This document shows positions 1-64,000 of a stretch of DNA of 64,000 bases, in pieces; positions within the stretch are counted from its first letter, which is position 1; each line of letters starts with the position of its first letter. A program made the position numbers and the translations under genes. Source of the DNA: an uncultured delta proteobacterium (GTDB taxonomy: Bacteria; Myxococcota; Myxococcia; Myxococcales; Myxococcaceae). The stretch lies in contig CAVYSY010000056.1 of assembly GCA_963771175.1 (NCBI GenBank), positions 116,960 to 180,959 of the forward strand, written 5' to 3'. The notes under the pieces were generated by a model. The model was given only the letters and a program-made list of their open reading frames with translations, was not told where the DNA came from and did not search any database.

Positions 1-234
1 TCAGACGCCCCCGGAGCCATCGAGAGCATGAAGGACACCCGTGCCCGAGTGGCCTCGCCCGAGGAGATCAACGAGGGCCCGGCGACAGCTCCTTCCAAGC
101 GCATCCTGCAAGCCTTCCCCAGTTACCAGAAGACGCTGCACGGGCCGCTGGCCACCATTGAGTACGGGCTCGCCCCCCTGCGTGCGGCCTGCCCTCACTT
201 CCACGCTTGGGTGTCAGCCCTCGAAGCACTCTGA
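1..234 (+). CDS. DUF4276 family protein, C-terminal part (5' end outside window)
   Basis: Open frame from base 1. PEEINEGPATAPSKRI...YQKTLHGP...LRAACPHFHAW matches the typical DUF4276 C-terminus. Confidence 0.75.
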   Translation, partial: SDAPGAIESMKDTRARVASPEEINEGPATAPSKRILQAFPSYQKTLHGPLATIEYGLAPLRAACPHFHAWVSALEAL

Positions 235-256
235 GCCAAAGCCCTCGCCGCCCCTC

Positions 257-904
257 TCACGGGGCCGCGGTGGCGATCCGGGCCGAGCTCGACTCCGCGG
301 TCGCCGGCCCGCTCTGTCTCAACAGGAACTCGCGGACGGCCTCGTGATCCGGCTCGGTGGTGAGGAACACCTCCGGGCTCGCGTCCCGCAGCAGCCCCAC
401 GTTGAGCACGTGCTTGCAGTAACCCCAGTTGCCCGTGTCCCAGTAGCTGAGCCGCTCGTTGTAGACGGCTCGGCCCCACTCGCCGGGCGCCACGCTCAAC
501 AGCTCCTCGTACTGGTTGCCCCGCGCCATCTCCCAGCTCCACTCGTGCGCCCCCGGCAGGCCCATCCGCCCATGGTCGAGCAGCACCCGGACTCCCTCCT
601 CCGTCCGCTCGACCCGGAAGGCCTCCACCTCCTCGAAGAGGCTCCGACCGCTCCGGATCCGCGAGCCCTCCCGGGGCAGGAACTGGTTCCTCTCGGAGAA
701 GTAGATGTGGTGGATCCTCAGCGTGCCGTCCTCCGGGCCCAGCCACGCCTCGGGGAGCACCCGCGCCCGCGGCGTCGTATTGCGCAGCCGCGCTCCCGGT
801 CCCCCTCGCGACTCCTTCGTCCACTCGGTCGTGAGCAACTGCACGACCAGACCAGAGATGCCGGTGCTCGCATGGGGAGTGCGTCGGTTTCGGTGCCGAG
901 CCAT
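257..904 (-). CDS. Hypothetical protein
   Basis: ORF MARHRNRR... has natural composition with many aromatic residues (YNERLSYWDTGNWGYCKHVLNVG). No family recognised. Confidence 0.6.
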   Translation of the reverse strand: MARHRNRRTPHASTGISGLVVQLLTTEWTKESRGGPGARLRNTTPRARVLPEAWLGPEDGTLRIHHIYFSERNQFLPREGSRIRSGRSLFEEVEAFRVERTEEGVRVLLDHGRMGLPGAHEWSWEMARGNQYEELLSVAPGEWGRAVYNERLSYWDTGNWGYCKHVLNVGLLRDASPEVFLTTEPDHEAVREFLLRQSGPATAESSSARIATAAP

Positions 905-1156
905 GGTGTGACTCCCAGACGGGGCGATTCCCCAGAACGGACGAGGGGCCCCTGCCCTCGTGCTTCCCCGGGCGGACACACACCCGGCCCTCTCATGCAG
1001 GGACGAAGTATCCGCAACCCCAGCAATCCCGACGATCCCCCCTCGTGCTTTCCGGGCCGAGAAGGGCGCTCAGCGTCAGAGGCTCAACAGTGCGCCCCTG
1101 TCCCCGGCCCCGAGCCAGGTGGCGTGAGGCCTTGCTCGCTCCTGGCCGGCTCTAAA

Positions 1157-1873
1157 TCAAGGCGTCCAAAAGAGGGTGAGGAAGGGCTTGTGGCGCCGGA
1201 ACGCGGTCACCAGCGCGGTGAACGCGGTCCGCGCGGCGGGCGCCACGGAGGCGTCGAGCCTCAGGTCGCACCTGCGCCACACGACAACCGCGGGCTCGCG
1301 GGCTCGCGCACGCCACGTCTCGAGCGCGTCGTCCAGGCAGGACGGCCAGTCCACCGGGCCGAGGGGGCGCCGCAGAGGGAGGTCCACTTCGACGCACAGC
1401 CAGCGCACGAAGTCGGCCACGTCGGTGATGGGGGCGCTCGGCGCGAACGTGAGCAGGCGGTAGCGTGCGGCGTCCGCCGGCGCCGGGCGCAGCAGCACCC
1501 GCTCGACAGAAAGGCAGGCGCCACCCACATTGTCACAGTCAGCGACGAGCGTGCCCAGCAGGTGCCCGGCGGCACAGGCGAGGTTGGGGCCGGAGCGACC
1601 GCTGGGCCCGCAGCACCCGTCGGCCTCTCCCACGAAGGAGACGCCCTGCAGGCTGTCGTTCGCGACGAGCCACCCGCCGGAGAAAGCCTCGAGCCCCGGC
1701 AGCGGTTGCTCCTGGGGTGGGACGAAGAAGCCCGCGGGAATGGCTGGCCAGCCCGCCGCGGGCCGCACCAGGTCGGACGGCACGGAGAGTTCCTCCAGCG
1801 CTCCGGAGAGGGGGGACTCACACCGGGCGCACTGGAACTGCCAGCTCGAGTCTGACTTGGGACTCGACATCAT
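1157..1873 (-). CDS. Cys-rich Zn-binding domain fused to a barstar-like domain
   Basis: N-terminus has CARC, GCCG, NLAC..GH and DC. C-terminus ITDVADFVRWL...LDDAL..W...VVVWRRCD resembles barstar. GAGGA RBS lies upstream. Confidence 0.55.
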   Translation of the reverse strand: MMSSPKSDSSWQFQCARCESPLSGALEELSVPSDLVRPAAGWPAIPAGFFVPPQEQPLPGLEAFSGGWLVANDSLQGVSFVGEADGCCGPSGRSGPNLACAAGHLLGTLVADCDNVGGACLSVERVLLRPAPADAARYRLLTFAPSAPITDVADFVRWLCVEVDLPLRRPLGPVDWPSCLDDALETWRARAREPAVVVWRRCDLRLDASVAPAARTAFTALVTAFRRHKPFLTLFWTP

Positions 1874-1995
1874 AGAGGTCTCCTCACACGACATTCCCCG
1901 AGAGGGTGTCAAAGAATTTGAGCAGCACGACCCGGCACGACACGCGGCGGGAAATGGCTCTTCTGTAGCACCCGTCCACGCCGAGTCTCGTGCGG

Positions 1996-3612
1996 CTACC
2001 CGTCCTTCTCGCACAGCACGTTGAGCAGGACGTGCCGCTTGCCGGTGCGCACCAGCTCGAGCGCCTCGCGCAGCTTCCCGGGCAGCTCGGCCGGAGTCTC
2101 CGCGCGCAGACCGATTCCGCCGCAGGCCTCCGCCACCTTCTCGTAGTCCACCGGGGTGGCGAAGTCCGTCAGGGCGAAGCGCCCCTTGCGCACGCTCGTG
2201 CCCTCGGTGCTCCAGCCCTGGTCGTTGAAGACGATGACGAGGACGGGCAGCCCCTCGGCCGCCGCCACCGAGTGCGCGGACAGCGGCGTGTTGAAGAGGT
2301 ACGAGCCAGCCCCCACCGTCACCACCATGGTGCGCTCGGGCGCCGCCAGCTTCGCGCCCAGCGCCGCCCCGAGCGACCAGCCCAGGCCGTTCGCGCACGA
2401 GTTCTCGAACCACGAGTCCGGCCGGCGCCTCGGCACCATCAGCGGGTCCAGGTCGCCCTCATTGAAGAGGACCACGTCGTCCTCCACGAGCTGGCCGATG
2501 ACCCTCGACAGATGGGCCTTGGTGATGCGCGGCGCACTGGCGGCCTGCTCGGCCGTCTCGCGCGCCGTGCCGAACGTCCGCTCGTGCAACTGCGCCAGCT
2601 CGATCACCACCTCGCCCGTGCGACCCAGGCGCTCGGCGAGGGCTCGCAGCGTGGCGGCCGGGTCTCCCGCCAGCGACAGGTCCGAGGGGAACCCGCGGAA
2701 CGGAATGTCCGAGAAGAGCGGATCCACGCCAATCTGGATGACCCGCGTCGAGGCCGAGGGATTCCCGGACGAGGGACTCCACGGCACCGGGCACTCCACC
2801 GCGAGGATGAGGTCCGCGTCGCGCACGTGGGGCGAGGGGTCGAACCCGAGGTGGTGCGGGTGCTCGGTGGGGAAGTTGTAGAAGTTGCGCTTGCCGTGCT
2901 CGATGACGCCGATGCCCGCGCGCTCGGAGAGGGATTGGAGGGCCTCGGGGCCGCCCATGTGCCGCCCGAGGTCCGCGGTGATGATGAGCGGCCGGCGCGC
3001 CTCGCGCAGCCACTGCATGGCGAGCTCCAGCGACGTCTCGTCCGGGAACGAGGGCCGAGAGGGCGTCTGCCGGGCCCGGGGAGATAGCGCGGCCGGGGCC
3101 GCCGTCTCACACAGCGGCTCCTTGGGGAGCGAGAGGTACACGGGGCCCGCGGGGTCGCTCGCGGCGATGGCCAGCGCCCGGTCCACCACCGCCTCCAACG
3201 AGTGGGGGCCCTTCAGCTCGTAGTCCCACTTGGTGAACTCCCCGTCCTCGTACCAGGGGGTGCGGCCCGCCATGACCAGCATGGGCACGCGGGCGCGCCG
3301 CGCGTTGATGAGCCCCATGCCGATGTTCGCCGTGCCCACGTTCACGTGCACCATCACCGCCTGCGGCTTGCGCGACAGCAGCGCGTGTCCGTGGGCCATG
3401 ACCACCGTGGTGCTCTCATGCGGGCACTGCACGACGCGCAGCGCGAAACCCGGGGCATCCTCCAGCCGCGCCAACCCATCGATGATGGGCGTGAAGTCCG
3501 TGCCCGAGTTGGCGAACAGCACCTCCACCCCGCGCAGGGACAGCAGGCGCAGGAGCCGTTGCGCCGTGGTCTCCGCGGGCGCGGCGGCCAACAAACCTCT
3601 CTCGTTGCTCAT
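1996..3612 (-). CDS. Thiamine-pyrophosphate-requiring enzyme (acetolactate synthase / benzoylformate decarboxylase-like), apparently degenerate
   Basis: Motifs FANSGTDF, PHE, HVNVGTAN, TKWDYE, LGWSLGAALGAKLA and VFNDQGW. The TPP-binding GDG reads GAG. Confidence 0.8.
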   Translation of the reverse strand: MSNERGLLAAAPAETTAQRLLRLLSLRGVEVLFANSGTDFTPIIDGLARLEDAPGFALRVVQCPHESTTVVMAHGHALLSRKPQAVMVHVNVGTANIGMGLINARRARVPMLVMAGRTPWYEDGEFTKWDYELKGPHSLEAVVDRALAIAASDPAGPVYLSLPKEPLCETAAPAALSPRARQTPSRPSFPDETSLELAMQWLREARRPLIITADLGRHMGGPEALQSLSERAGIGVIEHGKRNFYNFPTEHPHHLGFDPSPHVRDADLILAVECPVPWSPSSGNPSASTRVIQIGVDPLFSDIPFRGFPSDLSLAGDPAATLRALAERLGRTGEVVIELAQLHERTFGTARETAEQAASAPRITKAHLSRVIGQLVEDDVVLFNEGDLDPLMVPRRRPDSWFENSCANGLGWSLGAALGAKLAAPERTMVVTVGAGSYLFNTPLSAHSVAAAEGLPVLVIVFNDQGWSTEGTSVRKGRFALTDFATPVDYEKVAEACGGIGLRAETPAELPGKLREALELVRTGKRHVLLNVLCEKDG

Positions 3613-3995
3613 GACTCTCCCACTCGGGCGATGAGGGCCAGGGTGCTCGGAGCGGTGAAGCGAGGACGGAGGACAGCACGCAGCGCGAGTAGCGCGTGTC
3701 GCCACACGGACGCGCGCATGGTGCCGCCATGTTCCACCGCGACCCCGATTCCATTCCAGACGCCCCATGCTCGCTCACGCACAAAGAACGCTCAACGTCT
3801 GGTTCTTCACTAAAATCAACTCCATCTCCGGCGCTGCGGGGCGCGTCGAGGTGGATGATGCGCTCGTTCACAGAGCGTTGCCCCTCGGGGACATCCAACC
3901 ATGGAGGCGAGCCGTCGTTCCCGCCCACTGGCCGATGTCCCTCCGCTGGCGTGAGCACGACATTGCCGGAGTCCTGAACCAGAGGGGGGACACAC

Positions 3996-5312
3996 ATGGA
4001 GAGACGAAACACCTTCACGGGGCTCCGTTGGGCCCTGGTGTTTGGAGCGTTGCTGGCCGCCTGCGGACCCGTGCCCGATACCGAAGCACCGGAGGACGAG
4101 GTCGCCCAGGAGGAGTCCACCGAAGCCACCGCGCAGAGGAGAGCGCCCACGCCCTCCGCGGATCCACTGCCTCTCGCGCTCTCGGGCCCGGCCGTGGCCT
4201 ACGGCGGGGGCAAGTTCCTGGTGGCGTGGTGGGACGTGCGGGAGGGCGGCGTCTACGCCACGCGCTTGAGGCCGGATGGCACGCTCGTCGATCCGGAGGG
4301 CATCCGGCTCAACATCGGCACCGAGGCCGGCGGGCCTCCCTCCATCGCCTATGACGGCAAGCAATTCGTCGTCGTCTGGGACGCGGGGGACACCATCGAC
4401 GGCGTGCGCGTGAGGCCGGATGGCGAGGTGGTGGGGCCCGTCTTCACCGTCCTCAGATCGGACGAGTTCTTCGGCCCGGTCGACATCGCATGCTCCTCGA
4501 AGCTCTGCCTCGTCACCTTCTCGGTGGAGAGCGACGAGGGCAGCGTCATCAACGCCCGACGGGTGACCACAGGCGGCGTGGTGCTCCCCGAGCTCGTCAG
4601 AGGAATCACCACTGGAGCCAGGCTCGTGGGGGAGTCGACGGTGGCCTGGAACGGAAAGAACTTCCTCATCGCCTGGACCGACTCGCGTGGCGGAGAGGCA
4701 ACGCCCGACATCTACGGCGCCCGGGTGAAGACGGATGGCACGGTGCTGGACCCCGGCGGATTCCCCATCTCCGAGGCAGCCGGCGAGCAGCGCACTCCGG
4801 ACGTCGTCTGGACGGGGCGGCGCTTCCTCGTCGTCTGGTCCGACGGCCGCGGCGGGGACCGGGACATCTTCGGAGCGCGCGTGCACTCCAGCGGGCGCGT
4901 GGACGACCCGGAGGGCGTGCCCATCGCCACCGGAACGGGGGACCAGCTCTTCCCGGCCGTCGCCCACCACAACTCGAAGTCCCTCGTCGTCTGGCAGAGC
5001 GACATCGGCGGCTTGAGTCGCATCCGGGGCGCGCGCATCCACGAGGATGGGACCGTGATGGATCCGGGCGCATTCGCCATCTCCAGCAGCGACTTCGATC
5101 GCGAGACCCTTCCGGACGTGGCCTACGGTGGAGGGCTCTTCCTGACGGCCTTCTCGGGCTCGGATTCGGAGGACCCCTCGGTGCCCGCGTTCATCCTCAG
5201 CGCGCGGGTGAACCACCAGACCCGCCTGCTGGACCTGAACACCCTCACCCGCTCGTCCTCGCCGCCTCCGGTGAGCACGAGCGCACCGGCCCGACTCACG
5301 CCACTGCGGTGA
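3996..5312 (+). CDS. Lipoprotein with about 6 tandem beta-rich repeats (propeller-like)
   Basis: Lipobox LLAAC. Repeat unit 'P.VA.gG..FLVvW.D.R...diyGARV..dG.vlDP.G'. Confidence 0.8.
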   Translation: MERRNTFTGLRWALVFGALLAACGPVPDTEAPEDEVAQEESTEATAQRRAPTPSADPLPLALSGPAVAYGGGKFLVAWWDVREGGVYATRLRPDGTLVDPEGIRLNIGTEAGGPPSIAYDGKQFVVVWDAGDTIDGVRVRPDGEVVGPVFTVLRSDEFFGPVDIACSSKLCLVTFSVESDEGSVINARRVTTGGVVLPELVRGITTGARLVGESTVAWNGKNFLIAWTDSRGGEATPDIYGARVKTDGTVLDPGGFPISEAAGEQRTPDVVWTGRRFLVVWSDGRGGDRDIFGARVHSSGRVDDPEGVPIATGTGDQLFPAVAHHNSKSLVVWQSDIGGLSRIRGARIHEDGTVMDPGAFAISSSDFDRETLPDVAYGGGLFLTAFSGSDSEDPSVPAFILSARVNHQTRLLDLNTLTRSSSPPPVSTSAPARLTPLR

Positions 5313-7141
5313 GCCCGGACTGAAGCTTCACCCCCGGGGCCGCTGCCCACCCGCTCGAGGGAGCGGCCCTGGCGCCCAGGACCAACACTGGAAGCGCAAG
5401 CGGGTGGATGAGGCGGGACTTGCCAATACCAGCCTCGCCGCGCAGCAGGACGAACGAGCCCCGCCCCTCCCGGGCCTCGTCCCAGAGCGTCAGGAGTCGC
5501 CGCAGCTCGGGCTCCCGTCCCACCAATGGCGTGAGCCCACCGGTCACGAGAGTCAGGTCGAACCGGACCCGGACCTCCCGCTCTCGCGCACGACACGGTG
5601 GACGGGCAGGAGTGTCAATCCCGTCAGGCCCTTGAAGGCACGCGGTTCGAGGGCCTCCGTCTCGAAGGCCCCGCGCACCTGCCTCCAGGTCGTCTCGCCC
5701 AGGCGCACCTCCCCGGGCCTCGCGTGGCGCGAGAGCCAGGACACCACCCGCGTGGCCTCGCCCTGCAAGGCGCTCCCGTCCAGGAGCAGGATGCCCGTGT
5801 GGAGACCCACCTTCGCTCCCAGCCCCGAGAGGGACAGGTGCGGCAGCCGCTCCTGGAGCAGCTCCGGCATGCCGTGGCTCAGGTGCAGCGCCGCGCGCAC
5901 CGCACGCTCCGCGTCATCCTCGCGCACCTGTGGGCAACCGAAGCAGGCCATCACCTCGCCCGCCACGTACAGGCTCACCTTGCCGCCGTGCCGCCGGATG
6001 ACCTCCTCACAGCCCTGCTGGAAGGCCGCCTCCACCTCCGCCAGCTCCTCGGCATCCAGCCGCCCCGCCATTCTCGGGAGGCCCGTGAGCTGACAGGAGA
6101 GCAGCACCAGGCGCTGACGCCGCGGAATCACCGGCCCGGATTCCTCGAACCCGGGCCCGACGAGGCGCGACCGCAGCTCGTTCAGCTCCCACCGGAGCTG
6201 TCGCGCCGAAGGGAGGCGCCGGGCCGGGTCCTTGGCCAGGGCGGTGGCCAACAGCACGTCCACCTCCGGCGGCACCTCCGGGTTGCGCACGCGCACCGAG
6301 GGCACCGGCGCCTCCGAGGTCACCCGCTCGCGCAGCTCCGCCAGCGTCGCCCCCGAGAAGGGCACCCCGCCCGTGAGCATCTCGTACAGCACCACGCCCG
6401 CGGCCCAGACGTCCGTGCGCGCATCCTGCGCCTCGCCCCGCCACTGCTCCGGCGCCATATAGGCCGGAGTCCCCGCCGAGGGCAGCCGCGGCGCGCTCGT
6501 GGCGCTGGCCGCCATGCAGATGCGACAGGCCGAAGTCCAGCAGCTTCACCGTCCCCTGGCGGGTGAGGAAGACATTGCCCGGCTTGAGGTCGCGGTGGAC
6601 GATGCGCCGCTCGTGCGCGTGCGCCAGGCCCGCGGCGATGCCGTCCAGCACCTCCAGCGCGCGCCGCACTTCCAGCCGTCCGCGCTTCAGCAGCGCGCCG
6701 AGCGACTGGCCCTCCAGGCACTCCATCACCAGGAAGGGGACTCCCGGCTCGTACGGGAATGCCCACCCAATCGGACACGTCGAAGATGCGGACGATGTTC
6801 TTGTGGTCCAGCCGGGCCACCGCCCGCGCCTCCCTCAGCGCCTCCTCCTCGAAGCCCGCCCGGGGCAGGAGGAACTTGAGCGCCACCTCGCGGTGCAGCG
6901 TCCTGTCGGTCGCGCGGAAGACCTGGCCCATGCCCCCGCCGCCCATCCATTCGAGGACATGGTACCTGCGGCCATCCGGACCCCCGAGCCACTCCCCGGG
7001 AATCGGCAGCAGCGGCAACGGCTCGTCCTGGCGCAGCTTCCGAAGGAAGGAGTCCTCGAGGTCCGAGGCTCCCCAGGAGGCACGCCCCGCGCTCGGGGGT
7101 ACTCCCCCGTGCTCGCCCTCCCGGCTGGCATTCCGGCTCAT
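5296..7141 (-). pseudogene. Truncated, frameshifted Ser/Thr kinase + cyclase-like + STAND ATPase paralog
   Basis: Kinase motifs (VALK, HRDLKP, DFG, APE) are split over three frames. A cyclase-like part and LVGRE...[10 protein letters not shown] follow, then homology stops. Confidence 0.8.
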
Positions 7142-7228
7142 CTCGCGCTCCCCTCTGGCTCCACTGCTTCAACCCTGGAGGGAGTGGCGAGGCCGAAGTT
7201 GTGAGCCCGGGAGAACGCGGGGAACGCT

Positions 7229-8227
7229 TCAGTGCCGAGTGACGCCCGGAGCGGGGGCCAGCATCCGGGGGCCCAGTCGGTCCCGGTTGTGCGGTGCCAG
7301 CAGGTCCACCGCGGGCCCCATCGGGATGATGCGCGAGGGGTTCACCGTGTCCTGGCTCCAGAAGTAGTGCACCTTGATGTGCTCGACGTTCGTCGTCTCC
7401 GCGAAGCCAGGCGTCTGGTACAGGTCCAGCAGGTAGTTCCACAGGTTGGGATAGTCCTGCAGCCGCGACAGGTTGCACTTGAAGTGCGAGTAGTAGACGA
7501 AGTCGAAGCGCACCAGCGTCGTATAGAAGCAGAGGTCCGCCTCGGTGAGCACCTCGCCGCACAGGTAGCGCCGCCGGTCCAGCACCTGCTCCCAGTGCTC
7601 CAGCGCGGTGAAGAGCTCCCGGCACGCCAATTCGTAGGCGCCCTGGCTCGTCGCGAAGCCCGCCTTGTACACGCCGTTGTTCACCGGCTCGTAGAGCGCG
7701 TCGATGGTCTCGTCCACCTGCTCGCGCAGGCCCTCGGGCCACAGCGTCACCGGGTGCTCCGCGAAGGCGTCGAACTCGGTGTCCAGCATCCGCATCAGCT
7801 CGCGCGACTCGTTGTTCACGATGGTCCGCTCGCGCGCGTCCCACAGCACCGGCACCGTCACCCGCCCCGAGTAGTGCGGGTCCGCTCGTTGGTAGAGCTC
7901 CCGCAGGTAGTGCGCCCCGTTGAGCTTGTCCTCGTCCGAGCGCGGATAGCCTCCAAATCTCCAGCCCTCGCGCCCCATGCGCGGGTCCACCACCACCACG
8001 CCCACCGCCGCATCCAGCCCCTTCAGCTTGCGCATGAGGAGCGTGCGGCTCGCCCACGGACAGGCATAGGAGACATAGAGATGGTAGCGGCCCGCCTCCG
8101 CCGGGAAGCGCCCTTCCCCGCGCGCGGAGACCCGTTCATGGAAGCGCGTTCGCGGACGCACGAAGCGTCCGGCCTCGTCCGGGACGTACCAGTCCGTACG
8201 CCACTCTCCGTCCACCAGCATTCCCAC
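7229..8227 (-). CDS. yqjG: Glutathionyl-hydroquinone reductase (Xi-class / omega-like glutathione S-transferase)
   Basis: GRYHLYVSYACPWA, TVPVLWD, IVNNES, NNGVYKAGFA, TLVRFD.VY..HFKCN. Confidence 0.9.
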   Translation of the reverse strand: MGMLVDGEWRTDWYVPDEAGRFVRPRTRFHERVSARGEGRFPAEAGRYHLYVSYACPWASRTLLMRKLKGLDAAVGVVVVDPRMGREGWRFGGYPRSDEDKLNGAHYLRELYQRADPHYSGRVTVPVLWDARERTIVNNESRELMRMLDTEFDAFAEHPVTLWPEGLREQVDETIDALYEPVNNGVYKAGFATSQGAYELACRELFTALEHWEQVLDRRRYLCGEVLTEADLCFYTTLVRFDFVYYSHFKCNLSRLQDYPNLWNYLLDLYQTPGFAETTNVEHIKVHYFWSQDTVNPSRIIPMGPAVDLLAPHNRDRLGPRMLAPAPGVTRH

Positions 8228-8325
8228 GAGAGCTCACCTCCGGTTGGGGAACGTTCGACACGTCGCGCCACGAGGACAACCACCCAGGCAGGCGGAGGAG
8301 CGGAGTCCACGCCGCACGCCAGCCC

Positions 8326-11300
8326 TCAAGGTTCGGCGGAAGATAGCCGGGGCGCCAGTCCCGGTCCGCTCGCCTGGAGTGCTTCCAGGAGCGCCCGCGC
8401 CTCCTCCGGTTGCTCCAGTTCCCGCAGCAGGCGGCTCAGGCTCTCCGTCACGCGCAGCTCGACGAGGCCGAGCCCCCGCTGACGGGCGAGCGCGAGGGCC
8501 AGGAGGAAGTGGGGCTTCGCCTCATGCGCCCGTCCATCCGCCCACAGCAGTTCTCCGTGCAGGTGGTGCAGCTCGACCTCGCTGTCGCGCTCTCCCGTGG
8601 CGTCCACCCCCGCCAGGGCCTCGTGCACCACGGCCAGTCCTTCCCGGACCCTCCCCAGCGTCAGGAGACTCTCCGCGAGCAGGTAGCCTTGAAAGGGCAA
8701 CATGCTCCGAAAACCCAGGCTCCTCCAGTCGTCGATTCCCCGCCGGATGAGCACGAGCCCCTCCCGAGGCCGCCCCAGCCCGGACAGGCACCAGCCCTGG
8801 ATGAGCCCCGCATAGGCCCGCAGCATCCCGTTGCCCTGCTCACGGGAGAGCTCGATGCTCCGCTCCACCCGCTCCAGGGCTTCCCCCAGCTCGCCGCGGA
8901 TGCGACAGCTCATGGCCGTGTAGAACAGCACGAGGCCCAAGGTCTGGGGATGGACGATGCGCTCGATCCATTCCACCGCCTCGCGGCCATACCGCCGGGC
9001 CTTGTCGACCTGGCCGAGCACCGAATAGATGACGGACGCGAAGGCCAGCGTCGCCGACCTGGGCTCAAGCCCCTGTCGTGTGGCCAATCGCCGGAGCTGC
9101 TCGAGCTCGAGCGGCAGGGAGGCCAGCACGCGCTCGGCGTGCTCGGCGGCGGCTCGCATCTGGCCGTAGGACACGAGGCTGCTGGTCATCATCCGGTGGC
9201 CCATGGAGAGCAACTCCTGGCTGTGCTGCCGCTCCCCCATGTCCACGAGCAGCCCTCCCAGCTCCAACGTCCGCTGAAACTCCGCCCCCACGAAGGCGTG
9301 GACCTGGAGGGACACGAAGCACAGCTCGGTTCGCGGCAACTCCTCGCCCACCTGGATGAAGAGTTCGCGGATCCGGGAGCACAGGCGCTCCATCTCGGGC
9401 GAGCCGTAGCCGTGCTGGTACGCCAGCGGGACGCCCAGGGCCATCAGGAGCTGCAACTCCTCGCGGAGGCGCCGCTCCGCATCCGGCAGGCCCGGCAACA
9501 GCTTCAAGGCCAGGGTGAGATGGTTCAGCGCTTCCCGGTACGCCATGCGCTGGTTGGCGAGCTGCCCCGCCCGGAACCGGTAGCGGATGGCGGGCTCGAC
9601 CTCCCCCGCCTCCGTGTAGTGGTGCGCGAGCATCTCCGGCTTCTTCTTCACCAGGTGGGGAAAGTGTTCCTCCAGGACTCGCGCGATATGCCGGTGGTGT
9701 TGCCGCCGCGTGCTCCGGGACAGGGACTGATACGCCGCGTCCTGGATGAGCGCGTGACGGAACTGGTACCCGGGCCCCTTATCCGCGCACGGCTCCGCTT
9801 GGAGCAGCCCCGCATCCACCAACCCGGCGAGCTCGCGCCCCAGCACATCGTCCTCCAGGTCCATCAGCGCGGCGATCAGCGCCCTCGGGAAGTCGCGCCC
9901 CACCACCGCGCAGAGCTGGGCCAGGGCCCTCTGGCGCGAGGGCAGCAGGTCCAGCCTCGCCAGCAGCAGCTCGTGCAGGGTGACCGGGATGGACGCCTCC
10001 GCCCCGCCCTCCAGCACCATGCGCGTCATCTCCTCGATGAAGAGCGGAATCCCGTCCGTCCTGCTCACCAGCCGCTGGACCGTCTCGTCCGGCAGCTCGC
10101 GGCCCTGGGCCACTTCCTTCACCAGCATCGCGGCGAGTCCGGCCGGCAGCCGCTCCAAGGCAAGCCGGTGGAACCAGGGATGCCGAGGCCAGTCCGGCTG
10201 CAGCTCCGGGCGGGAGCTCAGGACGACGAGGAGCCGCTCCTTCTCGATGCGCTCCAGGAGGAAGCCGAGGAACTCCAGCTCGAGGGAGTCGACCCAGTGC
10301 AGGTCCTCCACGACCAGCAGCACCGGCGCCTCACAACAGTGCCTGTGCAGGAGGATGCGCGCCAGCGCCTCGAAGATGCGCTCCTTGCGCCGCTCGGGCG
10401 TGAGGTGGTGCACCGGAGAGTCCTCGGGCACGGGCAGGGACAAGAGCTGGCCCATCAGGTGCGTGTCCTCCGTGGACAGCCCCAGCTCCCCGAGCCGCTC
10501 CTCCAACTTCCGCAGACGCTGGTGCGGGGAGTCCTCCGGACTGAACCGGGCCACGTCCTGGAGCAGCGCGATGGCCGGGTGCAGGGCGTGGGTGCTGAAC
10601 CGGGACCAACACTGCACGCGCAGCAGCAGGGCCGACTCCGGTGCCACGCGCTCGCACAGCTCCTCGATGAGGCGGGACTTGCCGATCCCCGCCTCGCCAC
10701 TCACCAGGACGAAGGACCCCTGCCCGCGCCACGCCCGCTCCCAGGGCTCCAGGAGCTGTGCCAGCTCAGACTCCCGCCCCACCAGCGGCAAGAGGCGCCC
10801 GGTCACGAGTGACTGATCGAACCGGGAGGTCACCCTCCGCTCGCCCAGCACGCCATGGGCCTCCAGGCGCAGGCTCCCCGAGAGGCCCTCGAAGACACGG
10901 GACCCGAGCGATGCGGTGAGGAAGGCTCCGCGCACGAGCTGCCAGGTCGTCTCACCGAGGAGCACGCCCCCGGGCCCGGCCTGTCGCGCGAGCCACTCGG
11001 CCACCCTCGGGGCCTCGCCCTGGACGGCCAGCCTTCCGCCGCCTCGCGAGCCCAACGCCTGCGCGCGCACGGTGACCCAATCGGTGTGGATGCCAGCTCT
11101 CACGACCAGGCCGGAGAGGGGCAGGTGCGGCAACTTGCGTTGGAGGGTGTCCCGCAGCTCCCGGGTGAGCTGGAGCCCCGCGCGCACCGCGCGCTCCGAG
11201 TCATCCTCTCGCCCCTGGGGACAGCCGAAGCAGGCGAGCACCTCGCCTCCCATGGACAGGGCCACGGAGCCGCCATGCTGTCCGATGAGCTCCGCGCTTG

Positions 11301-12417
11301 TCTCGTGGAAGGCCAGCACCACCTCGTCCACGTCCTCGGCATCGAGCGGCGCGGCTCCCTCGGTGAGCCCCGTGAGCACGAACGCCACCAGCGTCAACTG
11401 ATGGCGCTGGGAGGTCCGAGGGGCCTCGCATCCAGGCTGGAGCCGCACCCTCAGCTCGTGCAGCTCCGAGCGCAGCTCCAGCGCCGTGCGGAAGCGCCGG
11501 GCCGGGTCCTTGGCCAGCGCGGTGGTCAGCAGCGCCTCCACCTCCTGGGGCACCTCGGGCCGGCGCGCGCGCACCGAAGGCACGGGCTCGTCGGAGGTGA
11601 CCCACGCGCGCAGCTCGTCAAAGGGAGCGCTCGGGTGGGGCATCCTCCCGGTGAGCAGCTCGTGGAGCACGACTCCGACGGCCCAGATGTCGGTGCGCGC
11701 GTCCTGGGGCTCACCCCGCCACTGCTCCGGCGCCATGTAGGCCGGCGTCCCCGCGGTGGGCAGCTCCGGTCTGTAGCCACTGCAGGCGGGCGAGAAGTTC
11801 GACAGGCCGAAGTCGAGCAGCTTCACCGTCCCCTGCTGGGTGAGGAAGACATTGCCGGGCTTGAGGTCCCGGTGCACGAGGTGACGCTCGTGCGCGTGCG
11901 CCAGGCCCGCGGCGATGCCCTCGAGGATCTCCAACGCGCGCTCGACGTCTGGCGGCCCCCGCTTCAGCAGCGCGGCGAGCGACTCGCCCTCCAGGCACTC
12001 CATCACCAGGACGGGGATGCCCGGCTCTCCGGGAGCGTCCTGCCACTCGGACACGTCGAAGATGCGGACGATGTTCTCGTGGTCCAGCAGGGCCACCGCC
12101 CGCGCCTCGCACAACCCCGACTGCTCGAAGCCCTTGTCGAGCAGGAGGAACTTGAGCGCCACCTCGCGGGCCAGCACCTCGTCGCGCGCGCGGAACACCT
12201 GCCCCATCCCCCCACCGCCCATCCAGCCGAGCACGGTGTACCGATGACCGTCCGAGCCTCCGAGCCGCTCTCCGGGAAGAGGGAGCTGGGGGGCTGATTC
12301 GAGCTGAAGCATCTCCTTCAGGAACGAGTCTCCGGACTCTCCTTCCTCGAAGAAGGAGAGGCCCCGGCTCGTGGATGGGCCCCCGTGCTCGTATGCCCTG
12401 GAGACATCCTTGCTCAT
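8326..12417 (-). CDS. Ser/Thr kinase + class III cyclase-like + STAND (AAA) ATPase + TPR protein
   Basis: [75 protein letters not shown]; helical C-terminus. Confidence 0.92.
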   Translation of the reverse strand: MSKDVSRAYEHGGPSTSRGLSFFEEGESGDSFLKEMLQLESAPQLPLPGERLGGSDGHRYTVLGWMGGGGMGQVFRARDEVLAREVALKFLLLDKGFEQSGLCEARAVALLDHENIVRIFDVSEWQDAPGEPGIPVLVMECLEGESLAALLKRGPPDVERALEILEGIAAGLAHAHERHLVHRDLKPGNVFLTQQGTVKLLDFGLSNFSPACSGYRPELPTAGTPAYMAPEQWRGEPQDARTDIWAVGVVLHELLTGRMPHPSAPFDELRAWVTSDEPVPSVRARRPEVPQEVEALLTTALAKDPARRFRTALELRSELHELRVRLQPGCEAPRTSQRHQLTLVAFVLTGLTEGAAPLDAEDVDEVVLAFHETSAELIGQHGGSVALSMGGEVLACFGCPQGREDDSERAVRAGLQLTRELRDTLQRKLPHLPLSGLVVRAGIHTDWVTVRAQALGSRGGGRLAVQGEAPRVAEWLARQAGPGGVLLGETTWQLVRGAFLTASLGSRVFEGLSGSLRLEAHGVLGERRVTSRFDQSLVTGRLLPLVGRESELAQLLEPWERAWRGQGSFVLVSGEAGIGKSRLIEELCERVAPESALLLRVQCWSRFSTHALHPAIALLQDVARFSPEDSPHQRLRKLEERLGELGLSTEDTHLMGQLLSLPVPEDSPVHHLTPERRKERIFEALARILLHRHCCEAPVLLVVEDLHWVDSLELEFLGFLLERIEKERLLVVLSSRPELQPDWPRHPWFHRLALERLPAGLAAMLVKEVAQGRELPDETVQRLVSRTDGIPLFIEEMTRMVLEGGAEASIPVTLHELLLARLDLLPSRQRALAQLCAVVGRDFPRALIAALMDLEDDVLGRELAGLVDAGLLQAEPCADKGPGYQFRHALIQDAAYQSLSRSTRRQHHRHIARVLEEHFPHLVKKKPEMLAHHYTEAGEVEPAIRYRFRAGQLANQRMAYREALNHLTLALKLLPGLPDAERRLREELQLLMALGVPLAYQHGYGSPEMERLCSRIRELFIQVGEELPRTELCFVSLQVHAFVGAEFQRTLELGGLLVDMGERQHSQELLSMGHRMMTSSLVSYGQMRAAAEHAERVLASLPLELEQLRRLATRQGLEPRSATLAFASVIYSVLGQVDKARRYGREAVEWIERIVHPQTLGLVLFYTAMSCRIRGELGEALERVERSIELSREQGNGMLRAYAGLIQGWCLSGLGRPREGLVLIRRGIDDWRSLGFRSMLPFQGYLLAESLLTLGRVREGLAVVHEALAGVDATGERDSEVELHHLHGELLWADGRAHEAKPHFLLALALARQRGLGLVELRVTESLSRLLRELEQPEEARALLEALQASGPGLAPRLSSAEP

Positions 12418-12525
12418 CGCCGCGCTCCCCTCTTCCGGCCGGGCTCCTGCATGGGCCGGTCCCCTCCTCGGAAGACGGAGTGGCCTCCCTTGGATGTGAC
12501 GAGGAGGCGCGCCTGGAAGCCCTCC

Positions 12526-15500
12526 TCACTCCAACTCGCGCCCGGAAGGAGAGGGAGCATCCCAGGGCCCGAGCTCCTTCAGCAGGGCCCGTGCCTCGCG
12601 GAAGTCGAGCGAGTCGGAGCCCTCGTCGAGCCGCCCCAGGGCGAGCACCAGCAGCGGCCCGGCCTCCTCCGCCCTCCCCTCGTCCCGCATCAGCCGGCAC
12701 AGGCTCACCGTCGCGCGCAGCTCGAAGAGGCCCGCTCCCTGCCGCGAGGCGACCTCGATGGCGCGCACGAACCGGGCCTTCGCCTTGCGCTCCTGCCCCC
12801 TGGCCCGCAGCAGCTCCCCGTCCAGGCGCAGCAGCTCGGCCTCGTAGACGCGCTCGCCCGTGGCCTTCATCTCCGCCAGCGCCTGGCACGTCGCGTCCAG
12901 CCCCTCCCAGATGCGGCCCAGCTTCAGATGGAGCTCCGCGAGCATGCTGTAGCCGTGCGGCACCCCGGCCCGGATGCCCCGCTCCGCGCGGCCGCGCAGC
13001 TCCTCGCGGACGAGCGAGAGGCCCTCGGAGTGCCGCCCCAGCTCGGACAGGGCCCACCCCCGGACCATCGTGGACCACGAGCTCCACAGCCAGTAGCTGC
13101 GCTCGCCCGAGAGCGCGAGCGCCTGGTCCGCCCACCGCAGGGCCTCTCCCGGCTCACGGCGGACCTGACAGGCCACGGCCGCGTACGTGAGCGCGTAGGC
13201 CGTGGTGTGGGCATGGCCGATGCGCCCGGCCAGCTCCAGGGCGCTCCGGCCGCAGCTCCGCGCCTCGCCGAGGTGCCCCTCCACCGAGTGGATGACACCG
13301 GCGAGGCCCAGCGCCGTCGCCTTCGGGTCGGTCCAGTGCAGCGAGGCCAGTCCGCGGTGCTGCTCCAGCTCGAAGCGCGCGCAGACCACGGCGCGGTCCA
13401 CATCCGCCACCGCCTCCCGGATGTGGCCCCAGAGGAAGTGGGCGGTGCCCGTCATCCGGTACCCCACGGCGAGCAGCGTCCGGTCCTGCCGGCGCTCGCC
13501 CACGTCCACCAGCAGCCGGGCCAGCTCGTGGAACGGGCCGAGCTCCGCCCGCGCGTAGTGGTAGGCGAAGGGCCCCCACAGGGAGAGCTCTATCTCCGGC
13601 AGCGCCTCGCCCATCTGGAGGAAGAGCTCCCGGGCCCGGCCATACGTGCGCCGCACCTCGGGCGAGCGGAAGCCCTGCACGTGCGACAGGGGGAGGCCCA
13701 GGGCCAGGAGAATCCGCAGCTCCTCGCGGGCGTGCTGGCGCGCATCCGGCAATCCCCTCAGCAGCTTCAACGCCCGGGTGAGGTGCTCCACCGCCTCCCG
13801 GCTGGCCAGCCGCTGGTTGGCGAGCTGCCCGGCCCGGAACCAGTAGCCCACGGCCGCCGCGTACGCCCCCGCCTCGGTGAAGTGGCGCGCGAGCACCTCG
13901 GGCTTCGCTTCGGCCAGGGCGGGGAAGCGCTCCACCAGGACCCGGGCGATGTGCCGGTGGTACTGCCGCCGCGTGCCGCGCGACAGGGACTGGCTGGCCA
14001 CCTCCTGGATGAGCGCGTGCTGGAACTGGTAGGCGGGCTCTCCCGCCTCGCGCTGCTCCTGGAAGAAGCCCGCCTCCACCAGGCCGTCCAGGTCCCTGCC
14101 CAGGGCGGCCTCGTCGCGCCCGGTGAGCGCCACCACCAGGGCCCGCGTGAAGTCTCGCCCCACCATCGCGCAGAGCTGCGCCAGGGCCCGCTGCCGCGAC
14201 GGGAGCCGATCCAACCTCGCCAGCAGCAGCTCGCGCAGGGTGACGGGGATGGAGCCCGGCATCAGCTCGGTGAGAGAGCCGGCCTCGTGCTCCAGCAGCA
14301 TGCGCGTCATCTCCCCGATGAAGAGGGGAATCCCATCCGTGCGCCGCACCAGGTTGCGCACCGTCTCCTCGGAGAGCTCCCGTCCCCGGGCGACCTCGCG
14401 CACGAGCACCGCGGCCTGCTCCGCCGGGAGCCGCTCCAGCGTCAGCCGATGGAGCCAGGAGCGCCGGGGCCAGGACGGGGGCACCTCGGTGCGCGTGCTG
14501 AGGAGCACGAGGATGCGGGCCCGCTCGACGCGCTCCAGCAGGAGGCGGAGGAACTCCAGCTCGGTGGAGTCGGCCCAGTGCAGGTCCTCCACGACGGCGA
14601 GCACCGGGCGCTCCCGGGCCAGGCGCGGCACCAGGTCCACCATCGCCCGGAGGGCCAGCTCCTTGCGCCGCTCGGGGGTGAGCAGGCGCACCGGGGAGTC
14701 CTCGTCGAGGGGCAGCCCCATCGGCGGGCGGAGGAGCTGCGCCTGCTCCTCGGAGAGCCCCATTCCCTCCATCCGCTCCAGCAGCGCCTGATAGAGCTCG
14801 CGCGGGGAGCGGCCCGGGGGCAGCCGGAACAGGTCCTGGAGGAGCTGGAGGAAGGGGTGGAGGGCGGTGGTGCTGAAGCGGGACCAGCACTGGAAGCGCA
14901 CCCGGATGGAGGACTCCGGGGGGACGCGCGCGTACAGCTCCTGGATGAGGCGGGACTTGCCAATGCCCGCCTCGCCGCAGACGAGAAGGAACGCGCCCTG
15001 CCCCCGGAGGGCCTGCGCCCACAGCTCCTCGAGCCGCCGCAGCTCGCGCTCGCGCCCCACCAGCGGCAGGAGTCCCTCGGTGGCGAGTGCCCGCTCGAAG
15101 CGCACGGTGGCCTCGCGCTCGCGCAGCACGAGGTGGACGTCCAGGCGCCAGCTGCCCGACAGGCCCTCGAACTCGCGCTGCCCGAGCACCTCCGTCTCGA
15201 AGGCGCCGCGCACCATGTGCCACGTGGCATCCCCGAGCACCACCTGCCCCGGCGCGGCCTGCCGCGCGAGCCACGCGGCCACCTGGGGAGCCTCGCCCTG
15301 GATGACGAGCCCCCCGCCCCGAGGCCCCGGCGCGCGCTCGTCCAGGGCCACGGTGTCCGAGTGGATGCCCACCTTCACCGCCACGCCGGAGAGGGACAGG
15401 TGCGGCATGCGGCGCTGGAGGGCCTCGGGGAAGTCCCGGGCCAGCCGCAGCCCCGCGCGCACCGCGCGCTCCGAGTCGTCCTCGCGCACCTGGGGGAAGC

Positions 15501-16716
15501 CGAAGCACGCCAGCACCTCGCCGGCCAGGGACAGGGGCACGGTGCCGCCGTGCTGCTCGATGACCTCGGCGCACGTCTCGTGGAAGGCCAGCTCCAGCTC
15601 GCCCTGGTCCTCCACGTCGAGCGGCCCTCCGAGCCGGCCGAGCCCCGTGAGCAGGCACGACACCAGCGTCACCTGCCGGCGCTGGGACGCGGCGGCGGGC
15701 CGGCGTCGCTCGAGAGCCGGACCGAAGAGGCGCCCGCGCACCTCGCGCAGCTCCTCGCGCAGCTCCAGCGCCGTGCGGAAGCGCCGGGCCGGGTCCTTGT
15801 CCAGCGCGGTGGCCAGCAGCGCATCCAGCTCCCGAGGCACCTCGGGCCGGCGCGCGCGCACCGTGGGCATGGGCTCCTGGGACGTCACCCACTCGCGGAG
15901 CTGCGCGAAGGTGGCCTTGGGCCAGGGCACCGTCCCGACGAGCATCTCGTAGAGGACGACGCCCGCCGCCCAGATGTCGGTGCGCGCGTCCTGGGGCTCG
16001 CCCCGCCACTGCTCCGGCGCCATGTAGGCCGGCGTCCCCGCGGTGGGCAGGTGCGGCGCGGCCGTGGCGCTGGTGAAGTGGGACAGGCCGAAGTCCAGCA
16101 GCTTCACCGTGCCTTCCCGGGTGAGGAAGACGTTGCGCGGCTTGAGGTCGCGGTGGATGACGTGGCGCTCGTGCGCGTGCGCCAGGCCCGCGGCGATGCC
16201 GTCCAGGATGTCCAGGGCCCCGCGCACGTCCAGGCGCTCGCGCTTCAGCCGCGCGGCGAGCGACTCCCCCTCCAGACACTCCATCACCAGGAAGGGAATG
16301 CCCGGCCCCCCGGGCGTGGCGCGCCACTCGGACTCGTCGAAGACGCGGACGATGTTCAGGTGGTCCAACTGAGCGATGGCGCGCGCCTCCCGCAGGGCTT
16401 CCTCCACGCAGCCCACCCGGGGCAGGAGGAACTTGAGCGCCACCTCGCGGTGCAGCACCTCGTCCCAGGCGCGGAAGACCTGCGCCATGGCCCCGCTGCC
16501 CATGGGGGCGACAATCCTGTACCGGAGGCCCTCTTGCCCGCCCAGTCGCTCTCCAGCCATGGGCAGGCGGGGCAGGCTCTCGGGCTGGAGCACCTCCTTC
16601 AGGAACTCATCCCCGAAATCCGAGCTCTCGGAGCCACCCGCGCCGCTGGAACCACCCGAGGGGGGGCTCCCCTGCTCGGCTCCCTGCTCGCCCTGGTCCT
16701 CGCCGTCCCCGCTCAT
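12526..16716 (-). CDS. Ser/Thr kinase + class III cyclase-like + STAND (AAA) ATPase + TPR protein (paralog)
   Basis: Same motif series and order as 8326-12417. Confidence 0.92.
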
Positions 16717-16851
16717 CGCGTGCCCCCGAACCTCTCCCTCGGCTCATGTCTTCGGGAAAGGAGCGAGTTTCCCTGGAAGCTATGAACGGAGCGCGTGACG
16801 GACCAATCGGGCCGCCGGACGAGAGAGGGCCGGAGCCCGTGCACTCCGCCC

Positions 16852-18326
<1,475 letters not shown>

Positions 18327-18338
18327 AGTCGCGGGCGC

Positions 18339-19664
18339 ATGCCCGCCCCGCGCGCCCCGTCCGTTGACCCCTCTCCCCTCGTACTCCCCGCCCTGGAGGC
18401 CCTGGTGGGTCCCGTGCTCCTCCTCGACTCCCAGCAGCGGGTGACGGACGCCACGGCCGAGGCCGAGGCGCGCCTGGGGTCCTCGGCCGTGCGTCCCGGG
18501 ACGCCGCTGGCGCAGGTGCTCTCGCTGAATGGGGGCCCCCAGGGACTCGAGGCGCTGCTCTCGCGGGGCCGCGAGGTGGAGGCCACGGTGCGCCAGGGCG
18601 GGCGCGTGCGGGTGACGCATGTGCGCGCCCTCGAGCTCACGCGGGGAGCGAAGCGGCTCGGCTGGGTGGTGCTGCTCGGCGAGGAGGAGGAGGCCGGGGA
18701 GGAGGGCGAGGTCGCGGAGACGTTCCACGGCATGTGGACGAGGGACCCGGGAATGAAGCGCGTCTTCCGCATCGTGGAGAAGGTGGCGCGCACCGAGTCC
18801 AGCGTGCTGGTGCGAGGCGAGTCCGGGACGGGCAAGGAGCTGGTGGCCAACGCGCTGCACGCCATCTCCGAGAGGCGCAAGGGGCCCTTCCGCGCCATCA
18901 ACTGCGCCGCGCTGCCGCCCAACCTCCTGGAGAGCGAGCTGTTCGGCCACGTGCGCGGGGCCTTCACGGGCGCGGTGCGCGACAGCCCGGGCCACTTCCG
19001 GCTGGCGGACGGGGGCACCCTCTTCCTGGACGAGGTGGCGGAGATGCCGTTGGACCTCCAGGCCAAGCTGCTGCGAGTGCTGGAGACGCGCTCCATCATC
19101 CCCGTGGGCGGGCGCTCGCCGGTGCCGGTGAATGTGCGCATCGTCACGGCCACCCACCGGCCGCTGCGGCGCGAGGTGGAGGAGGGCCGCTTCCGCGCGG
19201 ACCTCATGTACCGGTTGCGCGTGGTGCCCCTCTTCCTGCCGCCCCTGCGCGAGCGACGGGGGGACATCCTCCCGCTGGCCCGGCGCTTCCTCGACGAGCT
19301 GCAGCAGAATGGCACCCGGCGCGTGGAGCGCTTCTCCCCCGGGGCCCGGCGCCTGCTGGAGTCGCACGGCTGGGCGGGCAACGTGCGCGAGCTGCGCAAC
19401 GTGATGGAGTACGCCTACGTCATCGGCGAGGGCCCGGTGCTGCACGAGGCCGACCTGCCCCCCGAGTTCTCCGAGGCGCGCCCGCTGGCGCCCGCTGTCC
19501 CGGAGAAGCACCCCGCCCCCCCGGGAGCTGACCATGAACTGGCCGAGCTCCGAGCGGCCCTGGCACGAGCGGGAGGTAACCGGACGGAGGCCGCTCGGAT
19601 GCTGGGCATCAGCCGCGTCACCCTGTGGCGTCGCCTCAAGGCCGCCGAGGCCGCGGAGCACTAG
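18339..19664 (+). CDS. Sigma-54-dependent transcriptional activator (PAS-like + AAA+ + Fis HTH), FisR-like
   Basis: [48 protein letters not shown]. No receiver domain. Confidence 0.92.
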   Translation: MPAPRAPSVDPSPLVLPALEALVGPVLLLDSQQRVTDATAEAEARLGSSAVRPGTPLAQVLSLNGGPQGLEALLSRGREVEATVRQGGRVRVTHVRALELTRGAKRLGWVVLLGEEEEAGEEGEVAETFHGMWTRDPGMKRVFRIVEKVARTESSVLVRGESGTGKELVANALHAISERRKGPFRAINCAALPPNLLESELFGHVRGAFTGAVRDSPGHFRLADGGTLFLDEVAEMPLDLQAKLLRVLETRSIIPVGGRSPVPVNVRIVTATHRPLRREVEEGRFRADLMYRLRVVPLFLPPLRERRGDILPLARRFLDELQQNGTRRVERFSPGARRLLESHGWAGNVRELRNVMEYAYVIGEGPVLHEADLPPEFSEARPLAPAVPEKHPAPPGADHELAELRAALARAGGNRTEAARMLGISRVTLWRRLKAAEAAEH

Positions 19665-19667
19665 TCC

Positions 19668-19707
19668 GTTTCACGCCGTTTCACGGATGTTTCACGCAAC
19701 GTTTCAC
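19668..19707. promoter_or_regulatory. Four GTTTCAC repeats, candidate activator binding sites
   Basis: GTTTCAC at 19668, 19678, 19689 and 19701. This is the reverse complement of the motif core upstream of sqr. Confidence 0.65.
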
Positions 19708-19778
19708 CCGGCTCGCTCCCGCGCCGTCCCGACGAGGCACGGGTGGGGAGTCCCGTCCGAGGTCCGTCCCGAGGTCCC

Positions 19779-19794
19779 TGGCACGGCGCTCGCA
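19779..19794 (+). promoter_or_regulatory. Sigma-54 promoter of pdo-rhodanese-tauE
   Basis: TGGCACGGCGCTCGCA fits GG-N10-GC. Confidence 0.65.
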
Positions 19795-19841
19795 TTCACC
19801 CCCGGCGACCCCCTCGCTCCCGAGGGTGGAGGAACCTGGTG

Positions 19842-20540
19842 ATGATCTTCCGGCAGCTCTTCGATCAAGAGACGTGGACGTACACCTACCTCATCGCCGA
19901 CGAGGCGACGCGCGAGGCGGCACTCATCGACCCGGTGTTCGAGCAGGTGGAGAGGGACCTGCGGGTGGTGGAGGAGCTGGGCCTGACGCTGACGCGGGTA
20001 CTGGAGACGCACGTGCACGCGGACCACATCACCGGGGCCGGCAAGCTGCGCGATGCAACGGGAGCGCGGGTGGCGGCCAGCCCCTCGGGGGCGCCGTGCG
20101 TGGACGAGCATGTGAAGGAGGGCGACGTGCTCGCGCTGGGTGGCCTGCGCATCGAGGTCATCGCCACGCCGGGCCACACCGATGACAGCCTGAGCTTCCG
20201 CGTGGGCCACAAGCTCTTCACGGGCGACGCGCTCCTCATCCGCTCGTGTGGCCGCACCGACTTCCAGAATGGCGACGCCGGCCAGCTCTACGACGCCATC
20301 ACCGGCAAGCTCTTCACCCTCCCCGAGGAGACCGAGGTGTACCCGGGCCACGACTACGCGGGCCTGACGATGAGCACCATCGGTGAGGAGAAGCGCCACA
20401 ACCCCCGGCTGGCCGGCAAGAGCCGCGAGGGGTTCATCGAGTTCATGAACAACCGCAAGCTGGACCCGCCCCGGAAGCTGGACGTCGCCGTGCCGGCCAA
20501 CCGCGCCTGCGGCAAGCCCGTCACCCAGGCCATGGCCTGA
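19842..20540 (+). CDS. pdo: Persulfide dioxygenase (ETHE1-like MBL-fold protein)
   Basis: MIFRQLFD..T.TYTYL, THVHADHITG, TPGHT, FTGDALLIR.CGRTDFQ, PGHDY, VPAN..CG. Confidence 0.9.
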   Translation: MIFRQLFDQETWTYTYLIADEATREAALIDPVFEQVERDLRVVEELGLTLTRVLETHVHADHITGAGKLRDATGARVAASPSGAPCVDEHVKEGDVLALGGLRIEVIATPGHTDDSLSFRVGHKLFTGDALLIRSCGRTDFQNGDAGQLYDAITGKLFTLPEETEVYPGHDYAGLTMSTIGEEKRHNPRLAGKSREGFIEFMNNRKLDPPRKLDVAVPANRACGKPVTQAMA

Positions 20541-20566
20541 GCCCACCGGACCCGAGAGGACACACG

Positions 20567-20932
20567 ATGAACGCACTGTATGAGAAAGGCATCCCGAACG
20601 CGGACGGCTACCGGGACGTGGACGTGACGGCCGTCGTCGCGGCGCACGGCCGGGTGCGGCTGGTGGACGTGCGGGAGCCGTCCGAGTTCAACAACGAGCT
20701 CGGCCACATCGCGGGAGCGGAGCTCGTGCCGCTGGCCACGGTGGAGGGGGCCGCCGAGCCCTGGGCGAGGGACGCGGAGCTGGTGCTGGTGTGCCGCTCG
20801 GGAGCCCGCTCGGGCCGAGCCGCCGCGCAGCTCACGCGCAAGGGCTTCACCCGGGTGATGAACATGCGCGGGGGGATGATTGCCTGGAACGAGGCGGGCC
20901 TGCCCGTGGAGAGGGAGGCCCGCTCCGCATGA
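20567..20932 (+). CDS. Single-domain rhodanese (sulfurtransferase)
   Basis: LVDVREP.EF, GHIAGA, active-site loop CRSGARS, GGMIAW. Confidence 0.9.
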   Translation: MNALYEKGIPNADGYRDVDVTAVVAAHGRVRLVDVREPSEFNNELGHIAGAELVPLATVEGAAEPWARDAELVLVCRSGARSGRAAAQLTRKGFTRVMNMRGGMIAWNEAGLPVEREARSA

Positions 20933-21825
20933 TGGTGCTTGGGATCGCCGCCTCGCTGCTCATCGGGGTGCTGCTGGGGCTGCTGGGAGGCGGCGGCTCC
21001 ATCCTCACCGTGCCCCTGCTGGTCTACATCCTCGGGGTCGAGCCGCGGACGGCCATCGCCATGTCCCTGCTGGTGGTGGGGCTCACCAGCGCCACGGCGG
21101 CCGTGGTGCACGCGCGCGCCGGCCGGGTGCGCTGGCGCACGGCCTTCATCTTCGGCGCCGGAGGCATGACCGGGGCCTTCCTCGGCGGGCGCGTGGCCCA
21201 CGTCCTCCCGCCCGGGGTGCTGCTGCTGCTCTTCACCGCCGTCATGGTGGCGGCCGCCGTGGCCATGCTGCGGCGCAAGGAGGCTCCGGCCGCGAGCGGT
21301 GTGTCCGTTCCGGAGCCGGTGCAGCTCCCCGTGCCGCGCGTGCTCGCGCAGGGCGCCGCCGTGGGCCTGCTGTCGGGGCTCGTGGGAGCGGGAGGCGGGT
21401 TCCTCATCGTGCCCGCGCTGGTGCTGGTGGGGCTGCCCACCCAGACCGCCGTGGGCACCTCGCTCGTCGTCATCTCACTCCAGTGCCTCGCCGGGCTGCT
21501 CGGCCACCTGGGACATGCGCAGTTGCCCTGGGGGCTCACCGGCGCCGTGCTCGCCACGGCCATCAGTGGCAGCTTCATCGGCGGACGGCTCGCGAGCCAC
21601 ATCGCGCCGGGCACGCTGCGCAAGGGGTTCGCCTGGTTCGTGCTCGGCACCGCCACCTTCATGGTCCTGGCGCAGACGCCTCCCGAGCTGCGCGCTCGGA
21701 TGGCTCCGCTCCTCGCGACTCCGTGGCCGTGGGTGGGACTCGTGGGACTGGTGTGCGGGGTGGCCCTGCCCTATGCACTGCTGTGGCGTGGCAACGTGGA
21801 GCGGTCGGACTCGGGGCGCCGGTGA
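20929..21825 (+). CDS. tauE: Sulfite exporter, TauE/SafE family
   Basis: GLLGGGGSILTVP and GLVGAGGGFLIVPAL repeats, many TM segments, ATGA overlap with the rhodanese stop. Confidence 0.88.
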   Translation: MMVLGIAASLLIGVLLGLLGGGGSILTVPLLVYILGVEPRTAIAMSLLVVGLTSATAAVVHARAGRVRWRTAFIFGAGGMTGAFLGGRVAHVLPPGVLLLLFTAVMVAAAVAMLRRKEAPAASGVSVPEPVQLPVPRVLAQGAAVGLLSGLVGAGGGFLIVPALVLVGLPTQTAVGTSLVVISLQCLAGLLGHLGHAQLPWGLTGAVLATAISGSFIGGRLASHIAPGTLRKGFAWFVLGTATFMVLAQTPPELRARMAPLLATPWPWVGLVGLVCGVALPYALLWRGNVERSDSGRR

Positions 21826-21848
21826 CGGGGTAGGCGCACCGGGGGCAG

Positions 21849-23439
21849 CTACACGCGGAAGCTGGTGACCATGGCCTTGAGTCGCTCCAGCGACGTGTTC
21901 ACCTGCACCACCGCCTCCTCCGCGTTCATCGTCGACTCCACCACGTCGCCCATCATCTGCGACAGCGTCGTCATCACCTCGGTCATCTGCGCGATGCCCG
22001 CGTTCTGCTGCGTCACCGAGGCCACGATCTGCTTCGCCGCCTGACTGCTCTCCTGCACCACCGTCGTTATCTCCCGCAGCCGGTCCGCCGACGTCATCAC
22101 CTGGGCGATCCCCGACTCCATCTGCTGGCTGTCCTGCTCGGCGATGAACACCGCCCGACGGATGGCCTGGTTGATCTCCAGGAGGATCTTCCCGATGCGC
22201 TGCGTGCTCTGCACCGACTGGCCGCTCAGCGCCCGCATCTCCTGCGCCACCACCGCGAAACCGCGCCCCTCCTCCCCCGCTCGCGCCGCCTCGATGGAGG
22301 CGTTCAGCGCCAGCACGTTCGACTGGTCCGCCAGGTCGCGCACGCTGCCGATGATTTCCCCCGCTCGCGCCGCCTGCTCCGACAGGTGCGCCACGCTGCG
22401 CATCAGCGCCTCCACCCGCGCCCTCAGCTCCCGCAGCCCCCGCGCGCTGCTCTCGATGGACTGGCGCCCCGAGGCGCTGAACTCGTCCGCCTGCGCCGCC
22501 ACCCTCAGCACCATCTCCGCCCGGCTCGCCGCCAGGTTCGACGTCTGGGCAATCTCGGCTCATCGTCGAGCCCGCATCGGACAGGCTGCGCGACTGGTGG
22601 CTGAGGAACGAGAGCTGTCCCTGGCTCGCCTCGGTGAGCCGCCCCGCCGCGTGCGTCAGGTCATCCACCACGGTCCGCAGCGTCACCGGCACCGTGCGCA
22701 GCCGCTGCACCAGCGCCTCGATGCCTCGCGCGAGCTGGCCTATCTCATCCCCTGAGCTCACGTCGATGCTCTGCGTGAGGTCTCCCTCGGTGGCGATGCG
22801 CGTGGTCACCTCCGTCAGCCGGGTGAGCGGCCCCACCACGCCCTGCGTCAGCCACGACGAGAGAGCTCCCAGCACGAGGATGCACAGCACCACCAGGGTG
22901 ACGATCCACCGCTGCCGCCCCTGTTGCAGCAGGCGCATCTTGTCGAAGGACATCTGCAGCCCGGCGTGGGCCTGCTCGCCCGTGCCGCGCAGGAGCCGCT
23001 CCAGCGTCGTGGAGCGCTCCAGCATCCGCTGGAAGGCCTCCTCCGCCCCGGACTCGCCCCGGGTCGCCAGCTCCACGGCGCGCTGCCCCTGCATCCAGAA
23101 GGCGTCGAAGGCCTCCCGCAGGGCCTTCGGCTGGGACGCGTCCATCACCGGGTTGTCGCCCAGGCGCGCCAGCTCCTCCTGGACGGACTTCGCCCCCTCC
23201 CGCATCGTGCCCAGCCGGGCCTCGTCCCGCGCCAACCAGGCCTCGCGCAGCGTCCACTTCAACGTGGCCACCTGGGACTCCAGGCCCTGCACCGAGACGA
23301 GCGCGGGCGTGTATCCCTCGACGATGCGCACGCGCAGCCGCCCGGCATCCCGGCCGAGCACCATCGACATTCCGAGGATGACCAGGAGGAAGACGGTAGC
23401 CACCACCGGCAGCAGTGAGACCTTCTGCTTGAACGTCAT
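21849..23439 (-). CDS. Methyl-accepting chemotaxis protein; frameshift near 22560
   Basis: Two TM segments, HAMP (DEIGQLA), signalling hairpin LADQSNVLALNASIEAARAGEEGRGFAVVA. Confidence 0.88.
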
Positions 23440-23672
23440 CGCCCCTCGCTCCCCGCGGACGCCCCAACCCTGGCCTGCCCTCGTGCATCGATGGGCATCA
23501 ATGCCGGGGCGGCGCGCGTCCGCCGCGCGGGCCGTAGAATACCGGATGTGCGCCCCCCGCGCGCGCGCCCCCTCCCACCGGTGACGACGTCCCAGGGCCG
23601 GGGCACTGGCGACCCCCGCTCGGCTCCATCCAGGCTTCCTCGCCTGCCGAGGCGCCAGCCCGCTGGAGTGCC

Positions 23673-24821
23673 CTACGGAGCCACGTCCTGGCGGCGGACA
23701 CCCTCGATGGAGAGGACGAAGTCGGCACCGAAGGCCCGTGCCGGGGTAAGGGCGCCCCGCCGGTCGCCGGCCAGCACCTCCTCCACCGCGCGCACCGCCG
23801 CCCGGGCGGTGAAGGCATAGGCCTCGGGCGTCTCCAGCCACGCCTCCGCCCGGCGCCCGTCCGGCGCTCGCGCCTCGGCCCACACCTGGGCATGGCCCTT
23901 CTGGAGCAGGCGCTCCTCGGGGCCCCGCACCCGGGCCTCGACGAGCTTCTCCACGCGGTTGCGCACCGCATCCACCGCCAGCACCCTCTGGAGGAGCGGG
24001 AAGGCGAGACGCAGCGTCCGGGCCATCCAGGCCGGTTGGGCCATGTAGGTGGTGATGTGGGGGATGCCGGTGGAGTGCCAGGCCGTCACGAGGTCGCCCC
24101 AGGGGATGGGGACGATGGTGCGCTCGCGGTCGGAGAAGCGCACCCGGCGCGCGCCCTTGCCCAGGGGCCACGGCCGCAGCTGGCCGCCACGGCGCACGAC
24201 GCCGCCTGCGGGCAGGAGCTCCAGCATGGAATTGGTGGTGCCGGCGCTCGCCTCGGCAACGCCGCCAATGGCGAGGTCCAGCTCGTGCGCCCCGGGCACC
24301 TTGTCCGCCACGTAACAGGCGAGGCAGTCGGTGGGCACCACGTCGAAGCCCACTCCGGACATCAACACCACGCCGCGCCCCCTGGCCTCGGCGTCGTGAC
24401 GGAAGGTGTTCTCGAAGACGGGCAGCTCGCCGGTGATGTCCAGGTAGTGCGCCCCGGCGGAGAGGCAGGCCTGCACCATGGGCTCGCTGGTGTGGACGAA
24501 GGGGCCGGCGGCGTGGAGCACCAGGGGCAGGCCCTCCAGGGCGGCCACGAGGCCCCGCGCGTCCTCGAGCCCCACCGCCACCGAGTCCAGCCCGAGCCGC
24601 GAGGCCAGCGGGGCGAGCTTCTCGCGCGAGCGGCCGGCCAGCACGGGCCGGTGTCCACGGCGCACGGCTTCCTCGGCGATGAGGACACCCGTATAGCCGG
24701 TGGCGCCGTACAGCAACCACCGGGGAGCAGTGTTCGTCGACGATCTCACGCGAGGCACCCTATCCCACGGCGCCGACGAAGGAAGCGCTGTCACAATGGT
24801 GGCCAGTGTGAAGTCATGCAC
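23673..24821 (-). CDS. Saccharopine dehydrogenase family oxidoreductase (true start may be further downstream)
   Basis: LYGATGYTG, LAGRS..KL, AGPF, HYLDITGE, GFDVVPTD. Confidence 0.85.
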   Translation of the reverse strand: MHDFTLATIVTALPSSAPWDRVPRVRSSTNTAPRWLLYGATGYTGVLIAEEAVRRGHRPVLAGRSREKLAPLASRLGLDSVAVGLEDARGLVAALEGLPLVLHAAGPFVHTSEPMVQACLSAGAHYLDITGELPVFENTFRHDAEARGRGVVLMSGVGFDVVPTDCLACYVADKVPGAHELDLAIGGVAEASAGTTNSMLELLPAGGVVRRGGQLRPWPLGKGARRVRFSDRERTIVPIPWGDLVTAWHSTGIPHITTYMAQPAWMARTLRLAFPLLQRVLAVDAVRNRVEKLVEARVRGPEERLLQKGHAQVWAEARAPDGRRAEAWLETPEAYAFTARAAVRAVEEVLAGDRRGALTPARAFGADFVLSIEGVRRQDVAP

Positions 24822-24865
24822 GTTCTCCCCCCATTCTCCTGGCGAGTCGGCTAGGACTGGGGGGC

Positions 24866-25603
24866 ATGAGTGAGACGAAGCCCCCCTCGCGGAAGAAGAA
24901 GGATTCCCTCGAGGTGCGCGTGCGGCGCATCCATCGCCGAGACCTCAACCGGGCGTGGGAGTTCCTCAAGCTCGTCTTCCGGGACGTCAACCGCGAGACG
25001 GTGGAGTACCAGCGGCCCCGCTCCAAGCGGCGCTTCCTGGAGGTGTACTCCTCCGAGTGGATTGAGCAGCTCGTCTACGAGGTGAACGGGGAAATCGTCG
25101 GCTACTCCGAGTGCGCCTTCGAGGCCACCGGAGACGACAACTGGGTCAACCCGCGCTGGTTCGAGAAGCGGGGCATGCGGCCCCTCTTCGTCGAGGAGCT
25201 CGCCGTGCACCCGGACTACCAGGGCCGGGGCGTGGGCAGCTTCATCATGGAGCAGCTCCAGCACCTGGCGCGCACCCGGGGCTGTACCCACCTCGTGCTG
25301 GAGGTGGCCGAGAACAACGAGTCCGCGCTCGCCTTCTACCGCTCCCGCAACTTCTACAAGCTGGACGCCGCCATCTTCCTCGCCCAGAAGGTGCCCGGAG
25401 AGCCGGACCTGCTGCCCCCGCGCCAGCTCAAGGTTCGTGTACCCCAAGCCGAGGGCGCCGGCCCCTCCACCGGCCTCATGCCCGAGGAGGTCAGTGGGCC
25501 CTCGCTCGCCGGCAAGAGGCCCCGCGGCCTGCGCGCGGCCTCCGGGGGGGCGCGGAAGAAGGCCGCGGCACCGGCCAGGCCCGCGCCGAAGTCGAAGGAG
25601 TAG
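24866..25603 (+). CDS. GNAT family N-acetyltransferase
   Basis: LAVHPDYQGRGVG, LEV...NE.A..FY. Confidence 0.88.
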   Translation: MSETKPPSRKKKDSLEVRVRRIHRRDLNRAWEFLKLVFRDVNRETVEYQRPRSKRRFLEVYSSEWIEQLVYEVNGEIVGYSECAFEATGDDNWVNPRWFEKRGMRPLFVEELAVHPDYQGRGVGSFIMEQLQHLARTRGCTHLVLEVAENNESALAFYRSRNFYKLDAAIFLAQKVPGEPDLLPPRQLKVRVPQAEGAGPSTGLMPEEVSGPSLAGKRPRGLRAASGGARKKAAAPARPAPKSKE

Positions 25604-25612
25604 CCCCGCGCC

Positions 25613-26260
25613 TCAGAAGGCCCAGCCCAGGCCGACCGACATGCGCGGAGCCACCGCCCAGCCAGTCGTGGTGGACTCGGTCGGCGCCACCGAGCCATCC
25701 AGCGCGACATTATTGGAGTAGCTCGTCGTCTCGCGAGCGAGCACCGCGAGCCCCAGTCCCACCTGGGCAGAGAAGCCCGGGGAGAGGATGGCGGTATAGC
25801 CGGCGCGCACACTCCCTCCGTATTCGAAGTGGCGCCAGCCACTCCTCACGGTGGGGAGCGCCCCCTCCTGCGGGGAGGCCATCTCGTTGGTGATATGGTG
25901 CTGGAACACCGAGGCCTCGAGGTGCGGACCCACCCAGAAGCCCTCGGGGGCTCGGCCCGCGAGGTAGAAGTGCACGCCCGGCTCCAGCCCCGCGCCAAAA
26001 CGCCGGGTGGTGATGTCCCAGGTGGGGGTGAACCCGCTCGTGTCGAGCAGCCCGTTGACCTGAGCCGACGCGGCGAGCGCCACGTGCTCGCTCAGCGCGT
26101 GCTCCACATTGGCGCCGATCTGGCCCACGTACCCAGCCACCGGCTGCATCAGCACCACGGTGCGCAGCACCTGTGCGGATTCCTCGGCACGGCCCGTCGA
26201 CGGCACCAGGCCCAGTCCCACTCCGAAAGCGACAGTCCCCCAACGAAGCCACCAGCTCAT
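25613..26260 (-). CDS. Small outer-membrane beta-barrel protein (DUF3575-like)
   Basis: Signal peptide, alternating beta strands, GFWVGP, terminal ...VGLGWAF. Confidence 0.7.
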   Translation of the reverse strand: MSWWLRWGTVAFGVGLGLVPSTGRAEESAQVLRTVVLMQPVAGYVGQIGANVEHALSEHVALAASAQVNGLLDTSGFTPTWDITTRRFGAGLEPGVHFYLAGRAPEGFWVGPHLEASVFQHHITNEMASPQEGALPTVRSGWRHFEYGGSVRAGYTAILSPGFSAQVGLGLAVLARETTSYSNNVALDGSVAPTESTTTGWAVAPRMSVGLGWAF

Positions 26261-26311
26261 TGCAGTCCCTCCCCGTGCGCCGTCCGGCCGGCGGCGCGTG
26301 CGGCGAGGGTT

Positions 26312-26327
26312 TGCAGCGCGCGTGCCA
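26312..26327 (-). promoter_or_regulatory. Sigma-54 promoter upstream of the beta-barrel gene
   Basis: Minus strand reads TGGCACGCGCGCTGCA. Confidence 0.6.
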
Positions 26328-26433
26328 CGCGCTGACTCAGAGGGAAGGAGCGCGGAGCCTCTCCTCCCGAGAGGACAGATTGGCGGCGGCACTCGCGGAG
26401 GCGCGTGACAATGTGTCGGTGTGACGAGCGCGC

Positions 26434-26778
26434 TCAGCGCGTTGCCTTCCCGTAGTAGAGGGACACCTCCGCGTGACAGGCCGCGTCACACTCGGGGAAC
26501 TGCGAGAGGAAGCGGGCCTGCCGGCGACAGTTGGCCGTGAGGGCGCCGCCCGGATCCTCGTGGCACAGGGTCTCGAAGCTCGCGAAGCTCTCCTGGAAGA
26601 ACACCGCCCGCTTCCCCGGCTCCATGGACAAGAGGGCCCGACGCTCGGCCCCCAGCACCCACACCAGGCCGGCCAGCAGCAGCAGCACGGAAAGCCCCAC
26701 CACCGCCACCCGGCCAATCACCTTCCACTCGTCCCGGGTGAGCAACGGCGCTCCCTGACTCATCGCTCGCGTCGCCAT
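26434..26778 (-). CDS. Small membrane-anchored 4-Cys protein (paralog A)
   Basis: One TM segment, then GAERRAL..MEPG.RA..F...LC.EDPG...CR..A.FL..FPEC...C. Confidence 0.7.
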   Translation of the reverse strand: MATRAMSQGAPLLTRDEWKVIGRVAVVGLSVLLLLAGLVWVLGAERRALLSMEPGKRAVFFQESFASFETLCHEDPGGALTANCRRQARFLSQFPECDAACHAEVSLYYGKATR

Positions 26779-26949
26779 ACCCTACGATGGGACAGCGCCC
26801 GGACCGACGCCACCCTCCATGCGCCGTGCAAACCAGGCCCGAGGCCACCGTGCAGGATGCAACCCCCTCCCGGGGCCGGGAGCCCCGAACCTCCTCTAGA
26901 GCCCCCTTCCGGCCCGGTGCGGCGCGCGGCGTGCACTTAGGATGAGGGC

Positions 26950-28354
<1,405 letters not shown>

Positions 28355-28391
28355 ACCCCCAGCCCGGTCCGGAGCACCCCCAGCGCTCCGC

Positions 28392-28697
28392 TCAGCGCTC
28401 TGCGCGCCGCAGGGAGTGGGAGACCTGCACGCGGCAGGGCTCGGTGCACTCGGGGAAGAGCAGGAGGAACCCGGCCCGCTCCCGGCAGGGCGAGGCGAGC
28501 ACCACGCCCGGATCCTCCCGGCACAGGCGCTGATAGGACTCCAGGTTCGCCTGGAAGAGCGCGGCCCGCCGTCCTGGCTCCATGGCCTGGAGCGCCCGCC
28601 GCTCGGCGCCCAACACCCACACCCCCACGGCCAATGCCACCAGCAACGAGAGCCACCCGGCCATCACCCGGGCCAGGGGCGTCCATCCCGCCATCAT
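28392..28697 (-). CDS. Small membrane-anchored 4-Cys protein (paralog B)
   Basis: Same motif as 26434-26778. Confidence 0.7.
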   Translation of the reverse strand: MMAGWTPLARVMAGWLSLLVALAVGVWVLGAERRALQAMEPGRRAALFQANLESYQRLCREDPGVVLASPCRERAGFLLLFPECTEPCRVQVSHSLRRAER

Positions 28698-28978
28698 GAC
28701 CGCTCGTGCAGGGCCCAGAGCACCAGCCCGCCCATGACGAGGCAGCACAGGGCGAGCAGGGGCCAGAGCGCCATTCCCAACTCGATCTGGAAGAGGAACG
28801 CCCCGAAGAGCAACGCCACGAACAGCATCAGCAGGCCCAGGAGCGGCGGCAGGACACGCCGGGAGTGGTTCCGCTCGAACTCCTGCTCGGCCAGCGACAA
28901 CCTGGGCGGAGGCACCTGGGAAAAGCGCCTGCCGGGGCGGAAGAAGGGGTACCGCGACAACTCATCCTCTGTGGTCAT
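28694..28978 (-). CDS. Small two-TM hypothetical protein
   Basis: MTTEDELSRYPFF... with two hydrophobic helices. Stop overlaps the start of paralog B. Confidence 0.6.
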   Translation of the reverse strand: MTTEDELSRYPFFRPGRRFSQVPPPRLSLAEQEFERNHSRRVLPPLLGLLMLFVALLFGAFLFQIELGMALWPLLALCCLVMGGLVLWALHERS

Positions 28979-29009
28979 GGATGCTCGCTCCTGTTCTACT
29001 CCTGGATTG

Positions 29010-29025
29010 AGCACTCCTCGTGCCA
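29010..29025 (-). promoter_or_regulatory. Sigma-54 promoter
   Basis: Minus strand reads TGGCACGAGGAGTGCT, about 30 nt upstream of the 28978 start. Confidence 0.65.
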
Positions 29026-29128
29026 TTGGCATCCCGAGTCGTTCCGCGGACTTGCCGCTCCAGGCCCTTGCACTTCGCAGGGAGGACCGTGCCGCCCCCC
29101 TGCTGGATGCGAGCCTCAGGGGGTCAGG

Positions 29129-31019
29129 TCACTTCCGGCCGAGCTCGCTCGGCTGCTCGCCCTTCAGGGGGAGGGTGAACCAGAAGGTGCTGCCCTGCCC
29201 GGGCTGGCTCGTCACGCCCATCTCCCCGCCGTGCGCCTGGACGATCTCCTGCGCGATGGAGAGCCCCAGCCCCGCGCCTCCCGTGCTCGCCCCGGGCACC
29301 CGGTAGAACTTCTCGAAGACGCGCTGCTGGTGCTCCGGCGCGATGCCCTCCCCGGTGTCCGCCACCTCGAAGCGCACCCGCTCCCGCGTCGCGCCGCGCC
29401 CGCACCGCCACCTCGCCCCCGGCCCGCGTGTGGCGCACGGCGTTGGCGACCAGGTTGGAGAGCACCAGCTGCATCCGCTCCGGATCCGCCTCCACCGTCT
29501 CCAGCTCCGGCTCCCGCTCCGAGGCCAGCCGCACGCCCCGCTCGTCCGCCGCGATGCGGTGCGGGGCGAGGCCGCCTCCAGCACCGCCTCCGCGGAGACC
29601 GGCGCGCACCTCCAGCACCAGCCGCCCCGACTGGATGCGCGACAGGTCGAGCAGGTCGTCGACGATGCCCTGCAGCCGCTCGCAGTCCTCGCGCGCGGCG
29701 TACGAGCAGGTCGGCCTGCTTCTCGGTGAGCGGGCCCGCCGCGCTCCTCGGCGCACAGGTGGATCGCCATGCGCAGCGAGGTGAGCGGCGTGCGGAACTC
29801 GTGCGCCACGGTGGCCACCAGGTCGTTCTTCAGCTCGTCGAAGCGGCGCAGCCGCGTCACGTCCTGCAGGACGCACGGTGGCGCCCGACGACGCCGCCCT
29901 CCTCGCCGTAGACGGGCGTGGCGCGCGGCAGGAGCCAGCCGGTCGCCCTCGCGGCCCGTCCACCCGCACCGCCTCCTCGAAGCCGCGCGGCACGTAGGCG
30001 CCCTTGCCGCCCAGCACGTGCGCGCGCACCCGCTCGAGCACGCTCGCGCAGCGCCGGCGTCGACCGTCGCCGAGCGCGCTCGCCGCGCCTCCAGCCGACA
30101 GCCGCAGCAGCGCCTCGGCGGCGCGGTTGACGTTGAGCACGCTCGCCCGTCCAGGCCGAAGACCAGCACCGGGTCGGGCAGGCTGTCGATGGCGGCCTGC
30201 GCGGCCTGCTGCGCCTGGAGCAGCTCGCCGAGCGAGCTGCTGCCGGTACTCCTCCAGCGCGCTCGGCCATGGCGTTGAAGTCGCGCGGCGAGCTGGGCGA
30301 TCTCGTCGCCGCCCTCGACCAGCGCGCGCGCGGCCAGGTCGCCCTGCGCCGAGCCGCTGCACCGCCTGCGCGAGCACCGAGAGCGGCCGCAGCAGCCGGC
30401 GGGTGAGCGACGCCGAGGCGAGCGAGCCGCCGACGCAGCGCCGCCGAGCGCCGCCGAGCACCATGAGCGTGTTCACGCGCTGCGCGCGATCTGCCGCGCG
30501 CGCGTCGCTCTTGCGCACCATCGCGTCCTGGTTGAGCGCGAGGATGCCTGCGTCGGCCGCCTTCGACCGCCAGGAAGCGCCGGCTCGAGCGTCGCCGAAG
30601 TAGGCGCGCGCGCGGCCTCGCCGGGCGGTCCAGCGCGCGCAAGCCGTCGTAGCCGCGCCGGTAGCGCGTCCAGGCCGCGCCGCAGCCGCTGCGGTGGCCT
30701 CGCGCCTCGCCCGGCTCGGTGATGTTGCCCTCCTGCGACCCGCAGCTCCGCCTCGAAGCGCGCGCGATGTGCGCGTCGACCTGCGCCGGCCCCTGCGCCG
30801 CGTCGCCCGGCGACGACGAAGAGCGCGGCGCTGTCGAGGCGCTCGAGCGCGCTCCTTCATGCGCTGCGCGGCCAGCACGCTGCGGTAGTTGTCCGCGAGG
30901 ATGTGTCTGCGACGCGCGCGCCCAGCGCGCCGAGCGTGGTGACGGCCACCACGCCGACCAGCAGCAGCGCGAGCGCCAGCGGGCGCCTGGGCGAGCAGCA
31001 GCTTGGCGCGCAGCGTCAT
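29129..31019 (-). CDS. HAMP/PAS sensor histidine kinase (KinB-like); many frameshifts
   Basis: [26 protein letters not shown]-box [36 protein letters not shown]. Confidence 0.82.
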
Positions 31020-32193
31020 GGCCGCGCCCTCCTCGCTCCGTCGAAGCGAGACGATGTGCAGGTCGAAGCCCGTCCGCCTCGTCGACCAGGCGCTGCGACG
31101 ACCGAGCGCCCCAGCGAGCCGCCGCCACCAGGGCTGGCTGCGCGCGGCCGATGATGATGTGGCCGACGCCGTGCGAGCGGGCGAAGTCGAGGAGCGCCGC
31201 CACCGGGTCGTCGGCCCTGCAGCCGCACGACCTCGGCGCCGAGCTCGCGCGCCATCTCGATGTTGTCGAGCAGGTGGCGCTGCGCCTCGGCGTCGATCCG
31301 GTCGCGGCGCCTCGCCGGGCGTCTCCACGTAGACCACGAACCAGTCGGTGTTGAGCCGGCCGGCCATGCGCGAGCCGCGGCGCAGCAGCGTCGCGGCGCG
31401 CGGCGAGTAGCGAGGACATGCAGACCATGACGCGGCCGCGCGTCGGCGCGCGGCGCGCGCGTCCTGCGTCCGGCGCGTGCGCGGCCGCGCTGCGCGCTCG
31501 AGGCTCTCGGCCACCTCGCGCAGCGCCAGCTCGCGCAGCGTGGCGAGGTTGCTCGTCCTGGAAGAAGTGCTCCAGCGCCCAGGCGACCTTCTCGGCGGCG
31601 TAGATCTTGCCGGCGCGCAGCCGCTCGAGCAGGTCCTCGACGGCCAGGTCGAGGTTCACGACCTGGTCGGCCTGCTTCAGGAAGGTGTCGGGGACCGTCT
31701 CGCGCACGCGCGACGCCGGTGGCCCGCTCGACGAGGTCGTTGAGGCTCTCGAGGTGCTGGATGTTGAAGGCGCCGATGACGTTGATGCCGGCGTCGAGCA
31801 GCTCGAGCACGTCCTGGTAGCGCTTGCGGTTGCGCGACCCGGGGACGTTGGTGTGCGGCGATCTCGTCGACGATGGCGACCTGCGGGCTTGCGCGCCAGG
31901 ACCGCGTCGAGGTCCATCTCCTCGACGGCGACGCCGCGGTACTCGACCTGTCGCCGCGGCACCACCTCGAGCCCCTCGATCGAGCGCCGCGGTCTCGGCG
32001 CGCCCGTGCGTCTCGACGAAGCCGACGCACCACGTCGACGCCGCGCTTGCGCAGCGCGTGCGCCTCCTCGAGCATGCGGTAGGTCTTGCCCACGCCGGCG
32101 GCGAAGCCGATGTAGAGCTTGAGCCGCCCGCGCCGCGCGCGCTCGACGAGCTCGAGGAAGTCCTCCGGGCGCTGGCGGTCGGGTCGCCGTCAT
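31016..32193 (-). CDS. kdpD: KdpD N-terminal domain + USP domain, without TM or kinase part; frameshifted
   Basis: [53 protein letters not shown] part VVYVETP, HIIIGR. Confidence 0.8.
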
Positions 32194-32203
32194 GTCCGTC
32201 GTG

Positions 32204-32829
32204 CTACGCCTTCGGCGCGCGGCTGCACGGGGCGCGCCGAACTGCGCGGTCGAGCGCGAGGTTGAGCAGCGAGCACGTTGACGCGCGGCTCGCCGAGGAA
32301 GCCGAGGTCGCGCCCCTCGACGTGCGTCCTCGACGACCGCCCGGACGCGCTCCGGCGTCGACGCCCGCGCGCCGCGGCGACGCGCGGCACCTGCCAGAGC
32401 GCGGCCGCCGGGCGAGAGGTGCGGGTCGAGGCCGCTCGCCGAGGCCGTCACGAGCTCGGCCGGGCACCGGCCCGGGCGCCGTCGGGGTTCTCGGCGCGCA
32501 GCCGCGCCGACGTCGGCCGCGCGCGCGGTCGCGCAGCTTCTGCGAGGTCGGGCCGAGGTTCGAGCCCGCCGAGGCCGCGGCGTCGTAGCCCGTCTGCCCG
32601 GCCGCCGACGGGCGCGGCTGGAAGTAGGCCGGGCTGCGCGAAGCGCCTGGCCGATGAGCTCCGAGCCGACCGACCTGCCCCTGCTCGTCGGTGACCAGGC
32701 TGCCGTTCGGCCTGCGTCGGGAAAGAGCGACCTGCGCGAGGCCGGTGACGGCGAGCGGATAGACGAGCCCGGTGAGGACCAGGGTGACGAGCGGTCGCGC
32801 GAAGCGCGATCGACGAGTGCGTTCGCCAT
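32204..32829 (-). CDS. kdpC: K+-transporting ATPase subunit C; frameshifted
   Basis: [48 protein letters not shown]. Confidence 0.85.
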
Positions 32830-32840
32830 GGCGATCCTCC

Positions 32841-34913
32841 TCAGACCAGCCCGACGGCCGGCGAGCGCCAGGTCGATGAGCTTGATGCCGACGAACGGCG
32901 CGACGACGCCGCCCACGCCGTAGATGAGCAGCGAGCGGCGCAGCAGCGCCGCCGCGCCGAGCGGCCGGTAGCGCACGCCGCGCAGCGCCAGCGGGATGAG
33001 CGCGACGATGATGAGCGCGTTGAAGATGACCGCCGAGAGGATGGCGCTCTGCGGCGAGGCCAGGCGCATGACGTTGAGCGGCGCGATCTCCGGGAAGACG
33101 CCCACGAACATCGCCGGCAGGATGGCGAAGTACTTGGCCACGTCGTTGGCGATCGAGAAGGTGGTGAGCGCGCCGCGGGTCATGAGGAGCTGCTTGCCGA
33201 CCTCGACGACCTCGAGGAGCTTGGTCGGGTTGGAGTCGAGGTCGACCATGTTGCCGGCCTCCTTCGCCGCCTGGGTGCCGGTGTTCATCGCCACGCCGAC
33301 GTCGGCCTGGGCCAGCGCCGGGCGCGTCGTTGGTGCCGTCGCCGGTCATCGCCACGAGCTTGCCCTTCGCCTGCTCGTCCTGGATGAGCGCGCATCTTGG
33401 CCTCGGGCGTGGCCTCGGCGAGGAAGTCGTCGACGCCCGCCTCCGCGGCGATGGCCGCGGCGGTGCGCGGGTTGTCGCCGGTGATCATCACGGTGCGGAT
33501 GCCCATGGCGCGGAAGCGCGCGAAGCGCTCCTTGATGCCGCCCTTGACCACGTCCTTGAGGTGGATGACGCCGAGCACGCGCGTCGCCGTCGGCGACGGC
33601 GAGCGGCGTGCCGCCCGCGTCGCCGATGCGTGCCGGCCGCGTCGTCGAGCTCGCGCGGGCATCGCGCCGCCCGAGCGCGCGCACGTGCGCGCGCGACGGC
33701 GTCGACCGCGCCCTTGCGGATGCGCGCGGCCGTCGAGGTCGCAGCCGCTCATGCGCGTCTGCGCGCGTGAAGGGGACGAAGTGCGCGCCGATGCTCGCCG
33801 ACGTCGCGGCCGCGCAGGCCGTAGCTGCTCCTTGACCAGCACGACGATCGAGCGCCCCTCGGGCGTCTCGTCGGCCAGGCTGGCGAGCTGCGCCGCGTCG
33901 GCCAGCTCCTCGATCGGCACGCCCGGCGACCGGGAGGAGCTCGGTCGCCATGCGGTTGCCGAGCGTGATGGTGCCGGTCTTGTCGAGCAGCAGCATGTCG
34001 ACGTCGCCGGCCGCCTCGACGGCGCGGCCGCTCATCGCGAGCACGTTCTTGCGCAGCAGCCGGTCCATGCCGGCGATGCCGATGGCCGAGAGCAGGCCGC
34101 CGATGGTGGTCGGGATGAGGCAGACGAGCAGCGCGACGATCACCGGTCGCCGAGAGCGCGACGCCCGAGTAGAGCGCGAGCGGCACCAGCGTCACGCAGG
34201 CGAACAGGAAGATGAGCGTCAGCCCGACGAGCAGGATGTGCAGCGCGATCTCGTTCGGCGTCTTCTGGCGCGCGGCGCCCTCGACCAGCGCGATCATCCG
34301 GTCGAGGAACGACTCGCCCGGGTCGGCGGTGATGCGCACGACGATGCGGTCGGAGAGCACCTTGGTGCCGCCGGTGACCGCGCGAGCGGTCGCCGCCGCT
34401 CTCGCGGATGACCGGCGCCGACTCGCCGGTGATCGCCGACTCGTCGACCGAGGCGATGCCCTCGATGACCTCGCCGTCGCCGGGGATGAGCTCGCCCGCC
34501 TCGACGACGACCACGGTCGCCCTTGCGCAGCGTGCGAGGCGGGCACCGTCTCCTCCCGGCCGTCGACGCAGCCGCCGCGCCGTCGTCTCCTTGCGCATCT
34601 TGCGCAGCGCGTCGGCCTGCGCCTTGCCGCGCCCCTCGGCCACCGCCTCGGCGAAGTTGGCGAAGAGCACGTGAACCAGAGCCAGAGCGTGACCGCGCCG
34701 GTGAACCAGAGCGGCGCGGCGCCGGCCGGCGGGCGCGACCAGGTCGCGGAGCCAGAGCACCGTGGTGAGCACGCTGCCGACCTCGACCACGAACATGACC
34801 GGGTTCTTCGCCACGTGCCGCGGGCGCGAGCTTGCGCAGGCTGTCCAGCGATCGCCGGCCGGAGGATCGCGGCGTCGAAGAGCGAGGCGGCTTTGCTGTG
34901 GGTGCGTGGCCAT
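32841..34913 (-). CDS. kdpB: K+-transporting ATPase subunit B (P-type); frameshifted
   Basis: [66 protein letters not shown]. Confidence 0.92.
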
Positions 34914-34915
34914 GG

Positions 34916-36669
34916 TCAGAACACCTTTCCGGCCGGCGCGAGGAAGTGCTCGACGATCGGGCCCGAGCGCGAGCGCCGGGAAGAAGGTGAGCGCGCCGAC
35001 GATGAGGATCACCGCCGACCAGCAGCGCCGGCGAAGAGCGCGCCGTCGGTCGGGAAGGTGCCCGGGCCCGGCGGGCACGACCTTCTTGCCGACCATGCGA
35101 GCCGGCGATCGCCAGCACCGGGACGATCATCAGGAAGCGCCCGACGAGCATGGCGAGGCCGAGCGTCGATGTTCCAGAACGGCGTGTTGGCGTTGAGGCC
35201 GGCGAAGGCCGAGCCGTTGTTGCCCGCGCCGCTCGGTGAAGGCGTAGAGGATCTCGCGAGAGGCCGTGCGGGCCCGGCGTTGTTGAGCGAGCGAGACGCC
35301 GTAGGGCGCCACCGCCGCCCAGGCGGTGAAGCCGAGGATGACGAGCGGGAAGATCAGCACGTAGAGCATCGCGAGCTTCATCTCGCGCGCCTCGATCTTC
35401 TTGCCCAGGTACTCGGGCGTGCGCCCGACCATGAGGCCGGCGATGAAGACCGCGAGCAGCGACGAAGACGAGCATGCCGTAGAGGCCCGCGCCGACGCCG
35501 CCGAAGATCGACCTCGCCGAGCTGGATGTTGACGAGCGGCACCAGGCCGCCGAGCGGCGTGAAGCTGTCGTGCATCGAGTTGACCGCGCCGCACGAGGCG
35601 TCGGTGGTGACGGTGGCGAAGAGCGCCGAGTCGGCGACGCCGAAGCGGACCTCCTTGCCCTCCATGTTGCCGGCGGCCTGGTCGACGGCCAGGCCGCTGC
35701 GAGCGCCGGGTTGCCGCGCGGCCTCGGCCCAGTAGGCGACGCGTCGACGCCCGACGAGGAAGAGGACGCGCCATGGCGGCGAAGAGCGCCCAGCCCTGCC
35801 GCTGGTCGCGCGCCATGCGGCCGTAGGTGTAGGTGAGCGCCGCCGGGATGGCGAAGATCGAGCAGCATCTGCGACGAAGTTCGTGAGCGGCGTCGGGTTC
35901 TCGAACGGATGGGCGCTGTTGGCGTTGAAGAAGCCGCCGCCGTTGGTGCCGAGCATCTTGATGGCCTCCTGCGAGGCGACCGGGCCCATCGCGATCATCT
36001 GCTTCGCGCCCTCGAGCGTCGTGACCTCGCGGTACGGCGCGAAGTTCTGGATCACGCCCTGCGAGACCAGGACGAGCGCGCCGACGATGCAGATCGGCAG
36101 CAGCACGTAGAGCGATGCGCGCGGATCAGGTCGACCCAGAAGTTGCCGAGCGTCTTCGGCGCCCTCGGGCCCGCGCCGGCGCGTGAGGCCGCGCGCCAGC
36201 GCGAGCGCGACGCCGATGCCCGCCGCCGCCGAGGTGAAGTTGTGCCAGGCGAGCCCCGCCATCTGCGTGAGGTAGCTCATCGTCGACTCGCCCGCGTAGG
36301 ACTGCCAGTTGGTGTTGGTGGTGAAGCTGACCGCGGTGTTGAAGGCGAGCTCCGGCTCGACCGCCGGCGAAGCTGCTGCGGGTTGAGCGGCAGCACGTGC
36401 TGCAGCCGCTGGATGCGCGTAGGTGACGAGCACGCCGAACAGCGCTGAAGACGAGCAGCGCGAGCGCGTACTGCATCCAGGTCTGCTCGCTGCGTCGGGT
36501 CGACGCCGCAGAGCCGGTAGCAGCAGCCGCTCGACCGGCCCGAGGACGCGCGGCAGCGGCTGGCGCTCGCCCTCGAAGACGCGGAACAGGTAGACGCCGA
36601 GCGGCTTCGTGAGCGCGAGGACGCAGCAGCGAAGAAGAGCGAATCTGCAGCCAGCCGATGAGCGGTCAT
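34916..36669 (-). CDS. kdpA: K+-transporting ATPase subunit A; frameshifted
   Basis: [68 protein letters not shown]. Confidence 0.92.
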
Positions 36670-36678
36670 GACGGGTCC

Positions 36679-36767
36679 TCAGAAGCGCTCGGGCCGCAGC
36701 AGCGCGTAGACGAGGTAGACGGTGAGCAGCACCGCGAGCGCGGCGCCGAGACGTATTCGAAGGTCAT
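36679..36767 (-). CDS. kdpF: K+-transporting ATPase subunit F (1-nt indel near the N-terminus)
   Basis: [28 protein letters not shown], with the KdpF-type YLxYALxxPERF end, directly upstream of kdpA. Not in the ORF track. Confidence 0.85.
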
Positions 36768-36781
36768 GGCGGACTTCCCCT

Positions 36782-36862
36782 TCAGAGCCGGTCGCAGCCG
36801 CGGGCGTAGGCCCACGCGAGCGCGAAGAAGCCGACGGTCACGAGCACGAGGACGAGGTCCAT
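36782..36862 (-). CDS. 26-aa hydrophobic peptide upstream of kdpF
   Basis: MDLVLVLVTVGFFALAWAYARGCDRL*, preceded by an AGGAG RBS right after the porin stop. Confidence 0.7.
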   Translation of the reverse strand: MDLVLVLVTVGFFALAWAYARGCDRL

Positions 36863-36871
36863 GGGGGACTC

Positions 36872-38023
36872 CTAGAAGTAGGCGGTGGCACCCGCCACCA
36901 CGAGGGTCTGGGTGGAACGCGGGACGGGCGTGCCCTCGGCGGTCGTCTCGGAGCCGCCGAAGACGTCCGCGGTGGAGCGGTCGTGCCGCGCCTCCAGCTT
37001 GAGGACGAGGTGCTCGGCGGGCTTCACCTCCAGGGTGACGGTGCCCTCCGCGAGCCGCTGGGCCGTGCCGCTGATGAGGCCGTCCCGGTCGTTGAAGAAC
37101 TCCGCGCGCGCGACCACCGCCACCGGCCGGGCCACCTGCACGCGGGCGTTGAGACCGGCGGCGTACCAGAGGGCCGCGTCCTGCCCGGGGCGCCGCTGGG
37201 TGCCCACGTCCGCGGTGCCCGAGACGCTGAAGGCGTCCGTCACCTTGTAGGTGGCCACCAGGTCCCCGAAGAGGCGCAGGCCCGTCGCTGCCTCCCGAGC
37301 CCTCCTCGCCGATGAAGGTGTTGAAGGCGGCGGAGAGCCGCTCGCCCGCGTAGGCCACCTGCGTGCCCAGCGCCTTGCCCCGGTTGTTCTCGCCGATGCG
37401 TCTGCCAGCCGTTGAGCAGGTGCAGCTGAGCGCTCCAGGCGTCGGAGAACTTCCAGGTGCCCTTGAGACCCGTCTGGTAGTAGGGCGACAGCTCGCCCAT
37501 CCACGAGCGCGTGTACGTCCAGTTGAGCTGGGACTGGAAGCGACTCGAGGCCGATGTGGCTCGGGTACACGCCGGCCTCCAGCGTGAGGGGCCCGTGCGC
37601 GTAGGACAGCGAGGCCTGCTGCAGGAAGCGCCACACGTCGGGCCCGATGGCGGTGCCCACCGGCTCCGCGGCATGCACCACCTCCATCGCGGTGCCGACG
37701 CCCACCAGCACGCGGAGGCCCACCGGCTCCGGCTCCAGGCTCACGCCCAGGCTGGCGAGGTTGAGGGAGAACTCGTTGTCGCGTTTGGCGGTGGTGCCGG
37801 TGCCGGGGATGAAGTTGGCGCCATCCGCCGGGCGGTTGAAGTTGTAGCCGTAGTAGACGTCGGCCCCGCCCTCCACCTTCAGCCGGGAGACGAGCGACTC
37901 GAGCGCGGAGGGGGCCGGCTCCTCCTCGGCCGGAGGTGTCGGGGGGGAAGTGGGCGGCTCGGCGGGGCTCGCCTGGCCGAGCAGCAGGTACGGCAGCAGG
38001 GAAGACAAGGTGAAAGGGTTCAT
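36872..38023 (-). CDS. Outer-membrane beta-barrel porin (putative beta-barrel porin-2 type); compensating frameshifts at about 37290-37540
   Basis: DVYYGYNFNRP, HIGLE, NWTYTRS, PYYQTG, RAEFFND, EARHD, terminal aromatic residues (ATAYF). Confidence 0.75.
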   Translation of the reverse strand: MNPFTLSSLLPYLLLGQASPAEPPTSPPTPPAEEEPAPSALESLVSRLKVEGGADVYYGYNFNRPADGANFIPGTGTTAKRDNEFSLNLASLGVSLEPEPVGLRVLVGVGTAMEVVHAAEPVGTAIGPDVWRFLQQASLSYAHGPLTLEAGVYPSHIGLESLPVPAQLDVHALVDGRAVALLPDGSQGHLEVLRRLERSAAPAQRLADASARTTGARRWARRWPTRASGSPPPSTPSSARRAREAATGLRLFGDLVATYKVTDAFSVSGTADVGTQRRPGQDAALWYAAGLNARVQVARPVAVVARAEFFNDRDGLISGTAQRLAEGTVTLEVKPAEHLVLKLEARHDRSTADVFGGSETTAEGTPVPRSTQTLVVAGATAYF

Positions 38024-38109
38024 GGACGTGCCCCCTTGGAGCACCCGCCGTACCACCCCCCACGCCACGAAAACCCAGGGATTCTGAAGGCTTGCGGACG
38101 TCTCCCCCG

Positions 38110-38736
38110 TCACCGTGGTTGCAACTTGCACGGCCTGCCCGCTTCGGGCCGTGCTCCATGAAAGGAACACCATTGCCCACACAGGGAGGAACAGGTCCCC
38201 CGCCACACGGGCAGGAGACCGGGCGCTCTAGGGGGCGCCCGTGGGCACATGGACGTCGTGCCGGGCCTGCTGCTGGCCAGGTAGGCGTCCTCGGCCTGCA
38301 CCAGGAGCGCGCGGATGGCGGCGGCGGAGGGTGCCTCCACCAACGCCTGGCGCAAGCGCGCGTCCCGCAGCAGCGCCGCGATGCGCGCGAGCACACCCAG
38401 GTGCGTGCCCGGTCCGTGCGCCGGAGACACGAGCGTCACGAAGAGGCGCACCGGCTTCCCGTCCCGCGCTCCGAAGTCCACCCCCTCGCGCTGCACGGCG
38501 ACACAGGCGGTGATCTGCCGCATCCGCTCGACGCGGCAGTGGGGAATGGCCACCCCCTCGCCAATGGCGGTACTGGAGATGCGCTCCCGCGCGACGAGCT
38601 GCTGCTCGAGCTGCTCACTCGAGGCCCTCGTCCTCGACGCGAGCATGCCGGCCAGCTCGTGCAACACGCCCGCCCTGTCCCGGGCCCTCAGGTCCGGACG
38701 GATGCAATCCTCCGCCAGGAAATCGGTGAAACGCAT
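38110..38736 (-). CDS. ptsN: PTS EIIA (Ntr-type) protein; C-terminal tail beyond about 38270 doubtful
   Basis: RERISSTAIGEGVAIPHCR (phospho-His), GVDFGARDGKPV, HLGVLARIA. Confidence 0.8.
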   Translation of the reverse strand: MRFTDFLAEDCIRPDLRARDRAGVLHELAGMLASRTRASSEQLEQQLVARERISSTAIGEGVAIPHCRVERMRQITACVAVQREGVDFGARDGKPVRLFVTLVSPAHGPGTHLGVLARIAALLRDARLRQALVEAPSAAAIRALLVQAEDAYLASSRPGTTSMCPRAPPRAPGLLPVWRGTCSSLCGQWCSFHGARPEAGRPCKLQPR

Positions 38737-38942
38737 CTCACACCTCCCAGGAACGCACGCCGGAGGAGACGCACTCCGCACGCGAGCGGGCCCGTGCGGC
38801 ACCGGGCGCCCTCCGACACATGCTCGGAATGGTGGGACGCATCGGCAAGCCCCTCCGTTCCGAGCGGACGTCCCAGCTCACCCCGGTGTCCGGTGGCACA
38901 CCCGCCTGGCCCTCGGGCGAGCAGCGCCACGAGCGTCTGCTC

Positions 38943-39674
38943 CTAGGAGTCTGGCGCCGACTCCCCGCCGTAGAAGCGCCGCAGCTCCTCGTAGAGGTCC
39001 GGCGTCTTCTCCCTCATCTGGCGCGGCTTCTCGAAGAAGGACTCGGTGGCCACGGCGAAGAACTCGGCCTCGTTCACGCCGCCGTAGTCGTCCAGCACCT
39101 GACGCTCCAGGGGCCGGCCCTGCCGCAGCTTCAGGAAGTGCTCGCCCATCACCGAGGCCCACGCCCGGTAGTGCGAGTAGCGGCGCAGGTTCGGCGTCCC
39201 ATCGAAGGCCCCGTCCTCGCGGTCCAGCACATGGGCGAACTCGTGCGTGGCGGTGGAGTGGCCGTCGTGCGGATTCCCCAGCCCCGCCAGCACCGACTGC
39301 CACGAGAGGATGACGGAGCCCCAGTGCTTCGCCTCGCCGAGCACCACGCCCGTACGGTCCGGAATCCGGAAGGCATCCGGGTAGACGATGACCTCGCGCA
39401 GCCGGTCGTAATAGGAGAGGTCCAGGTACAGCACCAGCCGCACCGCCGTGGCCGACACCACCACGCGGACCTCGTCGGTGATGGAGAAGCCTCCCGCCCC
39501 GATGAACTCCTTCTCCCAGGCGAAGACCTTGAGCAGGTCCAGGAAGCGCTGGCGCGGCTCCGGCGCGAGCTCCCCGAGGAAGGGGACACGCCGCTCCAGG
39601 TAGCCGAGCCACTCGGGAGGGAACGGGCGGCGCAGCAGTCGGCGCCGCCAGAGGGAGTGAAAGAGACCAGCCAT
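38943..39674 (-). CDS. Zinc-dependent peptidase, MtfA / M90 family
   Basis: VIVYPDAF, VILSW, HEFAHVLD..DG..DG.P, Y...NEAEFFAVATESFFEKP. Confidence 0.88.
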   Translation of the reverse strand: MAGLFHSLWRRRLLRRPFPPEWLGYLERRVPFLGELAPEPRQRFLDLLKVFAWEKEFIGAGGFSITDEVRVVVSATAVRLVLYLDLSYYDRLREVIVYPDAFRIPDRTGVVLGEAKHWGSVILSWQSVLAGLGNPHDGHSTATHEFAHVLDREDGAFDGTPNLRRYSHYRAWASVMGEHFLKLRQGRPLERQVLDDYGGVNEAEFFAVATESFFEKPRQMREKTPDLYEELRRFYGGESAPDS

Positions 39675-39684
39675 CGACTCCAGC

Positions 39685-40218
39685 TTAGCGGACCAGGACG
39701 AGCCGGCGCGCCGTGGGCACCACGGGCCTCGGGGCGGGCCGCTCCAGCACCTCGCCGAGCGCCTCCACCACCCGAGCGAAGAGCTGGTGGTCCTGGCAGC
39801 ACAGCACCTGCCGCTCGCCCTCGGCGGTGCGCACCGTCAGCCACCAGGTGTCCGCCGCCACCACCAGCCTCGAGATGGAGGCGAAGACGAACACCGTGGC
39901 CACCAGCAGCGCCGCCGTCACCCGGAGCGAGCCCGGCTGCAGCAGCAGCGCCGGCACCACCAGCGCCGCCGCCACCCCCACCGCCAGGGGCAGCTTGAGG
40001 TCCGGAGACGCGTGACGCGTGCCGAAGTCTCGAATCTCCTCCAGCCGCCAGGAGTGGCCCGCCGCCTCCAGCCGCTCGTTCGTCAAGCGGAAGCCCTCCG
40101 CGGACACCAGCACCCGCTCGCCCAGAGGGGTGCGCGGCTCGGCTGGAACGGAGGGAACCAGCCTCAGCACGGACCTCGGGCGCGGCTGCGCCACCGACCA
40201 GGACTCACGCTCCATCAT
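39685..40218 (-). CDS. Two-TM membrane protein (DUF6232-like)
   Basis: Beta-rich N-terminus (FRLTNERL), two TM segments, beta-rich C-terminus. Confidence 0.6.
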   Translation of the reverse strand: MMERESWSVAQPRPRSVLRLVPSVPAEPRTPLGERVLVSAEGFRLTNERLEAAGHSWRLEEIRDFGTRHASPDLKLPLAVGVAAALVVPALLLQPGSLRVTAALLVATVFVFASISRLVVAADTWWLTVRTAEGERQVLCCQDHQLFARVVEALGEVLERPAPRPVVPTARRLVLVR

Positions 40219-40633
40219 CGCGCCTCCCGCGTTCACCCTGCATACCTGGAGCGTCCGAGACGCCCCCTCGGCCCCGAGGACGTGGAGAAACCTCCACCAC
40301 CTCCCGCAGCAGCCCCTTCAACTCCTCCAGCGGAGTGCCCAGCGCGTAACACCCGCGCGCCCCCTGGTTCAGCGACGAGCGCCGCAGCCGCTCGTCGTCG
40401 AAGGGCAGCAGCACGATGACAGGCGCTGGCCCCGCCTCATTCCCGGCCCCCCGCAACACCCGCGAGACACTGTCCTCCCCCTGCACCAGCGCGAGCACCA
40501 CGTCCGGCCGGGCCTCGACGCCGGAGGGATGCAGGACGATGCCCATGTCACCGAGCACGTCGCGCAGCAGCGAGCACAGCGACTCATCCGCGTCCGGCGC
40601 GAGGATGACGCAGCACGACAAGGGGTGGCGCAT
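40205..40633 (-). CDS. Atypical stand-alone receiver-like protein
   Basis: Receiver-like pattern (VILAPD, PDVVL, PVIVL, GARGCY..P) without the phospho-Asp or conserved Lys. Confidence 0.55.
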   Translation of the reverse strand: MRHPLSCCVILAPDADESLCSLLRDVLGDMGIVLHPSGVEARPDVVLALVQGEDSVSRVLRGAGNEAGPAPVIVLLPFDDERLRRSSLNQGARGCYALGTPLEELKGLLREVVEVSPRPRGRGGVSDAPGMQGERGRRDDGA

Positions 40634-40657
40634 GGCGGCTCCTCACCCCCAAGCACC

Positions 40658-40673
40658 AGCAAGTCACATGCCC
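40658..40673 (-). promoter_or_regulatory. Sigma-54 promoter
   Basis: Minus strand reads GGGCATGTGACTTGCT (GG-N10-GC with TTGC). Confidence 0.5.
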
Positions 40674-40776
40674 GTAGTCGCTCCCTCGGGAGCGCCGCGA
40701 CGCGATGCGCCGGAACGTGGCAGCCTGCAAGACCGCCCTGGCGGATTGCCAGAAAGGGGGAGCAGGAGACGGCGGC

Positions 40777-42465
40777 TCAGTGCAGGGTGTGGGCCCGCGA
40801 GGCCGGGCTCAGGGTTCCGCCGGACACCGACACCGTCGCCGAGCCCACCGTCGAGGACTTGAAATAGAAGGTCGCCTCCGCCTGCGGGTTCAAGAGGGCC
40901 ACGGTCGAGAGCGCACTCCCGGTGCAAGCCGGGTCCGCGTGGAAGGTGAGGCCCGAGGCCGCCGGGCCCGAGGCCGCCAGGGTGAATGTCCCCGACGCGG
41001 GCACGAGGTTTCCGGCCGAGTCCTGGCTCTGCACGGTGACCTTGCCGGAGCAGGCGCCGGTCGCGAGGTCGTACGCGGGCGTGAGGAACGCGAGCATGGC
41101 GGCCGGCCCGACGGGCACCACCTCGACGGTGAAGGTGCGGTCGGGCACCGTGGCCGGGTCGTAGCCCGCTCCGGAGATGACGTTCGAGGTGATGACGTTG
41201 CCAGTGCCGTAGTCCGCGATGGCGGCCTGGTAGGTGGCGTTGGTGGCCGCGCCGTTGCGGAGGGTATTGCCGGCCACGCGGATGCGCGTCGGCGTCGAGG
41301 GCGCATCGCCCGCGGAGCCCTCGAGCTGGGAGAGGTAGATGCCAATGTCGTTGTCGACGAGGGTGTTGCCCTCGATGGCGAAGTCGCTCACCAACGGGCT
41401 GCTGGCGCCGAAGTAGCTGCCCCCGGTGACCAGGATGCCCGTGCCGATGGTGTCCGCCGCGGGGCCCGTGTAGGCATTCCCGGAGACAGTGTTCCCCGAC
41501 ACCCGCCCCCTGGCCCCGAAGCTGACCTGGATGCCATTGCGGGCGACGTGGGTCACCGGCCCCCGAGCATCCACCGTGTTGTCGGAGAGGGCCACCTCCA
41601 CGGCGCCGACGACCAGGATGCCAATCTTCTGGGCGGCCACGACACGGTTGCGCAGCACGTCCACCCGGAAGCGGCCACGGTTCGCGTCGTCGTTACGCAC
41701 CTCGATGCCGAAGCCCTCCTGACAGCCGCTCGCGCCCGAGCCTCTCTGGAGGTCGAGCACCGTGGAGCCCACGACCTCGCCCGAGGCCCCTTCGAGCAGG
41801 ATGCCGCGGAGCCGCGCCGCGCCGGACTCGCAGACATCCCGCAAGCCGCTGGCGGTGACGGTCACGTCGCGGACGCGCGCAGTGGCGCCCCGGTTGCGAA
41901 TCACGGCCCCGGTGAAGTGGCCGCCCGGCGGGTCCACCACCGTGACGGTGTGTCCCTGGCCGTCGAACGTGTAGTCGTCCGGGACGAGCAGCGTTGTGTC
42001 CGTGGTGCAGTCGGCCGCCAGCGCGATGCGCCCGTCCTCCAGCGAGAAGAGACACTCGGCCCGCGTGCACGTGGGGCCCGTCCAGGTGACCGGGAACGTG
42101 TGGGAGATGCTGCGCCCCGCGCTGTCGGTGACCGTCATCGTCACCGTGGGAGTCACCCCGGGAGGCAGACAGGACAGGGCAGTCCAGACCACCTCACTGC
42201 GGCCCGCATCGTTCACCGGAGTGCTCACGGTGCCCGCGTTCGTGGACCACGTGAAGGACAGGGACTCACTCCGGGTGGCGGAGACGGTGACACCCAGGCG
42301 CATGACGTCCCCGGAGCCCACCGAGGCCGGCGACTGCACGGTCTCCTCGATGACGAGGGGTACCCGGTAGGTGACGCGGGGCGCTCCGTGTTCGTCACAG
42401 CCCACCGCCAGCAGCGTCAGACCCATGGCGAGGAGCGACAGGCGCTTCACTTCCGCTCGGCTCAT
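40777..42465 (-). CDS. Lipoprotein with Ig-like domain(s) and a right-handed parallel beta-helix
   Basis: Lipobox LAVGC, Ig-like segment LSFTWSTNAG, repeated 'GI.v....v.gNtv' units. Confidence 0.8.
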   Translation of the reverse strand: MSRAEVKRLSLLAMGLTLLAVGCDEHGAPRVTYRVPLVIEETVQSPASVGSGDVMRLGVTVSATRSESLSFTWSTNAGTVSTPVNDAGRSEVVWTALSCLPPGVTPTVTMTVTDSAGRSISHTFPVTWTGPTCTRAECLFSLEDGRIALAADCTTDTTLLVPDDYTFDGQGHTVTVVDPPGGHFTGAVIRNRGATARVRDVTVTASGLRDVCESGAARLRGILLEGASGEVVGSTVLDLQRGSGASGCQEGFGIEVRNDDANRGRFRVDVLRNRVVAAQKIGILVVGAVEVALSDNTVDARGPVTHVARNGIQVSFGARGRVSGNTVSGNAYTGPAADTIGTGILVTGGSYFGASSPLVSDFAIEGNTLVDNDIGIYLSQLEGSAGDAPSTPTRIRVAGNTLRNGAATNATYQAAIADYGTGNVITSNVISGAGYDPATVPDRTFTVEVVPVGPAAMLAFLTPAYDLATGACSGKVTVQSQDSAGNLVPASGTFTLAASGPAASGLTFHADPACTGSALSTVALLNPQAEATFYFKSSTVGSATVSVSGGTLSPASRAHTLH

Positions 42466-42627
42466 GCGCGTCACGATACCGGCGCGTCCCCGGACCGCAA
42501 ACAAGGGTCTCCGGCTCAGCGCGGTCGAGTGACCAGCTCTGGACGTCCAATGGGACGGAGTGTGGAGGCCTCCATCCGAGGTGCGCCGCGACGGACACAA
42601 ACTCGCCCACGAGACTGGCACGCGGGA

Positions 42628-44377
42628 ATGATGACGGCCGCCATGGACACCTCCTCCCGACGCACCCTCTGGGTTTCCCTGCTGGCCGCGCTGGTGCTCG
42701 CCCTGCCCACCGTCTGGATGGGCTTCATCAACGACGACTTCATCCACCTGCTCATCCTCGAGGGCTTTCCGTCCCTGGCCTCGCCCTACGACCTGTTCCG
42801 CTTCGCGGGCGGCGACCCCGAGGGCCTGCAGCGGATGATCGCCAAGGGGCCTTATCCATGGTGGACGCTGCCCGAGCTGAAGCTGGCCTTCTGGCGCCCC
42901 CTGTCGAGCGCGCTCGCGGTGCTGGACCACTCGCTCTTCGGCCGAAACCCGGTGGGCTACCACCTGCACTCGCTGGCCTGGTACCTCGGCATGGTGGCCC
43001 TCTTCGGCACCCTGCTGCGGCGCTTCCTGCCGGGAGCCGTGGCGTCGCTCGCGCTGTTCCTCTTCGCCATCGACGGCGCGCATTTCCTCGTCGCGGGGTG
43101 GATCGCCAACCGCAACGCGCTGGTGGCCGCCGTGCCCGCGCTGTTCGGCGTATGGATGCACCTCGAGTGGCGCGAGCTGCGTCGGCCCTGGGCCCTGCCC
43201 CTCTCCCTCGTCGGGCTCACCGTGGGCCTGCTGGGCGGAGAGACCGCCCTGGGCGTCTTCGCGTACCTGCTGGCCTATGAGGTGCTGGGCGCTCGGGACG
43301 GAGTGAAGGAGCGGGCGCGAGCCCTCGCCCCAGCGGCGCTGCTCGGGCTCGCGTACCTCGTGAGCTACAAGCTGAGCGGGTATGGAGCCTCTGGCTCCGG
43401 CTCCTACGTGGACCCGGTAGGCGAGCCCGGGCGCTACCTCCTGGCCGTGCTGGGGCGGGTGCCCGCGCTGCTCTGCGGGCTGTTGCTGGAGGTGCCCGCG
43501 GACCTCTGGGCGTTCAGCACGAGCACGCGTCCCATGCTGGTGGGCATGGGGCTGCTCGCGCTCGGGCTGCTCGCATGGCTGCTGCGCACCGCGTGGCCGG
43601 AGCTCACCGGGGACGAGCGCCGACACTGCCGCTGGCTCTTCCTCGGCGCGGCGCTGTCGCTGCTGCCGGTAGCCGCCACCTTCCCCTCCAACCGCCTGCT
43701 GCTCGTGCCGAGCCTGGGCGGCTCGGTGGCCGTGGCGGTGGTGCTCGTGTCCGCGTGGCGCTCGCGGGCGCGCGGCTGGCGTCCCCGGGGCATGGCGGCC
43801 GGGGCCGGGGTGCTCGCGCTCTCGCACCTCGTGCTGGCGCCCCTGCTCTGGCCGATGATGACCCTCTTCATCCGGACGTTCGAAAGCCAGACCGAGCCCA
43901 TCCTCCAGACGCTGGAGCACGAGCTGGACAGGAAGCGCCTCCCCGAGCAGCGGGTGGTCATCCTCCCCCTCCCGAATCCGCTCCTCGGCATGTACGCGCC
44001 CATGCGCATGGCCACGCGTGGCATGCCAGTGCCCCTCGCCTGGTGGACGCTGTCCCTGTCGCCGGAGCCCCACGTGCTCACCCGCCACGGGGCCGACGTC
44101 CCTGGAGCTCGCGCTCACCCGGGGCCACTTCCTCACCAGCGAGTTCGAGGGGGTGTTCCGCGGCCCCAGCCACTCGCTGCCCCAGGGCTCACGGGTGGAG
44201 CTCCCGGGCATGCGGGTGACGGTGCTGGAGGCGGATGAGGTGGGGCCCACGCGCGTGGGCTTCGACTTCGACACGCCACTCGAGGACCCCTCGTTCGTCT
44301 TCCTGGGCTGGAGGGACGGAGCGATGCGCCGCTCCACCCCGCCGCCCGTGGGAGCGAGCGTCTCCTTCCAGGAGTAA
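42628..44377 (+). CDS. Multi-TM membrane protein, GT-C glycosyltransferase-like; frameshift near 44085
   Basis: GFINDDF after the first TM segment, FWRPL, P.GYHL.SL, WIANRN, about 11 TM segments. Confidence 0.7.
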
Positions 44378-44389
44378 CTTCCTCGGTGT

Positions 44390-45710
44390 CTAGCGGCAGG
44401 TGCCCCACAGCATCTGGATGCCACCGCCCGTGAGGACGGCCAGGTCCCGGGCGCCGTCCTTGTCGAAGTCTCCCACGGTCATTCCCTGGAGCCCCTGCCC
44501 TGCGGGGAGCGCGGTGAGCAACACCTGCTGCGAGAAGGCGCCCCCCGGCTGCCCCAGGAACAGGCTCACCTGGCTGTCGCCGGAGTTGACCGCCAGCAGG
44601 TCCTTCACGTCATCACGGTCGATGTCCGCCAGCACCAGCTCCCGAGGCCTGACACCCGCGGCATACGCGGTCGGAGTGACGAGGAAGGAGCCATCGCCCT
44701 GGCCGCTGAACACGAGCACCCGATTGCCACTCATGTCGGCGACCATCAGGTCTGGATTCGGATCAATGCCGAGCTTCGCCGCCACGAGGCCGCGAGGCGA
44801 GCCCTCGACGGGCATGAAGCGCTGGGCCTGGAAGGTGCCATCGCTGTTGCCCAGCAGCACCCCCACCGACTGGCACGAGTCCGACGTCTCGGTACACGTC
44901 GGGTGGGTGAGGGCGAGGTCCGGACGACCATCGCCGTTGAAGTCCTCGACCGTCATCGCGTTGGGGGCCGTGGGAGCCGCGAGCGCTGACCGGGGGGGCG
45001 AAGGAGCCATTGCCGTTGGACTTCAGCACGAGGAGCTTGTCGCCAGAGCCCCCCAGGAGGGCGACGCGCTGGCTCCCGCCGAACGAACCGATGGCCATGT
45101 CGTCGATGGACTGGCCGACGCTGGTGTAGGTGGCCGTCGGGAAGGAGCCATCCCCCTTGCCGCGGAACACCATGAGGGAGCTCGAATTGGCGGCGAGGAC
45201 GTCCAGCTTCTGGTCACCGGTGACGTCCGCGAGCAGCACGGACGAGGGAGCCGCGCCCGCGGGAAGCAGGGTGGGCGTCTGGAAGAGGCCCGCCTTGCGG
45301 TTGAGCAGCACGGCCGTCGTGTTGCCCACGCTGTTCACCGTGACGAGGTCATCGGCGCCGTCGCCATTGAGGTCGCCGGACGCGATGTCCCGCGGGGTGC
45401 CAGGCAGCGCGTACGACACCGCGGTCAGGAAGCCGCAATTGCCCGCGCAGATGACGCCCCCATCCGGACAGGCGCCCGCGCACGAGGTCCCGGAGCACGA
45501 GGGCTTCGCCGCGAAGGTACCGCCGTCGCTGAGGACGACGTCCCCTCCATCGAGGGAGATGCTCCCCGCGTCGCCACTGTCCGGCGTCACCTCGATGGGC
45601 GGTGAAGGATGGAAGGGGCCGCCAGGGCGGGGGTCCTCCTCATTCGTGCAGGCGTTGACCAGCAGGAGCACGGCGCCCAGCGAGAGAAGGAGTCGGGTGA
45701 GGGGCCTCAT
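44390..45710 (-). CDS. FG-GAP/VCBS repeat lipoprotein; frameshift near 44995
   Basis: Lipobox LVNAC, repeated DLNGDG.DDL / DFNGDGRPDL / G.GDGSF. Confidence 0.82.
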
Positions 45711-45803
45711 GGGCAGGCCTCCGGCATCGGGATTTCGTGGGAAGGACACGAGGGGGTACCTCCAATGAAAGAGAGACTCCCAGTGTACCCACCGAGCCCG
45801 GAG

Positions 45804-47174
<1,371 letters not shown>

Positions 47175-47185
<11 letters not shown>

Positions 47186-49324
47186 GTCGCTCCTCGTTCG
47201 GCGCCGACGGCCGTGGCGGGCCACCACAGCGTCACGCACGTGCCCTGGCCGGGCGCGCTCTCCAGCTCGACGCGGCCGCCGTGGTTGCGGACAATCTGCG
47301 CCACCATCGTCAGCCCCAGCCCCGTGCCCTGGCCGCGCTTCTTCGTGGTGAAGAAGGGGTCGAACACGCGGTTGAGGCTCTCGGCGGAATGCCGCACCCG
47401 TCGTCCCGCACCGTCACCCGCACGCCGCTCCAGGCCCCCGGCTCGCCCGGCGCCTCCGGTGCGCGGCGCAGGCGCACCGTGCCCCCGGGCTCGCACGCGT
47501 CGCAGGCGTTGAGCGCCAGGTTGACCAGCACCTGCTGCAGCTGGTCCGGGTCCGCCGGCGAGCGCGGGCAGCCCCTCGGGCACGCTCCACCTCCAGCCGT
47601 CACCTTGCGCCGCTCGGCCTCCAGCCGTGCAGCAGCTCCTGCACGCCGCGCAGCAGCGGCCCCAGCGCCACGCCGCGCACCGCCGCCGGCTGCACCCGCG
47701 AGAAGTCCAGCAGCTGGCGGATGGTGCGGCTCACCCGGTCTATCTGCTCGATGATGACGCTGCACGCCCGGCGGCCTGCGGGTGCTGCGCGCCCAGCTTG
47801 CCCAGCACGTACTCGGCCCGGCCGCGCACCACGCCCAGCGGCGTGCCGATCTCGTGGGCGATGCCCGCGGCGAGCATGCCCACCGTGGCCAGCTTCTCGG
47901 CGCGCAGGAGCTGCGACTCGAGCGCGTGCACGTTGCTCAGGTCCTCCACCACGAGCAGCACGCGCACCTCGGGGTCCGTGGCGCTCCAGCGGCACGGCGT
48001 GGATGCGGTACTGGCCCTCCTCGCCGAAGAGGGCGCAGCGGCTCGCCGTGCAGGCTGAGGACGCGCTCGGCGTGGCACGCGCGCCTCCACCAGCGCGCCG
48101 AGCCGCGCCACCACCGGCGGCGGGGGCGTGCGGGAAGGCCTCCGGCAGCGAGCGCGCCCACGGCGGTCGGGGGCAGCCGCTCGCGCAGGGCCTGGTTGAC
48201 GGCGCGTGATGCGGCCGTCCGCCGACGAGCGCGAGGACGCCGGTGGGGATGTTGTCGAGGATCTTCTGCGTCTTCTCGTGCAGGTGCGCGAGCCGGTCCG
48301 CGTGCCGGCGGCTCTCCTGCAGCGCCACCGCGCGGCGCGAGGCGATGATGCACGTACACGCCGAAGGCGCCGAGGAAGAAGGTCACCAGCAGCGCGCCGA
48401 GCGCCACCCGGAGGATGACGGCCCCGCTCGTGGCTGCGCAGCCTCGGTGGTGGAGAGCAGCGTGGCCACGGCCCAGTGGGTGCCGCCGCGCACGCGGATG
48501 GGGGTGAAGGCGGCGATGGCGTCCGCCGCGCCCAGGCCCAGCCGCGCCGCCTCGTCCTCGCCGAGATGCGGACCGTGCCGCGCTCGCCCGCGCGCATGCG
48601 CCGCGCCAGCTCCGCGAAGGCCGGGAGTCTGCCCGCCTCGCGTGTCCAGCCGCTGGTACCAGTCCACGAGCGCCGGCGTCGCTCGCGGGGGTGGGCACGC
48701 CGTGCGCGCCGAGCAGCAGCAGCCGCGTCTCCGGGCTCGGCTGGTCATCGAGCTGCAGCGGGGCGAAGAAGGGCTCGGTGTCCACCAGCACCGCCACCGC
48801 GCCGCCCGGGCCCGCCTCGGCGGGCGCGTAGCGCGGTGGCGAAGACGCGCAGCCAGCCGCCCGGGCGCGGCGGCCACGGGCGGCGAGGTGAGGATGTCGC
48901 CCGGGGTCCGGGCGAGCGCCGCGCGCGCCGCCTCCGCCAGGACGGTGCCCACGGCGCCGCGCGTGACGGCCGGGCCCGCGCGCCGGTCCATGATGGCGAA
49001 GCCGCTGCGCCCCCGTCCTGCGTCGAGCACGATGATGGCCTTGTACTGCCCCACCACCTCCAGGAGGGCGAGCAGCTCGCGCCGGTGCTCGGTGACGGAG
49101 CCGGGCCGGGACAGCAGCTCGCCGGCGAAGCGCAGGTCATCGGCCGCGTCGTCGAGCGCATCGGCCACCTCGCGCGCCGCCGCCTCCACCTGGGCCTGCC
49201 GATCCGCGGAGAACTGGTCCACCAGCGCCGCGCGGTCCCTGCGGATGAGATAGACGACGCCCGCCACCACGCTCACGAGCGCGATGCACAACAGGAGCAC
49301 GGAGGCGACGGCCTTGCGGTTCAT
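47175..49324 (-). CDS. Membrane sensor histidine kinase (PAS, NtrB-like); frameshifted
   Basis: N-terminal TM segment, [41 protein letters not shown]. Confidence 0.85.
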
Positions 49325-49518
49325 GGTCGGGCGGGGGCGGGGCAGTGTAACCCGCGCCTCCCGACCCAGCGGGAATGGTTTCAGGCGCCCGACCCAAACC
49401 GGCCGCCCGACAGGCGGACACACGCGCTGGGTGACATCGCCGGGTCGATGTCTCGGCGCCGTGCCATGTCAGACCCAATGAGTCTCATGAGGCACTCCGA
49501 ACGTGACAGGAGATGCCC

Positions 49519-50676
49519 ATGCCCTTGTGGAAGTCTTCGCTTGCGGTGTTGCTGATCGCCGCCCTTGCCGGCTGTGGCTCGGCGGATGAGTCCGTGCGTC
49601 CCGATGCCCCCTCGACCGGGGTGTACGAAGTCGAGGCGGACGCCTCCCCCGAGGACCTCTACTTCGAGCTGGTGCGCCTGAACTCGGCCGGATTGCTGGA
49701 ACCGGGGCGCATGGACGCCATCCACCGCGCCCTGGACGAGTTGGATGAGAAGTACGAGGAAGGTACCGAGTCGCACCACGAGCAGATGCGCGTCGCCCTT
49801 GCCTCCGCCCTCCGCCGCGCGCTGCGCGACATGCGCCGGGGCGACGATGCAGCCGTGGCGGAGGCCCAGTACGAGGGTCGCGCCTATGCCGGGAAGCTGA
49901 ACCGGGCCGGAGTGCGCGAGGCGGAGCGCCATGCCGAGAACACCCTCCTCATCGCCGGCATGATGGGCGTGCCCACCAGCGAGGGAGACATGGTCCTCAT
50001 GGTGGCCATTCCTGTGGGCGGCTACCTCGTCGTCCGTGTCACGGGCGTGGCCTTCAAGCGGTTGCCGCTGCTCTTGCGGAAGCTGCGCTCGGCCGATGAT
50101 GTTTCCGAGGAAGCTGTGAAGAGGGGCTTTCGCTGGGGCTACGCCTCCAACCCGGAGGAGATGCGCGCCCTGGGGGGCGAGCTGGCGGCCCGGATAGCGG
50201 ACAACCCTCTGCCACATGTAGGTGCGGCAGATATACCACGAAGGGGGAAGCTCAATCGGTGGAATCCTTCCGGGCGAAAAGACAACTGTACTGCATGCGT
50301 GGCGGCGGTCATCCGGAACAGCATTGATGGCTACTTCAATCACTCGGCGGACGAGATGGAGCGACTCTTCGGCCACGCTGGCCGTGAGCGGCGCTTCCGG
50401 CCCGAGGACTCCCTGCGCTACATTGAGAAGGCGACCGGTCTCCGGGCTAGCAGGGCTGGTGTTGCCATCCTCGAACCGACCGCCCCCGTGGGGCATTATG
50501 CCATTTTCACGCGGTGGAACGGTGCCACCTATGAGCATGTCGTCTACGGGCGGGTCACGCCTACTGGACGGGTTGTTGTCTTCGACCCGCAGAACATGAA
50601 GCGCATGACCTATCAGGAAATGTTGAAAGAATATGGCAGAAGGGCAAAACCCCACTTGCTAGAGGAATCTCCATGA
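49519..50676 (+). CDS. Lipoprotein with a C-terminal papain-fold toxin domain (Tox-PL / Gln-deamidase-like)
   Basis: Lipobox LAGC. C-terminal NP....DNCTAC..A, EHVV and VFDPQ give a Cys-His-Asp triad. Confidence 0.75.
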   Translation: MPLWKSSLAVLLIAALAGCGSADESVRPDAPSTGVYEVEADASPEDLYFELVRLNSAGLLEPGRMDAIHRALDELDEKYEEGTESHHEQMRVALASALRRALRDMRRGDDAAVAEAQYEGRAYAGKLNRAGVREAERHAENTLLIAGMMGVPTSEGDMVLMVAIPVGGYLVVRVTGVAFKRLPLLLRKLRSADDVSEEAVKRGFRWGYASNPEEMRALGGELAARIADNPLPHVGAADIPRRGKLNRWNPSGRKDNCTACVAAVIRNSIDGYFNHSADEMERLFGHAGRERRFRPEDSLRYIEKATGLRASRAGVAILEPTAPVGHYAIFTRWNGATYEHVVYGRVTPTGRVVVFDPQNMKRMTYQEMLKEYGRRAKPHLLEESP

Positions 50677-51128
50677 GTGAAGAGATGTATTGTTGTGAGT
50701 TCTGTGGCTACGGCAGCTCAAGCAAGGAGCGTTGCACCCGCTGCGGAAGTGACATCGCTCACTGCTTCAACGAAGAGACCAATGGCATGCACGGAGTCAT
50801 GCTCCCAGCCTGGGGAAGAATAACGGTTCGCCTCCTCGAACCTTCGCACGCGGATGTTATCTGGAAAGAAGTGGGAGAGGTATGGGACTGGCTGGAGCAG
50901 CATACCGAGCATCAGTTCCTTCTCGGCCAGATGGAGAAGTTCAAGACCCAGGCAGCCTCCGTGGAACTCCATGGCTCGGAGTTCGGTGCTCGCAAGATCA
51001 AGGAGGTCCTGCAGGGCCGCGGGAGCATCGAATTCGAGGAACTGCCAGACGACCAAATCCCCCACCGCCCCATTCCTCCGCGTCCCGCCCACTGGCGCGA
51101 GCCCTACGTCCCTCGCAGGAAGCGCTGA
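50673..51128 (+). CDS. Zn-ribbon protein, candidate cognate immunity protein
   Basis: CEFC...CTRC. ATGA overlap with the toxin stop, no signal peptide. Confidence 0.65.
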   Translation: MSEEMYCCEFCGYGSSSKERCTRCGSDIAHCFNEETNGMHGVMLPAWGRITVRLLEPSHADVIWKEVGEVWDWLEQHTEHQFLLGQMEKFKTQAASVELHGSEFGARKIKEVLQGRGSIEFEELPDDQIPHRPIPPRPAHWREPYVPRRKR

Positions 51129-51146
51129 AGCGCACCCTTTCTCTTC

Positions 51147-52142
51147 ATGCGCCGCCCTCGCCACCTGCTCCTACCGGGCCTCCTGCTGTCGCTGCTGGCC
51201 CTGGCCCACTGCCGCAAGCCCGAGCCAGAAAAGCCAGCTGCCGTGGATTGCGGGGAGGATTTCAACTGCATCCTCGAGCGCGCCCCGGGCTGCCAGCCCG
51301 CCTCGGCCCTGCTCCGCCAGCAATACACCGTCGAGGGCAAGCCTCTGCAGGTGCTGGCCCGCTACGAGGTCGTAGGCCGGGTACGCGGCCGATGCCACGT
51401 TCGCCGCACCCAGATCGACCCGCCTCCTCCGCCGCCCACGCCTGATGCAGGCGCTGAGGAGGAGCCGTATGAAGAATACGAATACCTCTGGAAGAAACCC
51501 GTTCCCGTCCCCATCTTCGGGCCACGCCCGCGGGAGATGCTGCCGCCGCAGATGCAGTGCCTCTATCCCGAGGACAGGGTGATGGAGGCGCTCTGGCGCG
51601 CCCAGCACGATAGGTCCACTCAACCAGAGCTCGACCCGTGCTACCCGGGTGATGGGAGCTGTGCTCAGACTCCCATTCCCGTGCTGGCGCCAGGGTGTGT
51701 CCTGGAAGACTGCCTGCTGGGTCGGTGGACCTTCACTTGTGAAAGCATGAATGGCTCGCCGAGAAGAACCACCATTCACTCCTGCGAGGGCACGCGCCTG
51801 TCGGACGAGAACCCAGGCTGTGCCCTGCTCTGCAAGCATGGCAAGCACGAGCTCAGTTGCCGTGGTCCGCTCGGTCCTGCGCCGGGCTGGGAGCCCATCA
51901 TTCTCATGGCACGCGACGAGTTGGCGCGGCTTCCTCCGGAAAAACAGGAGGAGCTCAAGAAGCGAGAGGCGGAGCTGATCCAGAAGCGGGAGGATTATCG
52001 CCTAGGCAGGAAGCGGGAGCGCTCCTTCAAGCTGGAGGATCTGCCTCCGGAGATGCAGGCACGCATCAAGGCGCTGGACGCGGAAATAGCCCGTGAGGAG
52101 AGGGAGGCGGCGCAAAAGCACAAGGCCCAGGAGCATCGCTGA
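51147..52142 (+). CDS. Cys-rich lipoprotein with a charged helical tail
   Basis: Lipobox LAHC, more than 10 Cys, C-terminal LPPE.Q repeats. Confidence 0.7.
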   Translation: MRRPRHLLLPGLLLSLLALAHCRKPEPEKPAAVDCGEDFNCILERAPGCQPASALLRQQYTVEGKPLQVLARYEVVGRVRGRCHVRRTQIDPPPPPPTPDAGAEEEPYEEYEYLWKKPVPVPIFGPRPREMLPPQMQCLYPEDRVMEALWRAQHDRSTQPELDPCYPGDGSCAQTPIPVLAPGCVLEDCLLGRWTFTCESMNGSPRRTTIHSCEGTRLSDENPGCALLCKHGKHELSCRGPLGPAPGWEPIILMARDELARLPPEKQEELKKREAELIQKREDYRLGRKRERSFKLEDLPPEMQARIKALDAEIAREEREAAQKHKAQEHR

Positions 52143-52234
52143 AGGCCAGGGGGCACAATCCCCCCGAGCCGCAAGCAGCGTCAGGCCCAACGAGCCACGG
52201 ATGGAGGTACTCCGCGGTAGGCACCCGCGCCGGA

Positions 52235-52642
52235 CTACGTCGCGGCCGGGTGGCAACTCACGCCCAGCGGCAGGCCCACCGAGGCGAGCGCCACCAACTC
52301 CTCCGGAGTGAGCTCGAAGTTGCACTGCGTCTCATAGGCAACCACCAGGTACAGCGTGGCCTCGGTGGCACCCGCGGCCCGGAGGTCCGGCAGCGTCTCC
52401 TTCAGCGCCCGCAGCGGCTCCATCACCGAGGCCCCCGGCTCCAGGTCATCGTCGAGCAGCACCAGCATGGCGCTCCCGTACGGCAGGGGCTCGCCCTTGT
52501 ACCGCCCCGAGGGTGCCACGTCGCCGGGCTCGTTCTTGTCCACCAGGACGAGCCCCGAGCGCTCCTCGGCGAGCGAGGGAGAGAAGGAGTCCCCCTGGAG
52601 GAGGCAGTACAGGAAGCGCCGCGTGGAGAGCCGCTGACTCAT
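52235..52642 (-). CDS. DUF4279-like hypothetical protein
   Basis: FSPS....SG.......PG....GR; C-terminal FEL.PE.L..LA.VGL.LGVS. Confidence 0.5.
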   Translation of the reverse strand: MSQRLSTRRFLYCLLQGDSFSPSLAEERSGLVLVDKNEPGDVAPSGRYKGEPLPYGSAMLVLLDDDLEPGASVMEPLRALKETLPDLRAAGATEATLYLVVAYETQCNFELTPEELVALASVGLPLGVSCHPAAT

Positions 52643-52654
52643 GGGCGCCCTACC

Positions 52655-53032
52655 TCACCCCAGGTCCACCCGGAGCGCCAGACGCCGCTGCCCCGCCCTC
52701 GAGTGCACCCCCGAGCGCTGGGCCGCGGGCGGCCTCGAACGTCTCCCGCCGACAGAGGGCCTCGCCGCCGGAGCCGAGGCCTCGACGCACTCCGGACCCA
52801 GCAGGTCATCCAGGGAGCCGCTCAGCACCCGCTGCATCCGCCGCAACGTCGCGGCGCTCGGCACGGTGCTCGGGCTGCCTCGCTCGAAGCGGCCGTAGGC
52901 ATGCTCGGGCATGCCGATGCGCCGGGCCATCTCCGCCTGGGAGAGCTCCACGAGCTCCCGGACGATGCGGAGGGTCTTCCGAAGGGGTTGAGCCAATCGT
53001 TTCCGGACCTCGGGAGGCACATGACCTGGCAT
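52655..53032 (-). CDS. XRE-family helix-turn-helix regulator
   Basis: LSQAEMARRIGM....YGRFERG...PS..TL......SLDDLLG. Confidence 0.85.
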   Translation of the reverse strand: MPGHVPPEVRKRLAQPLRKTLRIVRELVELSQAEMARRIGMPEHAYGRFERGSPSTVPSAATLRRMQRVLSGSLDDLLGPECVEASAPAARPSVGGRRSRPPAAQRSGVHSRAGQRRLALRVDLG

Positions 53033-53105
53033 GGTGGCCACAACCCTAGCGACTCGTGACGTCAAGTCAACCCAGAACCCCATTTTACCGGTCATCCACC
53101 AGACC

Positions 53106-53169
53106 CCCGCCGTTTCAGGTAGGCCTCATTCCAGGAGTCATGGGTGTCGCTCCCGTCGTTTCAAGTAGG
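53106..53169. repeat. 18-bp imperfect direct repeat pair
   Basis: CCCGCCGTTTCAGGTAGG at 53106 and CCCGTCGTTTCAAGTAGG at 53152, 16/18 identical. Confidence 0.6.
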
Positions 53170-53280
53170 GTCGCACGGGCTGTCGGTTGGGAGACAGAAG
53201 CCAGAGCCGGGACGTCCGGAACCGGGCGCCTGCCCTGGTGGGCACCTGCGAGACGGTGGCGCGCATGCTCCGCTGCCGCC

Positions 53281-53927
53281 GTGCCACCTGCGCAACGCCC
53301 ACAACCCGCGCCCATCCGCCTCGCCCACTGGGCCAACGTGCCGCTGTTGGCCATCCTCGCCGCGAGCGGGCTTCAAATCCTCGTCGCCTACCCCATGATG
53401 GGGCCGCAGGGAGCGCCCTACGGCTGGTACCCCTTCCAGGGCGTGCCGCCTCCCGAGTGGAGCCGGCTGGGCGGATGGCTCGCCGGCGCGCGGCACTGGC
53501 ACTTCGCCTTCGGCTGGTTCTTCGTCTTCAACGGCCTGGCCTACGTGGCCTACCTCTTCGCCAGCGGCGAGTGGCGACGGCGCCTCTTCCTCCCCCGGCG
53601 GGACACGCGCAACGCGCTGCACATGGCGGCCTACTACCTCCGGCTGCGCAAGGAGGCCCCGCCGCAGGACCCCTACAACGGCCTGCAGCGCTTCGCGTAC
53701 ACGGGCGTGCTGGGACTGGCCTTCTCGCGGTGCTCTCCGGGCTCGTCCTCTACAAGCCCGTGCAACTGCGCTGGCTGACGGCCCTCTTCGGCGGCTACGA
53801 CCCGGCGCGCGCGGTGCACCTCCTCGTGCTCGCGCTGCTGGCCTTCTTCACGGTGGGGCACGTGCTGCTGGTGGCGCTCCACCCGCGCACGCTCCTCGAG
53901 ATGGTGACGGGAGGCCGAGCCCCATGA
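53281..53927 (+). CDS. Di-heme cytochrome b membrane subunit; frameshift near 53722
   Basis: IRLAHW.N, SGLQI, RHWHF, YNGLQR.AY, R.VHL, GHV. Confidence 0.8.
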
Positions 53928-54636
53928 ATGACCCGAGGCGAGAAGCGGCTCCTCACCCGACGCACCTGGCTGCTCGGCGCGGCGGCGGCTGGCCCTGGGC
54001 GCGTGCGACAGCAGCCGGCCCCGCCAGGGCTTCCTGGGCGTCATGGAGCGCTTCAACCAGCGCGTCCAGGCCGGGCTCTTCAGCCCCGAGCGACTCGCGC
54101 CCGAGGAGCCGCCCGAGAACCTCACGCCGCCCCGGGGCCTTCCCGCAGTACTACATCTCCCCGCGAGTGCCGCTGGCGCCAGCCGGCTGGGCCCTGAAGG
54201 TGGGTGGGCTCGTGCAGCGCCCCACGGTGCTGTCGCTGGAGGACCTGACGCGGCTGCCGCGCACGGACTACCGCATCCGCCACCACTGCGTGGAGGGCTG
54301 GAGCGCGGTCGCCGCGTGGCACGGCGTGCGGGTGAGCGAGCTGGCGAAGCTCGTGGGCGCGGACCCACGCGCCACCTTCGTGGAGTTCCGCTCGTTCGAC
54401 GCGGACTACTTCTCGTCCTGGGACGGGCCGAGCGCCTTCCACCCTCAGACGATTCTCGCCTACGGGATGAACGGCCAACCGCTGCGACCCGAGCACGGCG
54501 CGCCGCTGCGCCTCTACTCGGGGGTGAAGCTCGGCTACAAGATGGTGAAGTACCTCACCGAGGTGAACTTCCTCCCAGAGCCCACGGGTGGCTACCTGGG
54601 AGGACTCGCGGCTACGAGTGGTACGCCGGGGTGTGA
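53928..54636 (+). CDS. Molybdopterin-dependent oxidoreductase (MsrP / sulfite oxidase family) with Tat signal; frameshifted
   Basis: TRRTWL, HHCVEGWS, LAYGMNG.PL..EHGAPLRL, LGYKMVKY. Confidence 0.82.
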
Positions 54637-54637
54637 C

Positions 54638-55061
54638 TCAGCCGGCCCTCTTGCCCACCAGGGAGGGCAGCCCCGCCGCCTCGGCCTTGCGGTCCGCGAG
54701 CAGCGCCCGCAGGGCGTCGTCGCGCGACGGCGTAGACGTTCACCGCGGCGCCGTTGATGGTGCCGCTGGTGCTGACGAACATCCGCGTCATCTCGTCACC
54801 GCCGAAGCGGAACGAGCGCTTGGTGTAGCGCGCCAGCACCTCGGTGCGCTCGCGCCCGAAGACGCGGCCCGCCGTGTACTTCACCACCAGCCCATCCAGG
54901 TTGATGAGCAGGTCCACCTTCGAGGGGTGGCGGGACAGGTAGCCCTCCACCTCGGTGCGCCAGCGCGCCACGTCCAACGAGTTGTTGAGGATGCAGTCCT
55001 GGAACGTCGCCGTGACGACGTCGTGCACCTCGTCGTATTCGAAGGACATCTTCCACGCCAT
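54638..55061 (-). CDS. Hypothetical protein, STAS/SpoIIAA-like; frameshift near 54730
   Basis: MAWKMSFEYDE... alpha/beta pattern with VDLLINLDGL, ending ..RDDAL.AL. AGGAGG RBS. Confidence 0.55.
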
Positions 55062-55075
55062 GGCGACTCCTCCTA

Positions 55076-55858
55076 CTACCGACCCAGACCCGCCAGGAAG
55101 GACGTGAGAAGTGCGGCCGTCTCGGCGGAGCGCTCCACCGCCGGGTAGTGCCCCGGCCCCGGCAGGTACGCCAGCCGCGCGCCCTGGATGGGGTTCACCA
55201 CCTTCTCGCGCAGGAAGGCCGGCGGCAGGAAGGGGTCGTCCGTGGCCACCACCAGGGTGGGCGCGGTGATGGAGGCCAGCTTCGCCTCGAAGCCACCGCC
55301 CGTCCACGCATCGAAGCTGCCCTCGATGGACGCCTTCGCCACCGTGCCCGCGTCCTTCAGCACCCGCTCCAGCGCGGCCTCCGAGAGCTGCTTGCACGCC
55401 AGCCCGAGGATGATCTTCTGCTTCTCGCGGTCGTTCGCCGAGCTGCGGAACAGCCCCACCGCATCGGGCGGGAGCTGCATGCCGGAGGCCGGCACCGTGT
55501 TGAGCAGCACCAGGCCCTCCACGCGCGAGGGCTCCTGCGCGGCAATCCACTGGGCGAGCTGCCCGCCCATGCTGTGGCCCACCACGGTGAAGCGCTTCAG
55601 GCCGGCGTGGTCCGCCACGGCCAGCACGTCGCGCACGTGCTGCTCGAGCGTGTAGCCACCCGCGGGAGAACCGGACTGGCCCGAGCCGCGCAGGTCCGGA
55701 ATCACCAGCCGCAGGCCGGTGTGGTCCAGCTTCTCCACGAGCTCGTCGTACACCGCGCCGGACACCATCCAGCCGTGGACGAGCAGCACATTGCGAGGCC
55801 CGTCTCCGAGCACACGGTAGTGGATGGGCGTTTGATCGCTGGAAGCAACAGAGGGCAT
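55076..55858 (-). CDS. Alpha/beta hydrolase
   Basis: LVHGW, DLRGSG.S, GHSMGG, GHYP..E. Confidence 0.9.
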   Translation of the reverse strand: MPSVASSDQTPIHYRVLGDGPRNVLLVHGWMVSGAVYDELVEKLDHTGLRLVIPDLRGSGQSGSPAGGYTLEQHVRDVLAVADHAGLKRFTVVGHSMGGQLAQWIAAQEPSRVEGLVLLNTVPASGMQLPPDAVGLFRSSANDREKQKIILGLACKQLSEAALERVLKDAGTVAKASIEGSFDAWTGGGFEAKLASITAPTLVVATDDPFLPPAFLREKVVNPIQGARLAYLPGPGHYPAVERSAETAALLTSFLAGLGR

Positions 55859-56210
55859 GTGAGGCGTCTCCTCAGAAGAGGGATTCCGCGGCGGGGGGCG
55901 CTGCGGCGAGGGACAGCAGGAGTAGGGGCGGATGTTAAACGAACTTTCCGGCGAACATGTAGTCGCCACCCCGAAGAAAGCACCGCACCGCGCAGGCACA
56001 CCCCGGCCCACGTGCGCTGACACACCGCGCCAGGATCGTGCGCCCGTGGAATTTCCCTGCTCATAAACCAGCAGAGCGCGGGAGACAGGGAGAGTCCGGC
56101 GTACCCTGAATTGCTCAAGGAGGAGAGGTGGTGGAAGGTAGGGCAGACGGGCAAGCGCGGGCCCGCCCTGCCGACCGTCCCCTACCCCCCTTCCGCGCTG
56201 GAGTCACTCC

Positions 56211-58607
56211 ATGAAGCTTGCACCCGGAAACCGCCGCTCCTGGCGCGCCCTGCTCACAGCGGGCCTCTTCGCCACCCCGTTCCTCTCGTGTGGCCCGGCC
56301 GAGCAGGTCGCTCCGCTGGCCCTCGAGGGCGGTCAGGAGGCCGTGGGCACCCAGGAGCAGGGCGCCATCTCCTGGACGCTCGGCGCGCAGTACGACGCGA
56401 CGAAGACCAACATCAACTTCAACGTCTACTCCTCGCGCGCCACCCGCATCGAGCTCTACATCTACAAGACGGCCCAGGGCGCGCAGGAGGTCGTGAAGTA
56501 TGTGATGACCAAGAACGCGACCACCAACGTCTGGTCGAAGTCGGTTGCCGTCTCCACGCTCCAGACGACCTACGGCATCACCGGCCCGGTGTACTACGGC
56601 TACCGCGCCTGGGGTCCCGAACTGGACGTACAACTCGAGCTGGACCAAGGGCTCCAGCCTGGGCTTCATCTCGGACGTCGACGCCAACGGCAACCGCTTC
56701 AACCCGAACAAGCTGCTGGTGGACCCGTACGCGCTGGAAATCAGCCACGACCCGACCAACGCCGACCAACACGGACGGCACCCTCTACGCCTCCGGCGCC
56801 ACCCACCGGCTCAAGGACAGCGGCGCCCAGGCGCCCAAGGGCATCGTCCTGGCGCCGGACACCACCAGCTACGGCACCAAGCCCACGCGCGCCCTCAAGG
56901 ACGACGTCATCTACGAGGTGCACGTGCGCGGCCTCACCAAGGGCGACTCGAGCATCGCCGCCGCCTACCGGGGCACCTACAAGGGCGCGGGCGCTGAAGG
57001 CCGCGTCGCTGGCGGCGCTCGGCGTCACCGCGGTGGAGTTCCTCCCGCGTGCAGGAGACGGACAACGACGACAACGACGTCGTCCCCCACCACCACCACG
57101 GACGACAACTACTGGGGCTACATGACCCTCAACTTCTTCGCGCCGGATCGCCGCTACTCCTACGACAAGACGGCGGGCGGCCCCACGCGCGAGTTCAAGG
57201 AGATGGTGAAGGCCTTCCACGACGACGGCATCAAGGTCTTCATCGACGTGGTCTACAACCACACCGGCGAGGGCGGCGCGTGGAGCAGCACGGACAAGAC
57301 CACGTACAACGTCTTCACGTTCCGCGGCCTGGACAACCCCACGTACTACAGCGCTGACCAGCGACATGCAGAACAGCTGGGACAACACGGGCGTGGGCGG
57401 CAACTTCAACACCTTCAACCCGGTGACGCAGGACCTCATCGTCGACTCGCTGAAGTACTGGAAGGACGAGCTGGGCGTGGACGGCTTCCGCTTCGACCTG
57501 GCCTCGGTGCTCGGCAACACCTGCCAGCACGGCTGCTTCAACTACGACAAGACTGAACACCGGGCACGGCGCTCAACCGCATCTGGCGCGACCTGCCCCC
57601 GCGCCCGGCCGCCGGCGGCACCGGCGCGGACCTCATCGCCGAGCCGTGGGCCATCGGTGGCAACAGCTACCAGGTGGGCAACTTCCCCGGCGGCTGGTCC
57701 GAGTGGAACGGCATCTACCGCGACACCCTCCGCAAGGACCAGAACCAGCTGGGCGTGGAGACGGTGACGCCGGGCGCAGCTGGCCACGCGCTTCGCGGGC
57801 TCGTCGGACCTGTACGGCGACGACGGCCGCAAGCCCGTTCAACTCCATCAACTTCATGGTCGCCCACGACGGCATGACGCTGAAGGACCTCTACGCCTGC
57901 AACAGCAAGAACAACCTCCAGGCCGTGGCCCTACGGCCCGTCCGATGGCGGCGAGGACAACAACCACAGCTGGGACCAGGGCGGGATGCGCGGCCGACCA
58001 GCGCAAGGCGGCGCGCAACGGCTTCGCCTTCCTGATGCTCAGCGCCGGCACGCCGATGTTCACCGGCGGCGACGAGTTCCTGCGCACCCAGTACTGCAAC
58101 AACAACGTCTACAACCTGGACTCGAGCGCCAACTGGCTGAACTACTCGCTGAGCACGGACCAGACGAACTTCAAGACGTTCGCCCAGCGGCTCATCGCGT
58201 TCCGCAAGGCGCACCCGGCGCTGCGTCCGGCCAACTTCTTCAGCGGCGTGGACACCAACGGCAACGTGATGGAGCAGATGCGCTGGTTCCAGCCGAGCGG
58301 CGCCGTGGCCGACTCCACGTACATGGGCAACGGCAGCAACCACGCGCTGGCCTTCCGCATCGACGGCACCGAGTTCGGTGACACGGCGAGCGCCATCTAC
58401 GTGGCCTACAACGGCTGGAGCGGCGCGGTGAACTTCTCGCTGCCGTGGCCGGGCACCGGCAAGAGCTGGTACCGCGTCACCGACACCTGCCCCTGGGCCG
58501 AGGGCGCCAGCCAGGTGCGCAGCCCCGGCTCCGAGGACTTCATCGGCGGCGAGGGCTACAGCTACGGCGTGTGCGGCCGCGGCCTGCTGCTGCTGATCGC
58601 CAAGTAG
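56211..58607 (+). CDS. Secreted (lipoprotein) isoamylase / glycogen-debranching enzyme, GH13; several frameshifts
   Basis: Lipobox [72 protein letters not shown]. Confidence 0.88.
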
Positions 58608-58626
58608 TCCGCTGATACAGGGTGGT

Positions 58627-59961
58627 TCATTCGCGGGGCGCGGTGCCGGTAGGGGCCGCGCCCCGTGGTGTTTCCAGGGAACCGGGAGCCTCCGCGTCCA
58701 GCGGCAGCGGGGCGCTCGCCGAGCGCAGCAGGGCCAGGGCGGGCTGCTCGCGGCGCAGCGCCACGTACTCCTTCACCGCCACCTCGAGGCCCACATCCCG
58801 CTTCGCCCGCTCCGACAAGAACCACTTGTGCTCCAGCACCTGGCAATAGAGCTCGGCCTCGTCCGCCGCCGGCCCGAGCTCCCGCTGCAACTGGCTCAGC
58901 GTCGGCCGGAAGCGCTCGTCCAACCAGCGGAACGCCGCCACGCTCAGGGGCACGCTCCGGTTCAGCTCGCGTGACAGCGTGGCCTTCAGCTCGCGCACCT
59001 CGTTGAGCAGCAGCGCCGCCTGCCGCTCCTCCGCCACCACTCCCGTCAGGTTGTGGAGCTGGTGCCGGTGGTACTCGCGGTCCGTCACGATGGTCCGCAT
59101 CCGGAGCTGGCTCCCGTCCCCACTCGCCACCAGGTCCACCTCCCCCACCGAGAAACCCAGCTCGTTGAGCGCACGAATGCGCTCGTGGATGCGGTAGCTC
59201 TCGCTCGGCGCGATGGAAATCTCCTTGTGGGTCTCCGACCACAGCCGCTCGTAGCGCTGACGGATGCTCGGGGCCGTCTCGTACACGTCGAGCGTGGACG
59301 GCAGCTCCACCATCGCCGCGAGGTCCGCGAGCCCTCCGGTGATGTTCTCCTCCAGGATGAGCAGGTCCAGCTCGCGCTGACCGTCCGAGAGCTTCGGGTG
59401 CAGCTCCGAGGTCTCCGCGTCCACTGCGTACGCCTGGAGCTCGCCCGCGTCGCGGCGGAAGAGGACGTTGGACAGGGAGCAGTCGCCCCAGAAGAAGCCG
59501 CCCAGGTGCAGCCGCACGAGCAGGCTGGCCATGGCGTCCAGCAGCCGCTCGCGGTAGCGCTCCAGGCCCTTGTTCATGAAGAGGACGCGGTAGGGCAGCG
59601 ACGAGGCGAGGTACTGGGTGATGAGGATGCCCATCTCGTCCCCCGGCTCGCCCGGAGCCCTCACGCGCGCGAGCCCCACCGCCGTCACCGCCGGCAGGCG
59701 GCGCTCCTCCAGCCCGCGCAGCGCGTCGTACTCGCGCTGGCCCACGCTCACGGGCAGCTCCTTCAGCGCGTAGATGTCCGCGCCGTAGCTGACGAAGACG
59801 ACCGTGTGCCGCGAGAGGCCTCGGGGCATCTCCACGATGCGAGAGCACACCTCCGGGCTCCACTCCTCCAGGGGCCGGTGCCACGGCAGGTCCAGGAAGT
59901 CCGGGTGCCCTTGCCGGAGGTGCAGCGCGGTGAGCCCACGAGGAGCGGTCATGCCCCTCAT
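58627..59961 (-). CDS. DUF4032-domain protein with an LPS-kinase-like N-terminal domain
   Basis: LDLPW..PL.EW, GLSRH.V.FV, LH..GFFWGDCSLSN.LFRRDAG, VDAET.ELH, LEHKWFLSER. Confidence 0.85.
   Translation of the reverse strand: MRGMTAPRGLTALHLRQGHPDFLDLPWHRPLEEWSPEVCSRIVEMPRGLSRHTVVFVSYGADIYALKELPVSVGQREYDALRGLEERRLPAVTAVGLARVRAPGEPGDEMGILITQYLASSLPYRVLFMNKGLERYRERLLDAMASLLVRLHLGGFFWGDCSLSNVLFRRDAGELQAYAVDAETSELHPKLSDGQRELDLLILEENITGGLADLAAMVELPSTLDVYETAPSIRQRYERLWSETHKEISIAPSESYRIHERIRALNELGFSVGEVDLVASGDGSQLRMRTIVTDREYHRHQLHNLTGVVAEERQAALLLNEVRELKATLSRELNRSVPLSVAAFRWLDERFRPTLSQLQRELGPAADEAELYCQVLEHKWFLSERAKRDVGLEVAVKEYVALRREQPALALLRSASAPLPLDAEAPGSLETPRGAAPTGTAPRE
58634..58665. terminator. GC-rich 10-bp stem hairpin where the isoamylase and DUF4032 genes converge
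   Basis: CGGGGCGCGG-N12-CCGCGCCCCG, with a weak U-tract. Confidence 0.4.
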
Positions 59962-60041
59962 CTTACGGGCTCGGAGAACAGGACCGAGAGAGCCCTCTGC
60001 CAACGCCCCCTCCCCGCAACACCGAGGGGGAGGCCGGGGCA

Positions 60042-61242
<1,201 letters not shown>

Positions 61243-61406
61243 CGGAATCCTCGGGCTGGGACGGGAACATCCAACACCCGGTCCGGCCTTCACCGCCAGT
61301 GACTCTTGCTTCGTGGGGCCGATGTTCCCGCCAGGCCGCTAGAACACCAGGCGGGCGTCCCGACCACTGTTCATTCCAGGGGCCGCGTGGTAGCGGACGG
61401 CGCGGC

Positions 61407-62126
61407 ATGGCCTCGGACGAGCATCGCGTGGAGCAGATGGCACCTCAAGGCAAGCGGACGGTTCACTGCGCGGACGCGCTGGCGTGGCTCGAGGGCCAGG
61501 GCGTGCTCGCCGGGTGCTCGCTCATCACCTCGATGCCCGACGTGTCCGAGTTCCCCTCGCTCACCCTCGCCGAGTGGAAGGACTGGTTCGTCCGCACCGC
61601 CGCGCTCGTCCTCTCGCGGTGCCCCGACGACGGCGTCACCATCTTCTACCAGACCGACATCAAGAAGGATGGGAGCTGGGTCGACAAGGGCTACCTGGTC
61701 CAGAAGGCCGCCGAGCAGCAGGGCCACACGCTGCTGTGGCACAAGGTGGTGTGCCGCGCGCCTCCTGGGAACATCACCTTCGGGAGGCCGGCGTACTCGC
61801 ACCTGCTGTGCTTCTCGCGAGGGATTCGGGCGGACCTCTCGAAGTCCACCGCCGATGTGCTCCCCCAGGCCGGCGAGGTGACGTGGACCCGGGGCATGGG
61901 CGTGCGGGCGTGTCTCGTCGCGTGCCGGTACGTGCTGGAGAACACGCCCACCCGCACCATCGTGGACCCGTTCTGCGGACACGGGACCGTGCTCGCCGTG
62001 GCCAATGAGCTCGGGCTGGAGGCCGTGGGCGTCGAGCTGAGCCGCAAGCGCGCCAAGAAGGCTCGGGCGCTCAAGATGCCGCGGGAGGACTCGGAACCCC
62101 GGAGCGACGAGGAGGACGTGGAATAG
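61407..62126 (+). CDS. SAM-dependent methyltransferase-like protein (N4/N6 DNA methylase-like fold)
   Basis: CADAL.WL, ITSMPD, VDPFCGHGT...A..LG....GVEL. Confidence 0.7.
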   Translation: MASDEHRVEQMAPQGKRTVHCADALAWLEGQGVLAGCSLITSMPDVSEFPSLTLAEWKDWFVRTAALVLSRCPDDGVTIFYQTDIKKDGSWVDKGYLVQKAAEQQGHTLLWHKVVCRAPPGNITFGRPAYSHLLCFSRGIRADLSKSTADVLPQAGEVTWTRGMGVRACLVACRYVLENTPTRTIVDPFCGHGTVLAVANELGLEAVGVELSRKRAKKARALKMPREDSEPRSDEEDVE

Positions 62127-62964
62127 TCAGAGCCTCCACCTCGAGGAACGCATACAACGCCGTCATCACCGCGTGCGGTTGGTCCCACATCAGGAAGTGG
62201 CGCGCGTGCTCCACCCGGACGAGCTTCGCCCCCGGTATCTCCCACACCAGCCGCTCGCCCCACTTCACGGGCAGGAACGCGTCGTCCACGCCCCACACCA
62301 CCCGCGTGGGCACCGCCACGTGCATCAGCCTCGGCACCAGCTCCAGCGTCTGGTTCGTGTCCAGCGCCACCGCGTCGCGCACCAGGGACGTCTTTCCCAC
62401 CTCCGTCCCGTACGGCGCCAGCAGCCCCTCCACCACTCCCTCCGGCGGCGTCGTCGCGAAGCCCGACCGCCGCATCGCCACCTTCAACGTCCGCTGCACC
62501 GCCTGCGCCGACAGCCTCCGCGCCACTCCCGGGTGCCCGAGCTGCACCATCACCTCGAGAGGCCACGCGTCGAAGCAGATGCTGTCCATCAGGCACAGCT
62601 TCGACACCCGCTGGGGGAAGCGGATGGCCAGGTGCTGCGCCACGCCTCCGCCCACGTCGTGCCCCACCACCACCGCGTCCCTCACGCCCAGCCGGTCCAT
62701 CCACGCATCCAGCGCCTCGGCCTGCCGCGCGATGGACCGGTCGAAGCCCTCCCGTCGATCCGAGTACCCGTACCCCAGCAGGTCCGGAATCAGCACCCGG
62801 TGCGTCATCGCCAGCGCCGACAACAGCCCGCTCCACAGGAAGCCCCAGGTGGGAATCCCGTGCAGGAGCACCAGCGGCGCGCCCCGCCCCTCGTCCACGT
62901 AGCTGATGAAGCGGTAGCCCAACTCCACCACCCGCTGCCTCGACTGGTAGTCCCGCCAGTTCAT
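62071..62964 (-). CDS. Alpha/beta hydrolase with Asp nucleophile (haloalkane dehalogenase / epoxide hydrolase type)
   Basis: LLHGIPTW.FLW, PDLLGYGYS, GHDVGG, WG.DD.F, RHF...D.P. Confidence 0.82.
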   Translation of the reverse strand: MNWRDYQSRQRVVELGYRFISYVDEGRGAPLVLLHGIPTWGFLWSGLLSALAMTHRVLIPDLLGYGYSDRREGFDRSIARQAEALDAWMDRLGVRDAVVVGHDVGGGVAQHLAIRFPQRVSKLCLMDSICFDAWPLEVMVQLGHPGVARRLSAQAVQRTLKVAMRRSGFATTPPEGVVEGLLAPYGTEVGKTSLVRDAVALDTNQTLELVPRLMHVAVPTRVVWGVDDAFLPVKWGERLVWEIPGAKLVRVEHARHFLMWDQPHAVMTALYAFLEVEALTIPRPPRRSGVPSPPAAS

Positions 62965-63863
62965 CGCAGTTCCCCCATCGCCACGTAGTCCGGCACCAGC
63001 CGGGCCTCCGCCGGGAAGGGCCGCCGCCGCTCCAGGTCCCCCACGTCGCACACCAGCGTCGCCATCCCGAGCACCAGCACCGGCAGCCGCCACTCGCACT
63101 GCTCCGTCACCCGCTGGATGACCTCCGCGTCCTCGTTCAGCACCTCCACCCGCTCCCTCGACAGCGCCACCTCGTAGGGCAGGCCCCGCGCCAGCCGGCG
63201 TGACGTGGCCAGCAGCGCGTCACAGGCGTGCGCCCACTCCTCGCCCTTCATCCTCGGCTTCAGCCGCTCCCACGCCGCCTCCAGGTACTCCGGCCACAGC
63301 GCCAGCCCTCGGAACTCGCCCGGCAGCGAGGGCGGCCCCACCGTCGCGAGGATGTCCTTGAAGAGCGCTCGCAGCCGCGCGTCGTCCGGCCGCTCCGACA
63401 CCCACTCCATCGCCATCATCCGCGCCGGAGCCCCTCTCTCAATCCGCTCGGCGCTCCCCGCCGGCTGCGGCGTGCCCACGGGCGAGTCCTGCAGCGCCAG
63501 CTTCACCGCCGAGGTGAACACCAGCATCTTCGGGTCCAGGTAGTGGTACAGCTCCAGCGCGCCCCGGAGCTGGTAGCGCTGGCTCTCCCCGAGCGACACC
63601 GCGCCCCACGCCCCCAGCGGGCCCAGGCGCTCGGCCGCGTCCACCGCCTGGGCGCGCACCTCGTCCGCCGCCGACTCGAAGGCCCGCGTCTCCGCGTTCG
63701 GCCCCATCGCCTCCCACAGCCCCACCAGGAAGCGCTCGAAGCCCGCCCACGTGCGCACCGTCACGTCCAGCCCCGTCACCCGCAGCGCCTGCCGCATCTC
63801 GTACAGCACCCGCTCGACGTCCCCGTGCGCCTCGCGCTCGCTCACCTGCTTGGGTCTGGCCAT
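62961..63863 (-). CDS. DehI (group I 2-haloacid dehalogenase) family protein
   Basis: Internal duplication (V.E.EA.G.V..V..E.R..L...W..F...LW and E.P.D..L..LF.DI.....FR.LA.WPEYL..AW). Stop overlaps the hydrolase start. Confidence 0.7.
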   Translation of the reverse strand: MARPKQVSEREAHGDVERVLYEMRQALRVTGLDVTVRTWAGFERFLVGLWEAMGPNAETRAFESAADEVRAQAVDAAERLGPLGAWGAVSLGESQRYQLRGALELYHYLDPKMLVFTSAVKLALQDSPVGTPQPAGSAERIERGAPARMMAMEWVSERPDDARLRALFKDILATVGPPSLPGEFRGLALWPEYLEAAWERLKPRMKGEEWAHACDALLATSRRLARGLPYEVALSRERVEVLNEDAEVIQRVTEQCEWRLPVLVLGMATLVCDVGDLERRRPFPAEARLVPDYVAMGELR

Positions 63864-64000
63864 GCGCGCTCCACCTCCGGTCGGAAGATGGGGCCCCCTC
63901 CCTCGTCCGGCAGGCGGGGCCGGTGGGACGGCCGCCTCTCGTCGCGGCGGGCAACGGGTAGAGACCTCCCGGGCGCGCGCTCGCTCAACCTGTACACTTA

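Follow-up and report, generated by a model that had tools for sequence, protein, structure and literature searches.

Three adjacent genes (ORFs A, B and C) in the window analyzed here, the whole 64,000-nucleotide stretch of DNA, probably make up a modular (polymorphic) lipoprotein toxin system of a soil myxobacterium of the Archangiaceae. Three elements of this reading are directly supported: the build of the toxin, ORF A—a lipoprotein signal, a family-defining N-terminal module of ~200 aa (N-module), a flexible linker and a C-terminal papain-fold Cys/His/Asp enzyme domain (CT)—the independent recombination of its two halves in nature, and the association of ORF B with the enzyme domain on different carriers. 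As in the polymorphic toxins delineated by Zhang et al. (2012), the toxin domain occurs on several carriers, the C-termini vary and a gene for an immunity candidate lies adjacent; further, both ORF A (45 matches) and ORF B (10 matches) have conserved homologs. The cassette enlarges an already known sort of bacterial kin-warfare system and is not the founder of a new one. A preliminary description of this DNA had proposed a SitA-like toxin-immunity pair with a swapped-in papain-fold warhead, and that interpretation was upheld in all its testable parts. The features of the cassette are collected in Table 1.

Table 1. Features of the three-gene cassette, with positions counted from the first letter of the window
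Feature	Position	Strand	Remarks
AGGAG Shine-Dalgarno-like site	49508..49512	+	Read from sequence; 6 nt before second ATG at 49519
ORF A, lipoprotein polymorphic toxin (probable)	49513..50676	+	387 aa from 49513; 385 aa from likely start 49519
Type II signal peptide, lipobox LAGC	49513..49575	+	Cys21 = +1, then G-S-A-D-E-S
N-terminal module, residues 36-225	49618..50187	+	From alignment of module; candidate escort/cytoplasm-entry domain
Hydrophobic Gly-rich core, residues 145-175, LLIAGMMGVPTSEGDMVLMVAIPVGGYLVVR	49945..50037	+	Best-conserved part of family
C-terminal toxin unit, residues 226-387	50188..50673	+	Papain-fold Cys/His/Asp domain; GC3 0.66
H235-V-G-A238, candidate cis auto-processing site	50215..50226	+	Flexible linker, low pLDDT (AF2)
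Catalytic-triad codons	Cys259 50287-50289; His342 50536-50538; Asp358 50584-50586	+	
ORF B, 151-aa Zn-ribbon protein, candidate cognate immunity	50673..51128	+	C8xxC11 and C21xxC24 at 50694-50744
ORF C, 331-aa lipoprotein, accessory candidate	51147..52142	+	14 invariant cysteines after lipobox (alignment)

The lipoprotein signal and the N-terminal module

Residues of ORF A are numbered here from 49513. The spacing of the AGGAG site, together with the fact that homologs begin at the second Met (database copies open with MPLWK and are 385 aa long), makes 49519, the start given in the preliminary description, probably the true one. The LAGC lipobox reported there is present with its Cys at residue 21, and this Cys is kept in at least 90% of 22 aligned sequences. 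Position +2 is Gly, not Lys, and position +7 is Ser, not Ala, in agreement with the outer-membrane sorting rule as quoted in PMC5562445.

The N-module consists, in order, of a helical bundle, a Gly-rich hydrophobic core and a small alpha/beta part (AF2, pLDDT 75.5), with four helices of the model spanning residues 46-137; a helical middle and a hydrophobic stretch had been noted before, and both are present. Eight residues of the core (G152, P154, T155, L162, P167, G169, G170 and V173) are invariant among 22 sequences, out of 13 invariant columns in that alignment. AF2 renders the core partly as beta strands and partly with low confidence (residues 133-151), with no clear membrane helix. The module has no family match in Pfam or NCBIfam, Foldseek found nothing for it in the PDB (best E 0.48) and the protein Atlas gave no match at 0.9 or above, all of which agrees with the earlier suggestion that the N-terminal escort domain is undescribed.

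In two proteins, P0072 (3886 aa) and P0158, the N-module stands directly behind the Rhs “DPxG” end motif, that is, between this motif and the toxin. This is the place held by the entry domains of CdiA-CT and Rhs-CT toxins and, like these, the N-module combines with many unrelated toxins. We regard it as a candidate entry domain because it occupies the same place in Rhs proteins as entry domains do in CdiA-CT toxins, although it is without sequence or fold likeness to any solved entry domain and is joined here to a lipoprotein signal.

Exchange of toxin domains and the papain fold

An exhaustive phmmer search with ORF A returned 115 matches, which cover either residues ~5-220 or residues ~230-384. 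Among the 168 proteins collected, the N-module is found in 81, the CT in 123 and both in 48. Non-papain tails of at least 80 aa are carried by 15 N-module proteins and fall into nine clusters; in all, the N-module bears at least ten tail types, at least nine of them besides the papain CT, and one alternative tail is a PF00545 ribonuclease. The match to the CT ends within 25 aa of the protein C-terminus in 107 of its 123 proteins, and its carriers include RHS-repeat proteins (P0077, P0080, P0151, P0166), eCIS_core proteins (P0098, P0143) and a LysM protein of ~5100 aa.

The codon shift that had been noticed near 50200 proved genuine and abrupt. Over residues 1-225 of ORF A, three 75-codon blocks all have a GC3 of 0.867; the value steps down at about 50188 and stands at 0.667 and 0.655 over residues 226-387. 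The step (0.867 to 0.66, at residue 226) coincides with the junction of N-module and CT. GC3 is 0.715 in ORF B, 0.773 in ORF C and 0.81-0.93 in the flanking genes, and total GC drops from ~0.70 to 0.53-0.57 at 50450-51050. Relative to P0002, the N-module of ORF A is identical at 199 of 204 positions and the CT at 125 of 162; the window N-module is nearest to that of locus L001 (76%), while the window CT is nearest to that of L007 (74%), whose N-module is just 52% identical. The proposal of a swapped-in warhead is thus borne out by the other tails on the N-module (at least nine), by the RHS, eCIS-marker and LysM carriers of the CT and by the GC3 step at their junction.

The homologs with variable C-termini that the preliminary description had proposed to look for were found by the exhaustive search alone. 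Until then, the absence of swapping, which had been named beforehand as an observation that would speak against a polymorphic toxin, had seemed to be the case, as 40 of the 45 near-length homologs (Archangiaceae) cover at least 80% of ORF A and have the same C-terminus. As far as these sequences indicate, C-terminal swapping is real; it is not frequent, since 48 of the 81 N-module proteins share this CT and those 40 near-length homologs are collinear.

Within the CT, the NC..C, H and DPQ picked out earlier are present as N258-C259..C262, H342 and D358-P359-Q360. In the alignment of 123 domains, the Cys259/His342/Asp358 triad is intact in 103 of 105 relatives and N258 is kept in 105 of 112. AF2 models the CT with confidence as a papain fold (pLDDT 89.5, pTM 0.82), in which the Cys sits at the N-terminus of a helix and neighboring strands carry the His and the Asp. 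With this model, Foldseek retrieved papain-like cysteine peptidase toxins and C39 peptidases (E 2e-4 to 5e-3). The nearest solved structures are StbD-CT (8ssm/8ssk, E 3e-4 to 2e-3; for 8ssm_A, E 3.1e-4 and TM 0.52/0.57) and Cpe1 (9l5u, E 1e-3; for 9l5u_B, E 9.8e-4 and TM 0.51/0.58), and further matches were the C39 peptidases ComA and PCAT1, LahT and staphopain.

At the sequence level, the sole Pfam match of ORF A is to PF15644 (Tox-PL1), over profile positions 2-112 of 114 and below the gathering cut-off (16.9 bits with the whole protein and 19.0 bits with the CT alone, vs. 24.1). Just 4 of 34 CT relatives match this family at E≤0.01, and P0151 alone passes the cut-off (28.0 bits); ORF A has no Pfam C39 match at E≤1. 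A CT profile run against PDB sequences listed YopQ (E 0.046) and 9l5u_A (E 0.73), with 8ssm not listed, and a whole-family profile gave chance-level matches only. The papain fold is supported by AF2 and Foldseek, accompanied by a sub-threshold match to PF15644.

StbD-CT (Citrobacter rodentium) and Cpe1 (with Cpi1; E. coli) are C39-like cysteine-peptidase interbacterial toxins that cut GyrB and ParE. The CT shares their fold (TM 0.48-0.52) and their Cys/His/Asp triad, and ORF A has the same layout as StbD-CT: entry domain, flexible linker and peptidase. In both known systems a small cytoplasmic immunity protein is encoded beside the toxin, a position for which ORF B is the candidate here. They differ from the CT in that sequence similarity is marginal (the profile match to 9l5u_A given above), in their carriers (CdiA and T6SS for the known toxins; lipoprotein, Rhs, eCIS-marker and LysM proteins for the CT) and in their immunity proteins, which are unrelated to ORF B. 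StbD-CT processes itself in cis in its linker, 25 aa before the catalytic Cys, and in ORF A a conserved motif lies 22 aa before Cys259. This H[VI]G motif is found no more than 45 residues upstream of the catalytic Cys in 81 of 95 relatives, and in most of those 81 it lies 18-25 aa before it. By analogy, H-V-G|A may be a self-cleavage site, although StbD-CT is cut after Gly-Gly whereas the linker motif here is H[VI]G[AST].

The likeness to Tox-PL1/PF15644 (Zhang et al., 2012) is one of signature and position: the CT has the “NC, H, D” residues on a papain fold that Table 2 of PMC3482391 gives for that family, and Tox-PL1, too, is C-terminal on polymorphic toxins, RHS proteins among them (PMC3482391). 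A lipoprotein carrier such as ORF A does not appear among the export routes listed for Tox-PL1 in Table 2 of PMC3482391, and the partners reported for it are Imm35 and SUKH, whereas the partner of the CT belongs to a Zn-ribbon family.

The neighboring genes

The CxxC-CxxC gene with an ATGA overlap that the preliminary description had singled out is ORF B, whose ATG overlaps the TGA of ORF A; it has no signal peptide. All 10 myxobacterial loci with the papain CT have ORF B behind it, and neither of the two loci with another CT has it, a different 124-aa gene taking its place there; the small downstream gene, in other words, varies with the tail type. A homolog (BLASTP E 8e-9) follows the same CT in the betaproteobacterium Eleftheria terrae, again overlapping the toxin gene by 4 nt. 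The candidate immunity gene thus follows the papain CT, not the N-module, even in a betaproteobacterium. A Mantel comparison gave r 0.76 for CT vs. ORF B and r 0.44 for N-module vs. ORF B, over eight loci of which one near-identical pair dominates the result. ORF B has diverged faster than the N-module, being 60% identical to P0047 (whose pairing with P0002 is presumed), and three genomes keep ORF B beside a broken toxin gene. The toxin gene of L008 was at one point taken for a frameshift, a reading rejected when its translation showed an in-frame premature stop.

Weak Zn-ribbon matches were obtained for 9 of 16 members of the ORF B family, and at E≤1 neither an Imm nor a SUKH model was matched by a single one of the 16, an Imm35 model being present in Pfam. 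ORF B itself has no match at 0.9 or above in the protein Atlas and no family match in Pfam, NCBIfam or the PDB, consistent with the earlier view that its family may be undescribed. Since it accompanies the papain CT at all 10 loci, is missing from the two others and has a betaproteobacterial homolog, ORF B is likely, from this comparative sequence evidence, a cytoplasmic immunity protein belonging to a hitherto undescribed family.

ORF C follows a different rule. It tracks the N-module, having been found at 8 of 12 loci, among them the two whose toxin ends in another CT; it has no family match in Pfam or NCBIfam, and a charged C-terminal tail of ~75 aa is found in this copy alone. The upstream flank of the cassette is syntenic with Vitiosangium and the 20 neighboring ORFs are ordinary chromosomal genes (NCBIfam); no SitA- or SitI-named model was among their NCBIfam matches, in a search run without a positive control. 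Marks of a mobile element were looked for near the cassette and none was seen: the window contains no tRNA, repeats around the cassette are just short chance-like matches with no flanking repeats, and no match was found in the phage collection. No promoter-like site was detected, and the single terminator-like site is below shuffled expectation.

Delivery, alternative readings and relation to kin discrimination

SitA/SitI comprises six escort-domain families (SitA1/2, 3, 4, 5, 6 and 7), whose escort domains have been proposed to serve as entry domains (PMC8546572). ORF A resembles these proteins in its outer-membrane-type lipobox, in the pairing of a family-defining N-terminal domain with an exchangeable C-terminal toxin and in the several copies of its family per genome. 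The resemblance extends to the locus—an immunity gene directly downstream in the operon (here the candidate ORF B) and, as in some sitAI loci, an accessory envelope protein (here ORF C)—and to the host, both being carried by genera with traAB, alleles of which are reported in Archangium, Cystobacter fuscus and Melittangium (PMC6372800).

The differences are as follows. SitA escort domains are ~375 aa long, whereas the N-module has ~200 aa and is also found in Rhs proteins. PMC10433427 describes every SitA toxin whose function could be predicted as a nuclease, whereas the warhead of ORF A is a papain-fold enzyme and not a nuclease. The accessory SitB is an upstream beta-barrel (PMC5562445), whereas ORF C is a downstream Cys-rich lipoprotein. 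Each of 36 relatives is either unnamed or labeled “hypothetical,” Myxococcus does not occur among their hosts and the name SitA is not among their labels. Signs of this kind (length, annotation, host), along with the lack of an NCBIfam match, speak indirectly against membership in the six SitA families. A literature search turned up nothing pertinent on SitA8, SitA9 or SitAI8.

What the enzyme does to its target, and what ORF B does to the enzyme, could each be read otherwise. The assignment to the Tox-PL deamidases/peptidases made in the preliminary description stands as regards the papain fold and the NC/H/D signature; a deamidase, however, is not favored over a peptidase, because the structural neighbors are peptidases. 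The CT as an OspI-type glutamine deamidase, or a transglutaminase-like modifier, that poisons its target by a side-chain change is a possibility that we entertain only tentatively: the one Pfam match is named “Papain fold toxin 1, glutamine deamidase,” that family includes the Shigella deamidase OspI (PMC10318531), and the invariant Gln360 and Asn258 would fit either chemistry, but StbD-CT, Cpe1, ComA, PCAT1, LahT and staphopain, the top structural neighbors, are all peptidases, OspI (3B21) is absent from the best 50 Foldseek matches listed, and the conserved linker motif lies at the distance of StbD-CT self-cleavage. It is considerably less probable that ORF B is a cytoplasmic chaperone, adaptor or activator, with protection coming from ORF C or an unlinked gene. 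It tracks the CT across two phyla and over lipoprotein and LysM-giant carriers, which would call for different export helpers, it persists beside broken toxin genes, and ORF C tracks the N-module and is missing from three complete loci; these observations outweigh the conserved basic Pro-rich tail of ORF B, its lack of relationship to the immunity families that have been reported with Tox-PL1 (Imm35 and SUKH) and the thought that ORF C, as an envelope protein, could block re-entry.

We give hardly any credence to the idea that the cassette is no weapon at all and that ORF A is an envelope lipoprotein peptidase with a housekeeping role (in the processing of cell wall or lipoproteins, for instance), regulated by a zinc-ribbon protein. 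Most Archangiaceae genomes do have the family in collinear form, in an unremarkable chromosomal setting beside a two-component system, but a housekeeping peptidase sits badly with a domain that recurs as the very last part of RHS, eCIS-marker and giant LysM proteins, with a cytoplasmic partner in ORF B, with two to three paralogous copies per genome, some with premature stops, and with the atypical composition of the cassette. The route of delivery is a more serious matter. The same toxin-immunity pair might act without TraA/B, the toxin being surface-exposed, shed in vesicles or passed by another contact route; the N-module would then give entry into the target cell by itself, possibly against other species in predation. 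That the N-module appears to work from Rhs proteins as well is in keeping with this, and large Rhs proteins of M. xanthus are described in PMC10433427 as delivered independently of both OME and T6SS; moreover, SitA is not among the annotations of the relatives, and the published escort domains are longer than the module. We nonetheless think this route unlikely, as the lipobox with its +2 and +7 residues fits the OME-transferred class, the carrier genera have traAB, and both architecture and operon layout match sitAI. By analogy with SitA, delivery of ORF A by TraA/B is the reading that we infer.

In the sequence of events that we propose, ORF A would be lipidated at Cys21 and then sorted to the outer membrane, TraA/B outer-membrane exchange would carry it, SitA-style, into sibling or rival cells, and the N-module would bring it through the inner membrane. 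Once in the reducing cytosol, the enzyme may release itself by cutting at H-V-G|A, 22 residues before Cys259, and the freed enzyme would inactivate a cytoplasmic protein, by proteolysis more likely than by deamidation. Inside the producer, ORF B would bind and block the enzyme. ORF C, as a disulfide-rich envelope lipoprotein accompanying the N-module, probably aids or controls the handling of the toxin in the envelope.

A more ambitious reading, whose parts are proposed jointly and which we offer as conceivable though doubtful in its entirety, would make the N-module a cytoplasm-entry device that works whatever the delivery system, on outer-membrane lipoproteins and giant surface Rhs proteins alike. 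The ORF A lipoprotein family would then count as the seventh SitA-type family, and one armed with something other than a nuclease. In the reducing cytosol of the target cell, its warhead would cut itself loose in cis at H-V-G|A, much as StbD-CT does at Gly-Gly, and would go on to destroy some essential protein, perhaps a type II topoisomerase, with the Cys-rich ORF C serving as the dedicated envelope partner of the N-module.

The position of the N-module behind the Rhs cleavage motif offers independent comparative support for the view that escort domains are cell-entry domains, and its presence in Rhs proteins connects two myxobacterial kin-discrimination systems out of the three that are known. 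A redox-triggered self-release is predicted from the conserved linker motif, and the Zn-ribbon protein ORF B is a candidate for a new immunity family for papain-fold toxins, ranging from Myxococcota to Betaproteobacteria. Kin discrimination in myxobacteria has been explained by six SitA families, nucleases where a function could be predicted; one more family of lipoproteins, armed with a protease-type warhead, would broaden the barcode repertoire as well as the set of targets.

Layout and composition of the cassette

The preliminary description had placed the start of ORF A, the candidate lipoprotein toxin, at its second ATG (49519), which is probably right since an AGGAG lies 6 nt ahead of it and the database copies begin with MPLWK. 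Every feature it listed by eye is there: in ORF A, a lipobox (LAGC, Cys21), a hydrophobic stretch, N258-C259..C262, H342 and D358-P-Q360; in ORF B, the candidate immunity protein, C8xxC11, C21xxC24 and the overlapping start. The codon shift it noted is real and abrupt at residue 225 of ORF A: the three 75-codon blocks that make up residues 1-225 each have a GC3 of 0.867, and the remainder of the gene has 0.667 and 0.655; GC3 is 0.715 in ORF B, 0.773 in ORF C (a Cys-rich lipoprotein) and 0.81-0.93 in the flanking genes, and total GC falls to 0.53-0.57 at 50450-51050. The observation is thus confirmed.

Features of the window discussed in the text
Feature	Position	Strand	Remarks
ORF A	49513..50676	+	387 aa; residues numbered from 49513
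ORF B	50673..51128	+	151 aa; ATGA overlap with ORF A
ORF B basic tail	51034-51125		Pro-rich
ORF C	51147..52142	+	331 aa; present in 8 of 12 loci
ORF C charged tail	51918-52139		~75 aa; Lys/Glu/Arg-rich
Two-component genes	46048-49423	-	sigma-54-dependent response regulator (NtrC-like) and sensor kinase; divergent, upstream of the cassette
Small ORF pair	52235-53095	-	135-aa ORF (no family match) and 146-aa XRE-type HTH protein (PF01381, E 3e-8)
Large ORF	12385-16785	+	1466 aa; no Pfam or NCBIfam match

We compared gene context by tblastn across 12 loci from species genomes (L001-L012); C. fuscus and Vitiosangium carry 2-3 cassette copies per genome, and L001 (Vitiosangium) has the same upstream two-component genes as the window. 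Seven loci (L002-L006, L011, L012) have ORF C downstream and one (L010) has it upstream; L001, L007 and L008 lack it on the downstream side, and at L009 the contig ends. As ORF C occurs in loci with and without the papain-fold C-terminal domain (CT), it goes with the N-terminal module (N-module) and not with the CT. Its 14 invariant cysteines after the lipobox fit a disulfide-bonded envelope protein; at +2, three of seven copies have Lys, the window's copy has Arg and the others have Ser or Gly. The highly charged tail of the window's ORF C is absent from five of the six other copies and short in L010. Directly downstream of ORF C, on the opposite strand and with native GC3 (0.93 and 0.82), the two adjoining small ORFs could be a small regulator or toxin-antitoxin-like pair. 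The large ORF elsewhere in the window has a GC3 of 0.78, against ~0.9 in its neighbors.

Modularity of ORF A and its relatives

C-terminal swapping, which the preliminary description had proposed, at first found no favor in a word-seeded search, most of whose 45 proteins looked full-length and unswapped (in 40 the match extends over 80% or more of ORF A; the named sources are Vitiosangium, Cystobacter fuscus, Archangium and Melittangium, with no annotation other than “hypothetical”). Exhaustive phmmer against 1.8 billion representatives reversed this picture, its 115 matches each falling on either residues ~5-220 or residues ~230-384. Local re-analysis of 168 proteins found the N-module in 81, the CT in 123 and both in 48; 15 N-module proteins bear non-papain tails of at least 80 aa, forming nine BLAST clusters, and in 107 of 123 proteins no more than 25 aa separate the end of the CT match from the protein C-terminus. 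Among 25 of these relatives scanned against Pfam, the CT lies behind RHS repeats in P0077, P0080, P0151 and P0166 (weakly in P0157) and follows the eCIS_core marker in P0098 and P0143; the N-module protein P0066 has a PF00545 ribonuclease at its end. The “DPxG” motif marks the close of the Rhs core, and the N-module starts a few residues past it in P0072 (an RHS protein of 3886 aa) and P0158. One 3645-nt ENA contig encodes a chimera (P0042) whose N-terminus resembles the Cys-rich lipoprotein ORF C and is joined to the N-module's second half and the papain CT; such a protein would arise by deletion between A and a C gene upstream of it, a C-then-A gene order being known from L010.

The N-module, as defined from an alignment of 35 sequences, runs from the lipobox through a variable stretch of ~20 aa to a conserved start “AS.EDLYFE.VRL.S.GLL”, then “EGRAYARRL.RAGV” and a Gly-rich hydrophobic core “LIAGMLGVPTS.....LMVA.P.GGY.VVK”, and ends near residue 215-225. 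In its AF2 model (pLDDT 75.5), residues 46-137 form four confident helices and residues 133-151 a patch of low confidence; the hydrophobic core is covered by three short strands, and the module closes with a small alpha/beta part. The domain had not been recognized by eye, and it matched nothing in NCBIfam, in Foldseek (best E 0.48, none at E<=0.001) or in the protein Atlas at >=0.9, while a search restricted to this region gave 36 relatives, none named beyond “hypothetical” and none from Myxococcus.

The enzyme domain

The sole Pfam match of ORF A, residues 258-361 to PF15644 (“Papain fold toxin 1, glutamine deamidase”), spans profile positions 2-112 of 114 and falls below the cut-off (16.9 bits, E 0.014; cut-off 24.1); no NCBIfam model matched ORF A, B or C. 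The RHS-borne relative P0151 clears the cut-off (28.0 bits), and because only four of 34 CT relatives reach E<=0.01, the CT is a divergent branch at the edge of the Tox-PL1/PF15644 family. It displays the “NC, H, D” signature tabulated for Tox-PL1 by Zhang et al. (PMC3482391, Table 2): among 123 aligned domains the Cys/His/Asp triad is kept in 103 of the 105 covering all three columns, N258 in 105 of 112 and Q360 in 109 of 116.

The predicted papain fold was borne out by the AF2 model (34-sequence alignment; pLDDT 89.5, pTM 0.82; linker residues 225-245 of low confidence), in which Cys259 sits in a helix's first turn, with His342 at the start of one strand and Asp358 at the end of the following one, as in papain. 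Foldseek against the PDB matched it best to YopQ (8brf, E 2.3e-4), StbD-CT of Citrobacter rodentium (8ssm, 8ssk; E 3e-4 to 2e-3) and a “papain-like cysteine protease toxin/immunity pair” (9l5u, E 1e-3), as well as to C39 peptidase domains of ComA, PCAT1 and LahT, staphopain, SpvD and AvrPphB, with TM-scores of 0.41-0.57 for the best matches; a sequence profile found only YopQ (E 0.046) and 9l5u_A (E 0.73).

These structural neighbors are peptidases, in contrast to the “deamidase” of the Pfam name, which derives from OspI (PMC10318531); we therefore lean moderately toward a peptidase rather than a deamidase. Cpe1 cuts at a double-glycine motif in GyrB and ParE, and Cpi1 blocks Cpe1 at an exosite (PMC12136450); StbD-CT, in which a linker joins an entry domain to a C39 peptidase, cuts its own linker under reducing conditions after Gly157-Gly158, 25 residues before Cys183, a step required for intoxication (bioRxiv 10.64898/2026.05.07.723447). 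An H[VI]G motif, with A, S or T as the usual next residue, stands mostly 18-25 and most often 22-23 residues ahead of the catalytic Cys in 81 of the 95 relatives with enough upstream sequence, whatever the carrier; by analogy the window's copy, H235-V-G-A238, 22 residues before Cys259, may be a self-cleavage site.

The immunity candidate, signs of conflict and resemblance to SitA

ORF B, put forward earlier as the immunity candidate, tracks the papain CT: it follows in all 10 loci with that CT (L001-L009, L012) and is absent from both loci whose N-module bears another tail (L010, L011), where a different 124-aa gene takes its place. This alternative cassette (L010 5845-7589, L011 5644-7609) has a tail ending “...IFEPGA..L....I..LPEGF..P” and a conserved second gene beginning MKGPVTT, neither with a Pfam match; the toxin frame of L011 is split in two. 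The phage collection gave no match, and plasmid tblastn gave one, to the CT (43% identity, E 3e-16) in the betaproteobacterium Eleftheria terrae, where this domain makes up the final ~115 residues encoded by a 15.3-kb gene whose annotation is LysM protein; the next gene, overlapping by 4 nt, encodes a 137-aa ORF B homolog (BLASTP E 8e-9, 31/118 identical) with the same two CxxCG pairs.

That the immunity family is undescribed, as suspected, agrees with the searches: Pfam gave nothing credible for ORF B or ORF C, and none of 16 ORF B family members matched Imm or SUKH models. ORF B has an N-terminal zinc ribbon (nine of the 16 give weak Zn_Ribbon matches), a conserved middle region follows, and the myxobacterial proteins end in a basic Pro-rich tail “EF.ELP..QIP.RP.....R.P.VPR.KR” that the Eleftheria homolog lacks. 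ORF A and ORF B are very probably a toxin-immunity pair. ORF B has no signal peptide, and a cytoplasmic partner implies a cytoplasmic target for ORF A.

Against its closest relative (P0002), the window's ORF A is identical at 199 of 204 N-module positions and at only 125 of 162 in the CT, and ORF B is 60% identical to P0047 (41% over the middle 80 residues), whose contig is as long as that of P0002. Among eight intact loci, the window's N-module is nearest L001 (76%) and its CT nearest L007 (74%), whose N-module is only 52% identical. In three loci the toxin gene is broken and the downstream ORF B homolog intact: L002 (6697-7155) and L008 (6661-7119) are each cut short by one premature in-frame stop ahead of the catalytic His and Asp, whereas L012 (5938-6760) has an internal deletion and runs out of frame into B. 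These differences in divergence, together with the broken toxin genes, are signs of conflict-type evolution.

SitA toxins are described as lipoproteins of the outer membrane in which a family-specific escort domain (~375 aa), setting the entry route, precedes an exchangeable C-terminal toxin; the loci have a downstream SitI and sometimes an upstream SitB, six families are distinguished, and the toxins with predicted function are all nucleases (PMC8546572; PMC10433427; PMC5562445). ORF A has this architecture, its +2/+7 residues fit the outer-membrane rule, and the carrier genera have traAB (PMC6372800, Table 1); delivery by outer-membrane exchange is accordingly predicted, at somewhat better than even chances. 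Unlike in published SitA toxins, its module is shorter and also occurs on Rhs proteins, its warhead is not a nuclease, and the accessory gene differs. No relative is named SitA, and we found no mention of SitA8 or SitA9 in the literature searched. The earlier interpretation, a SitA-like toxin-immunity pair with a swapped-in papain warhead, is supported: on the best reading, this is a SitA-like and apparently undescribed family of lipoprotein polymorphic toxins whose warhead is a Tox-PL1/C39-like cysteine enzyme and whose partners are a new Zn-ribbon immunity family and an accessory lipoprotein rich in Cys.
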